This document shows positions 1 through 64,000 of a stretch of DNA of 64,000 nt, one piece after another. Positions within the stretch are counted from its first letter, which is position 1; each line of letters starts with the position of its first letter. Where the stretch lies: NCBI GenBank assembly GCA_965240325.2, contig OZ251237.1, positions 1,550,001 through 1,614,000 on the forward strand, written 5' to 3'. The position numbers were made by a program, and so were the translations under genes. This DNA comes from Rebecca billardiae RCC1528 (Eukaryota > Protista > Haptophyta). The notes under the pieces are model-generated. The model saw only the letters and a program-made list of their open reading frames with translations, was not told the origin of the DNA and searched no databases.

Positions 1-536
1 TGTTGAGCGCGGTGAGGTAGCCGATCTCGGAGGGCAGCACCCGCGCGAGGGAGATCTGGCCGCACGTCATGCCGCCGCCCCCGCCCGTGCACGACATCTC
101 GAGGTCGTGCAGCCGCGTGAGGTAGCCGATCTCGGTGGGCATGGTGCCCGAGGTCTGCACGTCCGAGAGCACGAGCGACTCGAGGCCGCGGATCTTGCCC
201 ACCTCCGTCGGGACCGTGCCCCACCTCGACGGCCATTCGCCGATCTCCTTGCACGCGAAGTTGCTGGCGTCCGCTTGCTCGAGGCAGCGCAAGTACTCCG
301 TCGAGGTCGAGTACAGGGAGGTCGGCGGCGGCGTGGGCGGCGTTGGCGGCGGCGGCGGGCTTGGCGGCGGGAAGGGGGGCGGAGGAGGCGGCGGCGGGCT
401 CGGCGGCGGCGAGGGCGGGGTTGGCGGCGGCGGCGGGCTTGGCGGCGGCGTCGGAGGCGACGGCGGCGGCGGCGGGCTCGGCGGCGGCGAGGGCGGGATT
501 GGCGGCGGTGGCGGGCTCGGCGGCGGGCAGGGTGGC

Positions 537-576
<40 letters not shown>

Positions 577-710
577 TGGGTGCCGTGGGAGGGCTCGGGG
601 GCTCGTCGTACGTTGGCGGCGGGCTCGGCGGCGGCGGCGAGGGCGAAGGCGGCGGCGGAGAGCCGGGCGGGACCGACGGTGGCGGCGGCGGCGGCGAGGG
701 CGGCGGGAAG

Positions 711-746
<36 letters not shown>

Positions 747-893
747 GAGGGCGTCGGTGGCGGCGAGGGCGGCGGCGGCGGCGGTGGCGGCGGCGGCGGC
801 GGCGGCGGGGTGTAGGGCGGCGGCGGCGGCGAGGGCGGCGGCGAGGGCGGTGAGGGCGGCGGTGACGGGGGCGGCGGCGAGGGCGGCGGCACG

Positions 894-929
<36 letters not shown>

Positions 930-1957
930 GCGGGCGGCGGGCTCGGCGGCGGTGAGGGCGGCGGCGGCGAGGGCGAGGGCGGCGGCGGCGGCGGCGGCGA
1001 GGGGGGCGGCAGCGGCGAGGGCGGCGGCGGCGGCGAGGGCGGCGGGGTAGGGGGCGGCGGCGGCGAGGGCGGCGGCGGCGGCGAGGGCGGGGGCGATGGC
1101 GGCGATGGTGGCGGCGCTGGCGATGGCGGCGGCGGCGGCGGGCTCGGCGGCGGGGTGGGCGGCGGGCTCGGCGGCGGGCTCGGCGGCGGTGGCGAGGGTG
1201 ATGGCGGCGGCGGCGGCGATGGCGGCGGCGATGGGGGCGGCGGCGAGGGCGGCGGCGATGGTGGCGGCGATGGCGGCGGCGATGGCGGCGGGCTTGGCGG
1301 CGGGCTTGGCGGCGGCGGCGACGGCGGCGGCGAGGGCGGCGGCGAGGGCGGTGGGGATGGCGGCGGGCTCGGCGGCGGCGGCGATGGCGGCGGCGATGGC
1401 GGCGGCGAGGGCGGCGGCGATGGCGGCGGCGAGGGCGGCGGCGGTGATGGCGGCGGCGATGGTGGCGGCGAGGGCGGCGGCGAGGGCGGCGGCGTCGGCG
1501 GCGGCGAGGGCGGCGGGCTCGGCGGCGGCGAGGGCGGCGGCGTCGGCGGCGGCGAGGGCGGCGGCGAGGGCGGCGGCGTCGGCGGCGGCGAGGGCGGCGG
1601 GCTCGGCGGCGGCGAGGGCGGCGGCGTCGGCGGCGGCGAGGGCGGCGGCGAGGGCGGCGGCGATGGAGGCGGCGATGGAGGCGGGCTCGGCGGCGGCGAT
1701 GGTGGCGGCGATGGCGGCGGCGACGGCGGCGGCGATGGCGGTGGGGATGGTGGCGGGCTCGGCGGCGGCGGCGATGGCGGCGGCGATGGCGGCGGCGATG
1801 GCGGCGGCGAGGGCGGCGGGCTTGGCGGTGGGGATGGCGGCGAGCTCGGCGGCGGCGGCGAGGGCGGCGGCGAGGGCGGTGGCGAGGGCTGGGCGGCAGC
1901 CAGGATGACCAGCGCACCGAGCACGAGCACGCGCATCAGAGCAGGAGCACGCGCCAT
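1..1957 (-). CDS. Extensin-like (SPn) / LRR cell-surface protein, paralog 1 (3' part runs off the window)
   Basis: ATG at 1957 gives MARAPALMRVLVLGALVILAAAQPSPPPSPPP (signal peptide, then SPPP repeats). The frame stays open to position 1, so it is absent from the ORF track. Bases 1-~750 are the reverse complement of ~5755-6507 in paralog 2. Confidence 0.9.
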
Positions 1958-2447
1958 CCTCGCGTCGGTGGTCCTGTACCGTGCGCACGACGCGCTCAAA
2001 CGCGGCGGAAAGGCACGTCGGCGAGCACCTCGCCTGATTTCGGCCGCTCAAGTTGTGTACGTCGTCGGTTGATGAAGTCCGCGCGTTGTTGATGGGATCA
2101 CGCGCAGCAGATATTAGGTCAGATCGTGTCGGCTGCTTCGCGCGCGTGCCTGCCTCCAGATTCTGAGCATCATTGATGATGTCGATTCAGCCGGGTTATT
2201 TGTAAGACCCCTTGATTCAGCGCCGGCCCCAAATCACATGGGCCATGGCGACCGAACAACCCTCCGCTGGCGGCGCTTGACAGTGGTGAGTGTGGAGAAT
2301 CGGAGTGAGGGCGACGATGGCGTTTGCACGGGGACGATGGTTAGCAGTGCCGTCTGTGTTCTCACCGCTGCTCTGTGACTTTCTTTTCTAGACCCCGGCA
2401 GTTCTGACGCATTCTTTTTCGCTAGCCCTGAGCAGCGGGCTCATCTG

Positions 2448-3375
2448 AAACCGCAAGCTCGGCATACCTCTCAGCCGAGCGTGCACGTGCCTTGCGCGAC
2501 GCGACGCCGGCATTGCCGCCGGGCGATATAGGCGTAGTGTGAGCGCGCGCCGTGAAGCCTCGGCACGGATCGAGAGCAATGAAATAATAATGATGCCGCG
2601 TGCGCGCGTGGACAGTCGGCAAGTCCAACTACTACTAACTTCGGGCACAACATCATCCACCAGCTGCTGACCAAGAACAGGCTACACCATCGTCCACCAC
2701 GACCTGCCACTGACCAAGAAGGCGACGACATCATCCGCACCAGCTGCTGACCAAGTAGGGGACGGCCTGGCCAACGCCAACATGCTCACTCGCCTTTGAT
2801 TTCGTACCCATGCACTTCCTGGTGGGCCTGACGACGTCCGGACGACGACAACAACGACATCCGCCATGGGGACCAACATCAACGCGCTCACACCACTGCA
2901 ACTGCTGCAAGCTTCGACCAGTACCACTACAGACGAATCAGGAGAGCTGCGCCCTCGTGCCTGTGTCTTTAAATCATAGAATTAGTCTGTGCGTTGAGCA
3001 GTGCCGTTAGAAAGCTTGACAACTGACTCTCTTGCCGGGGCGATCGTCACGTCGCATCGTCACGCAAGGCCCGCCCGCACGTCATAGTGGCGTATGTCTT
3101 CATGGTTGCAACGCTCGACTAGTCTTCACGAGTTGCAGCGTCGCGATAGCCCTTTCGTGCAACGGAGGCAGGTGTAATGTGATGTCCAATGGTGGGTGGT
3201 GCCGTCAGCAGTTGTCGACAGCTGACCGAGACGTTGAGGACACTCTCGATCCGTGCCGAGGCTTCACGGCGGGCGCTCACACTACGCCTACATCGCCCGG
3301 CGGCAATGCAGGTGTCGCGTCGCGCAAGGCACGTGCACGCTCGGCTGAGAGGTACTGATGCCGAGCTTGCGGTTT
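2448..3375. repeat. Inverted repeat pair (~130-bp arms at 2448-2576 and 3243-3375) in the spacer between paralogs 1 and 2
   Basis: aaaccgcaagctcggcat...cggcacggatcgagag is matched in reverse by ctctcgatccgtgccgag...atgccgagcttgcggttt, with a few mismatches and one small indel. No clear TSD. Confidence 0.75.
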
Positions 3376-4250
3376 GGCGGCGCATGCGTCCACGGCGGCC
3401 GAGGCGCGAGACAGGCAGAGCTAGGCAAGGCGCGCGGCGCGCTGCGGCGCGCGAGGCCATCGACAAGCCGCGCGACCGCGCCAGATCGCTCGGCGTGCGC
3501 AGCAGCGGCCGCACGAGCCCACGCCGTGCACGCCCCGAGCGGCCCGCCACAGCGGCGGCGGCCCCGCGCGCCGCGCCGCTGCAAAAATCTGTAAGGTGAA
3601 GCTCCGGCGCCGGACTCAGCTGGAGTCGTCGGCGATCCTGGGAAGGCGGGAAACTGTCTCGAATCTTCAAAATCGGGGGCGAGCGGTGGATCTTCGTGGT
3701 CGAATTCAAATTTAACGCGGAACGGCGCGATCCTGGACTCCGGTGCTTGCGTGGCCAAGCTGCCAGAGGGGTGCTGATGGAATCGCGCTGTCTTGAGAGG
3801 TCGCGTTCGTTCGACGAAGAGATTTCGGCACGCGCTCACGTGTATTGGACGAGAATCTTAATCAGCCAATGGATGAGCAGTGGATTCCCTGCGCCATCCG
3901 CCATGCGTTCAGAAGCTTCAATGCGGTATGGGTTCGGTTGTGATGACTCATGACTGATGAGAGATATTTTTGTGGGTACCGGCCAAAGAATATAAGATGT
4001 GGTGCGTAGCAGGCTTCGTGAACCATCGCCGACACCAGGGCTCGGTAGCTGGCCTCTGCGGCGGGCGGCGCGCCGAGGTGAAAAAGCGGCGGGCGGTGCG
4101 AAGACGAGCCGCGATGCGCGCTGAACAAAAGCCGCGGCTGAGCGCTCAAGTTTCGCATCTCGACGCTGGTCCGAGGGCCGCGTGCACGCTGCTCCAGTCG
4201 GTGCGGTTGCTGCACGGACACTGCGTGCTCTTGGCGCAGCCCGCACGAGG

Positions 4251-5578
4251 ATGTCGCGCGCTCCTGCTCTGATGCGCGCGCTCGTGATCGGCGCGCTAGT
4301 CGCCCTGGCTGCCGCCCAGCCGTCGCCGCCGCCGTCGCCGCCGCCGTCGCCACCGCCGTCGCCGCCGCCGTCGCCGCCGCCCCCGTTGCCGCAGCCTGCG
4401 CCGCCGCCGTCGCCGCCGCCGTCGCCGCCGCCGACGCCGCCGCCGTCGCCGCCGCCCTCGCCGCCGCCCTCGCCGCCGCCCTCGCCGCCGCCGCCCTCGC
4501 CGCCGCCCTCGCCGCCGCCCTCGCCGCCGCCCTCGCCGCCGCCCTCGCCGCCGCCGCCGAGCCCGCCGCCATCCCCGCCGCCGACGCCGCCGCCATCGCC
4601 GCCGCCGTCGCCGCCGCCGTCGCCGCCGCCATCGCCACCGCCGTCGCCGCCGCCGCCGTCCCCGCCGCCAAGCCCGCCTCCAACGCCGCCGCCGTCGCCA
4701 CCACCAAGCCCGCCTCCATCGCCGCCGCCGTCGCCGCCGCCCTCGCCGCCGCCCTCGCCGCCACCGTCGCCGCCGCCCTCGCCGCCGCCCTCGCCGCCGC
4801 CCTCGCCGCCGCCCTCGCCGCCGCCGACGCCGCCGCCATCGCCGCCGCCATCGCCGCCGCCATCGCCGCCGCCCTCGCCGCCGCCCTCGCCACCGCCGTC
4901 GCCGCCGCCATCGCCGCCGCCATCGCCGCCGCCCTCGCCGCCGCCCTCGCCGCCTCCGACGCCGCCGCCCTCGCCGCCGCCCTCGCCGCCGCCCTCTCCG
5001 CCGCCGTCGCCGCCGCCATCGCCGCCGCCATCGCCGCCGCCATCGCCGCCGCCATCGCCGCCGCCATCGCCGCCGCCGTCGCCGCCGCCGTCGCCGCCGC
5101 CATCGCCCCCGCCATCGCCGCCGCCGACGCCGCCGCCCTCGCCGCCGCCCTCGCCGCCGCCCTCGCCGCCGCCCTCGCCGCCGCCCTCGCCGCCGCCGCC
5201 AAGCCCGCCGCCAAGCCCGCCGCCAAGCCCGCCGCCAAGCCCGCCGCCATCGCCGCCGCCATCGCCTCCGCCGCCATCGCCACCACCATCGCCGCCGCCG
5301 CCGCCGTCGCCGTCGCCACCGCCGCCGAGCCCGCCGCCGAGCCCGCCGCCCACCCCGCCGCCGAGCCCGCCGCCGCCGCCGCCATCGCCAGCGCCGCCAC
5401 CATCGCCGCCATCGCCCCCGCCCTCGCCGCCGCCGCCGCCCTCGCCGCCGCCGCCCCCTACCCCGCCACCCTCGCCGCCGCCGCCGCCCTCGCCGCTGCC
5501 GCCCCCCTCGCCGCCGCCGCCGCCGCCGCCCTCGCCCTCGCCGCCGCCGCCCTCGCCGCCGCCCTCGCCGCCGCCCGC

Positions 5579-5614
<36 letters not shown>

Positions 5615-5724
5615 CGTGCCGCCGCCCTCGCCGCCGCCCCCGTCGCCGCCGCCCTCACCGCCCTCGCCGCCGCCCTCGCCGCCGCCGAGCCCGCCGCCCT
5701 CGCCGCCGCCCTCGCCGCCGCCCT

Positions 5725-5797
<73 letters not shown>

Positions 5798-5931
5798 CTT
5801 CCCGCCGCCCTCGCCGCCGCCGCCGCCACCGTCGGTCCCGCCCGGCTCTCCGCCGCCGCCTTCGCCCTCGCCGCCGCCGCCGAGCCCGCCGCCAACGTAC
5901 GACGAGCCCCCGAGCCCTCCCACGGCACCCA

Positions 5932-5971
<40 letters not shown>

Positions 5972-7817
5972 GCCACCCTGCCCGCCGCCGAGCCCGCCAC
6001 CGCCGCCAATCCCGCCCTCGCCGCCGCCGAGCCCGCCGCCGCCGCCGTCGCCTCCGACGCCGCCGCCAAGCCCGCCGCCGCCGCCAACCCCGCCCTCGCC
6101 GCCGCCGAGCCCGCCGCCGCCTCCTCCGCCCCCCTTCCCGCCGCCAAGCCCGCCGCCGCCGCCAACGCCGCCCACGCCGCCGCCGACCTCCCTGTACTCG
6201 ACCTCGACGGAGTACTTGCGCTGCCTCGAGCAAGCGGACGCCAGCAACTTCGCGTGCAAGGAGATCGGCGAATGGCCGTCGAGGTGGGGCACGGTCCCGA
6301 CGGAGGTGGGCAAGATCCGCGGCCTCGAGTCGCTCGTGCTCTCGGACGTGCAGACCTCGGGCACCATGCCCACCGAGATCGGCTACCTCACGCGGCTGCA
6401 CGACCTCGAGATGTCGTGCACGGGCGGGGGCGGCGGCATGACGTGCGGCCAGATCTCCCTCGCGCGGGTGCTGCCCTCCGAGATCGGCTACCTCACCGCG
6501 CTCAACAGTGTGTCGCTCACCGACCTCGACTCGCCGAGCACCGAGATCCCCACCGAGATCGGCAAGTGCACCGACCTCGAGGATTTCGAGCTGAGCGGCG
6601 TCTCGATCGGCGGCACGCTCCCGACACAGCTCTTCGGCGGCGCGCTCACCATGCTCAGCCTCGACACTGTCAGCGGGATCGGCGGGCCCATCCCCACGGA
6701 GATCGGCACCGTGCTCACCAACCCCACGGTGTCCGCGCAGTCCCAAGACGTGATCTTGAACAACTTCGACAGCCCAGGCCTCACGGGCTCCATCCCGACC
6801 GAGATCGGCGCGATGAGCGGCGTGAGCTACCTGCAGCTCTCGCGGCACATCAACGTGGACGGCTCGGTGCCGACGGAGATCGGCATGATGGTGTCGCTCA
6901 CGGACCTCGAGATCAACAACAACAACCTCGGCGGCGCGCTGCCCACCGAGATCGCGCGCATTGCCACCAAGACCGCCGTGGTCAAGCAGGACGGCACGGT
7001 CAAGGTCGGCTCGGGCGGCGCGCCTCTGGACTCGCTCATCGTGTCGGGCAACAACCTGGGCGGCGCGATCCCGACCGAGTTTGCGCGCGTGACCGACCTC
7101 TCGACCTGCCAGCTGGAGGAGATCAGCAACACGTTCTTCACTGACCTGGGCATGGAGCGCGACAACTTCTTCCTGGTCAACCCGACGACCAAGTTCTCCG
7201 ACAGCAGCTGCCTGCCCAGCGGCGCGTACTCGTCGCCGCCGTCGCCGCCGCCGGGCGAGCAGGACGCGCCGGCAGAGGGCCTCAACATCGACGCCGACCT
7301 CAAGATGCAGGGCGACCCCTCGCTGTGCAACAGCGCGACGTTCCGGGACGGCGTGACCAAGGGTATCGCGCGTGCTGTCAACGTGCAGCCGAACCGGGTC
7401 GAGATCACCGGCTGCAAGGGCGGCTCGGTGATCGTCTCGTTCCGCATCAAGCAGGTGACGGGCGAGTACACCGACTCGATCAGCGTGGCGGACAAGCTGC
7501 GCAACTCCGAGATCCAGAAGCTGATCGCCAACTACGTGACAGCGAACACGGGTGTGGCGGTTGCGGCCAACTCGATCGACATCACCGGCATCTCCGAGTT
7601 CGGCTTCAACCCGCCGCCACCGCCGAGCCCGCCGCCCTCATCGCCACCGCCGGCTCTCCCGCCGGCAGGTGCTCAGGGCCTGTCGGACGCTGAGATCGCG
7701 GGTGCGACCGTCGGCTCCGTGGGTGGCTGCATCTGCCTGTGCGGCATCGCGTATCTCGTCTACTACTACTATGGCAAGGGCCAGCAGGGCGGTGACGCGG
7801 CGATCGCGCGCGCCTAA
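4251..7817 (+). CDS. Extensin-like (SPn) / LRR / SEA-like / TM cell-surface protein, paralog 2
   Basis: Intronless ORF. Signal peptide MSRAPALMRALVIGALVALAAA; ~620 aa of SPPP/SPPPP repeats; plant-type LRRs (GTVPTEVG, GTMPTEIG, GSIPTEIG, GGALPTEI); a SEA-like segment (FRDGVTKGIARAVNVQPNRVEITGCKGGSVIVSFRI); TM helix IAGATVGSVGGCICLCGIAYLVYYYY; short tail. Confidence 0.9.
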
Positions 7818-9716
7818 GCATTTATTCCCCCAAGTCCATTCGCTCTGCACGCCGGCGTCGACGACCGCTGCTGCCGTGGGCGCAGGTCGAGTCGCGCGCC
7901 AGCCGGTACGGCTGAGCACTCCATCCACCAAGTGTCTGCTCCTCGCTGTGTCGTCCGCGTCGCGGTGACGCCCGCGCCACCCACTGCCTGACTCCGACGC
8001 GGCTCTGCGGGAACCTTCACCCCGATCGTCACCTGCTAATTTTGCCGGTCGGGTTGTCCGGCACTGCGTCCGCTGACTACTCATCTCTGTCTGTGCCCGG
8101 AGGCGCCTTCAATCTTATAATTATAATACTGACTATTAATAACACGATGATGATATATATATATATAACTAGGGGGCAGGGCCAGGGCTGCGGGTGGGCC
8201 CGCGGTGGGGCCGGTGGCGCACTGCCTAACCTATACGGTCTGACTCTGAGACTGAGTACTCACTTCAAAAAGAGCCTAGTCAGGGAACCGTGGATTTGGG
8301 CACCGCGTGGAAAGTTCAAGTGGAAGGGCATAATAACTCCGAACTCGTGGCCCGAAGTCAGGCGCGGACGCGCATTCACCATTCTGATGAATGATGCGGA
8401 TCCGATATTGCGGTATACTGTGTATATTTAAGGTACTAGCTTAGCAGCCGTCGTCAAAACCCCCATTGGCCATTACACAAACAAAGACCGCCCCCCTGCC
8501 GGCTGCCCCCATTCACCATTGTGATTGGGCAATCAAATTATTCGGCACTTATTATGCGTGCATACAGCGTCATCAAAAACCCCGCCATATTATAAGAAGT
8601 TAGAAGATCGATGGCCCCCGCCATTGTGACTCAGATTTAATAATGTATGTGATGAGAAATCGCGGCGCACTTATGCGTGCATAGTCGCCGAAGGGATGAC
8701 TGGCAGCCACATGGTCCCCGCAGTGAGCGCTAGATGCCCCACGCACTGATCAGGCGCTTCAGAAAGCTTTGTGCGAATCCGAAGGTCGACGGGCGTCGGC
8801 CAACCCGTCGGCCAAAGCATGCGCCACTTTTGCTGTGATTCACTCTCTTCGACAGTGAAGAGTGACGCGATATCTCACTCAGCCGAGTGACCGAGGACTC
8901 ATCCTCATGCAGATCACAGATGACACAGACACTGAGTAGCATAGCACTCAGGCAGGCGATACTGATAGATACATCAGGCAATCGCGGGCGGCAATAAGAA
9001 GTCAGAGATCCCACGGCAAGTGACAAGTCTCATCTATCATCGATACTGCTTTTAGTTTTTAGCCGCGTTCGGTCGCCCGAAAGCCTATCGGCGGAGTCTC
9101 CGTTTCTTCAGTTAGGTCCGCCCGCTGCGCACTTGGCACAGGCGCGGGCCGGCCGCCGCGGGGGGCGCAGGCGGAGGCAGAGCCCCCCACTGAGTCTTCA
9201 GGCCCGGCTGGCGCAAGGCCGACTATATTGTTTTTATTGGGCACTTATTTTGGAGCAAATATATGGCATGATGTTGCACGATGCCGGCGCACTGCCAGTG
9301 GTCAGGAGCGCTGATGACGTGACTTGGAGTCCAGGCTCGGCGCGCGCGCCGCAGCCAGCACCGCGCCACCCGCGGCCGCGAGCGGCTGGGCCGGCCGGCG
9401 GCGCTGCCGGCGAGCAGACGTAACTAGTTAGTCTGCTTGGTTTCTTAATGGGACTGTGCGTATAGCGAACAAAACAATATCGCTAGCGATAGTCTCAGTT
9501 TCTACGCCAGATCCGCAGATAGTAGTAAGTCCCAGTTTCTTAACGTGACAGCTTCTTATTGCCAGCGATTGCCTGTACAGAATGGCCGTCAGATGTGAGA
9601 AGAGAGAGTGAGTCACCTTGGCCCCTGCAAGTTGCAGCTGCCCAGTTCCCATGCGCAGCCCCGGACAGTCGATAACGCGAACCCGGGCTGATCGAGGACG
9701 TGGACATAGGCGTCAG

Positions 9717-9810
9717 AGTGGTCGAGCAGTCGAAAGGAAAGCTATGAAGCCTCATGCTCACGCAGTGGTCGAGCAGTCGAAAGGAAAGCTATGAAGCCTC
9801 ATGCTCACGC
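9717..9810. repeat. Perfect 47-bp tandem duplication
   Basis: agtggtcgagcagtcgaaaggaaagctatgaagcctcatgctcacgc occurs at 9717-9763 and 9764-9810. Confidence 0.9.
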
Positions 9811-10880
9811 GTTCGTAGTGCATACGACCGCGCCAACCTGCCTACATACAAAACGCCATATATCTCCCTGTGACCCGGTGACCCGGACGTTGGCGCAGCG
9901 GCCGTGGGTCCCGGTGGGATGGGATCACGGGCACTACGCGAGCTTTCCTTTTCGTTTGCCCGGGCTTCGTTCGCGTGACGGCGAGGGCGAATCTGGAGGC
10001 CGCCAACCCGGACTGCGGACAGCGACTCACGGCGAGCACGCCGCACCAGCGCTTGGGGCGGGCGGCGGGGCGCCGAGGCCGTGGAGTTGCCGATACAAGC
10101 CGCGCCGCCTTGAGACACCGATCGTGCGGGTTGATGCAGCCCTAGACGGTTGGTGACGAGTGCCGATCAGCTTACACGCGGCTTGCCTGCAGTGGAGATG
10201 AAACAACAGACCGTGAGCGCCCTGAAGCGACGAACCGGAGTCTGCTTCGGGAGTTCGGGTTGCGCATGGGCGCAGCAACTTGCGCACATTTGTATGCAAC
10301 GCCTGCGCACGTGGCTGTTGTCATGCTATGTCTGAGTAGTTGCTCTGGTGAGTAGGCCGGTCAAGGGCTCACGAGATTTGCAAGGGCAAGAAGAGAATTG
10401 CGTGCGAGGTGCAGATATGCTCACGATCGGTGACTCCAGGCGGCGTTGCTTGCGCGAAAGTACATGCTCCCTCGCTCGGCCGCAGCTCGTGCCCCGAGTT
10501 GATCGCATCGCGCGCCAGGCGGGCGCTCTCGGCGGAGACCGGCGTGGACTGCTCATTGTGAGGCGACGCTCGCATGCGCGCTGATCGTCGGCGCGGCGAT
10601 GTCGACGAGGACTCGAGGAGCGAGCGGCGGGGTGCAGCGCTGAGCAGTGAGTGAGCACGGGCGCATCCAGCGGAACCGGCCGGTGAGCAACGGGCGGCAT
10701 TCATCCGGATTATTCCGGACTTGCGCGCCGCCGCCGCCCGGCGCCGGGCGGCCGCGCGCCGCCCGGCAAAGTTATTGGCCCAAAAGTTGAACGCGAGGAC
10801 GCACTGGCAAGGGCTGCCCCAGCCCAAGTTGGCACCTGTCCGCGCGCAACCGCACGCGTATCTCGCGCACCCTGCGTGAG

Positions 10881-11679
10881 ATGGCTCGCGCTTGCATGTT
10901 GATGCGCGTGCTTGCACTCGCCATTCTCGTGACCTTGGCCGACGCGGTAAATCCGCCCTCGCCGCCAGCGCCGCCGCCGAGCCCGCCGCCCTCGCCGCCG
11001 CCCTCGCCGCCGCCCTCGCCGCCGCCAAGCCCGCCGCCCTCGCCGCCGCCCCCGTCGCCGCCGCCGTCACCACCGCCGTCGCCGCCCCCCTCGCCGCCGC
11101 CGTCGCCGCCGCCCTCGCCGCCCCCCTCGCCGCCGCCCTCGCCGCCGCCCTCGCCGCCGCCCTCGCCGCCGCCCTCGCCGCCGCCCTCGCCGCCGCCCTC
11201 GCCGCCGCCCTCGCCGCCGCCCTCGCCGCCGCCCTCGCCGCCGCCGCCCTCGCCGCCGCCAAGCCCACCGCCCTCGCCGCCGCCGAGCCCGCCGCCCTCG
11301 CCGCCGCCGAGCCCGCCGCCCTCGCCACCGCCCTCGCCGCCGCCGCCCTCGCCACCGCCCTCGCCGCCGCCGTTGCCGCCGCCGTCGCCGCCACCCTCGC
11401 CGCCGCCGCCCTCGCCGCCGCCGGCGCCGCCGCCCTCGCCGCCGCCGCCCTCGCCGCCGCCCTCGCCGCCGCCGCCGCCCTCGCCCTCGCCGCCACCGCC
11501 AAGCCCGCCGCCGAGCCCTCCGCCCGTGCCGCCGCCGAGCCCGCCGCCGCCACCGCCGCCGCCCTTCCCGCCGCCGAGCCCGCCGCCGCCGCCGAACCCA
11601 CCGTCACCGCCGCCGAGCCCGCCGCCGCCGCCCACCCCTCCCTCGCCGCCACCCTCGCCCCCGCCGCCGCCGCCACCAG

Positions 11680-11713
<34 letters not shown>

Positions 11714-11737
11714 CTCGCCCTCGCCGCCGCCGCCCTC

Positions 11738-11770
<33 letters not shown>

Positions 11771-14009
11771 CCCGCCGCCGAGCCCGCCGCCGCCTCCGAC
11801 GCCCCCATCCCCGCCGCCGAGCCCGCCGCCGCCGCCGCCGCCGCACTCGCCGCCATTCCCGCCGCCAAGCCCGCCGCCGCCGCCGCCACCGCCTGCGCCG
11901 CCGCCAAGCCCGCCGCCGCCGCCGCCGCCGCCGCAACCGCCAGCGCCGCCACCCTCGCCACCGCCGCCACCGCCGCCGCCCGCGCCGCCGCCTTCGCCGC
12001 CGCCGCCGCCCTCTCCGGCGCCGGACTACGTGTCCCCGCCGCCGCCCTCGCCCTCGCCGCCGCCGCCGAGCCCACCGCCAGCCTACGCCGAGCCGCCCAA
12101 CCCGCCGACCTTGCCCTCGCCGCCGCCGCCGCCGCCGCCGCCCACTCCGCCACCCTGCCCGCCGCCGAGCCCGCCACCGCCGCCGAACCCGCCCTCGCCG
12201 CCGCCGAGCCCGCCGCCGCCGCCGTCGCCTCCGACGCCGCCGCCGAGCCCGCCACCGCCTCCTCCGCCCCCATTCCCGCCGCCGAGCCCGCCGCCGCCGC
12301 CCACCCCGCCCTCGCCGCCGCCGAGCCCGCCGCCGCCTCCAACGCCGCCCGCGCCGCCGCCGAGCCCGCCGCCGCCGCCCGCTCCGGCCTACTCCAACTC
12401 TGCCGACTACACGCACTGCCTGTACGAGGCGGCGCAGGGCGGGCACGCGTGCAAGCGGATCGCGGACTGGCCGAGCGTGGGCGGCACCGTCCCCACCGAG
12501 GTGGGCACCATCGTGGGGCTCGAGTTCATCGAGCTCTCGCACGGCGCCACCTCGGGCACGCTGCCCACCGAGATCGGCTACCTCACGCGGCTGCACGACC
12601 TGCTGCTCACGCCCGGCAGCGAGGTGGCGCTGGCGCGCGTGCTGCCCACCGAGCTGGGCGAGCTGAGCGCGCTGAACACCGTGCTGCTGGACAAGCTCGA
12701 CTCGCCCTCCACCGAGATCCCCACCGAGATCGGCCGCTGCACCGACCTGGAGGTCTTCGAGATCACGGCCTCGTCGATTGGGGGCACGCTGCCGTCTCAG
12801 CTGCTCGCGGGCGGCAGCCTGACTGAGCTCGTGCTCAGCGAGCTGAGCGGGCTGGGCGGGACGATCCCCACGACGCTCGGGAGCATGCTGACCGACCCCG
12901 ACCCGCCCTCCGCGCCGGACGACGCGCGCGTGCTGCTGAGCGAGCTGTACAGCCTGACGGGCACCCTGCCCACCGAGCTGGGGCGCATGAGCGGCCTCAC
13001 GGCACTGACACTCTCAGGGCTGGTGCGCCTCACCGGCTCGGTGCCGACGGAGGTGGGCGGCATGGCGCGGCTGGAGGCGCTCACGCTGCAGAGCTGCGCG
13101 CTGGGCGGCGTGCTGCCGACCGAGCTCGCGCGGATCGCCACCAAGGACGCCGTCACCAAGCAGGACGGCTCGACCAAGCCGCTCTCCGGCGGCGCGCTCA
13201 ACTCGCTCGACGTGAGCGGCAACAGCCTGGGCGGCGTGATCCCCACCGAGTTCGGCCGCGTCACCGACCTCGCCTGCACGCTGGAGGACAGCGGGAACAC
13301 GCTGTGGGGCGAGCTCAGCCTGCCGTTCCGCGACAACTTCTTCCTGCCCAACCCGACGGCCAAGCTGGCGAAGGGCAGCTGCCTGCCCAGCGGCGCGTAC
13401 TCGTCGCCGCCGTCGCCGCCGCCGGCCGAGCAAGACTCGCCCGCGGAGGGGCTGGACGTGGACGGGGAGCTGCGGATGAGCGGCGAGCCCTCGCTGTGCA
13501 ACAGCCAGGCGTTCAAGGACGGCGTGGCGTCGGGCCTGGCGCGCGGCGTGGGCGTGCCGTCGAACCGCGTGTCGATCACCGGCTGCAGGGGCGGCTCGGT
13601 GATCGTCTCGTTCCGCATCAAGCAGGTGACGGGCGAGTACACCGACTCGGTCAGCGTGGCGGACAAGCTGACGAGCGACGCGGCGGTCAGGACGCTCATC
13701 GCCAACTACATCGCGGCGAACACGGGCGTGGCGGTCTCGCCGAGCTCGATCGTGATCACCGGCATCGCGCAGTTCGGCTTCAACCCGCCGCCGCCGCCCA
13801 GCCCGCCGCCGTCGATGCCGCCGCCCGCGTTTGCGCCGATCGACGCGGCGGCGCTCACGGACGCCGAGCTGGCGGGCGTCATCCTGGGATCGGTGTTTGG
13901 CTGCTGCTGCCTTGTGGGGCTGTGCGCGGCGGTGTACTACTTCTTCTGCAGGCAGAGCCCGGAGTCGGTCGCGGGCGCGGGCGGCGGGCGGGCAGCGCAG
14001 AGGCTCTGA
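10881..14009 (+). CDS. Extensin-like (SPn) / LRR / SEA-like / TM cell-surface protein, paralog 3
   Basis: 1042-aa intronless ORF with the same domain order as paralog 2. Shared blocks include PTEIGYLTRLHDL, LDSPSTEIPTEIG, CLPSGAYSSPPSPPP and GGSVIVSFRIKQVTGEYTDS. TM helix LAGVILGSVFGCCCLVGLCAAVYYFFC. Confidence 0.9.
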
Positions 14010-14622
14010 GCGCGCCGCGCCCGCGCCCTGTGCGCGTCGCCGCCCGTCCCAGCTCGGTCGGGCTACCGCCGCCGCCGGCGCGGGCGCGCGGCCAGCGCGC
14101 GCGCGCGCGTGCGGCGCGCGGCCGCAGCACCTCGCGCGCGCACCCGGCGCTCGGCCGGGTGCGCGCCGCTCTCCTTCCGTGGCGTGCTGCTCCTCTTCGA
14201 ATGCATGCCGGCACTGGCGTCCTGCATCCACCGCCACGTCGCCTCGTCCGGCCGCAGCCGACTGCCCGTGACATTATGATGACCCGGTGGCGTTGCCATA
14301 CTTGCCATTGCACCGCGCCCGCGGCGCGGCCGGCCGGCCGGCCTGCGCGGGACGACCCGGCGGGACCGCTTGCGGCCGCGGGCTGCGCCTGCACGGCGTC
14401 GGACTGATGACGACCTCGACCGCCATCATCCTCAGCATCATGATCGTCGTCGGCGGCGTCATCGTCAGTGTGAGTGAGTGTCGATCGTCCAATAGCTATA
14501 TGCAGCCGCCATCATATCATCGATCAATATGAATATTCGATCATCGTCGTCGTCATCAGCTGCCAGCTGGCACTTATGTCATTGTGACTTGTCAGCAGCG
14601 CACGGCAGCAGCGCGCATATTT

Positions 14623-17291
14623 TCACCCAGCAGTCTCAGCAGCGCTACCAGCAGCCCCAGGGTCCGCCTCATCAGCAGGAGCAGCAGCGCCGGCGCCGTC
14701 ATGCTGCCGAGCGAGCGCTGCGAACGTGCCTCGCAGCGCCGCGTGCAGGCTGGCGTACGCGTGGTACCGCCGCTCGTGCAGCGCGCGCACAGACGCGTCC
14801 GCACTGGGCGTGTACTCGGCCGCGGCGGCAAAGAAGCCGGGCGGCGCGTCGTCGGGGCTGAGCGAGCGCGCCCAGCCGAGGCCGGCGGGCTGCGCGGCGA
14901 GCAGCGCCGCGCCGCGCGCGCCCGCGTGCTCCGCCTCTGCGGGCACGACGACCGTCGCGCCGAGCACGTCCGCCAGCGTCTGCATCCAGAGCGCCGAGTG
15001 CGTCGCGCCGCCCACGACGGTGAGCTCGGCGCGCGCGCTGCCGCCCGGCGCGGCGGCTCGGGCCGCGGCGCCGCCGGCCGGGTCATCGCGCGCGGCTGCC
15101 GCTTGCACGTGCTCGAGCAGCGCGCGCTGCGCGTAGCAGGTGCCCTCGAGCACCGCGCGGCTGAGCTGCGCCGCGCCCGTGTCCGCGCCGATCCCGACGA
15201 AGCAGGCGCGCGCGTGCGCGTCCGTGAAGGGCGAGCGCTCGCCCTGAGCGCCGGCCGCGGCGGGCAGCGCGCGCGCGGGCGACGGGGGGCGCTCCCAGCG
15301 GCGGTGAGCGCGCGCGCACGCGCGGGCGCAGCGCGCGCGGCTGGCGCGCAGGGGTGCGCGCGCGCCCACGCGTGGGCCCACGCCGCCCGTTGCCAACGCC
15401 GCGCGTGGGCCCACGCCGCCCGTTGCCAACGCGGCGCGCGCCGCGCGCGCCGCGCGTGCGGCCAAGGCGAGGGCGCGCGCGGCAGCCCGGGGCGAGCCGC
15501 GCTCGCGCTCGCGCGCGGCGCGCGGTGCGCAGCGCGCGTGCGCCCGGGGTGTGATGTGCGGCGCGCGCGGCGGGCGCGCACCTGCAGCCAGGGGCAGAAG
15601 AGCACACCGCCGCTGCCCGGCTCGCTCTGCGCCGCGAGCGCGTTGAGCTGCGCGTAGCTGCACGCGCTCGGCGGCGCGGCCTCCGCACGCGCGCCGCCGA
15701 CCGGGGCGCGCGCGTCGCCTGGCGGCGCGGCGCCCACGCCGCCGCCGCGCGCGCCGGCCACGCCCGCATCCGCCGGCCCGCCGAGCAGCGCGCGCCGCAC
15801 CCACTCGATGTTGGCGCCGCAGCTGACGCAGCTGGCCGCGCGGATGGCAAGCTGCGCCCGCTGCTGCCGCTGCTGCTGCGGAGCGGACGGCGGCGCGCGC
15901 GCGTTGGGCGGCGCGGGCGGCTCGTGCGGAGGCGGAGGCGCGCCCGGTGCGGCGCCGGCCGCGTGTCCGCGCGCCTCGTCGGCAGCTCGCGCCGCGGCCC
16001 GCTCGGCGCCCGAGCCGAACGCGCCCGCGCCTGCCGCCGCGCACGCGCCCAGAGGCGGTGGCGCCGGCTGGGCCAGCGGCGGGGCCGGGTGTGCGAGTTC
16101 AAACAGCCCCTCCGGCAGAGGCCCCCCCGGCAGAAGCGGCGGCGGCAGCGCGCCCTCCGGCGGCGGCGGCGGGAGCGGCACGCTCATCGCGACCCACGAC
16201 GAGGTGCCCATGTACGCGTACGCGCGGCCGGGCACCGCCGCGCCCACGCCCGCGGTCGTGCTGCCCGCGTCGCCGCAGCCGTGGAAGAGCCACACGCCCG
16301 CGAGCGCGGGCGCGCCGAGCTCGGCCGCGGCGCGCGCGCTCACGCGCCCGACCGCGCGGTCGGCGCGCACGAGGGTGGGGAGGAGGCGGCCGAGCCACGA
16401 TGCGCGGCGGCGGTGCTCGGCGCCGCGCGCGCCGGTCGGCGCGGCCGCGCCCACCTGCCTCGCCTCCGCGCGCGCCGTCGCCCGTGCGGCAGCGGCAGCG
16501 GGCGCGCCGGCCTTCCTCGGCAGCGGCGGCAGCGCCTCGGCCCACGCGTCGTGCGCCCAGCTCGAGCGCGTGCGCGCGTCCAGGAGTCCGGTGGTGCTCG
16601 CCGTGGTCAGGTCGCAGAGCCAGCGCGCGCACGCCGCCGCGCCGAGCACGCCGCCGCCCGTGCCCTCCGGCGCGGCTGCGGGGGCCGCGCGAGGCGTGTC
16701 GCGCGCGCCGGCGTCGGCGTCGGGCGGCGCGCCGCTTGCCTCAGGCTGCGCCTCGCCTCCGAGCATGCGCGCGCACACGTACGAGTGCGCGCCGAGGAGG
16801 AGCGCGGCGGCGCGCTCGAGCGCGTGCGGCTCGTGCTCGCGCACCCACGCCAGCTTGGGCAGCAGGCTCGCCGCGCCCTTGTACCCCAGCAGGCGCGCGC
16901 GCAGCGCGGAGGCGCCGCCGGCCGTGCGCGCCTCGAGCGCGGACGCCTGCGCGGCGGCGCGCGTGTCCGAGTAGAGGATGGCCGGACGGAGCGGCTCGCA
17001 CCGCTCGTCCACGAGGATCAGGTCCTGCATCTGCCCCGAGCACGCCACCGCCTCGGGCCGCAGCCCGGCGGCCGCGAGCGACTCGCTCAGCTCGGCGAGC
17101 GCGCCGCACAGCGCGCGCCACCACTCGCGCGGGTCCTGCTCGACGACGCCGCCGGGCGCCGTGGACGTGGAGACGGGGCGCTGCGCGCTCGCGCGCGCGC
17201 GCCCGTCACGCCCGACCGCCGTCGCCTTGAGCGCCGTCGTGCCCACATCGATGGCTATGATCACCGCCGCGCCGTCCACCGCGGCCGCCAT
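14623..17291 (-). CDS. FGGY-family carbohydrate kinase (xylulokinase/XylB-like); exons ~17291-15582 and 15243-14623
   Basis: Motifs IAIDVGTTALKA, VEQDPREWW, CSGQMQ, PAILYSDTRA, LPKLAWV, DLTTASTTGLLD, GCGDAG, YMGTSSW, FCPWLQ|GERSP, RAVLEG, VGGATHSALWMQTLADV, GARGAALLA. A GT..AG intron at 15581-15244 joins the two frames. Confidence 0.9.
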
Positions 17292-17384
17292 AGACTGCCG
17301 TGCTTGCCAGTGCGGCCGGGGTCGGCTGCGCCGAGTTGCGACTTGCGACTGGGAAAGTGGCAAAGTGCGCCCGGGCCGGCCAGC

Positions 17385-18773
17385 ATGGCGTCGACGACGT
17401 CCGCCGCGCTCGCGGTGTGCTCGCTCCTGCTCGCGGGCGCGCTGCTCGTGCGCTCGGCGCGCGCGCCGTCGTCGGCGCGTTCGCAGGCGGAGCCCCCATG
17501 CGCCGACATCGACCCCGCCTTCGTCCTCGCCGGGCCGCTCGCCGCGCGCTGCGGCCTGCGGTGCGCGGCAGACCTGGACGCGCGCCGCTGGGCTGCGCTC
17601 GCGGCGTTCCTCTTCGACTTCCTCGGCGTGGCGCCGAGCGCGCACGACGAGCGCGTGCACTGGTACTATTTGCCGGTGTACACCTGGCTCCGCGCGCTGC
17701 TCGACGCGCGCGAGGCCTCCGCCGCGTGCGCCGAGCGCGCGCTGCTCGCGGGCGTGCAGTGCGTGCAGGGCGGCGGCAAGACGTCGCTCGTCTCCGCGCT
17801 GTGCGCGCTCTTCGGCGCGGACCCGCAGGGCGCGCGCGTGTGCGTCGGCGCGTCTATCGACGACTTCTACCTCCCGCACGACGGCCTCAACGCCGTCGCC
17901 GCCGCGCACCCGGACAACCCGCTGCTGCAGGTGCGAGCGATCGGCTGCGGCGTGCGCGCGCGCCGCCGCGCGCGCGTGCGCGGCCGGACGATCAGCATGG
18001 CCGCCCCGGTGTGTGTGTGCACGCGCCGCCGCCGCCGCTGCGGCCCGCGGCCTGTGCTGCGGCGGCGCGCGCAGGTGCGCGGCCTGCCGAGCACGCACGA
18101 CGTGGCGCTCTGCGTGCGCACCGTCGACGCCCTGCGCCGCGCGCGCGCGCCGGGCTCGCGCGTGCTGGTGCCTCGGTTTGACAAGGGCGCGCACGGCGGC
18201 CGCGGCGACCGGCGGCCGCGCTCGGAGTGGTCCGAGGTGGCGGGGCGCGTGGACGTGGTGCTCGTGGAAGGGTGGTGCCTCGGCTTCTCCCCGCGCGCGC
18301 CCGACGCGCCGCCGCTCTGCTCCGCCCACCTGTGCCCCGTCGACGCCGCGCTGCGCGCCCACGATGGCGCCGATTTCGTCAGCCTGCATGGCAGGATGGA
18401 CGCCTGGCTGGTCGTGCGCGTCGGCCACCCGGCGGCGGTGTACCGGTGGCGCGAGGAGGCGGAGGCGGAGGCGCGGCGCGCGGGGCGCGGCGCGATGAGC
18501 GAGGGCGCCGTGCGCGCCTTCTGCGACTGTTACATGCCCGCGTACCGGCAGTACCTCCCCGCCGTGTACGGCGCTTACGACGCGGCCACCGGCCTCGGCC
18601 GCGAGGGCGCCGCGCTGGGCGCCGGCCGGCCGCAGCTGCAGTTTGCGGTGGACGACGGCCGCGCGCCGTGCGCGGACGGGGCGGCGGGCGCCGCGCCGGG
18701 CGCCCGCCCGCCCGCCGGCCTGGCCCTCCCCGCCGAGCTGCGCGAGCGCGCCGAGCGTGTCTTCGCCTGCTGA
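17385..18773 (+). CDS. GLYK: D-glycerate 3-kinase (GLYK/Tda10-like P-loop kinase); one in-frame intron at 17931-18074
   Basis: Motifs YYLPVYTW, P-loop QGGGKT, SIDDFYL, NPLLQ|VRGLPSTHD, PRFDKGAHGGRGDR, VEGWCLGF, VYRWREEAE, CYMPAY. Hydrophobic N-terminus could be a targeting signal. Confidence 0.85.
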   Translation: MASTTSAALAVCSLLLAGALLVRSARAPSSARSQAEPPCADIDPAFVLAGPLAARCGLRCAADLDARRWAALAAFLFDFLGVAPSAHDERVHWYYLPVYTWLRALLDAREASAACAERALLAGVQCVQGGGKTSLVSALCALFGADPQGARVCVGASIDDFYLPHDGLNAVAAAHPDNPLLQVRAIGCGVRARRRARVRGRTISMAAPVCVCTRRRRRCGPRPVLRRRAQVRGLPSTHDVALCVRTVDALRRARAPGSRVLVPRFDKGAHGGRGDRRPRSEWSEVAGRVDVVLVEGWCLGFSPRAPDAPPLCSAHLCPVDAALRAHDGADFVSLHGRMDAWLVVRVGHPAAVYRWREEAEAEARRAGRGAMSEGAVRAFCDCYMPAYRQYLPAVYGAYDAATGLGREGAALGAGRPQLQFAVDDGRAPCADGAAGAAPGARPPAGLALPAELRERAERVFAC

Positions 18774-18825
18774 CCGCCTGAGTCGATGGCGATTCGAGTA
18801 GGCTCTATCTGCTCGATCGTCGTCA

Positions 18826-18939
18826 CATCTCATCGACATCGTCGGATGCCGTTCTGACGCCCCTACGGGCGTCAATCTCGCCTGCCGAATAACTCAAATA
18901 AGCTGTGTGCGACACGGCTCTTATTCTTAGTCAACTGTA
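18826..18939 (-). mobile_element. Degenerate reverse copy of the same TIR family
   Basis: tctcgcctgcc...agctgtgtgcg...ctcttattcttagtcaactg|ta; weaker similarity to the reverse complement of 42460-42510 extends further upstream. Confidence 0.5.
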
Positions 18940-19074
18940 CTACTATCAGTGGGTACTGTGTTCTGGCCGTGATGCGCGCAGTGACCGCACGCGGCGTGCG
19001 TCCTCGCCACTCCTCGGTTCCGGTGGCAACGGGCGCGTCCGTTTCGCGATTCGAGCGAGGCCAAGGCAGGCAGG

Positions 19075-22000
19075 ATGGCGGCCGGGCAGCTCTCGCTAAA
19101 GTGCGCCCGTTGCGCGGCGTCGAGGCCGCGGCGCGCCCTGGGCCGGCCGGCGCGGCGCGGCGCGCGCGGCCTCGCCCACCCACGCCCGTCCTCGCCCGCC
19201 TCTCGCCGCGCCGCCCGTCCGCGCGCACCGCCGCCCCCGCTGCCGCGCGCGCGCGCAGCCTCTCGTTCGGTCTCCAACCGATCGCGCACAATAATGTGCT
19301 CAGCGTGGACGACACGACGCTGGCGTACCCGGTGGGGCGGCACGTCACGGTGGTGAACACCGAGTCGCGCGCCTCCAGCTTCCTCGCCACCGACCACTTT
19401 GACCGCGTGCACCGCGTCACCGCGATGGCCATCGCGCCCTCGCGCAAGTTCCTCGCGGTCGGCGAGGTGGCGGGCACGGACGAGCTCGCGCAGCTCAGCG
19501 TGTTCACGGCACGTGGCGCGGCGCGCGCGCGGGGGGTGGGTGGGTGGGACGCGCGCGGGGAAGGGCGCGCCGCCGCTCGAGCCGCTCACCGCCGCGCCGC
19601 CGCTCGGCGCCGCCGCCGCCGCTCGCCGCGCGCGCGCGTGCTGCGCGCAGGTCGGGACACAGAAGCGAAACCGCACGCTGCAGACGCCGCCCGACGTGAA
19701 CGTGCACGAGTGGCGCTCGATCGCCTTCTCGAGCGACGGCAAGCTCATCGTCGCGCTCGGCGACGCGCCCGACTACTACCTCCTCTACTGGCACTGGGAG
19801 CGCAACCGGACGCTCGGGTCGGCGCGCGTGGGCATGCCCGCCATGCGCGTCGCCATCTCGCGGCGCGAGGCGGAGAACGCGACGGTGGCGGTGAGCGGGC
19901 CGAAGCTGATGCGCTTCTACCGCGCGGTCGACGGCCAGATCAAGGTGCGCGCCCGCCGCCGCACCCCGCCGCCCGCCGCCTCGGCGCGCCCGCGCGCGCG
20001 CGCGCGCGCTCTGCGCGCCTCACGCGCCGCGCGCCGCCCTTGCGCCCCGGCGCGCGCAGGGCGCGAACGCGTCGGTGGGGAAGCGCGAGCTGCTGGACTA
20101 CTCGGACCAGTGCTGGCTGTCGGACGAGCGGCTCGTCGCGTGCGCCATCTCGGGCGAGGTCTCCGTCTTCGAGGCGCAGGAGCTGCGGCAGGTGCTGCCG
20201 GCCGTGCACGCGGGCAGCGCGGGGCTGCACACGATCTGCGCGTTTGCGCGCGGATTCATCGTCGCGGGCGAGCGCGGGCTGCTCTCGCTGCACGAGCGCA
20301 CGGAGGACAACGCGTTCGTGCCGCTCAAGACGTTCGTGTGGTGCGCGCGCCGCGCCGTGGGCTCCCGAGCGCGCCGCATGCCGCGCTGCTCACGCGCACG
20401 CGCCCGCGCACGCGCCGCGCGCGCGCCCTCCCCGCGCAGCCACGGCGCGATCTCGCGCATCGCGGGCACGGCGGTGCTCGCCGACCGCCGCCCCGAGCCC
20501 ATCACCGCCATCTCCATCTCCCCGACGGAGGAGTCGCTCGTCATCTGCCAGGGCGGCACGCAGGTGCGGGCGCGGCCCGGGGCGCGCGCGGAGGGCGGGC
20601 GCGCGGGCGCCGTGCGCGGGCGCTGAGGGGAGGGGGCGGCGGCGGGGGCGCCACCCGCCGTGCGGCGCGCGCGCGCTCACGGCCGCGCGCCCACGCCGCC
20701 ACCGCGCCGCCACCGCCGCCCACCGTTCAACCCCGGCCTCCATCCATCTGTGCCCGACCTGTGCCCGACCTGTGCCCCCCTGTGCACGCGCGCGTGCGCA
20801 GGTGGCGACGTTTGCGCTCAAGGACGTGGACATTCTCAAGTCGGACGGCGACGAGGACCACTTCAGCCCGCTGTGCGGCGGCTTCCACATGGGCGCCGTC
20901 ACCGGGCTGGACGTGTGCGCGCGCAAGCCGCTCGCCGTCACGTGCTCGGCGGACAGGACTGTGCGCGTCTGGTCGTACGGTGCGCGCGGCGCGCGCGGCG
21001 CGCGGCGCGCGCGGCGCGCGGCGCGCGGCGGGGCGGGCTGCGCCGCCGGCTGCGCGGCGCGCCGGGAGGGCGGGGAGGGCGGGGCCGAGGGGCGGCGGGC
21101 TGGCGCGCTCGTGCGCGCGGGCGGGCGGCCAAGCGCGCGCGGCTGGCTCGCACGGCACCCTCTCGGGCGGCGCGCGCCCCTTGCGCTCGCGCGCTCGCGC
21201 GCGCGTGCGTGCGCGCGCGCGCGGCGTGGGCTTGGGGCCGCAGCCGCGCCCACGCGCGCTCGGCCGAGGCCGCCGCCGTCCCCTCCGCCCTGCGCGCGCG
21301 CGTGCGCTCGCCCCGGCAGCGGAGCGCCAGTGCGAGCAGGCGCGCTTCTTCGTCGAGGAGCCGCTCTCCGTCGCGTTCCACCCGTCGGGGTACCACGTGG
21401 TGGTGGGCTTTGCTGACAAGCTGCGCTTCTTCCACGTGTGTGCGCGCGCACACGCACGCGCACACGCGCACACGCACGCGCACACGCACGCGCACACGCG
21501 CACACACACGCACGCACGCACACGCGGGCAGCGCGCGCGCGCGCGCGTGTGCCGGCGTGGGCGCGCGGGTCGCCCTGCGCGCTGCGCTGTCCGCGCCCCG
21601 CCCGCCCGCCAGCGCGCGCGCCCACGCCTCGCGCGCGCCCCGCGCCCCGCGCCCCCGCCCCCCGCCCGCTGCCTCCCCCTCCCGCCGCGCAGGTGCTGGT
21701 GGACGACCTCAAGTTCGTCGCCGAGTTCCACGTCAAGATGTGCCGTGAGGTGCGCTTCTCGAACGGCGGCCACTTCTTCTGCGCGACCGCGGGGCCCAAC
21801 GTGATTCTATTTGGAACCTACTCGATGGAAGCAGTGGGCACGCTCAAGGGCCACGCGGGGCCCGTGCGCGCGCTCGCCTTCTCCGCGGACGACCTGGCGA
21901 TCGTCACGGCGGGTGCGCGCACGCGGGGCCGCGCGCGGCGCACCCGCTCCGCGCGCGCGCGGCTGCTGCCGGCTGCTGCCGCAGCTGCCGGCTCAGCACG

Positions 22001-25000
22001 CGCGTGCGCGCTCGCGCGCTCACCTCCGCGGCTGGAGCGCGCCGCCCCCGCGCCGCGCGCTGCGCCGCGCCCGCTCTGCGCAGGCGTGGACGGCGCCGTG
22101 TACGAGTGGGCGGTGGACGGGCTGGCGCGCGTCGAGGACCACGTGCTCAAGTCGACGCAGTACAGCGCGGTGCTGTGCGCCGAGCGAGGCGCGGTGCTCG
22201 ACGCGGCCGCGGCGGGCGGCGGCGGCGCGCTCACGCGCACCTCGGGCGCTGGCGGCGGCACGTCTGCTGCGCTCACCGCCGCCGAGCGCGCCGCGGCGCG
22301 CAAGGCGCGCATCGTGGCGGGCTCGGGCGACGGCAAGCTGCGCGAGCTCTCGGCGGGCACGGTGACGCGCGAGCTCTCGGTCGGCAACAAGCTCTCCTCG
22401 CTCGCGCTCTCGCAGCCCGACCGCGCGTCCAAGCTGCAGCTGCTCTTCGCAGGTGCGACGCTGCGACGCTGCGACGCTGCGACGCTGCGACGCTGCGACG
22501 CTGCGACGCTGCGACGCTGCGACGCTGCGCGCGTGTGTGCGCGCGCTGTGCGTGTGTGTGTGCGTGCACGCGCGCGTGCGTGCGCGCCGCCCGCACACGC
22601 GCTGAGCCGCTGCACGCCCCGCCCCACCTGCACCCCGCCTCTGGCCCCACCGCTCTGCTCCGCGCGGCCCTCTCTCGCACTCCGCACTCCGCACACGCCG
22701 CGCGCACGCACGCACACGCGCGCACGCGCACACGCGCGCACGCTGCCGCCGCCGCCGCCGCAGGCACGTCCGACGGCTCGCTGCACTCGCTGCGCTGGCC
22801 GCTGGACGGCGACGCGCCCGTGGCGACGCAGGCGCTGCACCGGGGCGCGACCTCGCGGCTGCGCGTGACGGCTGACTCGGCCTTCCTCTTCTCCGCTTCC
22901 GAGGATGGCGCGGTCTTCTGCCTCGGGCTGCGGCCTCAGGACCCGGCGGCCGCGCCGGGCGGCGGGCGCGGCCGCGCGGTCGAGGACGGCGTGGGCGGCG
23001 GCTCCGAGGTGGACACCGTGCTCGTCTCGCACTCCGACCTCCTCGAGAAGCTCTCGACCGTGGCCGAGCTCGAGAAGCAGATCGGCGACCAGCAGCTGCA
23101 GGCCGAGTTTAAGCTGCACCAGCGCGAGGCGGAGTTTGCCAAGAGCCTCAAGAAGGAGAAGGACGAGGCGGCCGTGAAGGGCGACGACGCCACGCAGCGC
23201 TACGAGACGCTCATGCGGCAGAAGGTGCGCGCAAGGCGCGACGGAGGCGAGGGCGCGGCGCGCGCGCGCTCACGCCCGCGCCCGGCCGCGCGCCGCGCAA
23301 CAGGAGCGCGCCGAGCGCGAGTTTGCCGAGCACTCTGCGGCGGTGGAGGTGGCGCACATGCGCGCGGCAGAAGAGCTCGAGCACCTCTACGAGAAGAAGC
23401 TCGCCGCGGAGGCGGCGCGGTACGAGGCGCTGGCGCAGCAGAAGGACGACATGCAGAGTGAGCGCGCTGCACGCGCACCGCGCGCGCGAGGGGCGCGAGG
23501 CGCGCGGCGAGCGGCGCCCCGCCCGCGCGCGGCGCGGGGGCGGCGGGGGCGGCGCCGCGCGCCGCCGCCGCCGCTGACGCGCCGCCGCCGCCGCGCGCCG
23601 CGCGCCGCGCGTGCGCAGGCGCGTTCGAGGAGCGGATGCTCGCCATGCAGACGGCGCACCAGGCGCAGCTGGAGACGTACCGCGCAGAGATGGGCGGGCA
23701 GCGCGCGCTGGCGGAGCGCGAGGCGGGGCAGCTCAAGTCGGAGAAGGTGCGAGCGAGCGGGGAGACACGCACACGCGCACACGCGCGCACACGCGCACAC
23801 GCGCGCGCACACGCGCACACGCGCGCACACGCGCCGCTGCTGCTGTGCGCATCCGCTGCCCCCGTCTGCCGTGCACACGCACCCCCTCACGCGCACGCGC
23901 CCCCTCACGCACGCCCCTCAGGACACGCTGCGCGAGTCGTACGAGGAGGAGCTCAAGCAGGAGGAGCGCGACTACGAGGAGGAGATCGCAGCGCTCAAGC
24001 AGCTGCACGGGCGGCACCTCGAGGCAGAGCGCTCGGAGGGGCTCAAGCTGAAGGGCGAGGCGGCCATCCTGCGCAAGAAGTTCGAGGCGTCGCGCGCGGA
24101 CATGCAGAAGCTGCGCAACTCGCTCGAGGACCGCGACCGCGAGATCCGCACGCTCTCCGGCCAGCTCGCCGACGGCGAGAAGATGATCAGCATGCTGCGC
24201 AAGGACATGCGCGAGCGCGAGGACACGATCGCGGACAAGGAGCGGCGCATGGCCGAGCTCAAGGGCAAGAACAAGGAGCTCGAGAAGTTCAAGTACGTGC
24301 TCGACTACAAGCTGCGCGAGCTCAAGAAGGAGCTCGAGCCCAGGGACGAGGCCATCAACCGGTGCGCGCACGGCGCGCACGCGCGCGCGCCCAGCGCGCG
24401 CGGCGCGCGGCGCGCGGCGCGCGCGTGGTGTGCGCGCGTGCGCGGCGCGCGTGGCGCGTCGCGCCGCGCAGCGCGGCACACGGCTGACGCGCCCCGCCCC
24501 GCGCCGCGCCGCGCAGCATGCGCGCCACGGTCTCGGAGCTGGACGAGGAGCTGCAGCGCGACTACCGGCAGAACGTGGCGCTCACGCAGGAGGTGGGCGA
24601 CAAGCACGCCAAGGTGGACAGCCTCACGCGCGAGCTCAAGAAGCAGCGCTGGCTGCTGGCGGAGAAGGTGCGCTCACACGCGCGCGTGCTGTGGGCTGCT
24701 GGAGTGTGCCGCGTGCGCGCTGTGCCGCCGCCGCGGTCGCCCCGCGCGCGCGAGGCTGACCCCTCCCCAATCATCCCCCCTACCCCGCCTGTGCCCCCGC
24801 CTGTGGCCCCGCCCCCCCAGGAGCGCTTCATCGCCTCGTTTGCGCGCGACCTGCACCGGCTGGTGACGCACACCGAGCCCGCGCTGTGGCGGGACGCGAT
24901 CAAGGACATCTACCGCACGTACGTGAAGGCGGACAGCACGCAGGACGACTCGCGCGCGGACGACGACGCGGCGGAGCACGAGATCCACCGCCAGCGCCAG

Positions 25001-25793
25001 TACATGGAGCGTGCGATCGAGACGCTCAAGGGGCGCGTCACACGCTCCGAGGACAAGCGCACGGGCGACCAGCGGCGCAAGGTGGGCGAGAACGAGGCGC
25101 TGCTCGCGGAGGTGAACACGCTGCGCGTGGAGAACAAGGACCTGCGCGCGCGCGTGACCAGCCTCGCCGCGAACCTCGAGGTGCGCGCGGCACGCGCACA
25201 CGTCGCGCCGCGCGCCGCCGCACCGCCGCACCGCTCACCGCACCGCACCGCACCGCCGTCGCCGCGCGCGCGCATGCGGCCGGTGTCGCGCAGCTGCTCG
25301 AGAAGAAGAATCGGCCGCGGCAGTCGCTCACGGGCGCGGCGCCGCCCACCGCGAGCAGCAGCGCCGGCGGCACCGCGCGGCCCGCCTCCGCCTCGCGCGC
25401 GCGCACGGCGACCGCGGGCTCGGCGACGGAGGGCGCGGCCAGCCTGCCGGCGGTGGGCGACCGCAGCGGCTCGGCGGGCACCGTGCCGGGCTCGCGCGGC
25501 TCGGGCGGCTCGGCGAGCGGGCGGATCGTCCACGGCAGCGCGCTCGCGCGCTCGCGCGATCGCACACGCATCGCCGAGATGATGTCGCAGGTGCACGCCG
25601 CCGCGCCGCGCCGCGCGACCGTGTCGCGCGCGCGCCGCGCGCTCACGCGCGCGCGCCTCCACGTCTGCGCGCGCCGCGCGGCGTGCAGCTCGACGAGAAC
25701 AACAAGGAGATCAACGCGCAGCGCGCAGAGATCCGCCGGCTGCGCGAGCAGGTGCAGGGGCTGCTCACGCAGCCGCAGGCCGGCGCGAGCTGA
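19075..25793 (+). CDS. CFAP57: Cilia- and flagella-associated protein 57 (WD40 + coiled coil), multi-exon
   Basis: Spliced N-terminus MAAGQLSL|NLSFGLQ...LAYPVGRH. WD40 blocks FHMGAVTGLDVCARKPLAVTCSADRTVRVWSY, EEPLSVAFHPSGYHVVVGFADKLR and CREVRFSNGGHFF. Diagnostic coiled-coil ELEKFKYVLDYKLRELKKELEPRD and ENEALLAEVNTLR. Stop TGA at 25791-25793. Confidence 0.92.
22454..22529. repeat. Intronic octamer tandem repeat (TGCGACGC)x9
   Basis: Directly visible just after a CFAP57 splice donor. Confidence 0.9.
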
Positions 25794-26206
25794 GGCGCGC
25801 CACCGCCGCGCTGCCGCCATTGCTGCTAGCAGAGTAGTCGTCGTATATCGCGGCGTTTTATTATTTATTAATTCGTCGTATATAGCGTCATTATTAATAC
25901 CTCGCGCGTCAAATAACGCGCGCGTCGTCGTATTTCATGGCGGGGCTATAATGGGGGGGGGGCGTGTCTGCGAGCGCACCCTCCTGCAGGTCGGCAGGCC
26001 CGGCCGGACGCCCCGCGCTGGCCGCCGCACTGGCGGCCGTCGACCGATGCGTCCGATGCTGGCGTCAGACTCAGACGCGTGGCTGTCAATGTCATACTCG
26101 AAGTCGCCGAAGCCGGCTTCGGCCGAGCACGGGCTCGTGCGCACGCCCGGCTGCCGCGCGTGGCCCAACCTGCAAGTGCCAGTACTGAAGCACCGCGGTC
26201 CCGCCC

Positions 26207-26228
26207 TCACTGCCGCGGCGCCGCCCTC

Positions 26229-26281
<53 letters not shown>

Positions 26282-27512
26282 CTGCTGGCCGCCCTGCGGC
26301 TGCGGCTCGCTGCCTCCCAGTGAGAGGATGATCATCGCGGGCACGATGTAGTACCAGTACTTCATGAAGAAGGACTTGGGCGGCTCCTTGGACCCCTCCT
26401 CCCCGCCCTTGCCTGCGCGCGCGCACACACACGCCGCGCGCGAGCGCGCCGGCCGCGCGGCGCCGCGCGTCAGGCCGCGCCGCCGGCCGCGCCGGCCGCG
26501 CGCGGCCGCGCGTGTCACACGCGCGCTGGAGCGCACCGCTGCCGTCCGCGCTCGGCTTGGCGCCGGGCGCGCCGCCTGCCGCCGCGCGCCCGACGGGGAA
26601 CGGCCCCTCAGCGGGCAGCTTGACCTCGAGCTGCGTGGAGAGGCTCACGCTCGCGGGCAGCTGCAGGGGGCGGCCGGGCACGCACGGGCACGGCGGGCGG
26701 CCGGGCAGCCGGGGCGCGGGTGGGTGGGTGGGCGGGTGCGCGGGTGCGCGCGCACGGCGCGGGGCGGAGGCGTGCGCGGCGCGCGCGGCACGCGGGCATC
26801 GGCTCGGGGCGCGCGCGCATCCGGCGGCGGCGCGCGCGCGCGCGCGCCCACGCCGCGCGGCGCGCGCACCTTCTCCGCCAGCTCCGCGCACTCCGCCGCG
26901 CTGCGCGCGCCGCCACCGGGTGCGCCGCCTCCGAGCGTGTAGCTGAGCGACACCACGTGGCCAGCCGTGTCCAGCTGCACGGCGAGGCGCTCGGCGAAGG
27001 CGGCGGCGGCGAGCGCGCAGGCGGGGACGGACGCCACCACCGCCGCGGAGCCCGGCTCGCCCAGCTCGGAGGGCAGCCGCACCGAGTAGGCGTTGCGCGA
27101 GCGCACGAGCTCGCGGAAGGACGCCAGCGCGGGGCCCTCGAGCGTGCTCGCGCTCAGCTGCGCGCTCGGCCGAGCGGGCGCGTCACGGAGGGTGAGCTGG
27201 GCGCGCTCGGACCATACGCGCACGCCGCCCGGCCCGTCCGACAGCGCGTGCTCCAGCGCCACGCTCCGCGGCGCGTCCTTCTCGAACACGAGATCAGCCG
27301 CGCCGCCCGCGCGTGCCTGCGCCCGCGCGCGCGGCGCGCGGGCAACGGCCGGCGTGAGCGGGAGGCGGCGTGGAGGCGGCGGGGCGGGGCGGCGGGGCGC
27401 GCACGCGCGCGCGCCGCACGTTGCCCGCGCCCCCCGCGCCGTCGCCAAAGTCGAAGCCGGCCGCGCCGCCAACCAGCGCGAGCGCGGCGATCGCCACGCG
27501 CGCCGCCGTCAT
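26207..27512 (-). CDS. EMC10: ER membrane protein complex subunit 10-like; 4 exons (27512-27420, 27316-26870, 26660-26537, 26412-26207)
   Basis: Signal peptide MTAARVAIAALALVGGAAG; lumenal LEHALS..., YSVRLP, ASVPACAL, LAVQLDTAGHVVSLSY; C-terminal KSFFMKYWYYIVPAMIILSLGG with a Gly-rich tail, as in EMC10. GT-AG junctions keep the frame. Confidence 0.85.
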
Positions 27513-28360
27513 CGTGCGGGCAGCTCCGCTTGCCACCTGCGGAAGGCCTGGCACTGTGGCACCAAGGGTGGCACAGAGCGGGACGCGATGGGCAAGCGAT
27601 GGCGGCGCTCCGACGAGCGCCCACCGCCGAAGGCACGACGGGTGTACGACGGGACCTGCGGCGGCAGGAATCACGCGTGCGCGGTCGAGGACGCCAGGTC
27701 CGTGCAACGCGTCTCGCCCGCCGCACACGTGCCCCTCGCTTCGCTCGTCGCACGCTGCAACTTCAGCCACCTCTTGGTGCAAGCGGCGGAGTATTGCTGC
27801 CGCCGATGGCGCTCCGTGCACCGATGAATGGCGCCCCGTGCACCATCAAAGGCATCTCCGCCACCGGTCTATTTGTGCCGCTTGATGCCGCAGTGACACC
27901 GCATCTCGCCGCGCGCGGAGCCAAAGTCGGGCGTGCTGGCCCCAGCACTCGGAAAGCGAGGCGCGAACGCGGGCGGTCGAGAGGGCATCGCGCGAGCGTC
28001 GCACGCGCAAGTGATCGAGCATACACACTCGTAGTGGAGCCACGGGGCTCCGACTCGAGACACGTCGCGCATTGCACGGCCTGTGCTTCTGGCAGGCTGC
28101 CGCACGCCTCAAGCCGCCTGCCTTGGGCGAGTGGTTGTCGTGATGTTCCCAGCAGCAGGCCAGTTGGGCCGCTCACGCGGAGACTCGCTCGGGCTCGATG
28201 CTTGCCGATCCACCGCTTTGTGGCCAGTGCCCGGCTGCGGAGCCAAACGCACGGCGGCCGGCCGGCCGCTGAAGACTTGGCCGAGGCTGAACGACGAGTC
28301 CTGTTCGAGAGTGCGCTTTGTCCGTGTTCACGCCCGCCTCCGCCGCCTACAACTTCCGCC

Positions 28361-29956
28361 ATGGCGCAGCTCACCGCACTCCTGGGAGAGACCCTGCAGA
28401 CGAAGGCCGGGGAGAAGCCCACCGCAGAGGTCCTCGACGGCAAGGAGGTCGTCGGCCTCTACTTCTCCGCGCACTGGTGCGGCCCCTGCCGCTCGTTCAC
28501 CCCCAAGCTCGCTGAGGCGTACGGCAGCATCACGGCTGCGGGCAAGGCGTTCGAGATCGTCTTCGTGAGCTCCGACCGCGACGCGAGCGCGTTCGACGAG
28601 TACTATGCGGAGATGCCGTGGTCCACGCTCCCGTACGCCGCGCGTGACGTCAAGGCCAAGCTTAGCAAGAAGTTCAAGGTGCGCGCGGCGCGCGCTGCGT
28701 GCAGTCTGCGCGCGCACGCGATCGCGCCTCCGCCCGCGCGGCACGTGCCCGCAGGGCCATGACTGACCGCTCCCGCCCGCGCGCGGCCGGGCGTGGCGCA
28801 GGTGTCGGGCATCCCGACGCTCGTGCTGCTTGACGGGCGCACGGGCAAGACGCTCACCACCGACGGCCGCGCCACGCTGATGGAGGACCCGACTGGACGC
28901 GAGTTCCCCTGGTGAGCGCGCGGCACGGCGGTGCGCTGGGGTGCGCCGCGCGTGCGTCGCAGGGGGCGCGAGGTCGCGAGGGCACCGCCCCCCCCCGCGC
29001 GCGCGGCGCAGCTTGGGCGTGCGAAGCGTGCGCGTCGGCGTCGGCCAGGCCCGTGACGCGCGCCCGCGCGCCCGCCACCAACCGCGCGCGCGCCCGCCCC
29101 CAGGCCGGCCAAGACGGTGCACGAGCTGCTCGGCGGCCCCGAGGGCGAGCTCTTGTCGCACGCCGACGACGTGAGCGTGGCCGACCTCGAGGGGAAGACC
29201 CTCGCGCTCTACTTCTCCGCGCACTGGTGCCCGCCGTGCAAGGCGTTCACGCCCAAGCTCGTCGAGACGTACAAGGCGATGCGGGGTGCTGGCAGGGACG
29301 ACATGGAGTTCATCTTCGTCTCGTCCGACCGCTCGACGCAGGACTTTGGCGCCTACTTCGGCGAGATGCCGTGGCTGGCGATCCCGAACGGGGACAAGCG
29401 CGTTTCGGCGCTCTCGCGCCACTTCAACGTGGAGGGCATCCCGACGCTCGTGACCGTCGGGCCGGACGGCAAGACGATCAACGCGGAGGCGCGCGGCGCG
29501 ATCGGCGCCGACCCGAGCGGCGCCAACTTCCCGTGGCCGCGGCCGCCGGTCGCGAACCTGAAGGACGGCCCCGCGGGGCTGAACGAGTCGACCTCGCTCG
29601 TGGTGCTCGCGGAGGGGCTGGGCGGCGCGGAGCAGGAGGCGGTGCGCGGCGCGCTCGAGAGCGTGGCCAAGGCGGCGCGGGCGAAGGCGGAGGCGGAGGG
29701 CGAGGACGAGCCGCCCTTCCTCTTCTTCATCGGCACGGGCGGCGAGGACCCGGTGTCGCCGCAGATCCGCAAGCTGGCCAAGCTGCCGGAGCCGTCCGCG
29801 GCCGCGCCCCACGTCGTGCTGCTCGACATCCCGGACGAGGGCGGCTACTACACGATGAGCGTCGGCGGCGCGGCCGAGCTCACCGCAGGCGCGCTGCAGG
29901 CCATGCTCGACGACTTTGCGGCGGGCAAGCTCGACCGGCAGCAGCTCGGCGGCTGA
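28361..29956 (+). CDS. Nucleoredoxin/tryparedoxin-like protein with two thioredoxin-like domains; introns at 28679-28801 and 28912-29103
   Basis: GLYFSAHWCGPCRSFTPKL and ALYFSAHWCPPCKAFTPKL; EIVFVSSDR, MPW, GIPTLV, FPW motifs. Confidence 0.93.
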
Positions 29957-32079
29957 GGCTGCCCGGACCGGGCCCGACGGCGCAGCCTACTCACCTAGCA
30001 GTCTGAAGTAGCAGGATCGCGGGGTCCGGGCCAGAGGGGTCAGCGCGGGCTCTGTGCACCTTGACTGCCCCCCAGCCCCGTTTTTGGCCGCACGATTGCG
30101 AATCTCAGAGTTACTTGGCCAGTCAATGTTTAGAGTTTTGAAGAAGGCGAAAGACTATCTGGCGGCCGAAACGAGGGACGGCTGTCCCGATGGCGTTCCG
30201 GCCGCGAAGTCCGCCGGTGCCTAGTGCACGAGGGCGGCCGATCAGTGGCGCCTAGCCCGGTCGTCCGCGCGGTTGTGTCAGCGCACGCGCCATGTGTGTG
30301 CCCCCCGCTGTCACGGCATGTTGTGCGCCAGCACCGTGGGAGCTCCTCGCCTGTTCCTGTCACTCACGGCTAAGCGACGGTGCAGAGATCTTCAGTCCGA
30401 GCCCGCGACTGCTGAACTTCTGTGATACGTGTGCGAATCCTTGCAGAAAAGCACGCTCTGCTCCCGCAAATCTACCTGGCGAACGTGCGCTGGTGTCAAT
30501 GCTTCACGCAGTGCACAAATGCCATGGCGAATCAGTCTTCCCTGCGTGTCACAGGCCTTGGCGTTTGCACATCGACAAGCTAACGGAGACGAGTCCCGAC
30601 GAGCTGCGTATGGCTGTGGTCGCATGTAGTGTGGGCGTCGAACGCCGGAGAAGGTGGTGGCTGAAGGCGATAGAAGTATGCTCTCCCATCGGGTACAAGC
30701 CAGGCTTGGAAGACGTCTGCTTGCATCACACACTCCAGCTTACGCCGACCCGTGCGACGTGAAGCGCCTCAAGCGTGACGGTGAGCAACCCAAGGTGCGC
30801 GCAAGGCGTGAGGAGCAGGGTGATCTAACCTTACGCGGGCCTGCTCATCTAGCAGCGCACGCAGTAGATCGCCCCCGTCCTCAGGCGCACGATGACCACC
30901 GAATCGTGAATGTGTAGACGCTGACGCGTGCCAGCTTGCGGCGAGCAGCGACCGTGGCACCGCGGACTCGGGCCTCGCGCAAGAACAAGCAGGTTTTTTT
31001 GGCGCGGAGGACGCTAGCATGACCTGCACGTACAGCGGGGAGATTGTTTGCAAGGCGTGCCCTACATACAGCTCGCGTGCCCCTCAGATATCCCGCGCGG
31101 AGAACGTCAGCAGCCCAGCATCGCAGTCCGCGCCGCAGCCCCAACCCGACTCAGCTCCGCCCCTCGCCCACCACGAGACGGCGAGATACCGACGAAGTGG
31201 AACGGAGCGAGCATCTATTTCCTATTGGGGCTCGCGGGAGCCGATGTGATCATTTTTCATTGAGCGAAGCCCGAGCTGGCTTCCCATTGGACGGATTGGC
31301 GGCTGCGCTACTCCGCAAGGCGAAACACTTACAGCGTCACATCCCGAAAATGCAAGTTTGGACAATAGAGTGAGGCACCCTCCTCCAATGAAATTGCTGA
31401 AAATCCCGACGAAACTTTACTCGCACGTGCGAGTACGCCCGATCTCCGGGAGATGTGGCCATTTCCGCCCACTGGGGCCATTCAAGGTGAGCCGGCAAGC
31501 GGCGGCCGCCAAGTCGGTGCGGCTACACTTACATATGCGTCGCGTATATATATACTTATTAGCAGCGCATATATATATATAATAGCGCGCGCGCGCGCCG
31601 AGTATCAGGCCCTGGGCTTCGATAATGGATATGCTCGTCAGCAGTCGTACGGCTGCTTACTATATAAGTTACGTACGTACTCCTAGTTATATTAGTATTA
31701 CTACGGCGCGAATGAAGTCACGACGACTGACGACGAGTCACTGATGAGTCTCAGTCAGACGAGGCGGCACTGATGATGACCGCGGACAGCACTCGCGGTT
31801 CCGCCGCTCCGCGCCGCCGCCGGGGACGCCGCGCCGCTGACGCGTATTTAATAACGCGACGCCGACGACTCGGTCACTGTTACACTGACTACTCGTGCTC
31901 TGAAGACGCATCATTATTCATCATCAGATATATCATGCGCGCGACGATGATGATGACGACGATGCTGATGATGTCGATGATGATGTAAGCAGCAGTAGTC
32001 GTCTTATAGTGATGAGTGCTGCGAGTCATATGCACGCATCGGATGTCGTCCGAACTGCTGCTGAACTGCAGACTGCTGC

Positions 32080-33456
32080 TCATCGTCGATGGCATCGCCG
32101 CCGCCGCCGGCCCCAGAGCGTCGCTGGTGCCATCCGCACGAGCCACGAGATGTGACCCTGGCACGCGAGGCGCACGCTTGGCCCACCTGCGGTAAAGTTG
32201 CACGGCCGCGCCTGCGACTGGTCGAACCGGCGCGACGGGTTCCGCAGCGTGAGCACGCCGCTCGCCTCGTACGCTCGAGCATACGCCTCGCTCTCTTCTG
32301 GCGCCCACCGGGAAAAGAGAGTCGTAGTGACTAATGTCCGTGCGATGGGCGCAGCTCTGCGCAGCAGGGGGGTAGGCAGCCGCAGGTCAACTAGCTCCGC
32401 CATGCGCGAGTCTGGGCCCCGGTCGAACACGGGCGAGGCGGACATGGCGAGCGTGTCGTACCTGAGGAGCCTCCCGAGCCCGATCAGCAGCCCGTCGTAT
32501 TCGTCGCTGAGCACCCAGCCCATCCGGCAGTGCAGGCCGAGCTGCGCACACCGGCTCCCGTTCAGCGTCGCCGCAATGGCGTCCGCGTTCGTGGCTGCGC
32601 GCAGCCAGGGTGGCAGCGGCGCGGCCATCGCCTTGGCGTACACGGCCTGCTGCTGCGCACTTCCCCGGGTGGAGAGCTCGCGCAGCAGCTCGAGCATCAG
32701 CGCGTTCTTGTCCGACGCGACCAGCATCCGGCCGGTGCGGTAAAACAGCCCGGTGCCGGGGCTCCACAGGTACCACCATCCCGACGGCTTGGGGTCGAGC
32801 ACGTCCTGCCAGCGCGCGGGCGCCTCCATTCGCGTCATGCCTTCCTTGTACCACGCCAAGTGGCTCACCTCGAGGTGGGCGGTGCGATGTACGCGGAACA
32901 CGGGCTTCGTCGAGTGCACGCCCCACCGTGCGGGCGGCACGAATGAGTGAGCAAACGGGCTGCACACCTCGCGGCCGCCGCTGCATCCGTTGGCGTCCAC
33001 GCCGTCCCTCTCGCCGCGCGCGCGCGCAAACCTCTGCCGCAGGCTCCTCAACGCGACGGTGTGTGTGCAGTTGAAGCCCCCGTGATGCTCGTTGCACAGC
33101 GCAAGCTGAAGCTGCGGACTAAGTTTGGCTCCTCGCGCCTTCAGCACCCTGCGAGGCAGCGGTGTGGCCGTTCCATTTGTGTCGTAGAAGAAGGACGCAC
33201 TGGCGAAGAGCCGCAATGCATCGTGGTCGCTCACTCGGCCACTCGTCGCGCCTGGCTCTTGCGTGTCGCCTGGCGGTCGCCAGTCGGCGGTCGGGTACAC
33301 CGCGGCCAGGTAGCGCCTGACGGTGTCGACGTCGTGTGCCGTCGTCGGTGCGCGTCCATGAGCGGTCGCCGTAACCTGGTGCGGACCATGTGCCACGAGC
33401 GTGAGCAGCAGTAGTACGCATGCCGCACCGGGACGCCAATGTGCTGCCGTCGCCAT
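32080..33456 (-). CDS. Unknown protein with N-terminal signal/anchor, inverted-pair copy A (458 aa)
   Basis: Intronless ORF closely paralogous to 33582-34985 over its whole length; motifs GWWYLWSPGTGLFYRTGR, RYDTL, MAELVDLR. Confidence 0.8.
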   Translation of the reverse strand: MATAAHWRPGAACVLLLLTLVAHGPHQVTATAHGRAPTTAHDVDTVRRYLAAVYPTADWRPPGDTQEPGATSGRVSDHDALRLFASASFFYDTNGTATPLPRRVLKARGAKLSPQLQLALCNEHHGGFNCTHTVALRSLRQRFARARGERDGVDANGCSGGREVCSPFAHSFVPPARWGVHSTKPVFRVHRTAHLEVSHLAWYKEGMTRMEAPARWQDVLDPKPSGWWYLWSPGTGLFYRTGRMLVASDKNALMLELLRELSTRGSAQQQAVYAKAMAAPLPPWLRAATNADAIAATLNGSRCAQLGLHCRMGWVLSDEYDGLLIGLGRLLRYDTLAMSASPVFDRGPDSRMAELVDLRLPTPLLRRAAPIARTLVTTTLFSRWAPEESEAYARAYEASGVLTLRNPSRRFDQSQARPCNFTAGGPSVRLACQGHISWLVRMAPATLWGRRRRRCHRR

Positions 33457-33581
33457 GTCTACTCTACTTAAAAAGTCAGCGGATCGACGGTTTGTACCCC
33501 GCGTACCCGCGGTTTGAATACAGTTTCACGTGATAATAACACGCAATCATGCATGCAATGTTCAATGGCGCGACAATCAGC

Positions 33582-34985
33582 ATGGCGACGGCAGCACATT
33601 GGCGTCCCGGTGCGGCATGCGCACTACTGCTGCTCACGCTCGTGGCACATGGTCCGCACCAGGTTAAGACGACCACTCGTGGACGTGCACCGACGACGGC
33701 ACACGATGTCGACACCGTCAGGCGCTACCTGGCCGCGGTGTACCCGACCGCCGACTGGCAACCGCCAGGCGACACGCAAGAGCCAGGCGCGACGAGTGGC
33801 CGAGTGAGCGACCACGATGCATTGCGGCTCTTCGTCGATGCTTCCTTCTTCTACGACACGCACGGAACGGCTACGCCGCTGCCCCTCATGGCGCTGAAGG
33901 CGCACGGAGCGAACGTTCTCACGAAGCGGGGGCCTTGCGCTGAGCTCGGCGTCCGCGGCACCGACTGCGCACACACCGTCGCGCTGAAGAGCCTGCGGCA
34001 GAGGTTTGCGGACGCCCGCGTCGAGAGCGCCGTTGGGCTGTCCGGGCACGCACCCAAGCTGAGCATCAGCGGATGCAGCGGCGGCCGCGAGGTGTGCAGC
34101 CCGTTTGCTCACTCATTCGTGCCGCGCGCACGGTGGGGCGTGCACTCGACAAAGCCCGTGTTCCGCGTACATCGCACCGCCCACCTCGAGGTGAACCACC
34201 TCACGCAGCCCGACCGTCGCACCGGGCGGTTCAAGGCGCCCGCGCGCTGGCAGGACGTGCTCGACCCCAAGCCGTCGGGATGGTGGTACCTGTGGAGCCC
34301 CGGCACCGGGCTGTTTTACCGCACCGGCCGGATGCTGGTCGCGCCGGACAAGAACGCGCTGATGCTCGAGCTGCTGCGCGAGCTCTCCACCCGGGGAAGT
34401 GCGCAGCAGCAGGCCGTGTACGCCAAGGCGATGGCCGCGCCGCTGCCACCCTGGCTGCGCGCAGCCACGAACGCGGACGCCATTGCGGCGACGCTGAACG
34501 GGAGCCGGTGTGCGCAGCTCGGCCTGCACTGCCGGATGGGCTGGGTGCTCAGCGACGAATACGACGGGCTGCTGATCGGGCTCGGGCGGCTCCTCAGGTA
34601 CGACACGCTCGCCATGTCCGCCTCGCCCCTGGCCGAGCTTGCACCGCCCTTCACGCCCCCAGCCGACCTGCCGTACGTGCGCATGGCGGAGCTGGTCGAC
34701 CTGAGACTGCCTAGCTCCACTCTGTTTGCGTCCGATCGCTCGCGGATGTTGCTGCCGGTCAACGAGCGCTGGACGCACGCGGCGTGTGATGCGTGGGTGC
34801 GCGAGTACGAGGCGAGCGGCGTGCTCACGCTGCGGAACCCGCTGCACCCGCTCGATCAGTCGCAGGCGCGGCCGTGCAACTTTACCGCAGGTGGGCCAAG
34901 CGTGCGCCTCGCGTGCCAGGGGCACATCTCGTGGCTCGTGCGGATGGCACCAGCGAGCTTCTGGGGGCGGCGCCGCGGGCGGTGA
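33582..34985 (+). CDS. Unknown protein with N-terminal signal/anchor, inverted-pair copy B
   Basis: Start MATAAHWRPGAACALLLLTLVAHG matches copy A. Long identical blocks are separated by in-frame variable segments, which supports coding. Confidence 0.8.
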   Translation: MATAAHWRPGAACALLLLTLVAHGPHQVKTTTRGRAPTTAHDVDTVRRYLAAVYPTADWQPPGDTQEPGATSGRVSDHDALRLFVDASFFYDTHGTATPLPLMALKAHGANVLTKRGPCAELGVRGTDCAHTVALKSLRQRFADARVESAVGLSGHAPKLSISGCSGGREVCSPFAHSFVPRARWGVHSTKPVFRVHRTAHLEVNHLTQPDRRTGRFKAPARWQDVLDPKPSGWWYLWSPGTGLFYRTGRMLVAPDKNALMLELLRELSTRGSAQQQAVYAKAMAAPLPPWLRAATNADAIAATLNGSRCAQLGLHCRMGWVLSDEYDGLLIGLGRLLRYDTLAMSASPLAELAPPFTPPADLPYVRMAELVDLRLPSSTLFASDRSRMLLPVNERWTHAACDAWVREYEASGVLTLRNPLHPLDQSQARPCNFTAGGPSVRLACQGHISWLVRMAPASFWGRRRGR

Positions 34986-35119
34986 CGCAACTCATCGTTC
35001 AGCAGACGAAGTGATCAGCAGCAGTACTGACGGTACGGATCGATGATGACTCTGATCGGATCACTAAGTAGTACCGCACATGAGGCCGCGATGACGACGC
35101 CCGAATATAACTTAATATT

Positions 35120-35240
35120 TGTTTCGCAAACCTTGTCAGCGTGACCCCAGGTAGTCATTATTAATAAAATATTATTCTAGGCGAATATATATATTGACAT
35201 CATCCCGAAGTTTGAGAGCCTCATCATCTCAAGACGACAG

Positions 35241-35285
<45 letters not shown>

Positions 35286-35344
35286 TATATATATAAGTCG
35301 GATTTTGGGCCACGCACCCCCCAGTTAGGCGGGGCTCTGACCCC
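35120..35344 (-). mobile_element. Truncated, inverted copy of the GGGGTCAGAGC-ended MITE family, containing a (TA)n expansion
   Basis: Its reverse complement (ggggtcagagcccc...ggggggtgcgtggcccaaaatcc...cttgagatg...aaacttcgggatg...ctggggtcacgctgacaagg tttgcgaaa) matches 47591-47740. Confidence 0.8.
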
Positions 35345-35484
35345 TCTAGTGAGAGTGACTCCGCCAGACCGTCAGCAGCTAGAGTCATACTCTGTGCCGC
35401 CCGCGGTGGCGCCTGGCGGGCCGCCATCGGTCTGCGGACGCGCAGTCTTACTGAGTTACTAGACGGTCCCGGAGTCAATATAAC

Positions 35485-37420
35485 TAGCCTGGTCCATCCC
35501 GATTTTCGCCACTGAAAAAGCCTTTTTCGGATTTTGGGCGCCTCATTTCTCCCGATTTTTCTCGTCGCTCGTCGCGCTCGTCAAAAATCGCCACCGGCCG
35601 TCCGACGGCTCGCCGCGACGAGGTCGGAAGGGGCTCGAGAGCCTCGACTGGACGACTGCGCCGCCTCATGTCAGGTGTAGTGCTGGACACATCGTTCGGG
35701 TGCCCCGGCGGTGTGCGTGCACACCTTAAGCGACATGTCTGCGTTGCTTCCGCCGCCCGCGGTCCGTCGCCAGGTCGACTTCTCGCCCGACGGCGCGCGT
35801 CGAACGCTCAGCTGCTGGGTTGCGCTGCGCCTTCGAGAAGGGGCACCTCCGGGAATATGCGCGGCACGCGACGGCTCGCATGGGGCACCGCCTACCCCTA
35901 GCATGTACTCGATGCCACCACCAGCGTTGGGCGCGCTGCGCATCGCCAACGCTTCATCCGGCCAGTCCCGTCACGTTTGCGCATGGGTCGCCCAAGGCGG
36001 CGGCAGTCGATTTGTGCTTCTCGTGGAGCTGTATGACGGGCTGGGGGCGATCAGGACGGCTCGCCTTGCGGGGCTGGGTATGTACAGTTACATTGTAGTG
36101 GCTGCCGGCTGACTCCCATCCCCTGGGTGCTGCTTTACCGTCGTGGCCTTTGCTGCGAGCACAAGGTCGAGGATCGTACCGCGGTCTGCGAGGCAGAGTC
36201 GACGGAGTCGTCGCTTGAAGATGGTTGAGAGCGCTCGTACGTCTTCCTTGGTGTCGTGCGGCTACTCCAGCACGCAAGGCTCGCGCTTTGGCACGTGTTT
36301 GGTGTCCATGGGTGGCACATTGTGCCATTCGGGTGGCTCGGAAGCACGTGCTCGGGTGTCTTCCCCGTTTACGTGCGGTGGGTCAAGTCACCACGCACGG
36401 CCAGAGCATGTCATGGCACGCGGAGGGTGCCCATGAACGATCCCCACCCCGGTGGTGGCCGTAGGCGCACTCGAAGCGGTCGCATCGTCACCCGCGGATC
36501 ACATCAGTCCGCCGTTGAGGCTGTCGGGCGAGCAAGGACGTGCGATCTGACCCTTGGACGAGCAGCTAGAACCGCGATTATGCCTCGTCTAAGGACGCAC
36601 ATGTCGTCGTTGTAGGCAGTACGGATGCCCCAAGTGAAAGGGCGGGCGTGGCACGCGACTTGACAGCTTGAATGACTCGATGCACGCCGCCATGGACACG
36701 CGATCCGGATCCGTTGCGAACCTGCCGTGTGGCTCACGGCGGCGCGCGTTGTGCCGCACATCGGCCAGTCGCCACGCAGGAGATGGTCTCCAGACCAGGT
36801 CCAGCACCTGACCGACTGTCGCACGCCTGGCCGGGTGGGAGTCCGGCCCTCTTCTTGTCTGCAGGAGTGCGCGGAAGGCCAGGCGGAGCCTCGTCCGACC
36901 ACTGCACCCCGAGCGCCGCACTAATCGTGCAGCCTGGGACAGCTACCCACCTATGGCGAATATGTGACGACATACTGGCATTTAATTACACAGACTCAGA
37001 ACGCATATTTATGCGGGTAAATTTCCCATATTATGCGGGTACAAATGGGTAATATAGTCAATCTTGCAGTAGTTGAGTACGGCCACTTGCGCACAGACCA
37101 GAGCCCATCCTAATGGCCTGTACCAAGGTTCATGTTCGCCTCGACGTACGCCAATAAGTAAGTTCGTGCGTTTGGGCTCATTTCGGCTAAGTACTTACCC
37201 ACATTCAGACTGACGATTCTCTATGTGTCCGTAGTTGTCCGCGGCGCGCGCGCGCACGCTCACGACGGGCCGCGGATGCGATTTTTAGGCCGAAACTTTT
37301 GCTCCGCCCGGGCTGGGCCCATTTGCTACGCTGTTTCCGGGTGTGAGCGCGCGCCTAGGGGCCCGCATTCATTTGGCGATAAAATCCCCGAAAGTGCTCC
37401 AGTGCGTTTGGACCAGGCTA
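35485..37420. mobile_element. Non-autonomous hAT-like DNA transposon (~1.94 kb)
   Basis: 12-bp TIRs TAGCCTGGTCCA (35485-35496) and TGGACCAGGCTA (37409-37420). The direct repeat ATATAAC flanks both ends (35478-35484, 37421-37427). No transposase ORF recognised inside. Confidence 0.75.
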
Positions 37421-37571
37421 ATATAACGCAGACTGCTATACCGATGATGAATAACTTAACGGGCTGTGCGCGGTAGCAGTTCTCGCGCGACGAGCGTCGG
37501 GCCGCGGGCCCTGGCATGCTGCTACGACTGAACTAAGAACGTGTATGCCGCGCTATATATCGATCTAGGGA

Positions 37572-40285
37572 CTAGAGCTGGTCGGCGGCACCTGGGGCCG
37601 GCACGGCGGGTGATGCGGGCGTGACGACGCGCGCCGCGACCGCCTGTGCTGCGCCGCGCGCGCGCTCGAGCGGGCCCCTCAGCGGCGCGACGCCCAGCGC
37701 GACACCGACCGCGGCGAACAGCAGCCCTACGCTCACGAGCGCGTACGCAGCGGGCGAGCGCGCCGCGGCACCGAACGCCGAGCCGGCCGCGCCGTCGTCG
37801 TCGTCGGCGCCGCGCGCTGCGCCGAGTGCCCCGCCGCCGGCCTCTGCCATCAGCTGCTGCGTGCTGCGCCCGTTCCAGCCCGCAGAGCCGCACTTGAGCG
37901 CGGCGTCGGCCACGCCGTTGGCCGTCGTGGGCGCGCCGTAGCACTTCACGTACGCCGCCATCTCCACCGGGTAGGTCGCGCACCTGCGGCACGCGCGCGC
38001 GCGCCGCCGAGTGCGCGCGCGGCACGCGGGCTCGCGGCGTGAGGCGCGCGCCGCCGCGGGCGGAGGGCCGGAGGGCGAGCCGTGCCGTGCGCACCTCGGC
38101 GCGAGGGGCGGCTGGGCGGCTTCCCGCCCGGCGTGCGCGGCGGCGGCGCGGCGCGCCGCGCGCGCACCAGTCGTCCGGCTGTATCGGGATCGCCTTGCAC
38201 TCGGCCACCGAGCCCTCTGTCCCTCTGCACTGCCGGCCGGGCGCGATCGTGTACTGCGCGGGCGCGGGCCTGTTGCGCAGCATGATGGCCCCCTGGTAGC
38301 CGAGCAGCCGACAGGAGACGTCGGCGAGGTCGGAGTCGGACGTGTCCGCGCACACGGTGTGCCACTCGCCGCCCGTGTACTCGAGCAGCGTGCCCGCGGG
38401 CGACGCGCTCAGCTTCACGTCGCCCTCGGCCGGCGCGTTGCACGCCACGTCCGTGGGCGCGTGCACCGCGCGCGGCGCCGCGAGCGCGCCGACCGGGTAC
38501 GAGGGCATGGCGGCGATGCCGCACATGTTCACGCCGCGGCGCAGGCGCACGAAGCCGGACTCGCCCCAGCTCGGGCCCCACGAGTTCTTCACCTGCGGCG
38601 CGCGCGCGCACGCGCGCGCGCGCGGGAGAGCGGGAGGGCGCGGGGGGCCGCGCGCGTCTCAGCGCCCTGCGCGCTCGCATGCGCACGGCGCGCGCGACGA
38701 CCGCGGTGACGGCGGCGGGCGCAGGCGCGCGTGCGGGCGCCGCCAGCCGACGGTGGCCCGCCCGCCACGCCCCCGCGCGGCGCCCACCGCTCCAACCCGG
38801 CCTGGCCGTCGTGGAGCGCGCGGCCCCCCCGAGCACGCTCCACCCGAGCTCCCGAGCAGCCCGGCACCCTACCCGCAGTACCCGCATTACCCGCAGTACC
38901 CGCAGTACCCGCAGTACCCGCATTACCCACCTTCCAGTAGGGCTTGGCGGTCGCCTCGTCGACGCCGTACCCGACGACGAGCACCGCGTGGTCGAGCTTG
39001 TCGCCGCACTTGGGCGTGTCCAGCACGCCGCGCTTGTAGAACATGAACGGGTAGTCCGACGCGTCGATCCCGACCGAGACGGGCTGCTGCGCCACCGCGT
39101 CCAGCAGCGCGCCCTCGTCGTGCGCGCGCACGTCCTTGAAGCCCGAGACGGTCACGGCGGGGGCGCAGTGCGCGAGGCAGCCGTACTGCTTGCCGTTGCC
39201 CGAGACGTACGGGTAGTCGTCGTACCGGCAGAGCCCGCCGTTCACCGCGGTCCAGCCGAACGCGTTGTCCGGCAGCCCGCCTGCGCGCGCGCGCGCCGCG
39301 CCGCGGCGCGCCGCGCGGCGCGCCGATCAGCAGCGCCAGTGGGCGGCGCGCGCGGCGCGCGGCGCGCGGCGCGTGCGCGGCGGTGCGGCGGCGGCCGACG
39401 CACCGCCGCAGTAGTTGTCGCGGTACCGCCCCGCCGCGGGCCCGTAGTCGCACGCCAGCAGCTGCTGCTGCGAGAGCGGCACCAGCTGCCTCGTCTGCAC
39501 GAAGTACAGCCCCTCAATCGCGCCCGTGCTGGAGAAGGACCAGCAGGAGCCGCAGTTCGCCTGGTTGTACACGCGCGAGACGGCGCCCTCGGAGACCCAG
39601 TCGCGCGACGGGGGCACGTTCGCGTTGGCGGAGGAGAGCCCGAGCCGCGAGGCCGCCCCGCCGCCGCCGCCGCCCCGCCGCTTCTCCCCCTCGGCCCCCG
39701 GCTGCTGCTGCTGCTGCTCCCACGAGTGGCCCTTGAAGTCGCCCTGCGCAAAGCGCGCGCGCGCGGGCGGGCGGACGGAGCGCGGGCCGAGCGTGGCTGA
39801 GACGGGCGCACCGCGCGTGTGCGGCACGCACGCGCGCGCGCGCGCGCGGCCCGCCGCCGCGCCCGCCTCCGCGCGCGCACCTGCACGTGCTCGCCGAGCG
39901 GCGAGTGCTGCCGCTTCCTGCGCCGCTCGTGCAGGTCCGGCGTGGACATTTTGGCCTGGAACTGGCTCCACGAGTGCGAGGAGTACTCGTTGTGCCCGAG
40001 CTCGAAGCCCATCTCCGCCGCCGCGTTGTGCGCCTTGATCGTCGCGTCGTTCTCCACCCACTGCGCGAACTCGGCCGCCTCGACCTCGGCCGACTCGAAC
40101 GAGACGCCGTGCTCGGCCTTCCACGAGTCGAACGCGGCGCGGAGCGGGTCGGCGGGCGGCGGGGCGGGGGCGGGGCTGGGCGACGGGGCGGGGCCGCGGT
40201 GCCTGCGCCCGGCGGCCGGGGCGAGCAGCGCCGAGGCGGCGAGCAGCCAGACGCCGCGCATCCGCGCGCGACGGCCCGACGACAT
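37572..40285 (-). CDS. Papain-family (C1A) cysteine protease with I29 prodomain, SRCR-like domain and C-terminal TM helix; exons 40285-39881, 39743-39404, 39280-38931, 38592-38168, 37983-37572
   Basis: Signal peptide; prodomain FDSWKAEHG...HN...LGHNEYS; catalytic motifs NQANCGSCWSFS, LSQQQLLAC, CGG|GLPDNAF, LDHAVLVVGYG, YWK|VKNSWGPSWGESG; then SRCR-like EGDVKL...GEWHTVC...ADVSCRLLGY...CRGTEGSVAEC...VKC; TM AYALVSVGLLFAAVGVALGV. The start could alternatively be the ATG at 40261. Confidence 0.9.
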
Positions 40286-41635
40286 CTTGCGCCCACGGTC
40301 GATACCGCGATCTCTCGGCGGCGCCACCTGCCGCCAGGCAGGTTTTTAGGCGCGGCGCTGGCGGGTTGAGACCCCGCCTTTTCTGGCGAGCTCCGCGCTG
40401 GCGCGGAGCGGCGGGCGCTTTCCAGTAAAAGCGGCCGGCCGTTTCAAGCCCGCCGCACCGGAGCCAGCATGGCGCCTCGGCCCTGCTGCGCCGTCCCCGC
40501 TCCTGCCCTCGCGCTGTCGCCGCCCCCGCGAGCGCCTACGCCTCGGCGCCGTCCGCACTGTAACGCGTTCCGTCCCTGTCTGCGCTGTCACCTGTGCTGA
40601 TGCCACCCATGTTGACAGCCTCACGCCAGCTCACGCCGCATCATGTATGCTCAGTCTCACGGCACCACGGCCCGCTGCGCCGGCTTGAGCACTCCTGTGG
40701 ACACACGCGCGCCGGCGAGCCGAGCGATCACGGCTCCAGTAGGCTCAGTATATAGCCAGCACGTTGTCGCGTCAGGCTGCCATGCGAGGGCCGTGCAAAC
40801 GCGCGATCGTCGTGAGTCCCGTCCGCGCCAGTGAGGCACTTGCTGCAATGATGATGCTCATGATGTTGCACGTCGAACGTCGAGAGCCCAAGCTGCACAG
40901 GCTGCTCCTCGTGTTCACGGCAGAAGCAGATAGGTGGAGCTTTGGCAGCTTCGCCTACTCCCATGCTTCAGAGTCTCAGAGTGCGTCCTGCTGTGTCACG
41001 AGGCCGCGTTCAGCTGACAGTAGCACCCGCAGCACGCGCAGCTGCGAGTGGCACTGCAGTATAGGGGCACTGTCCCGGCGTCACTCTTCAGACTGACCAG
41101 TGTCGACGCATAACCAAGCCGTGCCGTGTGAGCACGGTGAGTATGGCACCCATGCGGCGTAAGCGGCGTAAGTGCCGAGGACGAGGCTTCGCCCGGCCCA
41201 TCCAAGCTGATGGTCTCCGACTGCCGCGCGGAGAGCGCAAGAAAGGCACCGCCGCGCGGCGGCGGCACTCGCAGCTAAGCTACCTGTTCGCTGGCTCTTG
41301 CAGCAGGCCCAACGCAGGGACGCCGGCCGAGATGTCACTTCGTAGGCCGACGTGACGACGCCCGGGACGGTGGCATCGAGCTGAGCAAGTCACAGTAGCT
41401 TCTGTTGCCAGTCACAGTCACAGCGTCCAACTCATCTTCGCGCGCGTGCCGGTAATCAGTATCGTCCTCGTCCGTCGTCGTTTAAGTCCTCGTGGCGAGG
41501 GTGCTTGCCAACGGCGGGTAGCGCGGCTGGGGTTACTATGCCGGCGTGCGGGGGAGGCGCGCCACCACCTGCTGAATGCTGCTCATCGACTTGCCCTCCG
41601 CACGCCGAGATGGGGGCACCTCAACCGACTTGACT

Positions 41636-42225
41636 GGCCAGATGTGCACCGCATGAGTGAGACGACAGATTGCGGCCGAGAACCAAACAAAACCAAGCCG
41701 GTTTCACATGGGCCGTGTCAAGTATGACCCCCACCAGCCCTCCCAGCGCGTCAAAGTGTGTCCAAGTGTGTCATACGGCTGTTGTCGCCCGACCGATGTG
41801 CCCGTCGCAACCGCCAAGCCATCCCGGGTGGCAACGAACGCAATGCTTGCGCGGTGAACGCTGCGCGCATGCTACTCATCTGGCGAATAGGCTGCCATGA
41901 GGGCTCCACCCGGCCCATTCTAGTAGATGGGACTGGTGCACGTTGAACTGCTGAGGACACGCACCAGCTCGCCTGGCGTGCGCGGACGGCGGGGCGCAAC
42001 GGGAGCGGCCAGATGCGCACGGCGTGAGTGCGATGACGGATTGCGGCCGAGACCCAAAGAGACCCAAAAAGGTGCCACATGGGCCGTGTCAAGCATGACC
42101 CCCACCAGCCCCCCCAACGCGTCAAAGTGTGTCCAAGTGTGTCATACGGCTGTTGTTGCCCGACATGTGCCCGTCGCGCCCAAAACCACCCGGGTGTAAA
42201 CAAGCAGCGCGCGTGCGGTGAGCGC
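41636..42225. repeat. Diverged direct repeat, ~220 bp (41636-41860 and 42007-42225)
   Basis: Shared core acatgggccgtgtcaagYatgacccccaccagccc...gcgtcaaagtgtgtccaagtgtgtcatacggctgttgt. Confidence 0.85.
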
Positions 42226-42413
42226 GGCGCGCTCGCGGCGCGCACCAGGCGAGACAGCCGGCCCAGACCCATCCGGACCGCTCCGATTCGCGGCGGCGGC
42301 GCGCGCGCCGTCATTGGCGCCCCCCGCGCCTCCGTGCGAGGGGCTTCGCTCGACGAGGTTCCGCTTCGTGCGCCGCTTCGCCATCGGCACGATGGCGGCC
42401 TCTGAGCCGCCGC

Positions 42414-42458
42414 TACAGTTTACTAAGAATAAGAGACGCACACAGCTCAGGCAGGCGA
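42414..42458 (+). mobile_element. Tc1/mariner-like TIR fragment (TA|CAGTTTACTAAGAATAAGAGACGCACACAGCTCAGGCAGGCGA)
   Basis: Identical to 58611-58655. A degenerate reverse copy lies at 18876-18939. TA followed by CAGT resembles Tc1-type ends (inference). Confidence 0.55.
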
Positions 42459-42764
42459 GACAGTGCCAGCCGCTCCGCGGCGTCGCCAGAAAATCGACGT
42501 CGCGGAGATGAAACGGCTGGGTCTCAATCAGCCAGGGCGCGGCGGCGCAGAAAATGCGCCGACCGAAATTCGCCCGGAATTTCGGTCCTTGCCGGACCCG
42601 TTGCCGGCTTCAGCGTCGGTGGTCCGGGGCTCCGGCGGTTTATCGCCCGGACTGAATGCACCGGCCCCTTGTTCGTCAGCTCGGTCGCTCGCGCAGCAGC
42701 GCGGCGGCCCTCAAGTGCGGCGCCGGCGCCGCCTCCCCGCGACGAGCGGCCCCGCGGCGCCGCG

Positions 42765-45700
42765 ATGGCGACGCCGCGCGTCGTCGCGCCGAACACGACC
42801 ACCTTCGAGCACGGCCTGCTCCCGCCGCTCCCCGGCGCGGGCGTGCCGCCGGCGCGCGTGCGCGCGCTCGCGCGCGCGCTCGGCCGCACGGTCGGCCGCG
42901 CGCGCTGGCGCGCGCTCGCGCGCAGCCACGCGGGGCTGGGCGAGGCGCACGCGGACATCGTGTTCGAGCTGTTCGCCACCCTCGCCGCCGGCTCGCCCCT
43001 CGCGCGCGCCGCGCCGCCGGCCGCGCCGCCGCCGCACGGCCGCGCGCCGCAGCAGCACGAGCCGCGCGCCGGCGCGCCGCGCGCGCCGTCGCGCGAGCTG
43101 CTGCTGCTGCTGCTGATGCAGTCGTACAACCACACGGTGGTGCGCTCGCCGGTGAAGACGCAGGAGGAGGTGGGCGACACGTGGCCGCGCGCCGCCGAGC
43201 TCCGCCACGCCGGCGGCCACGCGCCCTCCGCGCGCTCGCTCGCCGTGCAGGCGCGCAGCGGCCGGCGCGCGACCGAGCTCGCGCGCGAGCGGCTGCTCTG
43301 GCTGGCGCGGCACGCGGACACGCTGGTCGAGGTGCTCGCCGGGTGCAACGCCGACGAGGACGACGCCGACGCCGACGACGCCGACCACGCCGACATGGAC
43401 CTCGACGCGTCGCCCGCGCGCGCGGGCGCGGGCGCGGGCGCGGCCGCGCCGCGCGCGCTCGGCGGCGCGCCGGTGTCGCCCGCGAGGCGCGCGAGCGACG
43501 AGGACAGCGTGGGCGGGCCGCTGCCCGCGGTGCAGCTCACGCCCGCCGACCTCGAGCCGCTCGGCATGCTGCTGCAGCCCGTCCTGCCGCCGGCAGGCGC
43601 CGCGCCACACCCGGCAAGCCCCCTCGGCGCTGGCGGCGGCGCCGCCGACGCCGCCGCCGACGCAGAGGGGGCGGCGGCGGCGGCGGGCGGCGTGCCGCTC
43701 GCCGCGGCGTTCCCCTCGTTCGCCGCCGGCGCCGCCGGCCTCGCGCACACCTGGCCGCGCCCCGCCGCCGGCGGCGGGCCGAGCGTGGGCGCGCAGCAGC
43801 TGCGCACGGAGCTTGGCGCGCTGCTGTCAGACTCGGCAGCGGCGGCGCTGCAGCCGCCGGGCGAGTGGGGCGCGGCGTGGGCCATGCCGGGCGGCTCCGG
43901 GAACACCTCGCCGCTGCCCTCGCCCGTCGCGTCGCCAAAGGCGCGCGCGACCGCGGGCGGCGGCGGCGGCGGTGGCGGCGGCGGCGGCTGGGTCGGCGCG
44001 GCCGGCGGCTCGGCCGGCGGCGTCTGCGGCGGCAGCTGCGCGCCGGTGACGCCCTCGCCGCTCAACCCCGCGGCGAGCGCCGCCTCGAGCGGCGGCAGCG
44101 CGGAGCGCCCCTCCGCCGCCGCCGCCGCGCCCGCGCCCACCATCAGCCTGGCGGTGGTCGTGACGGACGCGGACGCGGCGGAGGGGGAGGGCGGCGCGGA
44201 CGGCGGCGGCGCGGACGGCGGCGGGCCGCGCGGCACGCCGCCGCACGCCAGCCCGCACGCGCACGGCTCGGCGGCGAGCGGCGGCCGCGCGGGCGGCTTC
44301 GGCAGCAGCGGCTTTGGCGGCGGCTCGCTCAGCCCGGGCGCGCTGCGCGTGCCGGCCGACGGTCCGGGCGGGTGCAGCCCCGGACTGCCCGGACTGATGG
44401 GCGTGACGGTGGGGCCGCTCAGCCCCACGCCGGGCGGCGGCGGCGGGGCGGGCCACGGCGGCGGGCTGGGCGGCGCCTCTCCCTCCTCGCCCGCGTCCAG
44501 GCCCGGGTGCGCACGCGCGCCGCGCGCCGCGCGCCGCGCGCCGCCCCGCCCTGAGCGCTGCCGCCCGCCCCGGTGCCGCCGCCGCCCCTCCTTCCCTCCC
44601 TGTCCGCACGCAGCCTGGTGGGCACGGCCGAGGCGCACGCGGGCGGTGGCGTGCGTGTGCTCTACATCTGGGGCGCGCACCGCCGCACGCAGGTCGTCGA
44701 CGCCGCGGCGATCCGCGCGGCGGCCGCGCGCGCGCGCTCGCTCGGCGCGGCCGCCGCCTCCGCCTCCGCCCAGCAGCAGCGGCGGCCGCAGCAGCCGCAG
44801 CCGCAGCAGCAGCAGCCCGAGGGCGCGGAGGGCGCGGAGGGCGCGGAGGGCGCGGAGGGCGCGGAGGGCGCGGAGGGCGCGCCCCTGGAGGCAGACGTTC
44901 AGATCGTCGACTGCCACGCGTCCATCGTGTACCTCCTCGCGCCCGTGCGCTGCGTGCTCGTCCTCGGCTGCACCGCGTGCACGCTGGTCGTGGGCGCGGT
45001 CTCGCGCGTCCTCACCGTCGAGCACTCGGAGCGACTGCGCGTGCACGCGCCGTGCGGCGCCGTGCGCGTGGCCAACTGCAACGAGGTGCGCGCGTGGCGC
45101 GCGGGGCGGGGTTGGGGCGGGGCGCGGGCTAGGGTTAGGGTTAGGGTTAGGGTTGGTGCGCCGCCGCGCGCCGGCCTGGGCGCGCGTCGGCGGGGCGTGC
45201 GAGCGCGCTGCCCTTGCCATGCGTGCGCACGCGCGCACACACACGCGCGCGCACACACGGCGCACATGCGCGTGCACACGCACGCACGCGCTGCGCTGCG
45301 CTCACGAGAGCCATGTGCGCGCATCGCATCGCGGCGCGGCGCGGCGCGGCGCGGCGCGGCGCGGCGCGGTGGCTTCCAGTGCACGCTGCACCTGTGCGTC
45401 AACTCGCGGCCGCTGCTCAGCGGCGAGAACCACCGGCTCGTCCTCGCGCCGTACGGTGCGCGCGCGTGCGCGCGCGCGTGCGTGTGTGCGTGCGTGCGCG
45501 CGTGCGTGTATGTGTGCGTGTGCGTGCGTGCGTGCGTGTGCGTGCGTGCGTGTGTGCGTGCGTGTATGTGTGTGTTTGCGTGTGTGTGCGTGTGCGTGTG
45601 TGCGTGCGTGCGAGCGCTCACGTGCGCACGCGGCCGCCCCCGCGCCTCGGCTGCCCTGCTGCGCGCGCTGTACCGCCGAGCGCAGCCGCGCAGTACTCGC

Positions 45701-46608
45701 GCGCGGCGCTCGACATCGCGGCCGCGCGGCTCAGCCCGGCCCTCGAGGCGAACCGGTGGAATGAGCCCGTGAGGTGCGCGCAGCACGCGCTTGGCCGTGC
45801 GCGCCGCGCGCCGCCCGCCCGCGCGCCGCGGCTGACGCGCCGCCGCGCCCGCGCCGCCGCCCGCGCCGCCGCAGCTTCAGCGCGCCGGGCTCGACGCCGG
45901 GCGCGGGCGTGGTCACCCTGCTGCCGCCCGCCAAGTGCTTGCCCTTCTCCGTCCCCTTCGAGTTTGACGAGGCCGGGCCCGAGGGTGCGGGCGCGGCGCA
46001 TGCGCATTCGGGCCGTGCGGGCTTGGGAGGCGGCCAGGGCGCGGAGCAGCAGCAGCAGCAGCCGGCGGGCGCGCACCCGTGCGCACTGCCGCCCGAGTAC
46101 GCGCAGGTGAGTGCACGCCGCGCGCCGCGCGCGCCGAGCGTGCTGGGCGCGGCGCCGCGGGCCCCGCCGCCGCCGCCGGCTGCCGGCCGGCGCCGGCGGG
46201 GCGCGCACGCACGCGCGCTCAACGCGCCCCCTCCGCCGCGCGCGCGCGTGCGCGCAGGCCATCGCCGACGCGCGGCAGCGCCTCGTCTCCTTCCAGCACG
46301 AGCTCGCGCGCGTCTCCTCCTCCGCGTCCGTGCGCGAGGACGTGCAGAGCGCCGTGCACCGCCGCTTCAAGGAGTGGCTGCTGCGCTCGGGCAACATGCG
46401 ACAGGTGCAGGACCTGATGGCGCTCGATGCCGGGCTGGGCGGAGGCGGCGGCGCGGCGGCCGGCGCGGCCATCGGCGCGGCGGGCGGCGCGGGCGGCGCG
46501 CCCGCCGGCGGCGTGGGCAGCCTCGGCGCGTACCTGCTCGCCGCGCACGGCGCCGCCGCCGCCAACCCGCCCGACAGCCCGGGCAGCGGCTCAACGTCGC
46601 CGCGCTGA
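42765..46608 (+). CDS. TBCCD1: TBCC domain-containing protein 1 (ASQ2-like); introns ~44507-44613, 45086-45379, 45456-45684, 45774-45874, 46107-46257
   Basis: N-terminal FEHGLLP; TBCC beta-helix [50 protein letters not shown]...[25 protein letters not shown]; NRWNEP; LLPP..F.VPF; LPPEY; C-terminal [17 protein letters not shown]. Confidence 0.88.
45129..45154 (+). repeat. Interstitial telomere-like tract CTAGGG(TTAGGG)3 in a TBCCD1 intron
   Basis: ctagggttagggttagggttagggtt is directly visible. Confidence 0.8.
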
Positions 46609-47119
46609 TGGCGGCGGCGGTGGCGGCGGTGGTGACGGCGGTGGTGTGTGTGCGCGGCGTGTGCCGTGCGCGGCGTGCGGAGGCGGCCGCGCCGCGCGGC
46701 GCACGTCGGGGAGCGCCCACGGCGCCCGGCTCGTGGCCGCCGGCGCGCGCCGCTGGCAGACGCCGACAGCCGGACAGGCCGAGGCCGAGCTGTCGGCGAC
46801 GTCGGCGGCCATCGCGGCGGCGGCCATGCGCATGGCGTCGCTGGACGGCCGCTGCCCGGGCCGAGCAAGTGCTGGATTGCTGCGGCACTGCTGGCGAGTG
46901 CTGCGTGTACGTCAGACCATCAGGTCATCATGCACCGCACAGCGTCAGCTGCGCGCGTGATCAGACTGCTTCGATGACGACGGCTCAATTAAACTGATAA
47001 CTATCAGCATCGTCAGTGCTATCAGATATATAAGTGCTGTCGCGCGCTGACAATAGTGATAGTCGGCGGACGCGATATATATATATATAATAATGACGAT
47101 TAGAGTCGGCCGTAGCTAG

Positions 47120-47580
47120 GCCGGTCAGAGTAGCCCCACTGTATGGGGTGTGTGGCCCAAAATCCAACTTTCTGTCGTCTGCTTGAGATGACTATACTAT
47201 ACGCGCTCTCAAACTGAAACTTCGGGATGTCAATATTCGCCTGAAATGACCTGGGGTCACGCTGATAAGTTTTGCGAAAAATGTCACATATACTGGACTG
47301 ATATATACGACCTCAATCTCGACGCGATCTCGGCAACATTAGTAGGGGCCCCAGATACACGATCTCCAAGGTGATCTCGCTATTTGCACCAGAATCGCAC
47401 CGGCTAGATCACATTTTGGCAGTCTGGAATTGGCACAGGCGGATTCTACACCCTGGAATTAAGCCTGCTATAAACGAACTTAAACGGACTCAAACAGTTA
47501 TGAATAGAGGAGATATTTCATATTTCGAGATTTCGGGAGATTGTGTCACTCGGGAGTGTACCGGTCGGAGCTCTGACCCC
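47120..47580 (+). mobile_element. MITE copy A (5' TIR degraded; 3' TIR GGAGCTCTGACCCC)
   Basis: Collinear with copy B (47591-48028) along its length. Confidence 0.8.
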
Positions 47581-47590
47581 ACTGAGAGTC

Positions 47591-48028
47591 GGGGTCAGAG
47601 CCCCACTGGGGGGTGCGTGGCCCAAAATCCAACTTCCTGTCGTCTTGACTGACTTGAGATGAGGCTCTCAATAAACTTCGGGATGTCAATATTCGCCGCC
47701 TGAAACGAGCTGGGGTCACGCTGACAAGTTTTGCGAAAAAATGTCATATACGACCTCAATCTCGACGCGATCTCGGCAACATTAGTAGGGGAGATACACG
47801 ATCTCCAAGGTGATCTCGCTATTTGCACCAGAATCGCACCATCTAGATCACATTTTGGCAGTCTGAAATTGGCACAGGCGGATTTTACACCCTGGAATTA
47901 AGCCTTATAACGCCTACTAACTAGTTCGTCCAAGTAAATACCCGCGTGTGATAGTTCATGCTAAGAGATTTCGGGAGATTGTGGCACCCAAGAGTGTTAC
48001 TGAGTGTAACGTTCGGAGCTCTGACCCC
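47591..48028 (+). mobile_element. MITE copy B, ~440 bp, with 14-bp TIRs GGGGTCAGAGCCCC / GGAGCTCTGACCCC
   Basis: TIRs have one mismatch; AT-richer non-coding interior; three related copies in the window. Confidence 0.82.
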
Positions 48029-48356
48029 ACTAAATGACGATGACGTTATCAGTTATGACTACTAGCTTATTACTCTGCTTACGGTGCAGTCCGCAGAGTT
48101 GAGAGTGCTATTGGGGCCCGGGACTCGGCCTCGGGAGTGCTCACCAAGTGCTGAGCTCTGCACCGCCCTTTGGCTCTGCAGATCTCACGAGCAAGCGGGC
48201 GCGCGGTTTCTCACGAGGGACCGTTTGCCGCGTGCACGCTCTCCGAAGAGAACGGTATGGTACGGTACCGGTAGGTCGCTGGAAACTGCTTTGAACCCAT
48301 ATGCATGACCTCACGCGAGAGCACGCACAGTAGGCCAACGATCTCGTTTTACTAGG

Positions 48357-49772
48357 ATGGCACCGGCGCGCTCGGCAGCGGCGGCCGTGCGACTGACCGA
48401 CCTGCCGCCCGAGCTGGTCGCGCGCATCCTCGCCCACCTCGATGGCACGCGCGACCTCGCCGCCGCTAACGCCGCCGCGCGCCTCTTCCGCGGCGCGCCG
48501 CTCGAGCACGCGCTGCGCGAGCGCGCACGCTCCCGCGGGCACGAGGCCGCGCTGCCGGCGACCCTGCCCGTTGGCGCGTCCACGTGGGCGGAGGAGCTGC
48601 TCGCGCGCGAGCGTCTTCTCGAGCTCGCGCGCACGCACGCGCACGTCGTGGCTGCTGCCGGCGATGCTGTGTCGGATTGTGCATTCAGCGCGTTTGTCGA
48701 CGCGGACGGCGGCGTGCACACGTGTGGCGCACCGCTGGGCCATCCCGAGCTCAGCAGGCAGACGGACGTGCTCGTGCCGACGCGCGTGCGCTCGCTGGAG
48801 GCGATGCGCGTGCGCGCAGTGGCTGCCGGTCTCATGCACCTGCTCGCGCTGAGCGAGGCGGGCGCCGTGTACGCGTGCGGCCGCAACGAGTACGGCCAGC
48901 TGGGCGTGGGCGACAAGGCTGAGCGACGGGCGTTCGTGCGGGTGGCGGCGCTGGGTGCGGAGCTCGTCGTCGGCATTGGCGCTGGCGCCAACTACAGCTT
49001 CGCGCTCACAGCTGCGGGCGCGGCGTACAGCTGGGGCCGCAACCGCTATGGCCAGCTCGGCCACGGCGACACGGAGCACCGGCTGGAGCCGACGCGCATC
49101 GAGGCGCTGGACGGCGTGCGCGTGGGCGGCGTGGCCGCGGGCTGCTGGCACACGCTGCTGCTCTCGGCGTGCGGCGCCGTGTACTCGTGTGGGTATGCCG
49201 GTTACGGCCGCCTTGGGCACGGTGACGAGCAGCAGCAGCGCACGCTGCGGCGCATCGAGGCGCTCGCGGGTGTGCGCGCCGTGCACGTCAGCGCGGGCTG
49301 GTCGCACAGCCTGGTGGTGGACGCAGCGGGCGGCGTGCACTCCTTCGGAGGCGGTTTAGGTGGCGCGCTCGGCCACGGTGACCAGGCGCGTCGCTTCGTG
49401 CCCACGCGCATCGAAGCACTGATGGGCGTGCGGGTCGTGCGCGCCAGCGCGGGCCTGCACAACAGCGCGGTGGTGTGCGCGGACGGCAGCGTGCACGCGT
49501 TTGGGAGCAACTACTTGGGCCAGCTGGGGCTGGGGCACCGAGAGGATCGCGCGCTGCTGCCCGAGCGGGTGGAGGGCCTCGCGCATGCGCGCGTGCTCGA
49601 CTGCTCACTCGGCGATCGGCACGCCCTCTACGTCACAGCAGACGGTGCCGTGCACGCGTGCGGCACGCATTCGGGCGCGCTCGGCCTGGGCGTGGGCGAC
49701 GATGGCGGATTGCAGCCGATGCCGCAGCGCGTGGTGCAGCCGCCGCCCCTGCTGTGCTGTGGGCCGCGCTGA
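48357..49772 (+). CDS. F-box + RCC1-repeat protein, paralog 1 (471 aa, intronless)
   Basis: N-terminal F-box-like LTDLPPELVARILAHLDGTRDLAAANAAARLFR, then ~7 RCC1 repeats (VYACGRNEYGQLGVG, AYSWGRNRYGQLGHG, VAAGCWHTLLL). Confidence 0.92.
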   Translation: MAPARSAAAAVRLTDLPPELVARILAHLDGTRDLAAANAAARLFRGAPLEHALRERARSRGHEAALPATLPVGASTWAEELLARERLLELARTHAHVVAAAGDAVSDCAFSAFVDADGGVHTCGAPLGHPELSRQTDVLVPTRVRSLEAMRVRAVAAGLMHLLALSEAGAVYACGRNEYGQLGVGDKAERRAFVRVAALGAELVVGIGAGANYSFALTAAGAAYSWGRNRYGQLGHGDTEHRLEPTRIEALDGVRVGGVAAGCWHTLLLSACGAVYSCGYAGYGRLGHGDEQQQRTLRRIEALAGVRAVHVSAGWSHSLVVDAAGGVHSFGGGLGGALGHGDQARRFVPTRIEALMGVRVVRASAGLHNSAVVCADGSVHAFGSNYLGQLGLGHREDRALLPERVEGLAHARVLDCSLGDRHALYVTADGAVHACGTHSGALGLGVGDDGGLQPMPQRVVQPPPLLCCGPR

Positions 49773-50299
49773 TCAACGGCCCGTGGCGGGTGCGGTGCTC
49801 ACGCGCGGGCTTGCGAGTGCGCGGTGCGCGAGTGCTCAGTGCTGCCCTCCGTACTCGTTCCGGCAGGCCGCGCTGCCAAGCAGCAGCCACTGAGGCCAGC
49901 TCCCGGCAGCTCGTGCTGTGCTGAGTGCGCTGCTGTGTACACGGGCCGTACATCATCATCATGCAGCCTCGTGTGGCAGCACGGTGGTGCTGGAGCAGCC
50001 GCTCGAGCTCGCACTACGGTGGCGAGGGTAGTGGGATAGATGGTGCGCTGATTGAGCTGCGAGCGTGGGCTCCGCACACCGCTCTTCACGATGAGTGACA
50101 GACAGTGACTCATCACTCAAGGGCAGTGACTCCCGGTCGACTCTGATATTCGCCCGCCGGCCCGCTGTCATTTTCGCCGGCCAACCGTCGTCGAGATTGC
50201 AGATTTGCAGAAGATCGAGTCAACGACGACGACGACGGCGAGGAGGGTCCGCACCGCGACGGCGGCCAAAGGGCGCAAGGGCTAGCGGCGAGGCGAGCG

Positions 50300-53200
50300 A
50301 TGGCCCCGCGACGACGGACTACGCCGCAAGCCGCGCGCCGTGGCTCACCGGCGAGCGCGCAGACGCGGACGCCGATCGTCGACGTCACCAGCAGCGAGGA
50401 CGAGGGCGACGCCGGCGTGGCGTCTCCCGCGCCCAACGGCACGCCCACGCCGCCGCCGCCGCAGACCACGCAGCGCGGCACACCCGTGCGCGCAGCCGCG
50501 CGCAACGCCAAGGAGACGTTCGCACGGCGCGAGGAGGAAGCCGACGAGGAGGAAGAGGAGGAGGAGGAGGTCGTGCCAGCGCGTCGCGCACGCTCGTCCC
50601 GCCGCGCGGCGCCGCGCAGCAGCACCCGCCGCCGCGCCGCGCGCGCGGCGGCGGCATGCTCGGGCGCCGACTCAGACCCCGACTACAGCGGCAGCGGCGG
50701 CAGCGGCGGCAGCGGCGGCAGCGGCGGCGAGGGCAGCGCGGGGGACGAGGACGACGATCCCGAGGCCGACGAGCGGTCAGAGCGCTCGTCGGACCCCGAG
50801 GCGGGCGCGAGCAGCGGCGCTGACGAGGAGGCGGAGGAGGCGGAGGGGGGCCGCAGCCGCGGCCGCGCTCGCTCGGCGCGCGCGGCCGTGGCGGCGGCCG
50901 CGGCCGCGGCGGACGCGGAGGGCGACGAGGGCAGCGAGGGCAGCAGCGCGTTCACGAAGGACAGCACGGGCGCGCGCGTGCGCAAAGAGCGCACCGACGC
51001 GATCACCTTGGATCCCCTCAAAGAAGTGCACGCGCTCTGGGCCGCGCCGGACGGGCGGCTGCGGCTGCGCTTCAACTTTTCCACGCTGCTGGCGATCGCA
51101 CGGCGCGCGGGCGGGTGGCGGCAGCCGCCGCACTTCCGCGCGCCGATGGACGCGGCGTTCGGCGCGCAGCTCAGGCGCAAGTTCGGCGCGCACTGCCTCA
51201 AGCTCGAGACCCTCCCGGGCGCGGCCGAGCGCTCGCACGCCGGCAGCGACTTCTTCGAGCAGCTGCAGGTGCGCACGCACACGCGCGCGCGCTGCACCGC
51301 ACTGTGTGCATGCGTGTGTGCTTGTGTGGGTGTGTGTCAGTCTGTGTTACCCTGTGTCAGGCTGTGTCGGCCTCTGTCCGTCTACCCATGCGGGTGCGTG
51401 CCTGTGTCTCTGAATGTGTGTGCACCCGCGCGCCCACACCGCCCAGCTGAGGCGCTCCTGCCCCCGACCCGAATCCACCCACGCCCCCTGCCCGCCCCCC
51501 GCCCCGTGCCGTCGGCTGGGCCGATGCAGCGCTTCCACTACTCGTCGCTGCTCTCGCAGGTGCGCGACCTGTTCGTGTGCCCGCTGTGCCTCGCGCTGCT
51601 CAGGGGCGCGGCGGACGGCGAGGCGGCGGCGGTCGCCGCGCGCGATGGCAGCGGCGCGGAGGCCGACCCGTCAGATCTGGACGGCGCCACCGCCGAGCGC
51701 CTCTCTGAGCGCGTGCACGCGCTGCTGGGCTCGGAGGCGCACTTCGAGCCGCTGCGCGCGCTGTACAGCGCGGATGCGGTCCGAGAGTGTGCGCGCGAGG
51801 CCGGCTGCTTCGCCGAGCGCGCGGCGGCGTGCGTGTGCTTCGAGACCAAGGTGCGGCACCACCTGCGGCACCGGCGGCACCGGCGGCACCTGCGGCACCG
51901 GCGGCGCTGCCGTCCGCGCACGCCCCCTTCCGCGCGCGCACCCGCCCGCCCGCCCGCCCGTGCCCGCGCCAGCTTGGCCGATGCGCTTTGCGCCGCCTGA
52001 TCGCGCGGCGCGGTGTGCTGGGCCAGATCGGGCCAGAGCAGACCGCGTCGCTCGTTCTGACCCGGGCTCTGCCCCGCACCCCGCGCGCGGCGCTGCTGGC
52101 GCGCGCGCAGGCGGCGGTGCGCGCGCACCTGTGCGCCGACCACGGGCTGAGCCGCGCGGCGCTCGCCGGGCCGGACGTGGCGGAGCGGCTGGAGGCGTTC
52201 AAGATGCGCGACCGGGACGGGCTGGTGCAGCGCTGGGTGGGCGGCGGGCGGCGCGCGGCGGGCAAGTCGGTCTCCGCCGGCCACCTGCAGGCCTACTGGC
52301 GGCAGTGCGGCGGCACCAGCTCTGCGCCCGGACTCGAGCCGGACGAGGCGCCGGACGAGGAGTGGCTGTGGACCAACGCCCTGCGGTACGTGCTGCTGTA
52401 CGACGAGGTGCAGCGGCGGAGGCAGGCGAGCGCGGCGAGCGCCGCCGCCGCCAAGCGCGGGCGCGGGCGCGCGAGCGCGCGGCACGAGCGCGGCTCGCCC
52501 AGCCCCTCGCCCAGCCCTGCGGCCGGCAGCGCGCGCCGCGGCCGCCGCGGCCGCGTGCTCGCGTCGAGCGACGACGAGGCGGAGGAGGCGGGCGCGGGCG
52601 GCGGGGCGGGTGGCGGGCGCGCGGCCGGGCCCGGCGGCGGCGGTGCGGGCGACGCCGCCCTCGACCCCTCCGAGCCGCTGCCCCCCGCCTGTGGGCCCCT
52701 CCGCGACAGCCTGCTGCCCGCCGCCACGCCCGCCGCGCGCACGCTCGGCCGACTCATCTTCGAGAGCCTCTTCCCGCCGCAGCCCGCGGACGACGACATG
52801 GCCGAGTGGCTGAGGAGCGACGACGACGACGACGACGAGGAGGAGGAGGAGGCGGGCGCGCGCCGTGCGCCCGCCCGCCCCGAGGAGGCGGAGGAGGAGG
52901 CCTGGGAGGAGGCGATGGTCGAGCGCATGCGCAACGGGCAGGCGGACGCACAGGCGGACGCGAGCACAAGGCGGGCACAGGGGCGGACACCGGGGCGGGC
53001 GCGCCCAAGCGGCGGCGGCAGCGAGGAGGAGGAGGGCGACGACGACGACGAGGAGGAGGAGGAGGACGAGGAGGAGGAGGAGGACGACGAGGAGGAGGAG
53101 GCGGAGGACGAGAGCGATCCCGCCGACGGTCCGGCCGGCAGCCAGGACGAGGACGAGGACGGCGGCGGCCGCTTCATCAGCGGCCGAGTCGAGTACGAGA

Positions 53201-53802
53201 TCGAGCCTGACGAGCTCGAGCTGGCAGAGCGAAGGATGCGGGAGGCGCGCAAGCGCCGGCGCTCGGCGGGACGCGGCCGGCCGGAGCGCGACGCCGCCGA
53301 GCCTACGGCCGACGGCGCGCGCCCAGCCGCAGCCGCAGCCGCAGCCGCAGCCGCAGCCGCAGCCGCAGCCGCAGCCGCTGCCATCGATGACAATGATGAC
53401 GATGATGAGGAGGCGGAGGAGGAGGGCCGGACCAGTCCGGTGCGCCGGGTGGCGCGGCGCGTGTCTCTGGGGGAGAGCGGCGGCAGCGCCGGGCGCACGC
53501 GCGCGCGATGGCGCCGCGCGATCGAGGACAGCAGCGAGGACGAGGCGGCCGCGCCGGCCGCCGCTGAGGCAGCGGGCGCGGCCTGCGCCACCGCCTCGGC
53601 CTCTGCGGCTGCGCCGGCTGCTGCCAGCGCGCCACTGCTGCCGCCGGCGCTGCCGTCGCCGCCTGGCTCGGAGCTGCGTGGCGCAGCGGCCCCGGCGGCC
53701 GCTGGCAACGATGGTGACGATCGCGCTCTGGACGCCAGGAGTGCCGCGCTGGTCGAGGCGGGCGGGACGACCGCCTGCCCCGCCCCCGCGGCTGACGGCT
53801 GA
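50300..53802 (+). CDS. Hypothetical acidic/low-complexity protein; exons ~50300-51268, 51530-51850, 52027-53802
   Basis: Coding-like codon usage and frame-preserving GT-AG junctions. Ordered segments DAITLDPL...WRQPPHFRAPMD and LFVCPLC are flanked by D/E runs. No family recognised. Confidence 0.65.
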
Positions 53803-54023
53803 CGAGTGAGTGACGACCGCGCGCCGCGCAGCTCGGCACACTCACAGCACCCACCGACGAAGAAAATGAAAATGATGATGCGCGAGAAATCATGGCGGCC
53901 GGAATAAAAGAGAAGACTCGCGCCCGCGCAGCGTCACGCCACGCCGCCTCCCTCACGCCCGCGCGCATCCTCCCTTCGTCCGCCGGCGCCGATCCTGCGC
54001 GGAGCGGCGGGGCGGCCGCGCCG

Positions 54024-56333
54024 ATGAACCACAACGTGCGCGCGTGCCTCGCCCTGTGCGTCCTCTCGGGCATCGCCGACTCCACCTGGTCCGGCACCGT
54101 CCTCGCCGCGTTCATCCTCATCTCGAGCGGCTCGAACGCGACGGTCGGCCTGGTGGAGGCGGCGCAGGGGCTGGCGACGCTGCTGTTCGCGCTGCCGATC
54201 GGGTACCTCGCGGACACGTACTCGCGCTCCAACGTGATCGCGATGGGCGGCGTCCTCTGCCTCGCCGCCGCCGCCGCCACCACGTACGTGATCCTCGACG
54301 TCGAGCGCTCGTCCTCGCTCTCGACGCACGCGACCGCGGCGCTGTTCGGGCTGATGGCGCTGTGGGGCGTGGTGGGCGGGATCATCTCGGGGCCGGCGCA
54401 GGCGCTGTACGCCGACTCGATCCCCGCGGGCGAGCGCTCCAAGTGGTACGTCTACCTCTTCGGCGCGTACATGGTCTCCTCGGCCGTGGGCCCGCTGATC
54501 GCGGTGCTCTCCTTCCAGACGCTCACGCAGGACACGTGGACGCTGCCCGAGCTGCGCGTGGTGATCGTGTTCGGGATGGCGTGCGAGGCGGCGTGCGCGC
54601 TGGTCATGTTCACCTTCCGCGACAGCGCCGCGCTCGACGAGGGCGCGCCCGCCGCTGACGCCGCCGCGCCGGCCGGCGCCGCGCCGGCCGGCGCCGCGCC
54701 GGCGGACGCCGACGGCGCGGACGGCGCGGACGGCGCCGAGCCCGACGGCGCCACCCCTGCGGACGGCGACGCGGAGATCGTGCCGGCGCCGGCTGACGCG
54801 CCTGGCGCCGAGCACGCCGCCCCGGCCTCGCCCCGCGCGTCGGCGCCGCCGCCGCGGAGCGCGGCCCCGCCGCCCGCGCGCGCGCCGCCGCGCGCCTGCC
54901 CTCCCCGCTGCGGTGTGGGCTGCGGTGTGAGCGTGGGCGCCATCCCGTATGTGCTCTTCAGCTCGAGCCTGCTCACCGCGCTCGGCGCGGGGATGACGGT
55001 CAAGTTCTTCCCGCTCTTCTTCAAGGTGGACTGCCGCCTCTCGCCCACGCAGGTGCAGTGCATCTACATCGCCGTCCCGTTCGCCATGGTGCTCTGCTCG
55101 GGGCTGATGCAGCGGCTCTCCACGCTGGTCGGGCGCGTGCAGACGATCGTGCTGGCGCGCGCGTCGGGCGTGGCGCTGCTCTTCACGATGGCGGCGCTGC
55201 AGCTGCGCACGCGCGCGTCGGGCCTCGCGCTCGTGATGATCCCGATCTACATCCTGCGCACCGCGCTGATCAACTCGGTCTACCCGCTCGAGGAGTCGAT
55301 CCTGATGGACTACGTGCCGAGGCAGCGGCGCGCGCGCTGGAAGTCGCTCGAGTCGGTCGCTCAGTTTGGCTGGTGCGCGCGCCACGCCGCGCCACGCCGC
55401 GCCACGCCACGCCACGCCACGCCCGTGCGCGTGCGCGTGCGCGTAGGCGTGCGGGCGCGGGTGGAGGGCGGAGGGGCTGGGACGGGGCAGCAGGGAGGAC
55501 GCGCCCGCGAGCCCGCCCGCGCGGCCGTCGCCGCCCGCCCGCCCTCAGCGCTGCCCTCAGCGCTACCCTCAGCGCTGCCCTCAGCGCTACCCTCAGCGCT
55601 GCCCTCAGCGCTGCCCTCAGCACTGCTGCGAGCGCGCACCCCGCCCCGCGCACGCGCGCCGTGCGCACGCGCCGACGCGTGCAGGTGCGGCAGCGCGGCC
55701 GTGGGCGGGTACCTGGGCGACCGCTACTCGTACTCGTTCACGTTTGTGATCACCGCGACGATCCAGGGCGTGGCCACGCTGCTCGTCGCCACGCTGATGC
55801 CCGTCGTGCCGAGGCGCGAGGCGGACGCGTCGCTGCACGCGCGCGGCGGCGGCGCGGACGGCGCCGCCGCGGAGGAGGGAGGCAGCGGCGGCGGCTGGGG
55901 CGGCGCGCGCAAGCGGCGCGGCGCAGACCGGCGCGCGGGCGCGCTGTCCCGCGAGCTGCACGAGCCGCTGCTCGACCCGGTGGCGGACAGCGGCGGCGCG
56001 CACGCCGGCGCGGGCGCGAGCGCCTCGGACGACGGCGCGGGCGGCGAGGCGGAGGCCGAGCCGGAGGCGGGCGCGGCGGCGGCGGCGGGGCGCGCCTCGC
56101 GCGAGCGGCTGCACGAGGGCTACATTGCGCCGCCGCTTCGGCCCGCGCAGGGCGCAGCGGCAGGTGGCGAAGCGGCCGACGCGGCCGCCGGGCGCGAGGG
56201 CGCCGCCGGGTCGGCCGCCGCTGTTCTGGCCCCGCAGGCCGACGGCGGCGGCACACCGGCCGCGCCCCATCCGGCCCCGCGCCGCCGCGGCAGCACGCCG
56301 GTGCCGCTCGTGACGGCACCGGACGGGAGCTGA
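54024..56333 (+). CDS. Major facilitator superfamily transporter; in-frame intron at 55373-55684
   Basis: About 12 hydrophobic helices; MFS motif A-like PIGYLADTYSRSNVI; ALYADSIP, GAGMTVKFFPLFF, SILMDYVPRQRRARWKSLES, FGW|CGSAAVGGYLGDRYSY. Confidence 0.9.
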   Translation: MNHNVRACLALCVLSGIADSTWSGTVLAAFILISSGSNATVGLVEAAQGLATLLFALPIGYLADTYSRSNVIAMGGVLCLAAAAATTYVILDVERSSSLSTHATAALFGLMALWGVVGGIISGPAQALYADSIPAGERSKWYVYLFGAYMVSSAVGPLIAVLSFQTLTQDTWTLPELRVVIVFGMACEAACALVMFTFRDSAALDEGAPAADAAAPAGAAPAGAAPADADGADGADGAEPDGATPADGDAEIVPAPADAPGAEHAAPASPRASAPPPRSAAPPPARAPPRACPPRCGVGCGVSVGAIPYVLFSSSLLTALGAGMTVKFFPLFFKVDCRLSPTQVQCIYIAVPFAMVLCSGLMQRLSTLVGRVQTIVLARASGVALLFTMAALQLRTRASGLALVMIPIYILRTALINSVYPLEESILMDYVPRQRRARWKSLESVAQFGWCARHAAPRRATPRHATPVRVRVRVGVRARVEGGGAGTGQQGGRAREPARAAVAARPPSALPSALPSALPSALPSALPSALPSALLRARTPPRARAPCARADACRCGSAAVGGYLGDRYSYSFTFVITATIQGVATLLVATLMPVVPRREADASLHARGGGADGAAAEEGGSGGGWGGARKRRGADRRAGALSRELHEPLLDPVADSGGAHAGAGASASDDGAGGEAEAEPEAGAAAAAGRASRERLHEGYIAPPLRPAQGAAAGGEAADAAAGREGAAGSAAAVLAPQADGGGTPAAPHPAPRRRGSTPVPLVTAPDGS

Positions 56334-57067
56334 GGCGCGCTGCCAGATGATGTCTACTGATGATGCGCTGGTGCTGATATATGTATATATATCGCGTATA
56401 GATCATCGCGCGTCGCAGTAGTAGCGCATCATCATCGTCGCGTCATCATCATCGCTAGAGCACTGATGAGCGCAGCATCCCAGCATATCGCTTTGCCGAT
56501 CGCCGGGCGGGCGCCCGCGCATTGGCCGCGCGTTGTTTCAGCATCACCGCCCGGCGCCGCCGGGTCGTCACTGCGGCATCGGTTAAGTCGCGTAGCAGTA
56601 GTAGTAGTACTGCACCGTGCACGCCCACCGGCGGGAAGTATCGACGCGCGGCGGACGGGCCTGACGGTCACGGCCGGCTTCGTCCCGCGGCACGGCCTCA
56701 GGCCTGCCGCCGTGCCGCGTGCTGCGGCCGCCCCGCTGCTGCCGTTCATCGTGGCCGCTGGCGGCGGGGCGGCGGGCCCCGCCTTGCCGCCGCGAGCGCG
56801 CGGCTGTCGTCTCGGCGCAGCCGGCGCCCACCCCCCCGCGCGCGCGCGCTCGCAGCACTTGGCCAGCCGCTCCATCAGCGCGCCGCTGCCGGTGAAGGTG
56901 CCGCACGCGCAGAGAGAGCGCGCGCGCGCCGTGCACGCGACGCACGTGTCGGCGCGCGCGTGCGCTGCGCACGGCTGGGCGCCCGCCCAAATCGAGCCGA
57001 CAGCGGTGTGAAGAGACCACGCGCGCAGCTGATTGAGCGCACCATCTCAGATCTCCCCGAATGATGC

Positions 57068-58492
57068 TCAGCGCACCCCACAGCGCAGGGGCGGCAGCTG
57101 CACCACGCGCTGCGGCATCGGCTGCGCTCCGCCGTCGTCGCCCACGCCCACGCCGAGTGCCGCCGAATGCATGCCGCACGCGTGCACACCGCCGTCCGCC
57201 GTCACGTAGAGAGCATGAGAGCCGCCGAGTGAGCAGTCGACCACGCGCGCATGCGCCAGGCCCTCCACCCGCTCGGGCAGCGTGCGAGCGACTCGGTGCC
57301 CCAGCCCCAGCTGGCCATAGAAGTTGTTTCCAAACGCGTGCACGCTGCCGTCTGCGCACACCACCGCGCTGCTGCAATAGCCCGCGCTGGCGCGCACGGC
57401 ACGCACGCCCGTCAGTGCTTCGATGCGCGTGGGCACCAAGAGACGCGTCTGGTCCCCGTGGCCGAGCGCGCCACAGATACCATGTCCGAAGGAGTGCACA
57501 CCGCCCGCTGCGTCCACCACCAGGCTGTGGTGGCTGCCCGCGCTCACATGCACGGCGCGCACGCCTGCAAGCGCTGCGATGCGCCGCGGCGTGCGCTGAT
57601 GCTGCTCGTCACCATGCCCAAGGCGGCCGTGATCACCATACCCGCACGAGTACACGGCGCCGCACGCCGAGAGCAGCAGCGTATGCCCCCCGCACGCGGC
57701 CACGCCGCCCACGCGCACGCCGTCCAGCGCCTCGATGCGCGTCGGCTCCAGCCGGTCCACCTTGTCGCCGTGGCCGAGCTGGCCCACGCCATTGTGGCCC
57801 CAGCTGTACGCCGCGCCAGCGGTCGTGAGCGCGAAGCTGTGGTTGGCGCCAGCGCAAATGCCGACGACGAGCTCTGCGTCCAGCGCCGCCACCTGCACGA
57901 ACGCCCGTCGCTCAGCCTTGTCGCCCACGCCCAGCTGTCCGTACTTGTTGCTGCCGCACGCGTACACGGCGCCCGCCTCGCTCAGCGCGAGCAGGTGCTT
58001 GATGCCGGCAGCCACCGCACACACGTGCACCGCCTCCAGCGACCCCACGCGCGTTGGCACGAGCACGTCCGTCTGCCTGCTGAGCTCGGGATGGCCCAGC
58101 GGTGCGCCGCACGTGTGCACGCCGCCGTCCGCGTCGACAAATGCGCTGAACGCTTCGTCATACGATCCACCGGAGGCTGCAATGTGCGCGTGCGCGTGCG
58201 CGAGCTCGAGTACACGCTCGCGCGCGAACAGCTCCTCTGCCCACGTGGACGCACCAACGGGCAGGGTCACCGGCAGCGCGGCCTCGTGCCCGCGTGCGCG
58301 CGCGCGCTCGCGCAGCGCGTGCTCGAGCGGCGCGCCGCGGAAGAGGCGCGCGGCGGCGTTGGCGGCGGCGAGGTCGCGCACGTCATCGATATGGGCGAGG
58401 ACGCGCGCGACGAGCTCGGGTGGCACGTCGGTCAGCCGCACGGCCGCCGCTGCCGAGCGCGCCGTGGCGCGCGCGTGTGTCGTCGGTGCCAT
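57068..58492 (-). CDS. F-box + RCC1-repeat protein, paralog 2
   Basis: Starts MAPTTHARATARSAAAAVRLTDVPPELVARVLAHI; collinear with paralog 1. Confidence 0.92.
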   Translation of the reverse strand: MAPTTHARATARSAAAAVRLTDVPPELVARVLAHIDDVRDLAAANAAARLFRGAPLEHALRERARARGHEAALPVTLPVGASTWAEELFARERVLELAHAHAHIAASGGSYDEAFSAFVDADGGVHTCGAPLGHPELSRQTDVLVPTRVGSLEAVHVCAVAAGIKHLLALSEAGAVYACGSNKYGQLGVGDKAERRAFVQVAALDAELVVGICAGANHSFALTTAGAAYSWGHNGVGQLGHGDKVDRLEPTRIEALDGVRVGGVAACGGHTLLLSACGAVYSCGYGDHGRLGHGDEQHQRTPRRIAALAGVRAVHVSAGSHHSLVVDAAGGVHSFGHGICGALGHGDQTRLLVPTRIEALTGVRAVRASAGYCSSAVVCADGSVHAFGNNFYGQLGLGHRVARTLPERVEGLAHARVVDCSLGGSHALYVTADGGVHACGMHSAALGVGVGDDGGAQPMPQRVVQLPPLRCGVR

Positions 58493-58575
58493 CAACCGAG
58501 GGTGGTCGCGCCACTGCTGTCGGCGGTTGGCCAATAAGGTTTATTTTGGTTTTTGCAGTCGTGATAATTATGATA

Positions 58576-58654
58576 CGCCTGCCTGAGCTGTGTGCGTCTC
58601 TTATTCTTAGTACAGTTTACTAAGAATAAGAGACGCACACAGCTCAGGCAGGCG
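58576..58654. repeat. Perfect hairpin: 37-bp arms and a 5-nt loop
   Basis: cgcctgcctgagctgtgtgcgtctcttattcttagta-cagtt-tactaagaataagagacgcacacagctcaggcaggcg. Confidence 0.95.
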
Positions 58655-58854
58655 ATCATCTCATTTTCGCGCTCAATTCTTTTTCATGCTGACGATGATG
58701 GGCCGTAAATCTGATCGACAGCCGACTCCGCGTCGACGTCGTGTTGTACGTGTCACAGTGTGCTTGCAAAACGCTGGCCCAAGCCAACAGCGGTGTGCGA
58801 AGACCACACGCGCAGCCGAATGACCGCACAATCTCAGATCTCCCCGAATGATGC

Positions 58855-60282
58855 TCAGCGCGGCCCACAGCGCAGGGGCGGCAGCTGCACGACGCGCTGA
58901 AGCATTGCGGGATGCACTCCGCCATCGCTGCCCAGGCCCAGGCCGAGCGAGCCTGGCGGGTAGCCGCATGCGTGCACGCTGCCGTCCGCTGTGACGTAGA
59001 GGGTGTGCAATATGCCGAGTGAGCAGTCGAGCACGCGCGCATGCGCGAGGCCCTCCACCCGCTCGGGCAGCGGGCGAGCCACATGGTCCCCCAGCCCCAG
59101 CTGGCCGTAGCAGTTGAGCCCAAACGCGTGCACGCTGCCGTCCGCGCACACCACTGCGCTGCTGCAACCGCCCGCGCTGGCGCGCACGGCACGCATGCCG
59201 CCCTGCGCTTCGATGCGCGTGGGCACCAAAGGACGCGCCTGGTCACCGTGGCCGAGCGCGCCACCAAACGCGCCTCCGAAGGAGAGCACGCCGCCCGCTG
59301 CGTCCACCACCAGGCTGTGCGCAGGGCCCGCGCTGACGTGCACGGCGCGCACACCCGCGAGCGCCTCGATGCGCCGCAGCGTGCGCTGCTGCTGCTCGTC
59401 ACCGTGCCCAAGGCGGCCGTAACCGGCATACCCACACGAGTACACGGCGCCGCACGCCGAGAGCAGCAGCGTGTGCTCCCAGCCCGCGGCCACGCCGCCC
59501 ACGCGCACGCCGTCCAGCGCCTCGATGCGCGTCGGCTCCAGCCGGTGCTCCGTGTCGCCGTGGCCGAGCTGGCCCACGCCGTTGAAGCCCCAGCTGTACG
59601 CCACGCCAGCGGTCGTGAGCGCGAGGCTGTGGTGAGCGCCTGCGCCAAAGCCGACGATGAGCTCCGCATCCAGCGCGGCCACCTGCACGAACGCCCGTCG
59701 CTCAGCCGTGTCGCCCACGCCCAGCTGGCCGTAGTCGTTGCGGCCGCACGCGTACACGGCGCCCGCCTCGCTCAGCGCGAGCAGGCGCTCGTAGCCGGCA
59801 GCCACCGCGAACACCCGCAACGCCGCTAAGGAGCCGACGCGCGTCGGCACGAGCACGTCCGTCTGCCTGCTGAGCTCGGGATGGCCCAACGATGCGCCAC
59901 ACGTGTACACGCCGCCGTCCGTGTCGACAAACGCGCTGAAATGGTTGGCATAGAATGCAGCGGCGGCGGCAATGTGCGTGTGCTCGTGTGCGAGCTCGAG
60001 AATACGCTCGCGCGCGAGCAGCTCCTCGGCCCACGTGGACACACCAACGGGCAGGGTCGCCGGCAGCGCGGCCTCGTGCCCGCGCGTGCGCGCGCGCTCG
60101 CGCAGCGCATGCTCGAGCGGCGCGCAGCGGAAGAGGCGCGCGGCGGCGTTGGCGGCGGCGAGGTCACGTGTGCCACCGAGATGGGTGAAGATGCGCGCGA
60201 CGAGCTCGGGCGGCAAGTCGGTCAGCCGCACGGCCGCCGCTGCCGAGCGCGCCTTGGCGCGCGCGCGCGTCGTCGGTGCCAT
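58855..60282 (-). CDS. F-box + RCC1-repeat protein, paralog 3
   Basis: Start MAPTTRARAKARSAAAAVRLTDLPPELVARIFTHL assigned by homology; the longer ORF-track extension is antisense to the 60451 gene. Its 3' flank (58790-58854) is homologous to that of paralog 2 (57001-57067). Confidence 0.92.
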   Translation of the reverse strand: MAPTTRARAKARSAAAAVRLTDLPPELVARIFTHLGGTRDLAAANAAARLFRCAPLEHALRERARTRGHEAALPATLPVGVSTWAEELLARERILELAHEHTHIAAAAAFYANHFSAFVDTDGGVYTCGASLGHPELSRQTDVLVPTRVGSLAALRVFAVAAGYERLLALSEAGAVYACGRNDYGQLGVGDTAERRAFVQVAALDAELIVGFGAGAHHSLALTTAGVAYSWGFNGVGQLGHGDTEHRLEPTRIEALDGVRVGGVAAGWEHTLLLSACGAVYSCGYAGYGRLGHGDEQQQRTLRRIEALAGVRAVHVSAGPAHSLVVDAAGGVLSFGGAFGGALGHGDQARPLVPTRIEAQGGMRAVRASAGGCSSAVVCADGSVHAFGLNCYGQLGLGDHVARPLPERVEGLAHARVLDCSLGILHTLYVTADGSVHACGYPPGSLGLGLGSDGGVHPAMLQRVVQLPPLRCGPR

Positions 60283-60450
60283 CAACACCGCGCTGTCCGC
60301 GCGCGCGCCGACACGTCCTGTCGGTACCGGTCTCCTCCGATCCGGGTCACCTCCGGACGTCGTTGATGAACCTGAAACCCGTGTTGGCGTCAGGATCGCC
60401 GGGCGGCGGCGGGCGCGGCCGGCCGCCCGGCCAAGGGTGTCCTTGCCAGG

Positions 60451-61326
60451 ATGGCCCTCGACACGCGCGCTCTCGAGACGCCCACAGAGCGCCGGCATGC
60501 GACGAAGCGCTCCGTCGCAGGGGCTGTTGCGACCGTGCTCGCCCTGCTCGGCGTTGCGGCCGTGGTCGGCTCGCTCACGCTCGGCCTCCACGGCGCCCCC
60601 GCGAGGGCGGTCGGCGTCGCGCTCGAGCTGGGGCAGGCCGCGCAGGGGTGCAACACGCGCCCGGGCGACCCGGGGACGGAGCAGCACGACAACGCGGTGA
60701 TCTTCAACGGAGCCGCGGGCAACGCCATCATCGGCATCGACTTCGAGCCCACGCAGTGCGCCGTCTCCGCCGGCCAGCCGTTCGGCGGCATCGTCACCGA
60801 CGGCAAGGGCACGCAGATGCTCATCAAGGCGGGGCGGCACAAGACGGCCGCGGTGGCGGCGGCGTTCAAGCAGGGCATGGACGAGCTCCAGGCGCTCGAG
60901 TCGGGCGGCACCCTCGACTTGCTCCCGGAGGAGCTCAACTTCGCCGTCATGGGCATGATCACCTTCAAGTTCCAGTCGGGCGCCGTGAAGCGCTGCGCAA
61001 ACTTCCGCGTCGCGCAGGGCAGCGACGCGTTCCGCAACAACTGGTGCGCGCACGCGCAAGCGCGCGTCGAGCGAGTGCGGCGTACCGCGCTGTGGAGATC
61101 GCGGGCTCTGCGCATGCGCCCGCAGCGAACCAGCGTCCGGCGAGACAGCCGCCACCCCGCTCTTGACAGATGCAGTGCGCATGTGCCGCGCTGTCCCGCT
61201 AGGTGGGTGGGCTCGCCATCGTGCATGGGCATCACGACGTCCGACACGCTGGGCTGCAACTGCGGCGTCGAGCTCGGCCCGGGCGACGACGTGTACAAGT
61301 TTGTCGTCGCGGAGGTCACCGGATGA
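60451..61326 (+). CDS. Unknown Cys-containing protein with N-terminal signal-anchor; in-frame intron at 61044-61202
   Basis: TM VAGAVATVLALLGVAAVVGSLTLGL. Spliced C-terminus ELNFAVMG...CANFRVAQGSDAFRNNW|WVGSPSC. Strong C/G third-position codon bias. Confidence 0.75.
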   Translation: MALDTRALETPTERRHATKRSVAGAVATVLALLGVAAVVGSLTLGLHGAPARAVGVALELGQAAQGCNTRPGDPGTEQHDNAVIFNGAAGNAIIGIDFEPTQCAVSAGQPFGGIVTDGKGTQMLIKAGRHKTAAVAAAFKQGMDELQALESGGTLDLLPEELNFAVMGMITFKFQSGAVKRCANFRVAQGSDAFRNNWCAHAQARVERVRRTALWRSRALRMRPQRTSVRRDSRHPALDRCSAHVPRCPARWVGSPSCMGITTSDTLGCNCGVELGPGDDVYKFVVAEVTG

Positions 61327-61907
61327 CGACGACCGGACGAGTCAAGACTAAATATATGTGGGGTTATTGGTACAATAACTGATTGTCTAAGAGGACGACC
61401 GAAGAACGCCGGGCGCCAGCGCCGCTCATCAGCCACATCGCCCTCTACCAGACCATCGCCTCAAAGGGCTGCTCCCGGACAAACAGTCTGTCCGGGTTTG
61501 TCGCCCCGGAGATCTGTTTCCGGCGCCCCCTGGCTGCTTCGCCAGGCGCGGGCGGGCGAGATGGCTGCAGCCGGGCTCGTGGCCCTGCGTCGCCGGCGGC
61601 GGCGGCTCGCACGCGGGTGGCGCGTCGCGTGCACCCGGACCAACATCTTTATTCGGCATATATATACGACCTCACCCTCATCCAAGTGCTCCGGAGGGCG
61701 CTCGGCCGCGGCGGCATCTGCCGTCGCCGCCGCGTGCCCCAGGCCGAGGCGGTGCTCCATCCTGCGGCCCCGCTCCCGTAGGGGGGCAGGGCCGTGCGGG
61801 TGGCGCACTGTCTGACCTAGTGAGTGACCTGGACGGAAGGCGCGGACGCATTCTATGTAGTGTCTGTTGCACTCTGAGCCTGACGCTTGTCCGATGCTGC
61901 CACGCCG

Positions 61908-61911
<4 letters not shown>

Positions 61912-61950
<39 letters not shown>
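61912..61950. repeat. (TA)n microsatellite
   Basis: Directly visible; a second tract lies at ~35243-35295. Confidence 0.95.
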
Positions 61951-61953
<3 letters not shown>

Positions 61954-62125
61954 AGTAAAGAAATCGATTTTCGGCGTTACCGTAACCCGTCCGCACTTCC
62001 GCCCAGTGGGGATGCGGGGGAATTTTTTTCATGCCGCGTTCGCGGCACTTCGCGCCGCGATATATATATAAATAAAATAAGCCTGCGTGCGACCAGCGCA
62101 CCCGCAGCAGCGGCCCATCAGGCAC

Positions 62126-63553
62126 TCAGCGCGGCCCACATCGCAGGGGCGACAGCTGCACCACGCGCTGAAGCAACGGCTGCACTCCGACGCCATCGTT
62201 GCCCACGCCCAGGCCGAGCGCGCCCGAGCGTCTGCCGTATGCGTGCACGCCGCCGTCCGCCGTCACGTAGAGGGCGTGAGATCGGCCGAGCGAGCAGTCG
62301 ACCACGCGCGCATGCGCGAGGCCCTCCACCCGCTCGGGCAGCGTGCGATCCACTCGGTCCCCCAGCCCCAGCTGGCCACTGCTGTTGCTCCCAAACGTGT
62401 GCACGCTGCCGTCCGCGCACACCACTGCGCTGCTGCGCGAGCCCGCGTTGGCGCGCACGGCACGCACGCCCATCAGTGCGTCGATGCGCGTGGGCACCAA
62501 GCGATGCGCCACGTCACCGCAGCCGAGCGCGCCACCAAACGCGCCTCCGAAGGAGTGCACGCCGCCCGCTGCGTCCACCACCAGGCTGTGCTCGAAGCCC
62601 GCGCTCACGTGCACGGCGCGCACGCCCGCGAGCGCCTCGATGCGCCGCGGCGTGCGCTGCTGCTGCTCGTCACCGTGGCCAAGGCAGCCGCCAGAGCCAT
62701 ACCCGCACGAGTACACAGCGCCGCACGCCGAGAGCAGCAGCGTGTGCCCCCAGCCCGCGGCCATGCCGCCCACGCGCACGCCGTCCAGCGCCTCGATGCG
62801 CGTCGGCTCCAGCCGGTCCTCCGTGTCGCCATGGCCGAGCTGGCCATAGCGGTTGTGGCCCCAGCTGTACGCCGCGCCCGCAGCTGTGAGCGCGAAGCTG
62901 TGGTCGGCGCTAGCGCAAATCCCGACGACGAGCTCCGCACCCAATGCCGCCACCTGCACGAACGCCCGTCGCTCAGCCTTGTCGCCCACGCCCAGCTGGC
63001 CGTGGTCGTTGCTGCCGCACGCGTACACGGCACCCGCCTCGCTGAGCGCGAGCAGGTGCTTGTCGTCGGCAGCTACTGCACACACGCGCACCGCCTCGAG
63101 CGAGTTCACGCGCGTCGGCACGAGCACGCGAGACTCCCTGCTGAGCTCGGGATGGCCCAGCGGTGCGCCGCACGTGTGCACGCCGCCGTCCGCGTCAACA
63201 AAAGCGCTGAACGCGTCGGGATACATTCCACCGGAGGCTGCAATGCGCGTGTGCGCGTGCGCGAGCTCGAGCACACGCTCGCGCGCGAGCAGCTCCTCAG
63301 CCCACGTGGACACGCCAACGGGCAGGCTCGCCGGCAGCGCGGCCTTGTGCCCTCGCGTGCGTGCGCGCTCGCGCAGCGCGTGCTCGAGCGGCGCGCCGCG
63401 GAAGAGGCGCGCGGCGGCGTTGGCGGCAGCGAGGTCGCGCGTGCCACCGAGATGAGTGAGGATGCGCGCGACCAGCTCGGGCGGCACGTCGGTGAGCCGC
63501 ACGGCCGCCGCTGCCGACGCGCCCTCGGCGCGCGCGCGCGTGGTCGGTGCCAT
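62126..63553 (-). CDS. F-box + RCC1-repeat protein, paralog 4
   Basis: Starts MAPTTRARAEGASAAAAVRLTDVPPELVARILTHL; collinear with the other three. Confidence 0.92.
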   Translation of the reverse strand: MAPTTRARAEGASAAAAVRLTDVPPELVARILTHLGGTRDLAAANAAARLFRGAPLEHALRERARTRGHKAALPASLPVGVSTWAEELLARERVLELAHAHTRIAASGGMYPDAFSAFVDADGGVHTCGAPLGHPELSRESRVLVPTRVNSLEAVRVCAVAADDKHLLALSEAGAVYACGSNDHGQLGVGDKAERRAFVQVAALGAELVVGICASADHSFALTAAGAAYSWGHNRYGQLGHGDTEDRLEPTRIEALDGVRVGGMAAGWGHTLLLSACGAVYSCGYGSGGCLGHGDEQQQRTPRRIEALAGVRAVHVSAGFEHSLVVDAAGGVHSFGGAFGGALGCGDVAHRLVPTRIDALMGVRAVRANAGSRSSAVVCADGSVHTFGSNSSGQLGLGDRVDRTLPERVEGLAHARVVDCSLGRSHALYVTADGGVHAYGRRSGALGLGVGNDGVGVQPLLQRVVQLSPLRCGPR

Positions 63554-64000
63554 CAAGGGTGGTCGCGCCACTTGCTGTCGTCAACTCGCGCGCCGACGAC
63601 CACGGCGGTTCTGCACGTTAAATCATAGTAAACTGTAGCCGATTGGTTTTTGTAATTGCAGGATTTACAGCGCTAGTCGTGATGATTTTCGCGCTCGCTC
63701 CATTCTTCCGATGATGATTGACCAAGGGCGCGAAAGGGGGTCGCTCGCTAAGCCCCACCCGCTCCGGCCAGCATGGCTGCCTGGCCGGCGGCGGCGTGCT
63801 TAAGCGAGCCGTAAGCCGGGAATCCACGCGCTGGCGGTGCGGTTTTGGCGGCGCAGGTGGCCTCGCAGGTCGCCTGCAGGTATGCTCAGAGCCTTAGGAC
63901 AGGTTGGTGGCCCGCAACCCCAGGCTCCTTGTCGCTGCTTGCCGACTGCAAGCGATCACGAGTCGACCGTGCAATCCCGCGTGCACGCGGCCCAACGTAG

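Follow-up and report, generated by a model that had tools for sequence, protein, structure and literature searches.

Diversifying selection on blade-periodic loops in a haptophyte family of F-box-like/RCC1 propeller genes

Multi-copy, often clustered F-box gene families that combine a conserved F-box with a fast-evolving substrate-binding domain are known from nematodes and plants (e.g., those of C. elegans, PMC8120010; plant FBX genes, PMC3030570; and the S-locus F-box genes). These families have been suggested to take part in recognizing proteins that are foreign or non-self. The four neighboring paralogs described here (p1–p4) resemble these families in copy number, clustering, and the pairing of a conserved with a fast-evolving part. 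However, the F-box of p1–p4 is divergent, their variable module is an RCC1 propeller with blade-periodic variation rather than FBA, FTH, LRR, or Kelch, and they occur in a unicellular, GC-rich alga. The genes probably belong with the known positively selected F-box receptor families, and the blade-periodic variability of an RCC1 propeller is the new part.

The same domain order, with the F-box ahead of an RCC1-like propeller, occurs in mammalian FBXO24, an F-box protein that has been assigned to the ubiquitin system (PMC10932545). The likeness is one of architecture only, as FBXO24 is a single-copy, conserved gene without a repertoire or hypervariable loops. UVR8 is also a seven-bladed RCC1-like propeller, and its interface Trp and Arg residues (GWRHT, G-W-x-x-x-G) sit at the positions that are hypervariable in p1–p4, but it has no F-box. 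A UVR8-like photoreceptor can be ruled out because the Trp triad (W233, W285, W337) is not conserved. The aligned positions are variable in p1–p4 (AN/AN/AH/AD, CW/GG/WE/WG, and WS/SH/PA/FE), and the genes show no photoreceptor sign.

The locus lies in a 64-kb window (the whole stretch of DNA that was analyzed, 64,000 nucleotides) from the very GC-rich alga Rebecca billardiae RCC1528 (Table 1). A sequence-only reading had reported four intronless paralogs, and all four are indeed complete, intact ORFs without an internal stop, with pairwise protein identities of 82%–84%. They have a common architecture, in which an F-box-like N-terminus is followed by a helical linker and a seven-bladed RCC1 propeller. 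The MAPTT start is conserved, and the start of p2 aligns with those of p3 and p4. The open frame of p3 extends upstream to 61182, and homology is absent from that extension. No fifth copy or gene fragment was found in the window by tblastn. Pseudogenes in neutral decay can be ruled out, given 4/4 intact ORFs and about two thirds of codons at ω of ∼0.02–0.03. We think it probable that p1–p4 form a substrate-receptor-like multigene family, with F-box-like docking, a diversifying RCC1 recognition ring, and a germline repertoire shuffled by recombination.

Table 1. Positions of the four paralogs and their parts within the window
Feature	Position	Strand	Basis or detail
p1 CDS, 471 aa, intronless	48357..49772	+	Complete ORF; Pfam RCC1 x6 + WD40_RLD 2e-73; AF2 pLDDT 94
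p2 CDS, 474 aa, ATG at 58492	57068..58492	-	ORF = 57068-58534; Pfam RCC1
p3 CDS, 475 aa	58855..60282	-	Complete ORF; Pfam RCC1
p4 CDS, 475 aa, ATG at 63553	62126..63553	-	ORF; Pfam RCC1
p1 F-box-like three-helix segment, residues 13-59	48393..48533	+	PF12937 sub-threshold; AF2 helices
F-box-like equivalents	p2 58295-58435, p3 60085-60225, p4 63356-63496	-	Counterparts of p1 segment
p1 seven-bladed RCC1 propeller, residues 98-458	48648..49730	+	28 strands (DSSP); Foldseek to UVR8
Propeller equivalents	p2 57107-58180, p3 58894-59970, p4 62165-63241	-	Counterparts of p1 propeller
p1 loop-1 two-codon islands (after AG)	48675..49619	+	Residues 107-108, 159-160, 211-212, 263-264, 315-316, 367-368, 420-421
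p1 loop-2 positions (x1, x3, x4 of G-x-N-x-x-G)	48729..49676	+	Residues 125/127/128, 176/178/179, 228/230/231, 280/282/283, 332/334/335, 384/386/387, 437/439/440

The claim that these proteins carry an RCC1 propeller was borne out at the levels of sequence profile and fold. PF00415 matches all four paralogs in six stretches at 193–220 bits (cut-off 21.7), as does PF25390 at 238–248 bits (cut-off 150). The AF2 model of p1 (pLDDT 94, pTM 0.92) contains 28 strands by DSSP, equal to seven four-stranded blades. Foldseek matched this model to UVR8, HERC2, and RCC1 (E down to 5e-37), with a TM to UVR8 of 0.9 (0.88–0.92, normalized by target length). The closest solved structure is UVR8 (phmmer E = 5e-90, 30% identity); RCC1 itself is a distant match only (E = 1e-27, 25% identity).

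The sequence-only reading had also singled out two spots per blade at which the paralogs differ, and all of the motif strings that it quoted were found as written. We defined 35 blade-periodic positions (two residues after AG plus x1, x3, and x4 of G-x-N-x-x-G, in seven blades). These positions account for 22 of the 37 columns with at least three different residues (hypergeometric p = 3e-19) and for eight of the 10 columns with four. The loop-1 islands recur every 52 residues, with a spacing of 53 ahead of the last island. The pattern is not uniform, in that little variation is seen at loop 1 of blade 2 (A-N/H/D) or at GAPLG, the first loop 2. The five blades listed as variable do vary, but so do the closing blade (p1 105–109) and the last loop (437), so that six to seven blades are involved rather than five. 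Among the hypervariable residues, Tyr, Ser, Trp, Asn, Phe, Cys, and Asp are overrepresented. The scaffold had been called nearly invariant, which was too strong, as 103 of its 431 columns differ among paralogs and its dN/dS is 0.44.

Because the variable loops alternate along the chain, they should lie on one face of the propeller, as had been supposed. Sites with P(ω>1) >0.9 by naive empirical Bayes (NEB) are, in p1 numbering, residues 108, 159, 315, 316, 367, and 420 for loop 1 and 231, 282, 387, and 437 for loop 2. By AF2 secondary structure, seven sites above this threshold fall in S1–S2 loops and three in S3–S4 loops, and none of the 76 residues of opposite-face loops is a selected site. 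Loop-1 positions align to the Trp and Arg of UVR8 GWRHT, and the x1 position of loop 2 aligns to UVR8 W198/W250/W302, all of which we also take, from established UVR8 structures, to be interface residues. The aligned UVR8 residues have been reported to form the dimer interface (PMC4501546). Strand topology and UVR8 homology suggest that ∼30 variable residues share one face.

Diversifying selection at these loops, the central claim of the earlier reading, was evaluated with home-made codon models (four taxa per test). M2a was strongly preferred to M1a (LRT 112, p = 4e-25) and placed 4.6% of sites in the class with ω>1; the result was similar under all three topologies (LRT 109–112). M8 was preferred to M7 (LRT 112.8) and to M8a, in which the null is ω = 1 (LRT 111.9). 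When four segments were each analyzed on their own tree, the LRTs were 18, 5, 23, and 60. A tree-free comparison of hypervariable dN (0.685) with scaffold dS (0.172) gave a ratio of 4.0 (bootstrap 2.8–5.7). The purifying class comprises ∼64%–67% of codons at ω of ∼0.02–0.03. The codon analysis shows that diversifying selection acts on the ring, whereas purifying selection acts on the F-box, the propeller core, and the face opposite the ring.

It should be noted that when a codon model permitting double and triple nucleotide changes (multi-hit) was used, the LRT fell from 112 to 14.6 (p = 7e-4; ω2 = 12, 3.1% of sites), so much of the signal rests on multi-nucleotide codon differences. The excess of dN over dS at the loops is then weaker but still significant. 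Multi-nucleotide differences could also be produced by a mutational or micro-conversion process. NG86 pS inside the loop classes is 0.33–0.38, which we judge to be a path-averaging artifact in multi-hit codons, the adjoining codons being without silent excess. A second, independent, Emiliania-like clade from metagenomes varies at the same positions as the window paralogs; there the LRT is 103.6, or 35.8 with multi-hit changes allowed, and 17 of 21 selected sites fall within 32 periodic positions.

The paralogs are mosaics. The three possible splits among them are backed by 16, 18, and 16 sites, and these are clustered along the gene (p < 1e-4). In addition, the non-coding flanks are unalignable at a coding dS of only 0.17, so silent sites may be homogenized or constrained, and the copies may be older than dS suggests. 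Both observations fit an explanation in which the loops are simply unconstrained and conversion, codon bias, or GC-biased conversion has lowered dS, inflating loop dN/dS. The same holds for the high scaffold GC3 (0.875), for the drop in LRT under the multi-hit model, and for the fact that the hypervariable positions are low-information RCC1-repeat positions in the wider family consensus. However, conversion would also homogenize 6-nt islands only 50–100 bp apart, yet the islands differ at two to three bases while the codons bordering each one are almost identical among paralogs, silent positions included. Four-fold sites have a p-distance of 0.128, far from saturation, versus 0.476 at positions 1+2 of hypervariable codons. 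Multi-hit codons make up 25 of 35 at the loops versus 43 of 431 elsewhere. Together with the M8 versus M8a result and the significance retained with multi-hit changes in both clades, this makes relaxed constraint with concerted evolution, in our judgment, rather unlikely.

Could the islands instead be rewritten by targeted mutagenesis, without selection? Short-tract rewriting, such as templated micro-conversion from diverged paralogs or programmed diversification, would suit the sharply bounded 6-nt stretches with two to three bases changed per codon, the high multi-hit rate parameters (delta 0.16–0.25), the lower GC3 of islands than of scaffold (0.73 vs. 0.875, p = 8e-6), and the loop cassettes that are identical codon for codon between different paralog pairs. 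We know of no such targeted tract-rewriting mechanism in eukaryotic germlines, which we count against the idea. Furthermore, repeated positive selection with recombination explains the same data, and selection would still be needed to explain why only ligand-face positions change. We regard this explanation as very improbable. Its template-driven form, acting inside the window, can be ruled out, since neither a template copy nor an extra gene fragment is present in the 64 kb.

The F-box assignment stood at the level of family and profile homology, but not by Pfam threshold for the window copies themselves. PF12937 (F-box-like) ranks first or second among Pfam families for all four N-termini, yet the scores for p1–p4 (19.3, 11.7, 20.8, and 14.7 bits) do not reach the cut-off of 24.3. 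This family is present in 29 of 49 full-length homologs. An N-terminal profile retrieved 315 library clusters; among the 65 scanned, 40 carried F-box-like (PF12937, best E = 1.9e-40) and 14 F-box, and some of the F-box-bearing clusters end in LRR or ankyrin C-termini. Against the PDB, the best 11 matches of the profile were all F-box proteins (FBXW7, FBXO22, FBXO31, FBXO3, cyclin F, and MAX2) and were in register on the F-boxes (E 0.036–2). AF2 places helices at residues 18–26, 31–40, and 47–59 of p1. From these similarities, the most likely role of the N-terminal F-box-like motif would be to dock the protein on the Skp1 subunit of an SCF ubiquitin ligase.

Alternatively, the F-box may be degenerate or re-purposed and without Skp1 binding, the diversifying propeller then being a stand-alone binder, a scaffold, or a small-GTPase regulator. 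The sub-threshold Pfam scores point this way, as does the replacement by Val of the Leu of the Leu-Pro motif in p2 and p4. Fold searches with the isolated N-terminal model also did not single out F-boxes: in both Foldseek (best E 2.4; Fbw7 ranked 28th) and VIA-align (best Z 5.2; SLY1 ranked 47th, Z 3.8), F-box matches did not rise above noise. A protein search restricted to residues 8–100 gave no match. In addition, RCC1-like domains serve in many contexts (HERC, RPGR, RCC1). Set against this, the N-terminus is conserved among the paralogs (pN 0.067, pN/pS 0.47, and zero selected sites in residues 6–97) and conserved in register with homologs that pass F-box thresholds, and only F-box proteins top the PDB list of its profile. 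Moreover, an F-box joined to RCC1 is the architecture of a working mammalian SCF subunit (e.g., FBXO24; PMC10932545). On balance, we hold a binder outside the SCF system to be unlikely.

Under the substrate-receptor reading, the three-helix motif would attach to Skp1 of the Skp1–Cullin–F-box (SCF) ligase, and the seven-bladed RCC1 propeller would act as the recognition module. Its putative specificity surface is a ring of ∼30 residues, with two per blade from the strand1–strand2 loop and three from the strand3–strand4 loop. Recombination or gene conversion between paralogs may reshuffle blocks of blades, and the outcome would be a germline receptor repertoire with one scaffold and many specificities. 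Candidate targets are proteins of viruses or parasites, endogenous proteins that evolve fast, and determinants of self versus non-self.

In the sea, giant viruses control haptophytes such as Emiliania, and to our knowledge almost nothing is known of protein-level immunity in haptophytes. Given one scaffold, a putative link to a ubiquitin ligase, and selected positions in two separate lineages, these genes are candidates for host–virus or self/non-self recognition. More speculatively, and with considerable doubt, haptophyte-like algae might possess a combinatorially shuffled germline repertoire of dozens of F-box/RCC1 receptors, each with a CDR-like ring, that deliver giant-virus or parasite proteins to the proteasome. 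If so, it would represent a structurally new kind of innate immunity among unicellular eukaryotes. The family supplies a defined set of residues for testing, and it would also show a propeller scaffold, occurring in nature, whose binding ring is designable.

No literature on a hypervariable F-box/RCC1 family, or on selection in one, was found in our searches, in which haptophyte RCC1 matches were mostly Roscoff strain numbers. Haptophyte RCC1 clusters labeled “putative F-box domain-containing protein” and Emiliania huxleyi EMIHUDRAFT_358730, for which annotation is automatic only, are true relatives (38%–54% identity) that match p1–p4 in their N-terminal module and in which positions are hypervariable. 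For 57000–63600, no RNA run was found among those listed. One sequencing run of any kind (X1, share 0.06) yielded only short contigs that are 85%–90% alike, and these represent relatives rather than R. billardiae itself.

Four intronless genes (p1-p4), each comprising an F-box-like N-terminus, a linker and a seven-bladed RCC1 propeller, form one family with 82-84% protein identity (see table); tblastn revealed no fifth copy within the 64-kb window. Their differences recur at the same places in every blade, namely the two residues after AG (loop 1, AG-xx-H) and x1, x3 and x4 of G-x-N-x-x-G (loop 2). Blade periodicity thus defines 35 positions over seven blades, and these include 22 of the 37 alignment columns with at least three residues (p=3e-19) and 8 of the 10 with four. 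In the DNA the islands are sharply bounded: flanking codons are near-identical, including silent sites, and island codons differ at two to three bases. Codons with multiple hits number 25/35 in the islands vs 43/431 elsewhere (odds ratio 23, p=1e-15). Every motif string quoted in the sequence-only reading is present. The scaffold, described there as nearly invariant, is conserved and under purifying selection, but not invariant (dN/dS 0.44).

Features of the window around the F-box/RCC1 genes
Feature	Position	Strand	Remark
p1 CDS	48357-49772	+	complete ORF
Long open frames, Glu/Asp and Ala/Arg runs	50300-53800	+	no Pfam match
MFS transporter ORF, 813 aa	53892-56333	+	PF07690 (Major Facilitator Superfamily), E=8e-19
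p2 CDS	57068-58492	-	complete ORF
p3 CDS	58855-60282	-	complete ORF
Unannotated 291-aa ORF between p3 and p4	60451-61326	+	no Pfam match
p4 CDS	62126-63553	-	complete ORF

Among the hypervariable residues Tyr is over-represented (10.8% vs 1.3%), as are Ser, Trp, Asn, Phe, Cys and Asp; protein-binding hot spots have this composition. The 35 hypervariable codons have a lower GC3 than the remainder (0.73 vs 0.875, p=8e-6), which we interpret as a sign of recent turnover; codons that are rare elsewhere in the four genes (TAT, GGT, TCT, ATA) are found among them.

The paralogs exchange segments. Informative sites favouring the three possible four-sequence splits number 16, 18 and 16 and are clustered along the gene (22 runs vs 34 expected, p<1e-4), and loop cassettes are identical codon for codon in different pairs (e.g., p1/p3 in blade 3, p3/p4 in blade 4). 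With 800 bp of flank compared on each side, similarity ends at the CDS borders; the sole alignable flank is ~70 bp of the 3′ flank of p2 vs p3, although coding dS is just 0.17. This contrast suggests either that homogenisation is confined to the CDS or that just the coding part was duplicated. Because the non-coding flanks cannot be aligned past ~70 bp, conversion may maintain the coding similarity, and the copies may be older than dS implies.

Diversifying selection at the loops, as proposed from the sequence, is supported by codon models. Pairwise NG86 estimates give dS of 0.16-0.21 and overall dN/dS of 0.5-0.7. In a purpose-written four-taxon Goldman-Yang model (F3x4), M0 yields w=0.38, and M2a is preferred over M1a (LRT 112, p=4e-25) and assigns 4.6% of sites to a class whose w far exceeds 1. 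This LRT is 109-112 across all three topologies, and 18, 5, 23 and 60 in four segments, each on its own best tree. M8 vs M7 gives 112.8 and M8 vs M8a 111.9, and the 35 periodic positions account for 10 of the 12 sites with posterior >0.9 (p=9e-11). A tree-free comparison shows the same non-synonymous excess (dN at the 35 positions 0.685 vs scaffold dS 0.172; ratio 4.0, bootstrap 2.8-5.7). Were the loop divergence purely neutral, it would have to be squared with four-fold sites that are far from saturated (0.128) and with identical codons touching the islands, both of which weigh against that reading. When double and triple changes are allowed, the null gains 72 log units and the LRT drops to 14.6, smaller but still significant (p=7e-4; w=12 for 3.1% of sites). 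The size of the selection signal therefore hinges on the origin of the multi-base differences; because multi-hit codons concentrate in the islands, the global multi-hit model is conservative.

The propeller architecture is clear. Pfam finds six RCC1 repeats plus an RCC1-like domain in each protein, well over threshold, and the AlphaFold2 model of p1 (49 homologues as input; pLDDT 94, pTM 0.92) has 28 strands in seven four-stranded blades, preceded by helices at 18-26, 31-40 and 47-59 and a linker helix at 77-93. Among solved structures, UVR8 is nearest (phmmer E=5e-90; Foldseek E=5e-37, TM 0.9).

In a beta-meander propeller, successive loops along the chain point to opposite faces, so the S1-S2 loops (after AG) and the S3-S4 loops (G-x-N-x-x-G) share one face. 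With strand boundaries from the p1 model, the S1-S2 loops hold seven sites with posterior >0.9 and the S3-S4 loops three, whereas none occurs in the S2-S3 and S4-S1 loops (76 residues). In the UVR8 alignment, x1 of loop 2 falls on W198, W250 and W302, which we take from UVR8 structures to be part of the interface set. Loop 1 falls on the Trp-Arg of GWRHT (W233/R234, W285/R286, W337/R338), and the UVR8 dimer is kept by the Trp triad and R286/R338 (PMC4501546). As the earlier reading anticipated, then, the selected loops must lie on one face, judging from predicted strand topology and homology to UVR8.

The identity of the N-terminus is less straightforward. For all four proteins PF12937 ranks first or second among families, but the scores (11.7-20.8 bits) are below the cut-off of 24.3. 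Among full-length homologues, 29 of 49 match PF12937 at E<=0.01. When a profile built from the first 100 residues was compared with the PDB, the top eleven matches were F-box proteins (including FBXW7, FBXO22, FBXO31, FBXO3, cyclin F and MAX2), every alignment being on their F-boxes (E 0.036-2). The same profile found 315 clusters among 1.84 billion representatives; of the 65 scanned, 40 contain F-box-like (best E 1.9e-40) and 14 F-box, and a few carry C-terminal LRR or ankyrin, typical of other F-box proteins. The isolated N-terminal model has pLDDT 75, and fold searches with it were uninformative. The family-level evidence is stronger than the scores of the four proteins themselves, and the F-box first read from the sequence is probably present in divergent form.

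The closest outside relatives, from metagenomes and run assemblies, are just 46-54% identical. An independent replicate comes from another clade, whose members are mutually 72-76% identical and which is related to an Emiliania huxleyi protein. Seven of its members have an F-box-like N-terminus and a near-constant scaffold, the coding DNA is intronless too (four members), and five to seven residue types occur among the seven sequences at AG-xx-H, G-x-G-xx-G and also GD-x-Q-x-Q. The codon test on these four gives an LRT of 103.6 (8.5% of sites, w=18), or 35.8 under the multi-hit model (p=2e-8), and 17 of 21 selected sites are in 32 periodic positions (p=7e-19). Hypervariability is thus a family property in at least two lineages, which are most likely haptophytes. 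An Atlas search returned haptophyte RCC1-repeat clusters auto-named "putative F-box domain-containing protein" and a chordate FBXO24 cluster.

Some further observations concern these relatives. GD-x-Q-x-Q, which follows the G-x-G-xx-G loop, is a third periodic class in the Emiliania-like clade, variable and partly selected, and blades within one protein of this clade (L003-L006, P0005-P0025) are unusually similar. A sequencing run from a 2024 sample (X1), compared with window positions 47000-52900, contains numerous short contigs that match the p1 propeller, but not its flanks, at 85-90% similarity; the sample therefore includes relatives of the family, with no evident trace of the organism from which the window comes.

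We propose that the predicted F-box would dock on Skp1 and that the hypervariable ring is a putative substrate-binding surface, in which case the family would be a repertoire of candidate SCF receptors with differing specificities. Candidate targets are viral or parasite proteins, as the sequence-only reading proposed, fast-evolving endogenous proteins, and self/non-self or mating determinants such as S-locus F-box systems recognise. In nematodes and plants, F-box families have expanded and their substrate domains are under positive selection (PMC8120010, PMC3030570), whereas the variable module here is an RCC1 propeller; the F-box plus RCC1 architecture itself is known from FBXO24 (PMC10932545). 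In the literature we found nothing on RCC1-propeller hypervariability of this kind. The role of the propeller as variable module, a strict two-plus-three-residue pattern in step with the blades and the occurrence in algae appear not to have been described before.

The four genes are interspersed with unrelated genes and not strictly tandem, because the MFS transporter ORF, which has long inserts rich in Ala/Pro, sits between p1 and p2, together with an acidic low-complexity region. GC is very high (56-86% in 2-kb bins); gene models for the long open frames downstream of p1 are uncertain because such DNA leaves many frames open simultaneously. The N-terminal segment of the 291-aa ORF is hydrophobic, and this ORF overlaps a long non-homologous open frame on the opposite strand upstream of p3. 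Finally, all four proteins share a conserved C-terminal tail (e.g., window 49758-49769) with a Cys four residues from the end (CGPR or CGVR; CCGPR in p1), conceivably a lipid-modification signal; the relative P0001 ends in CRAS.
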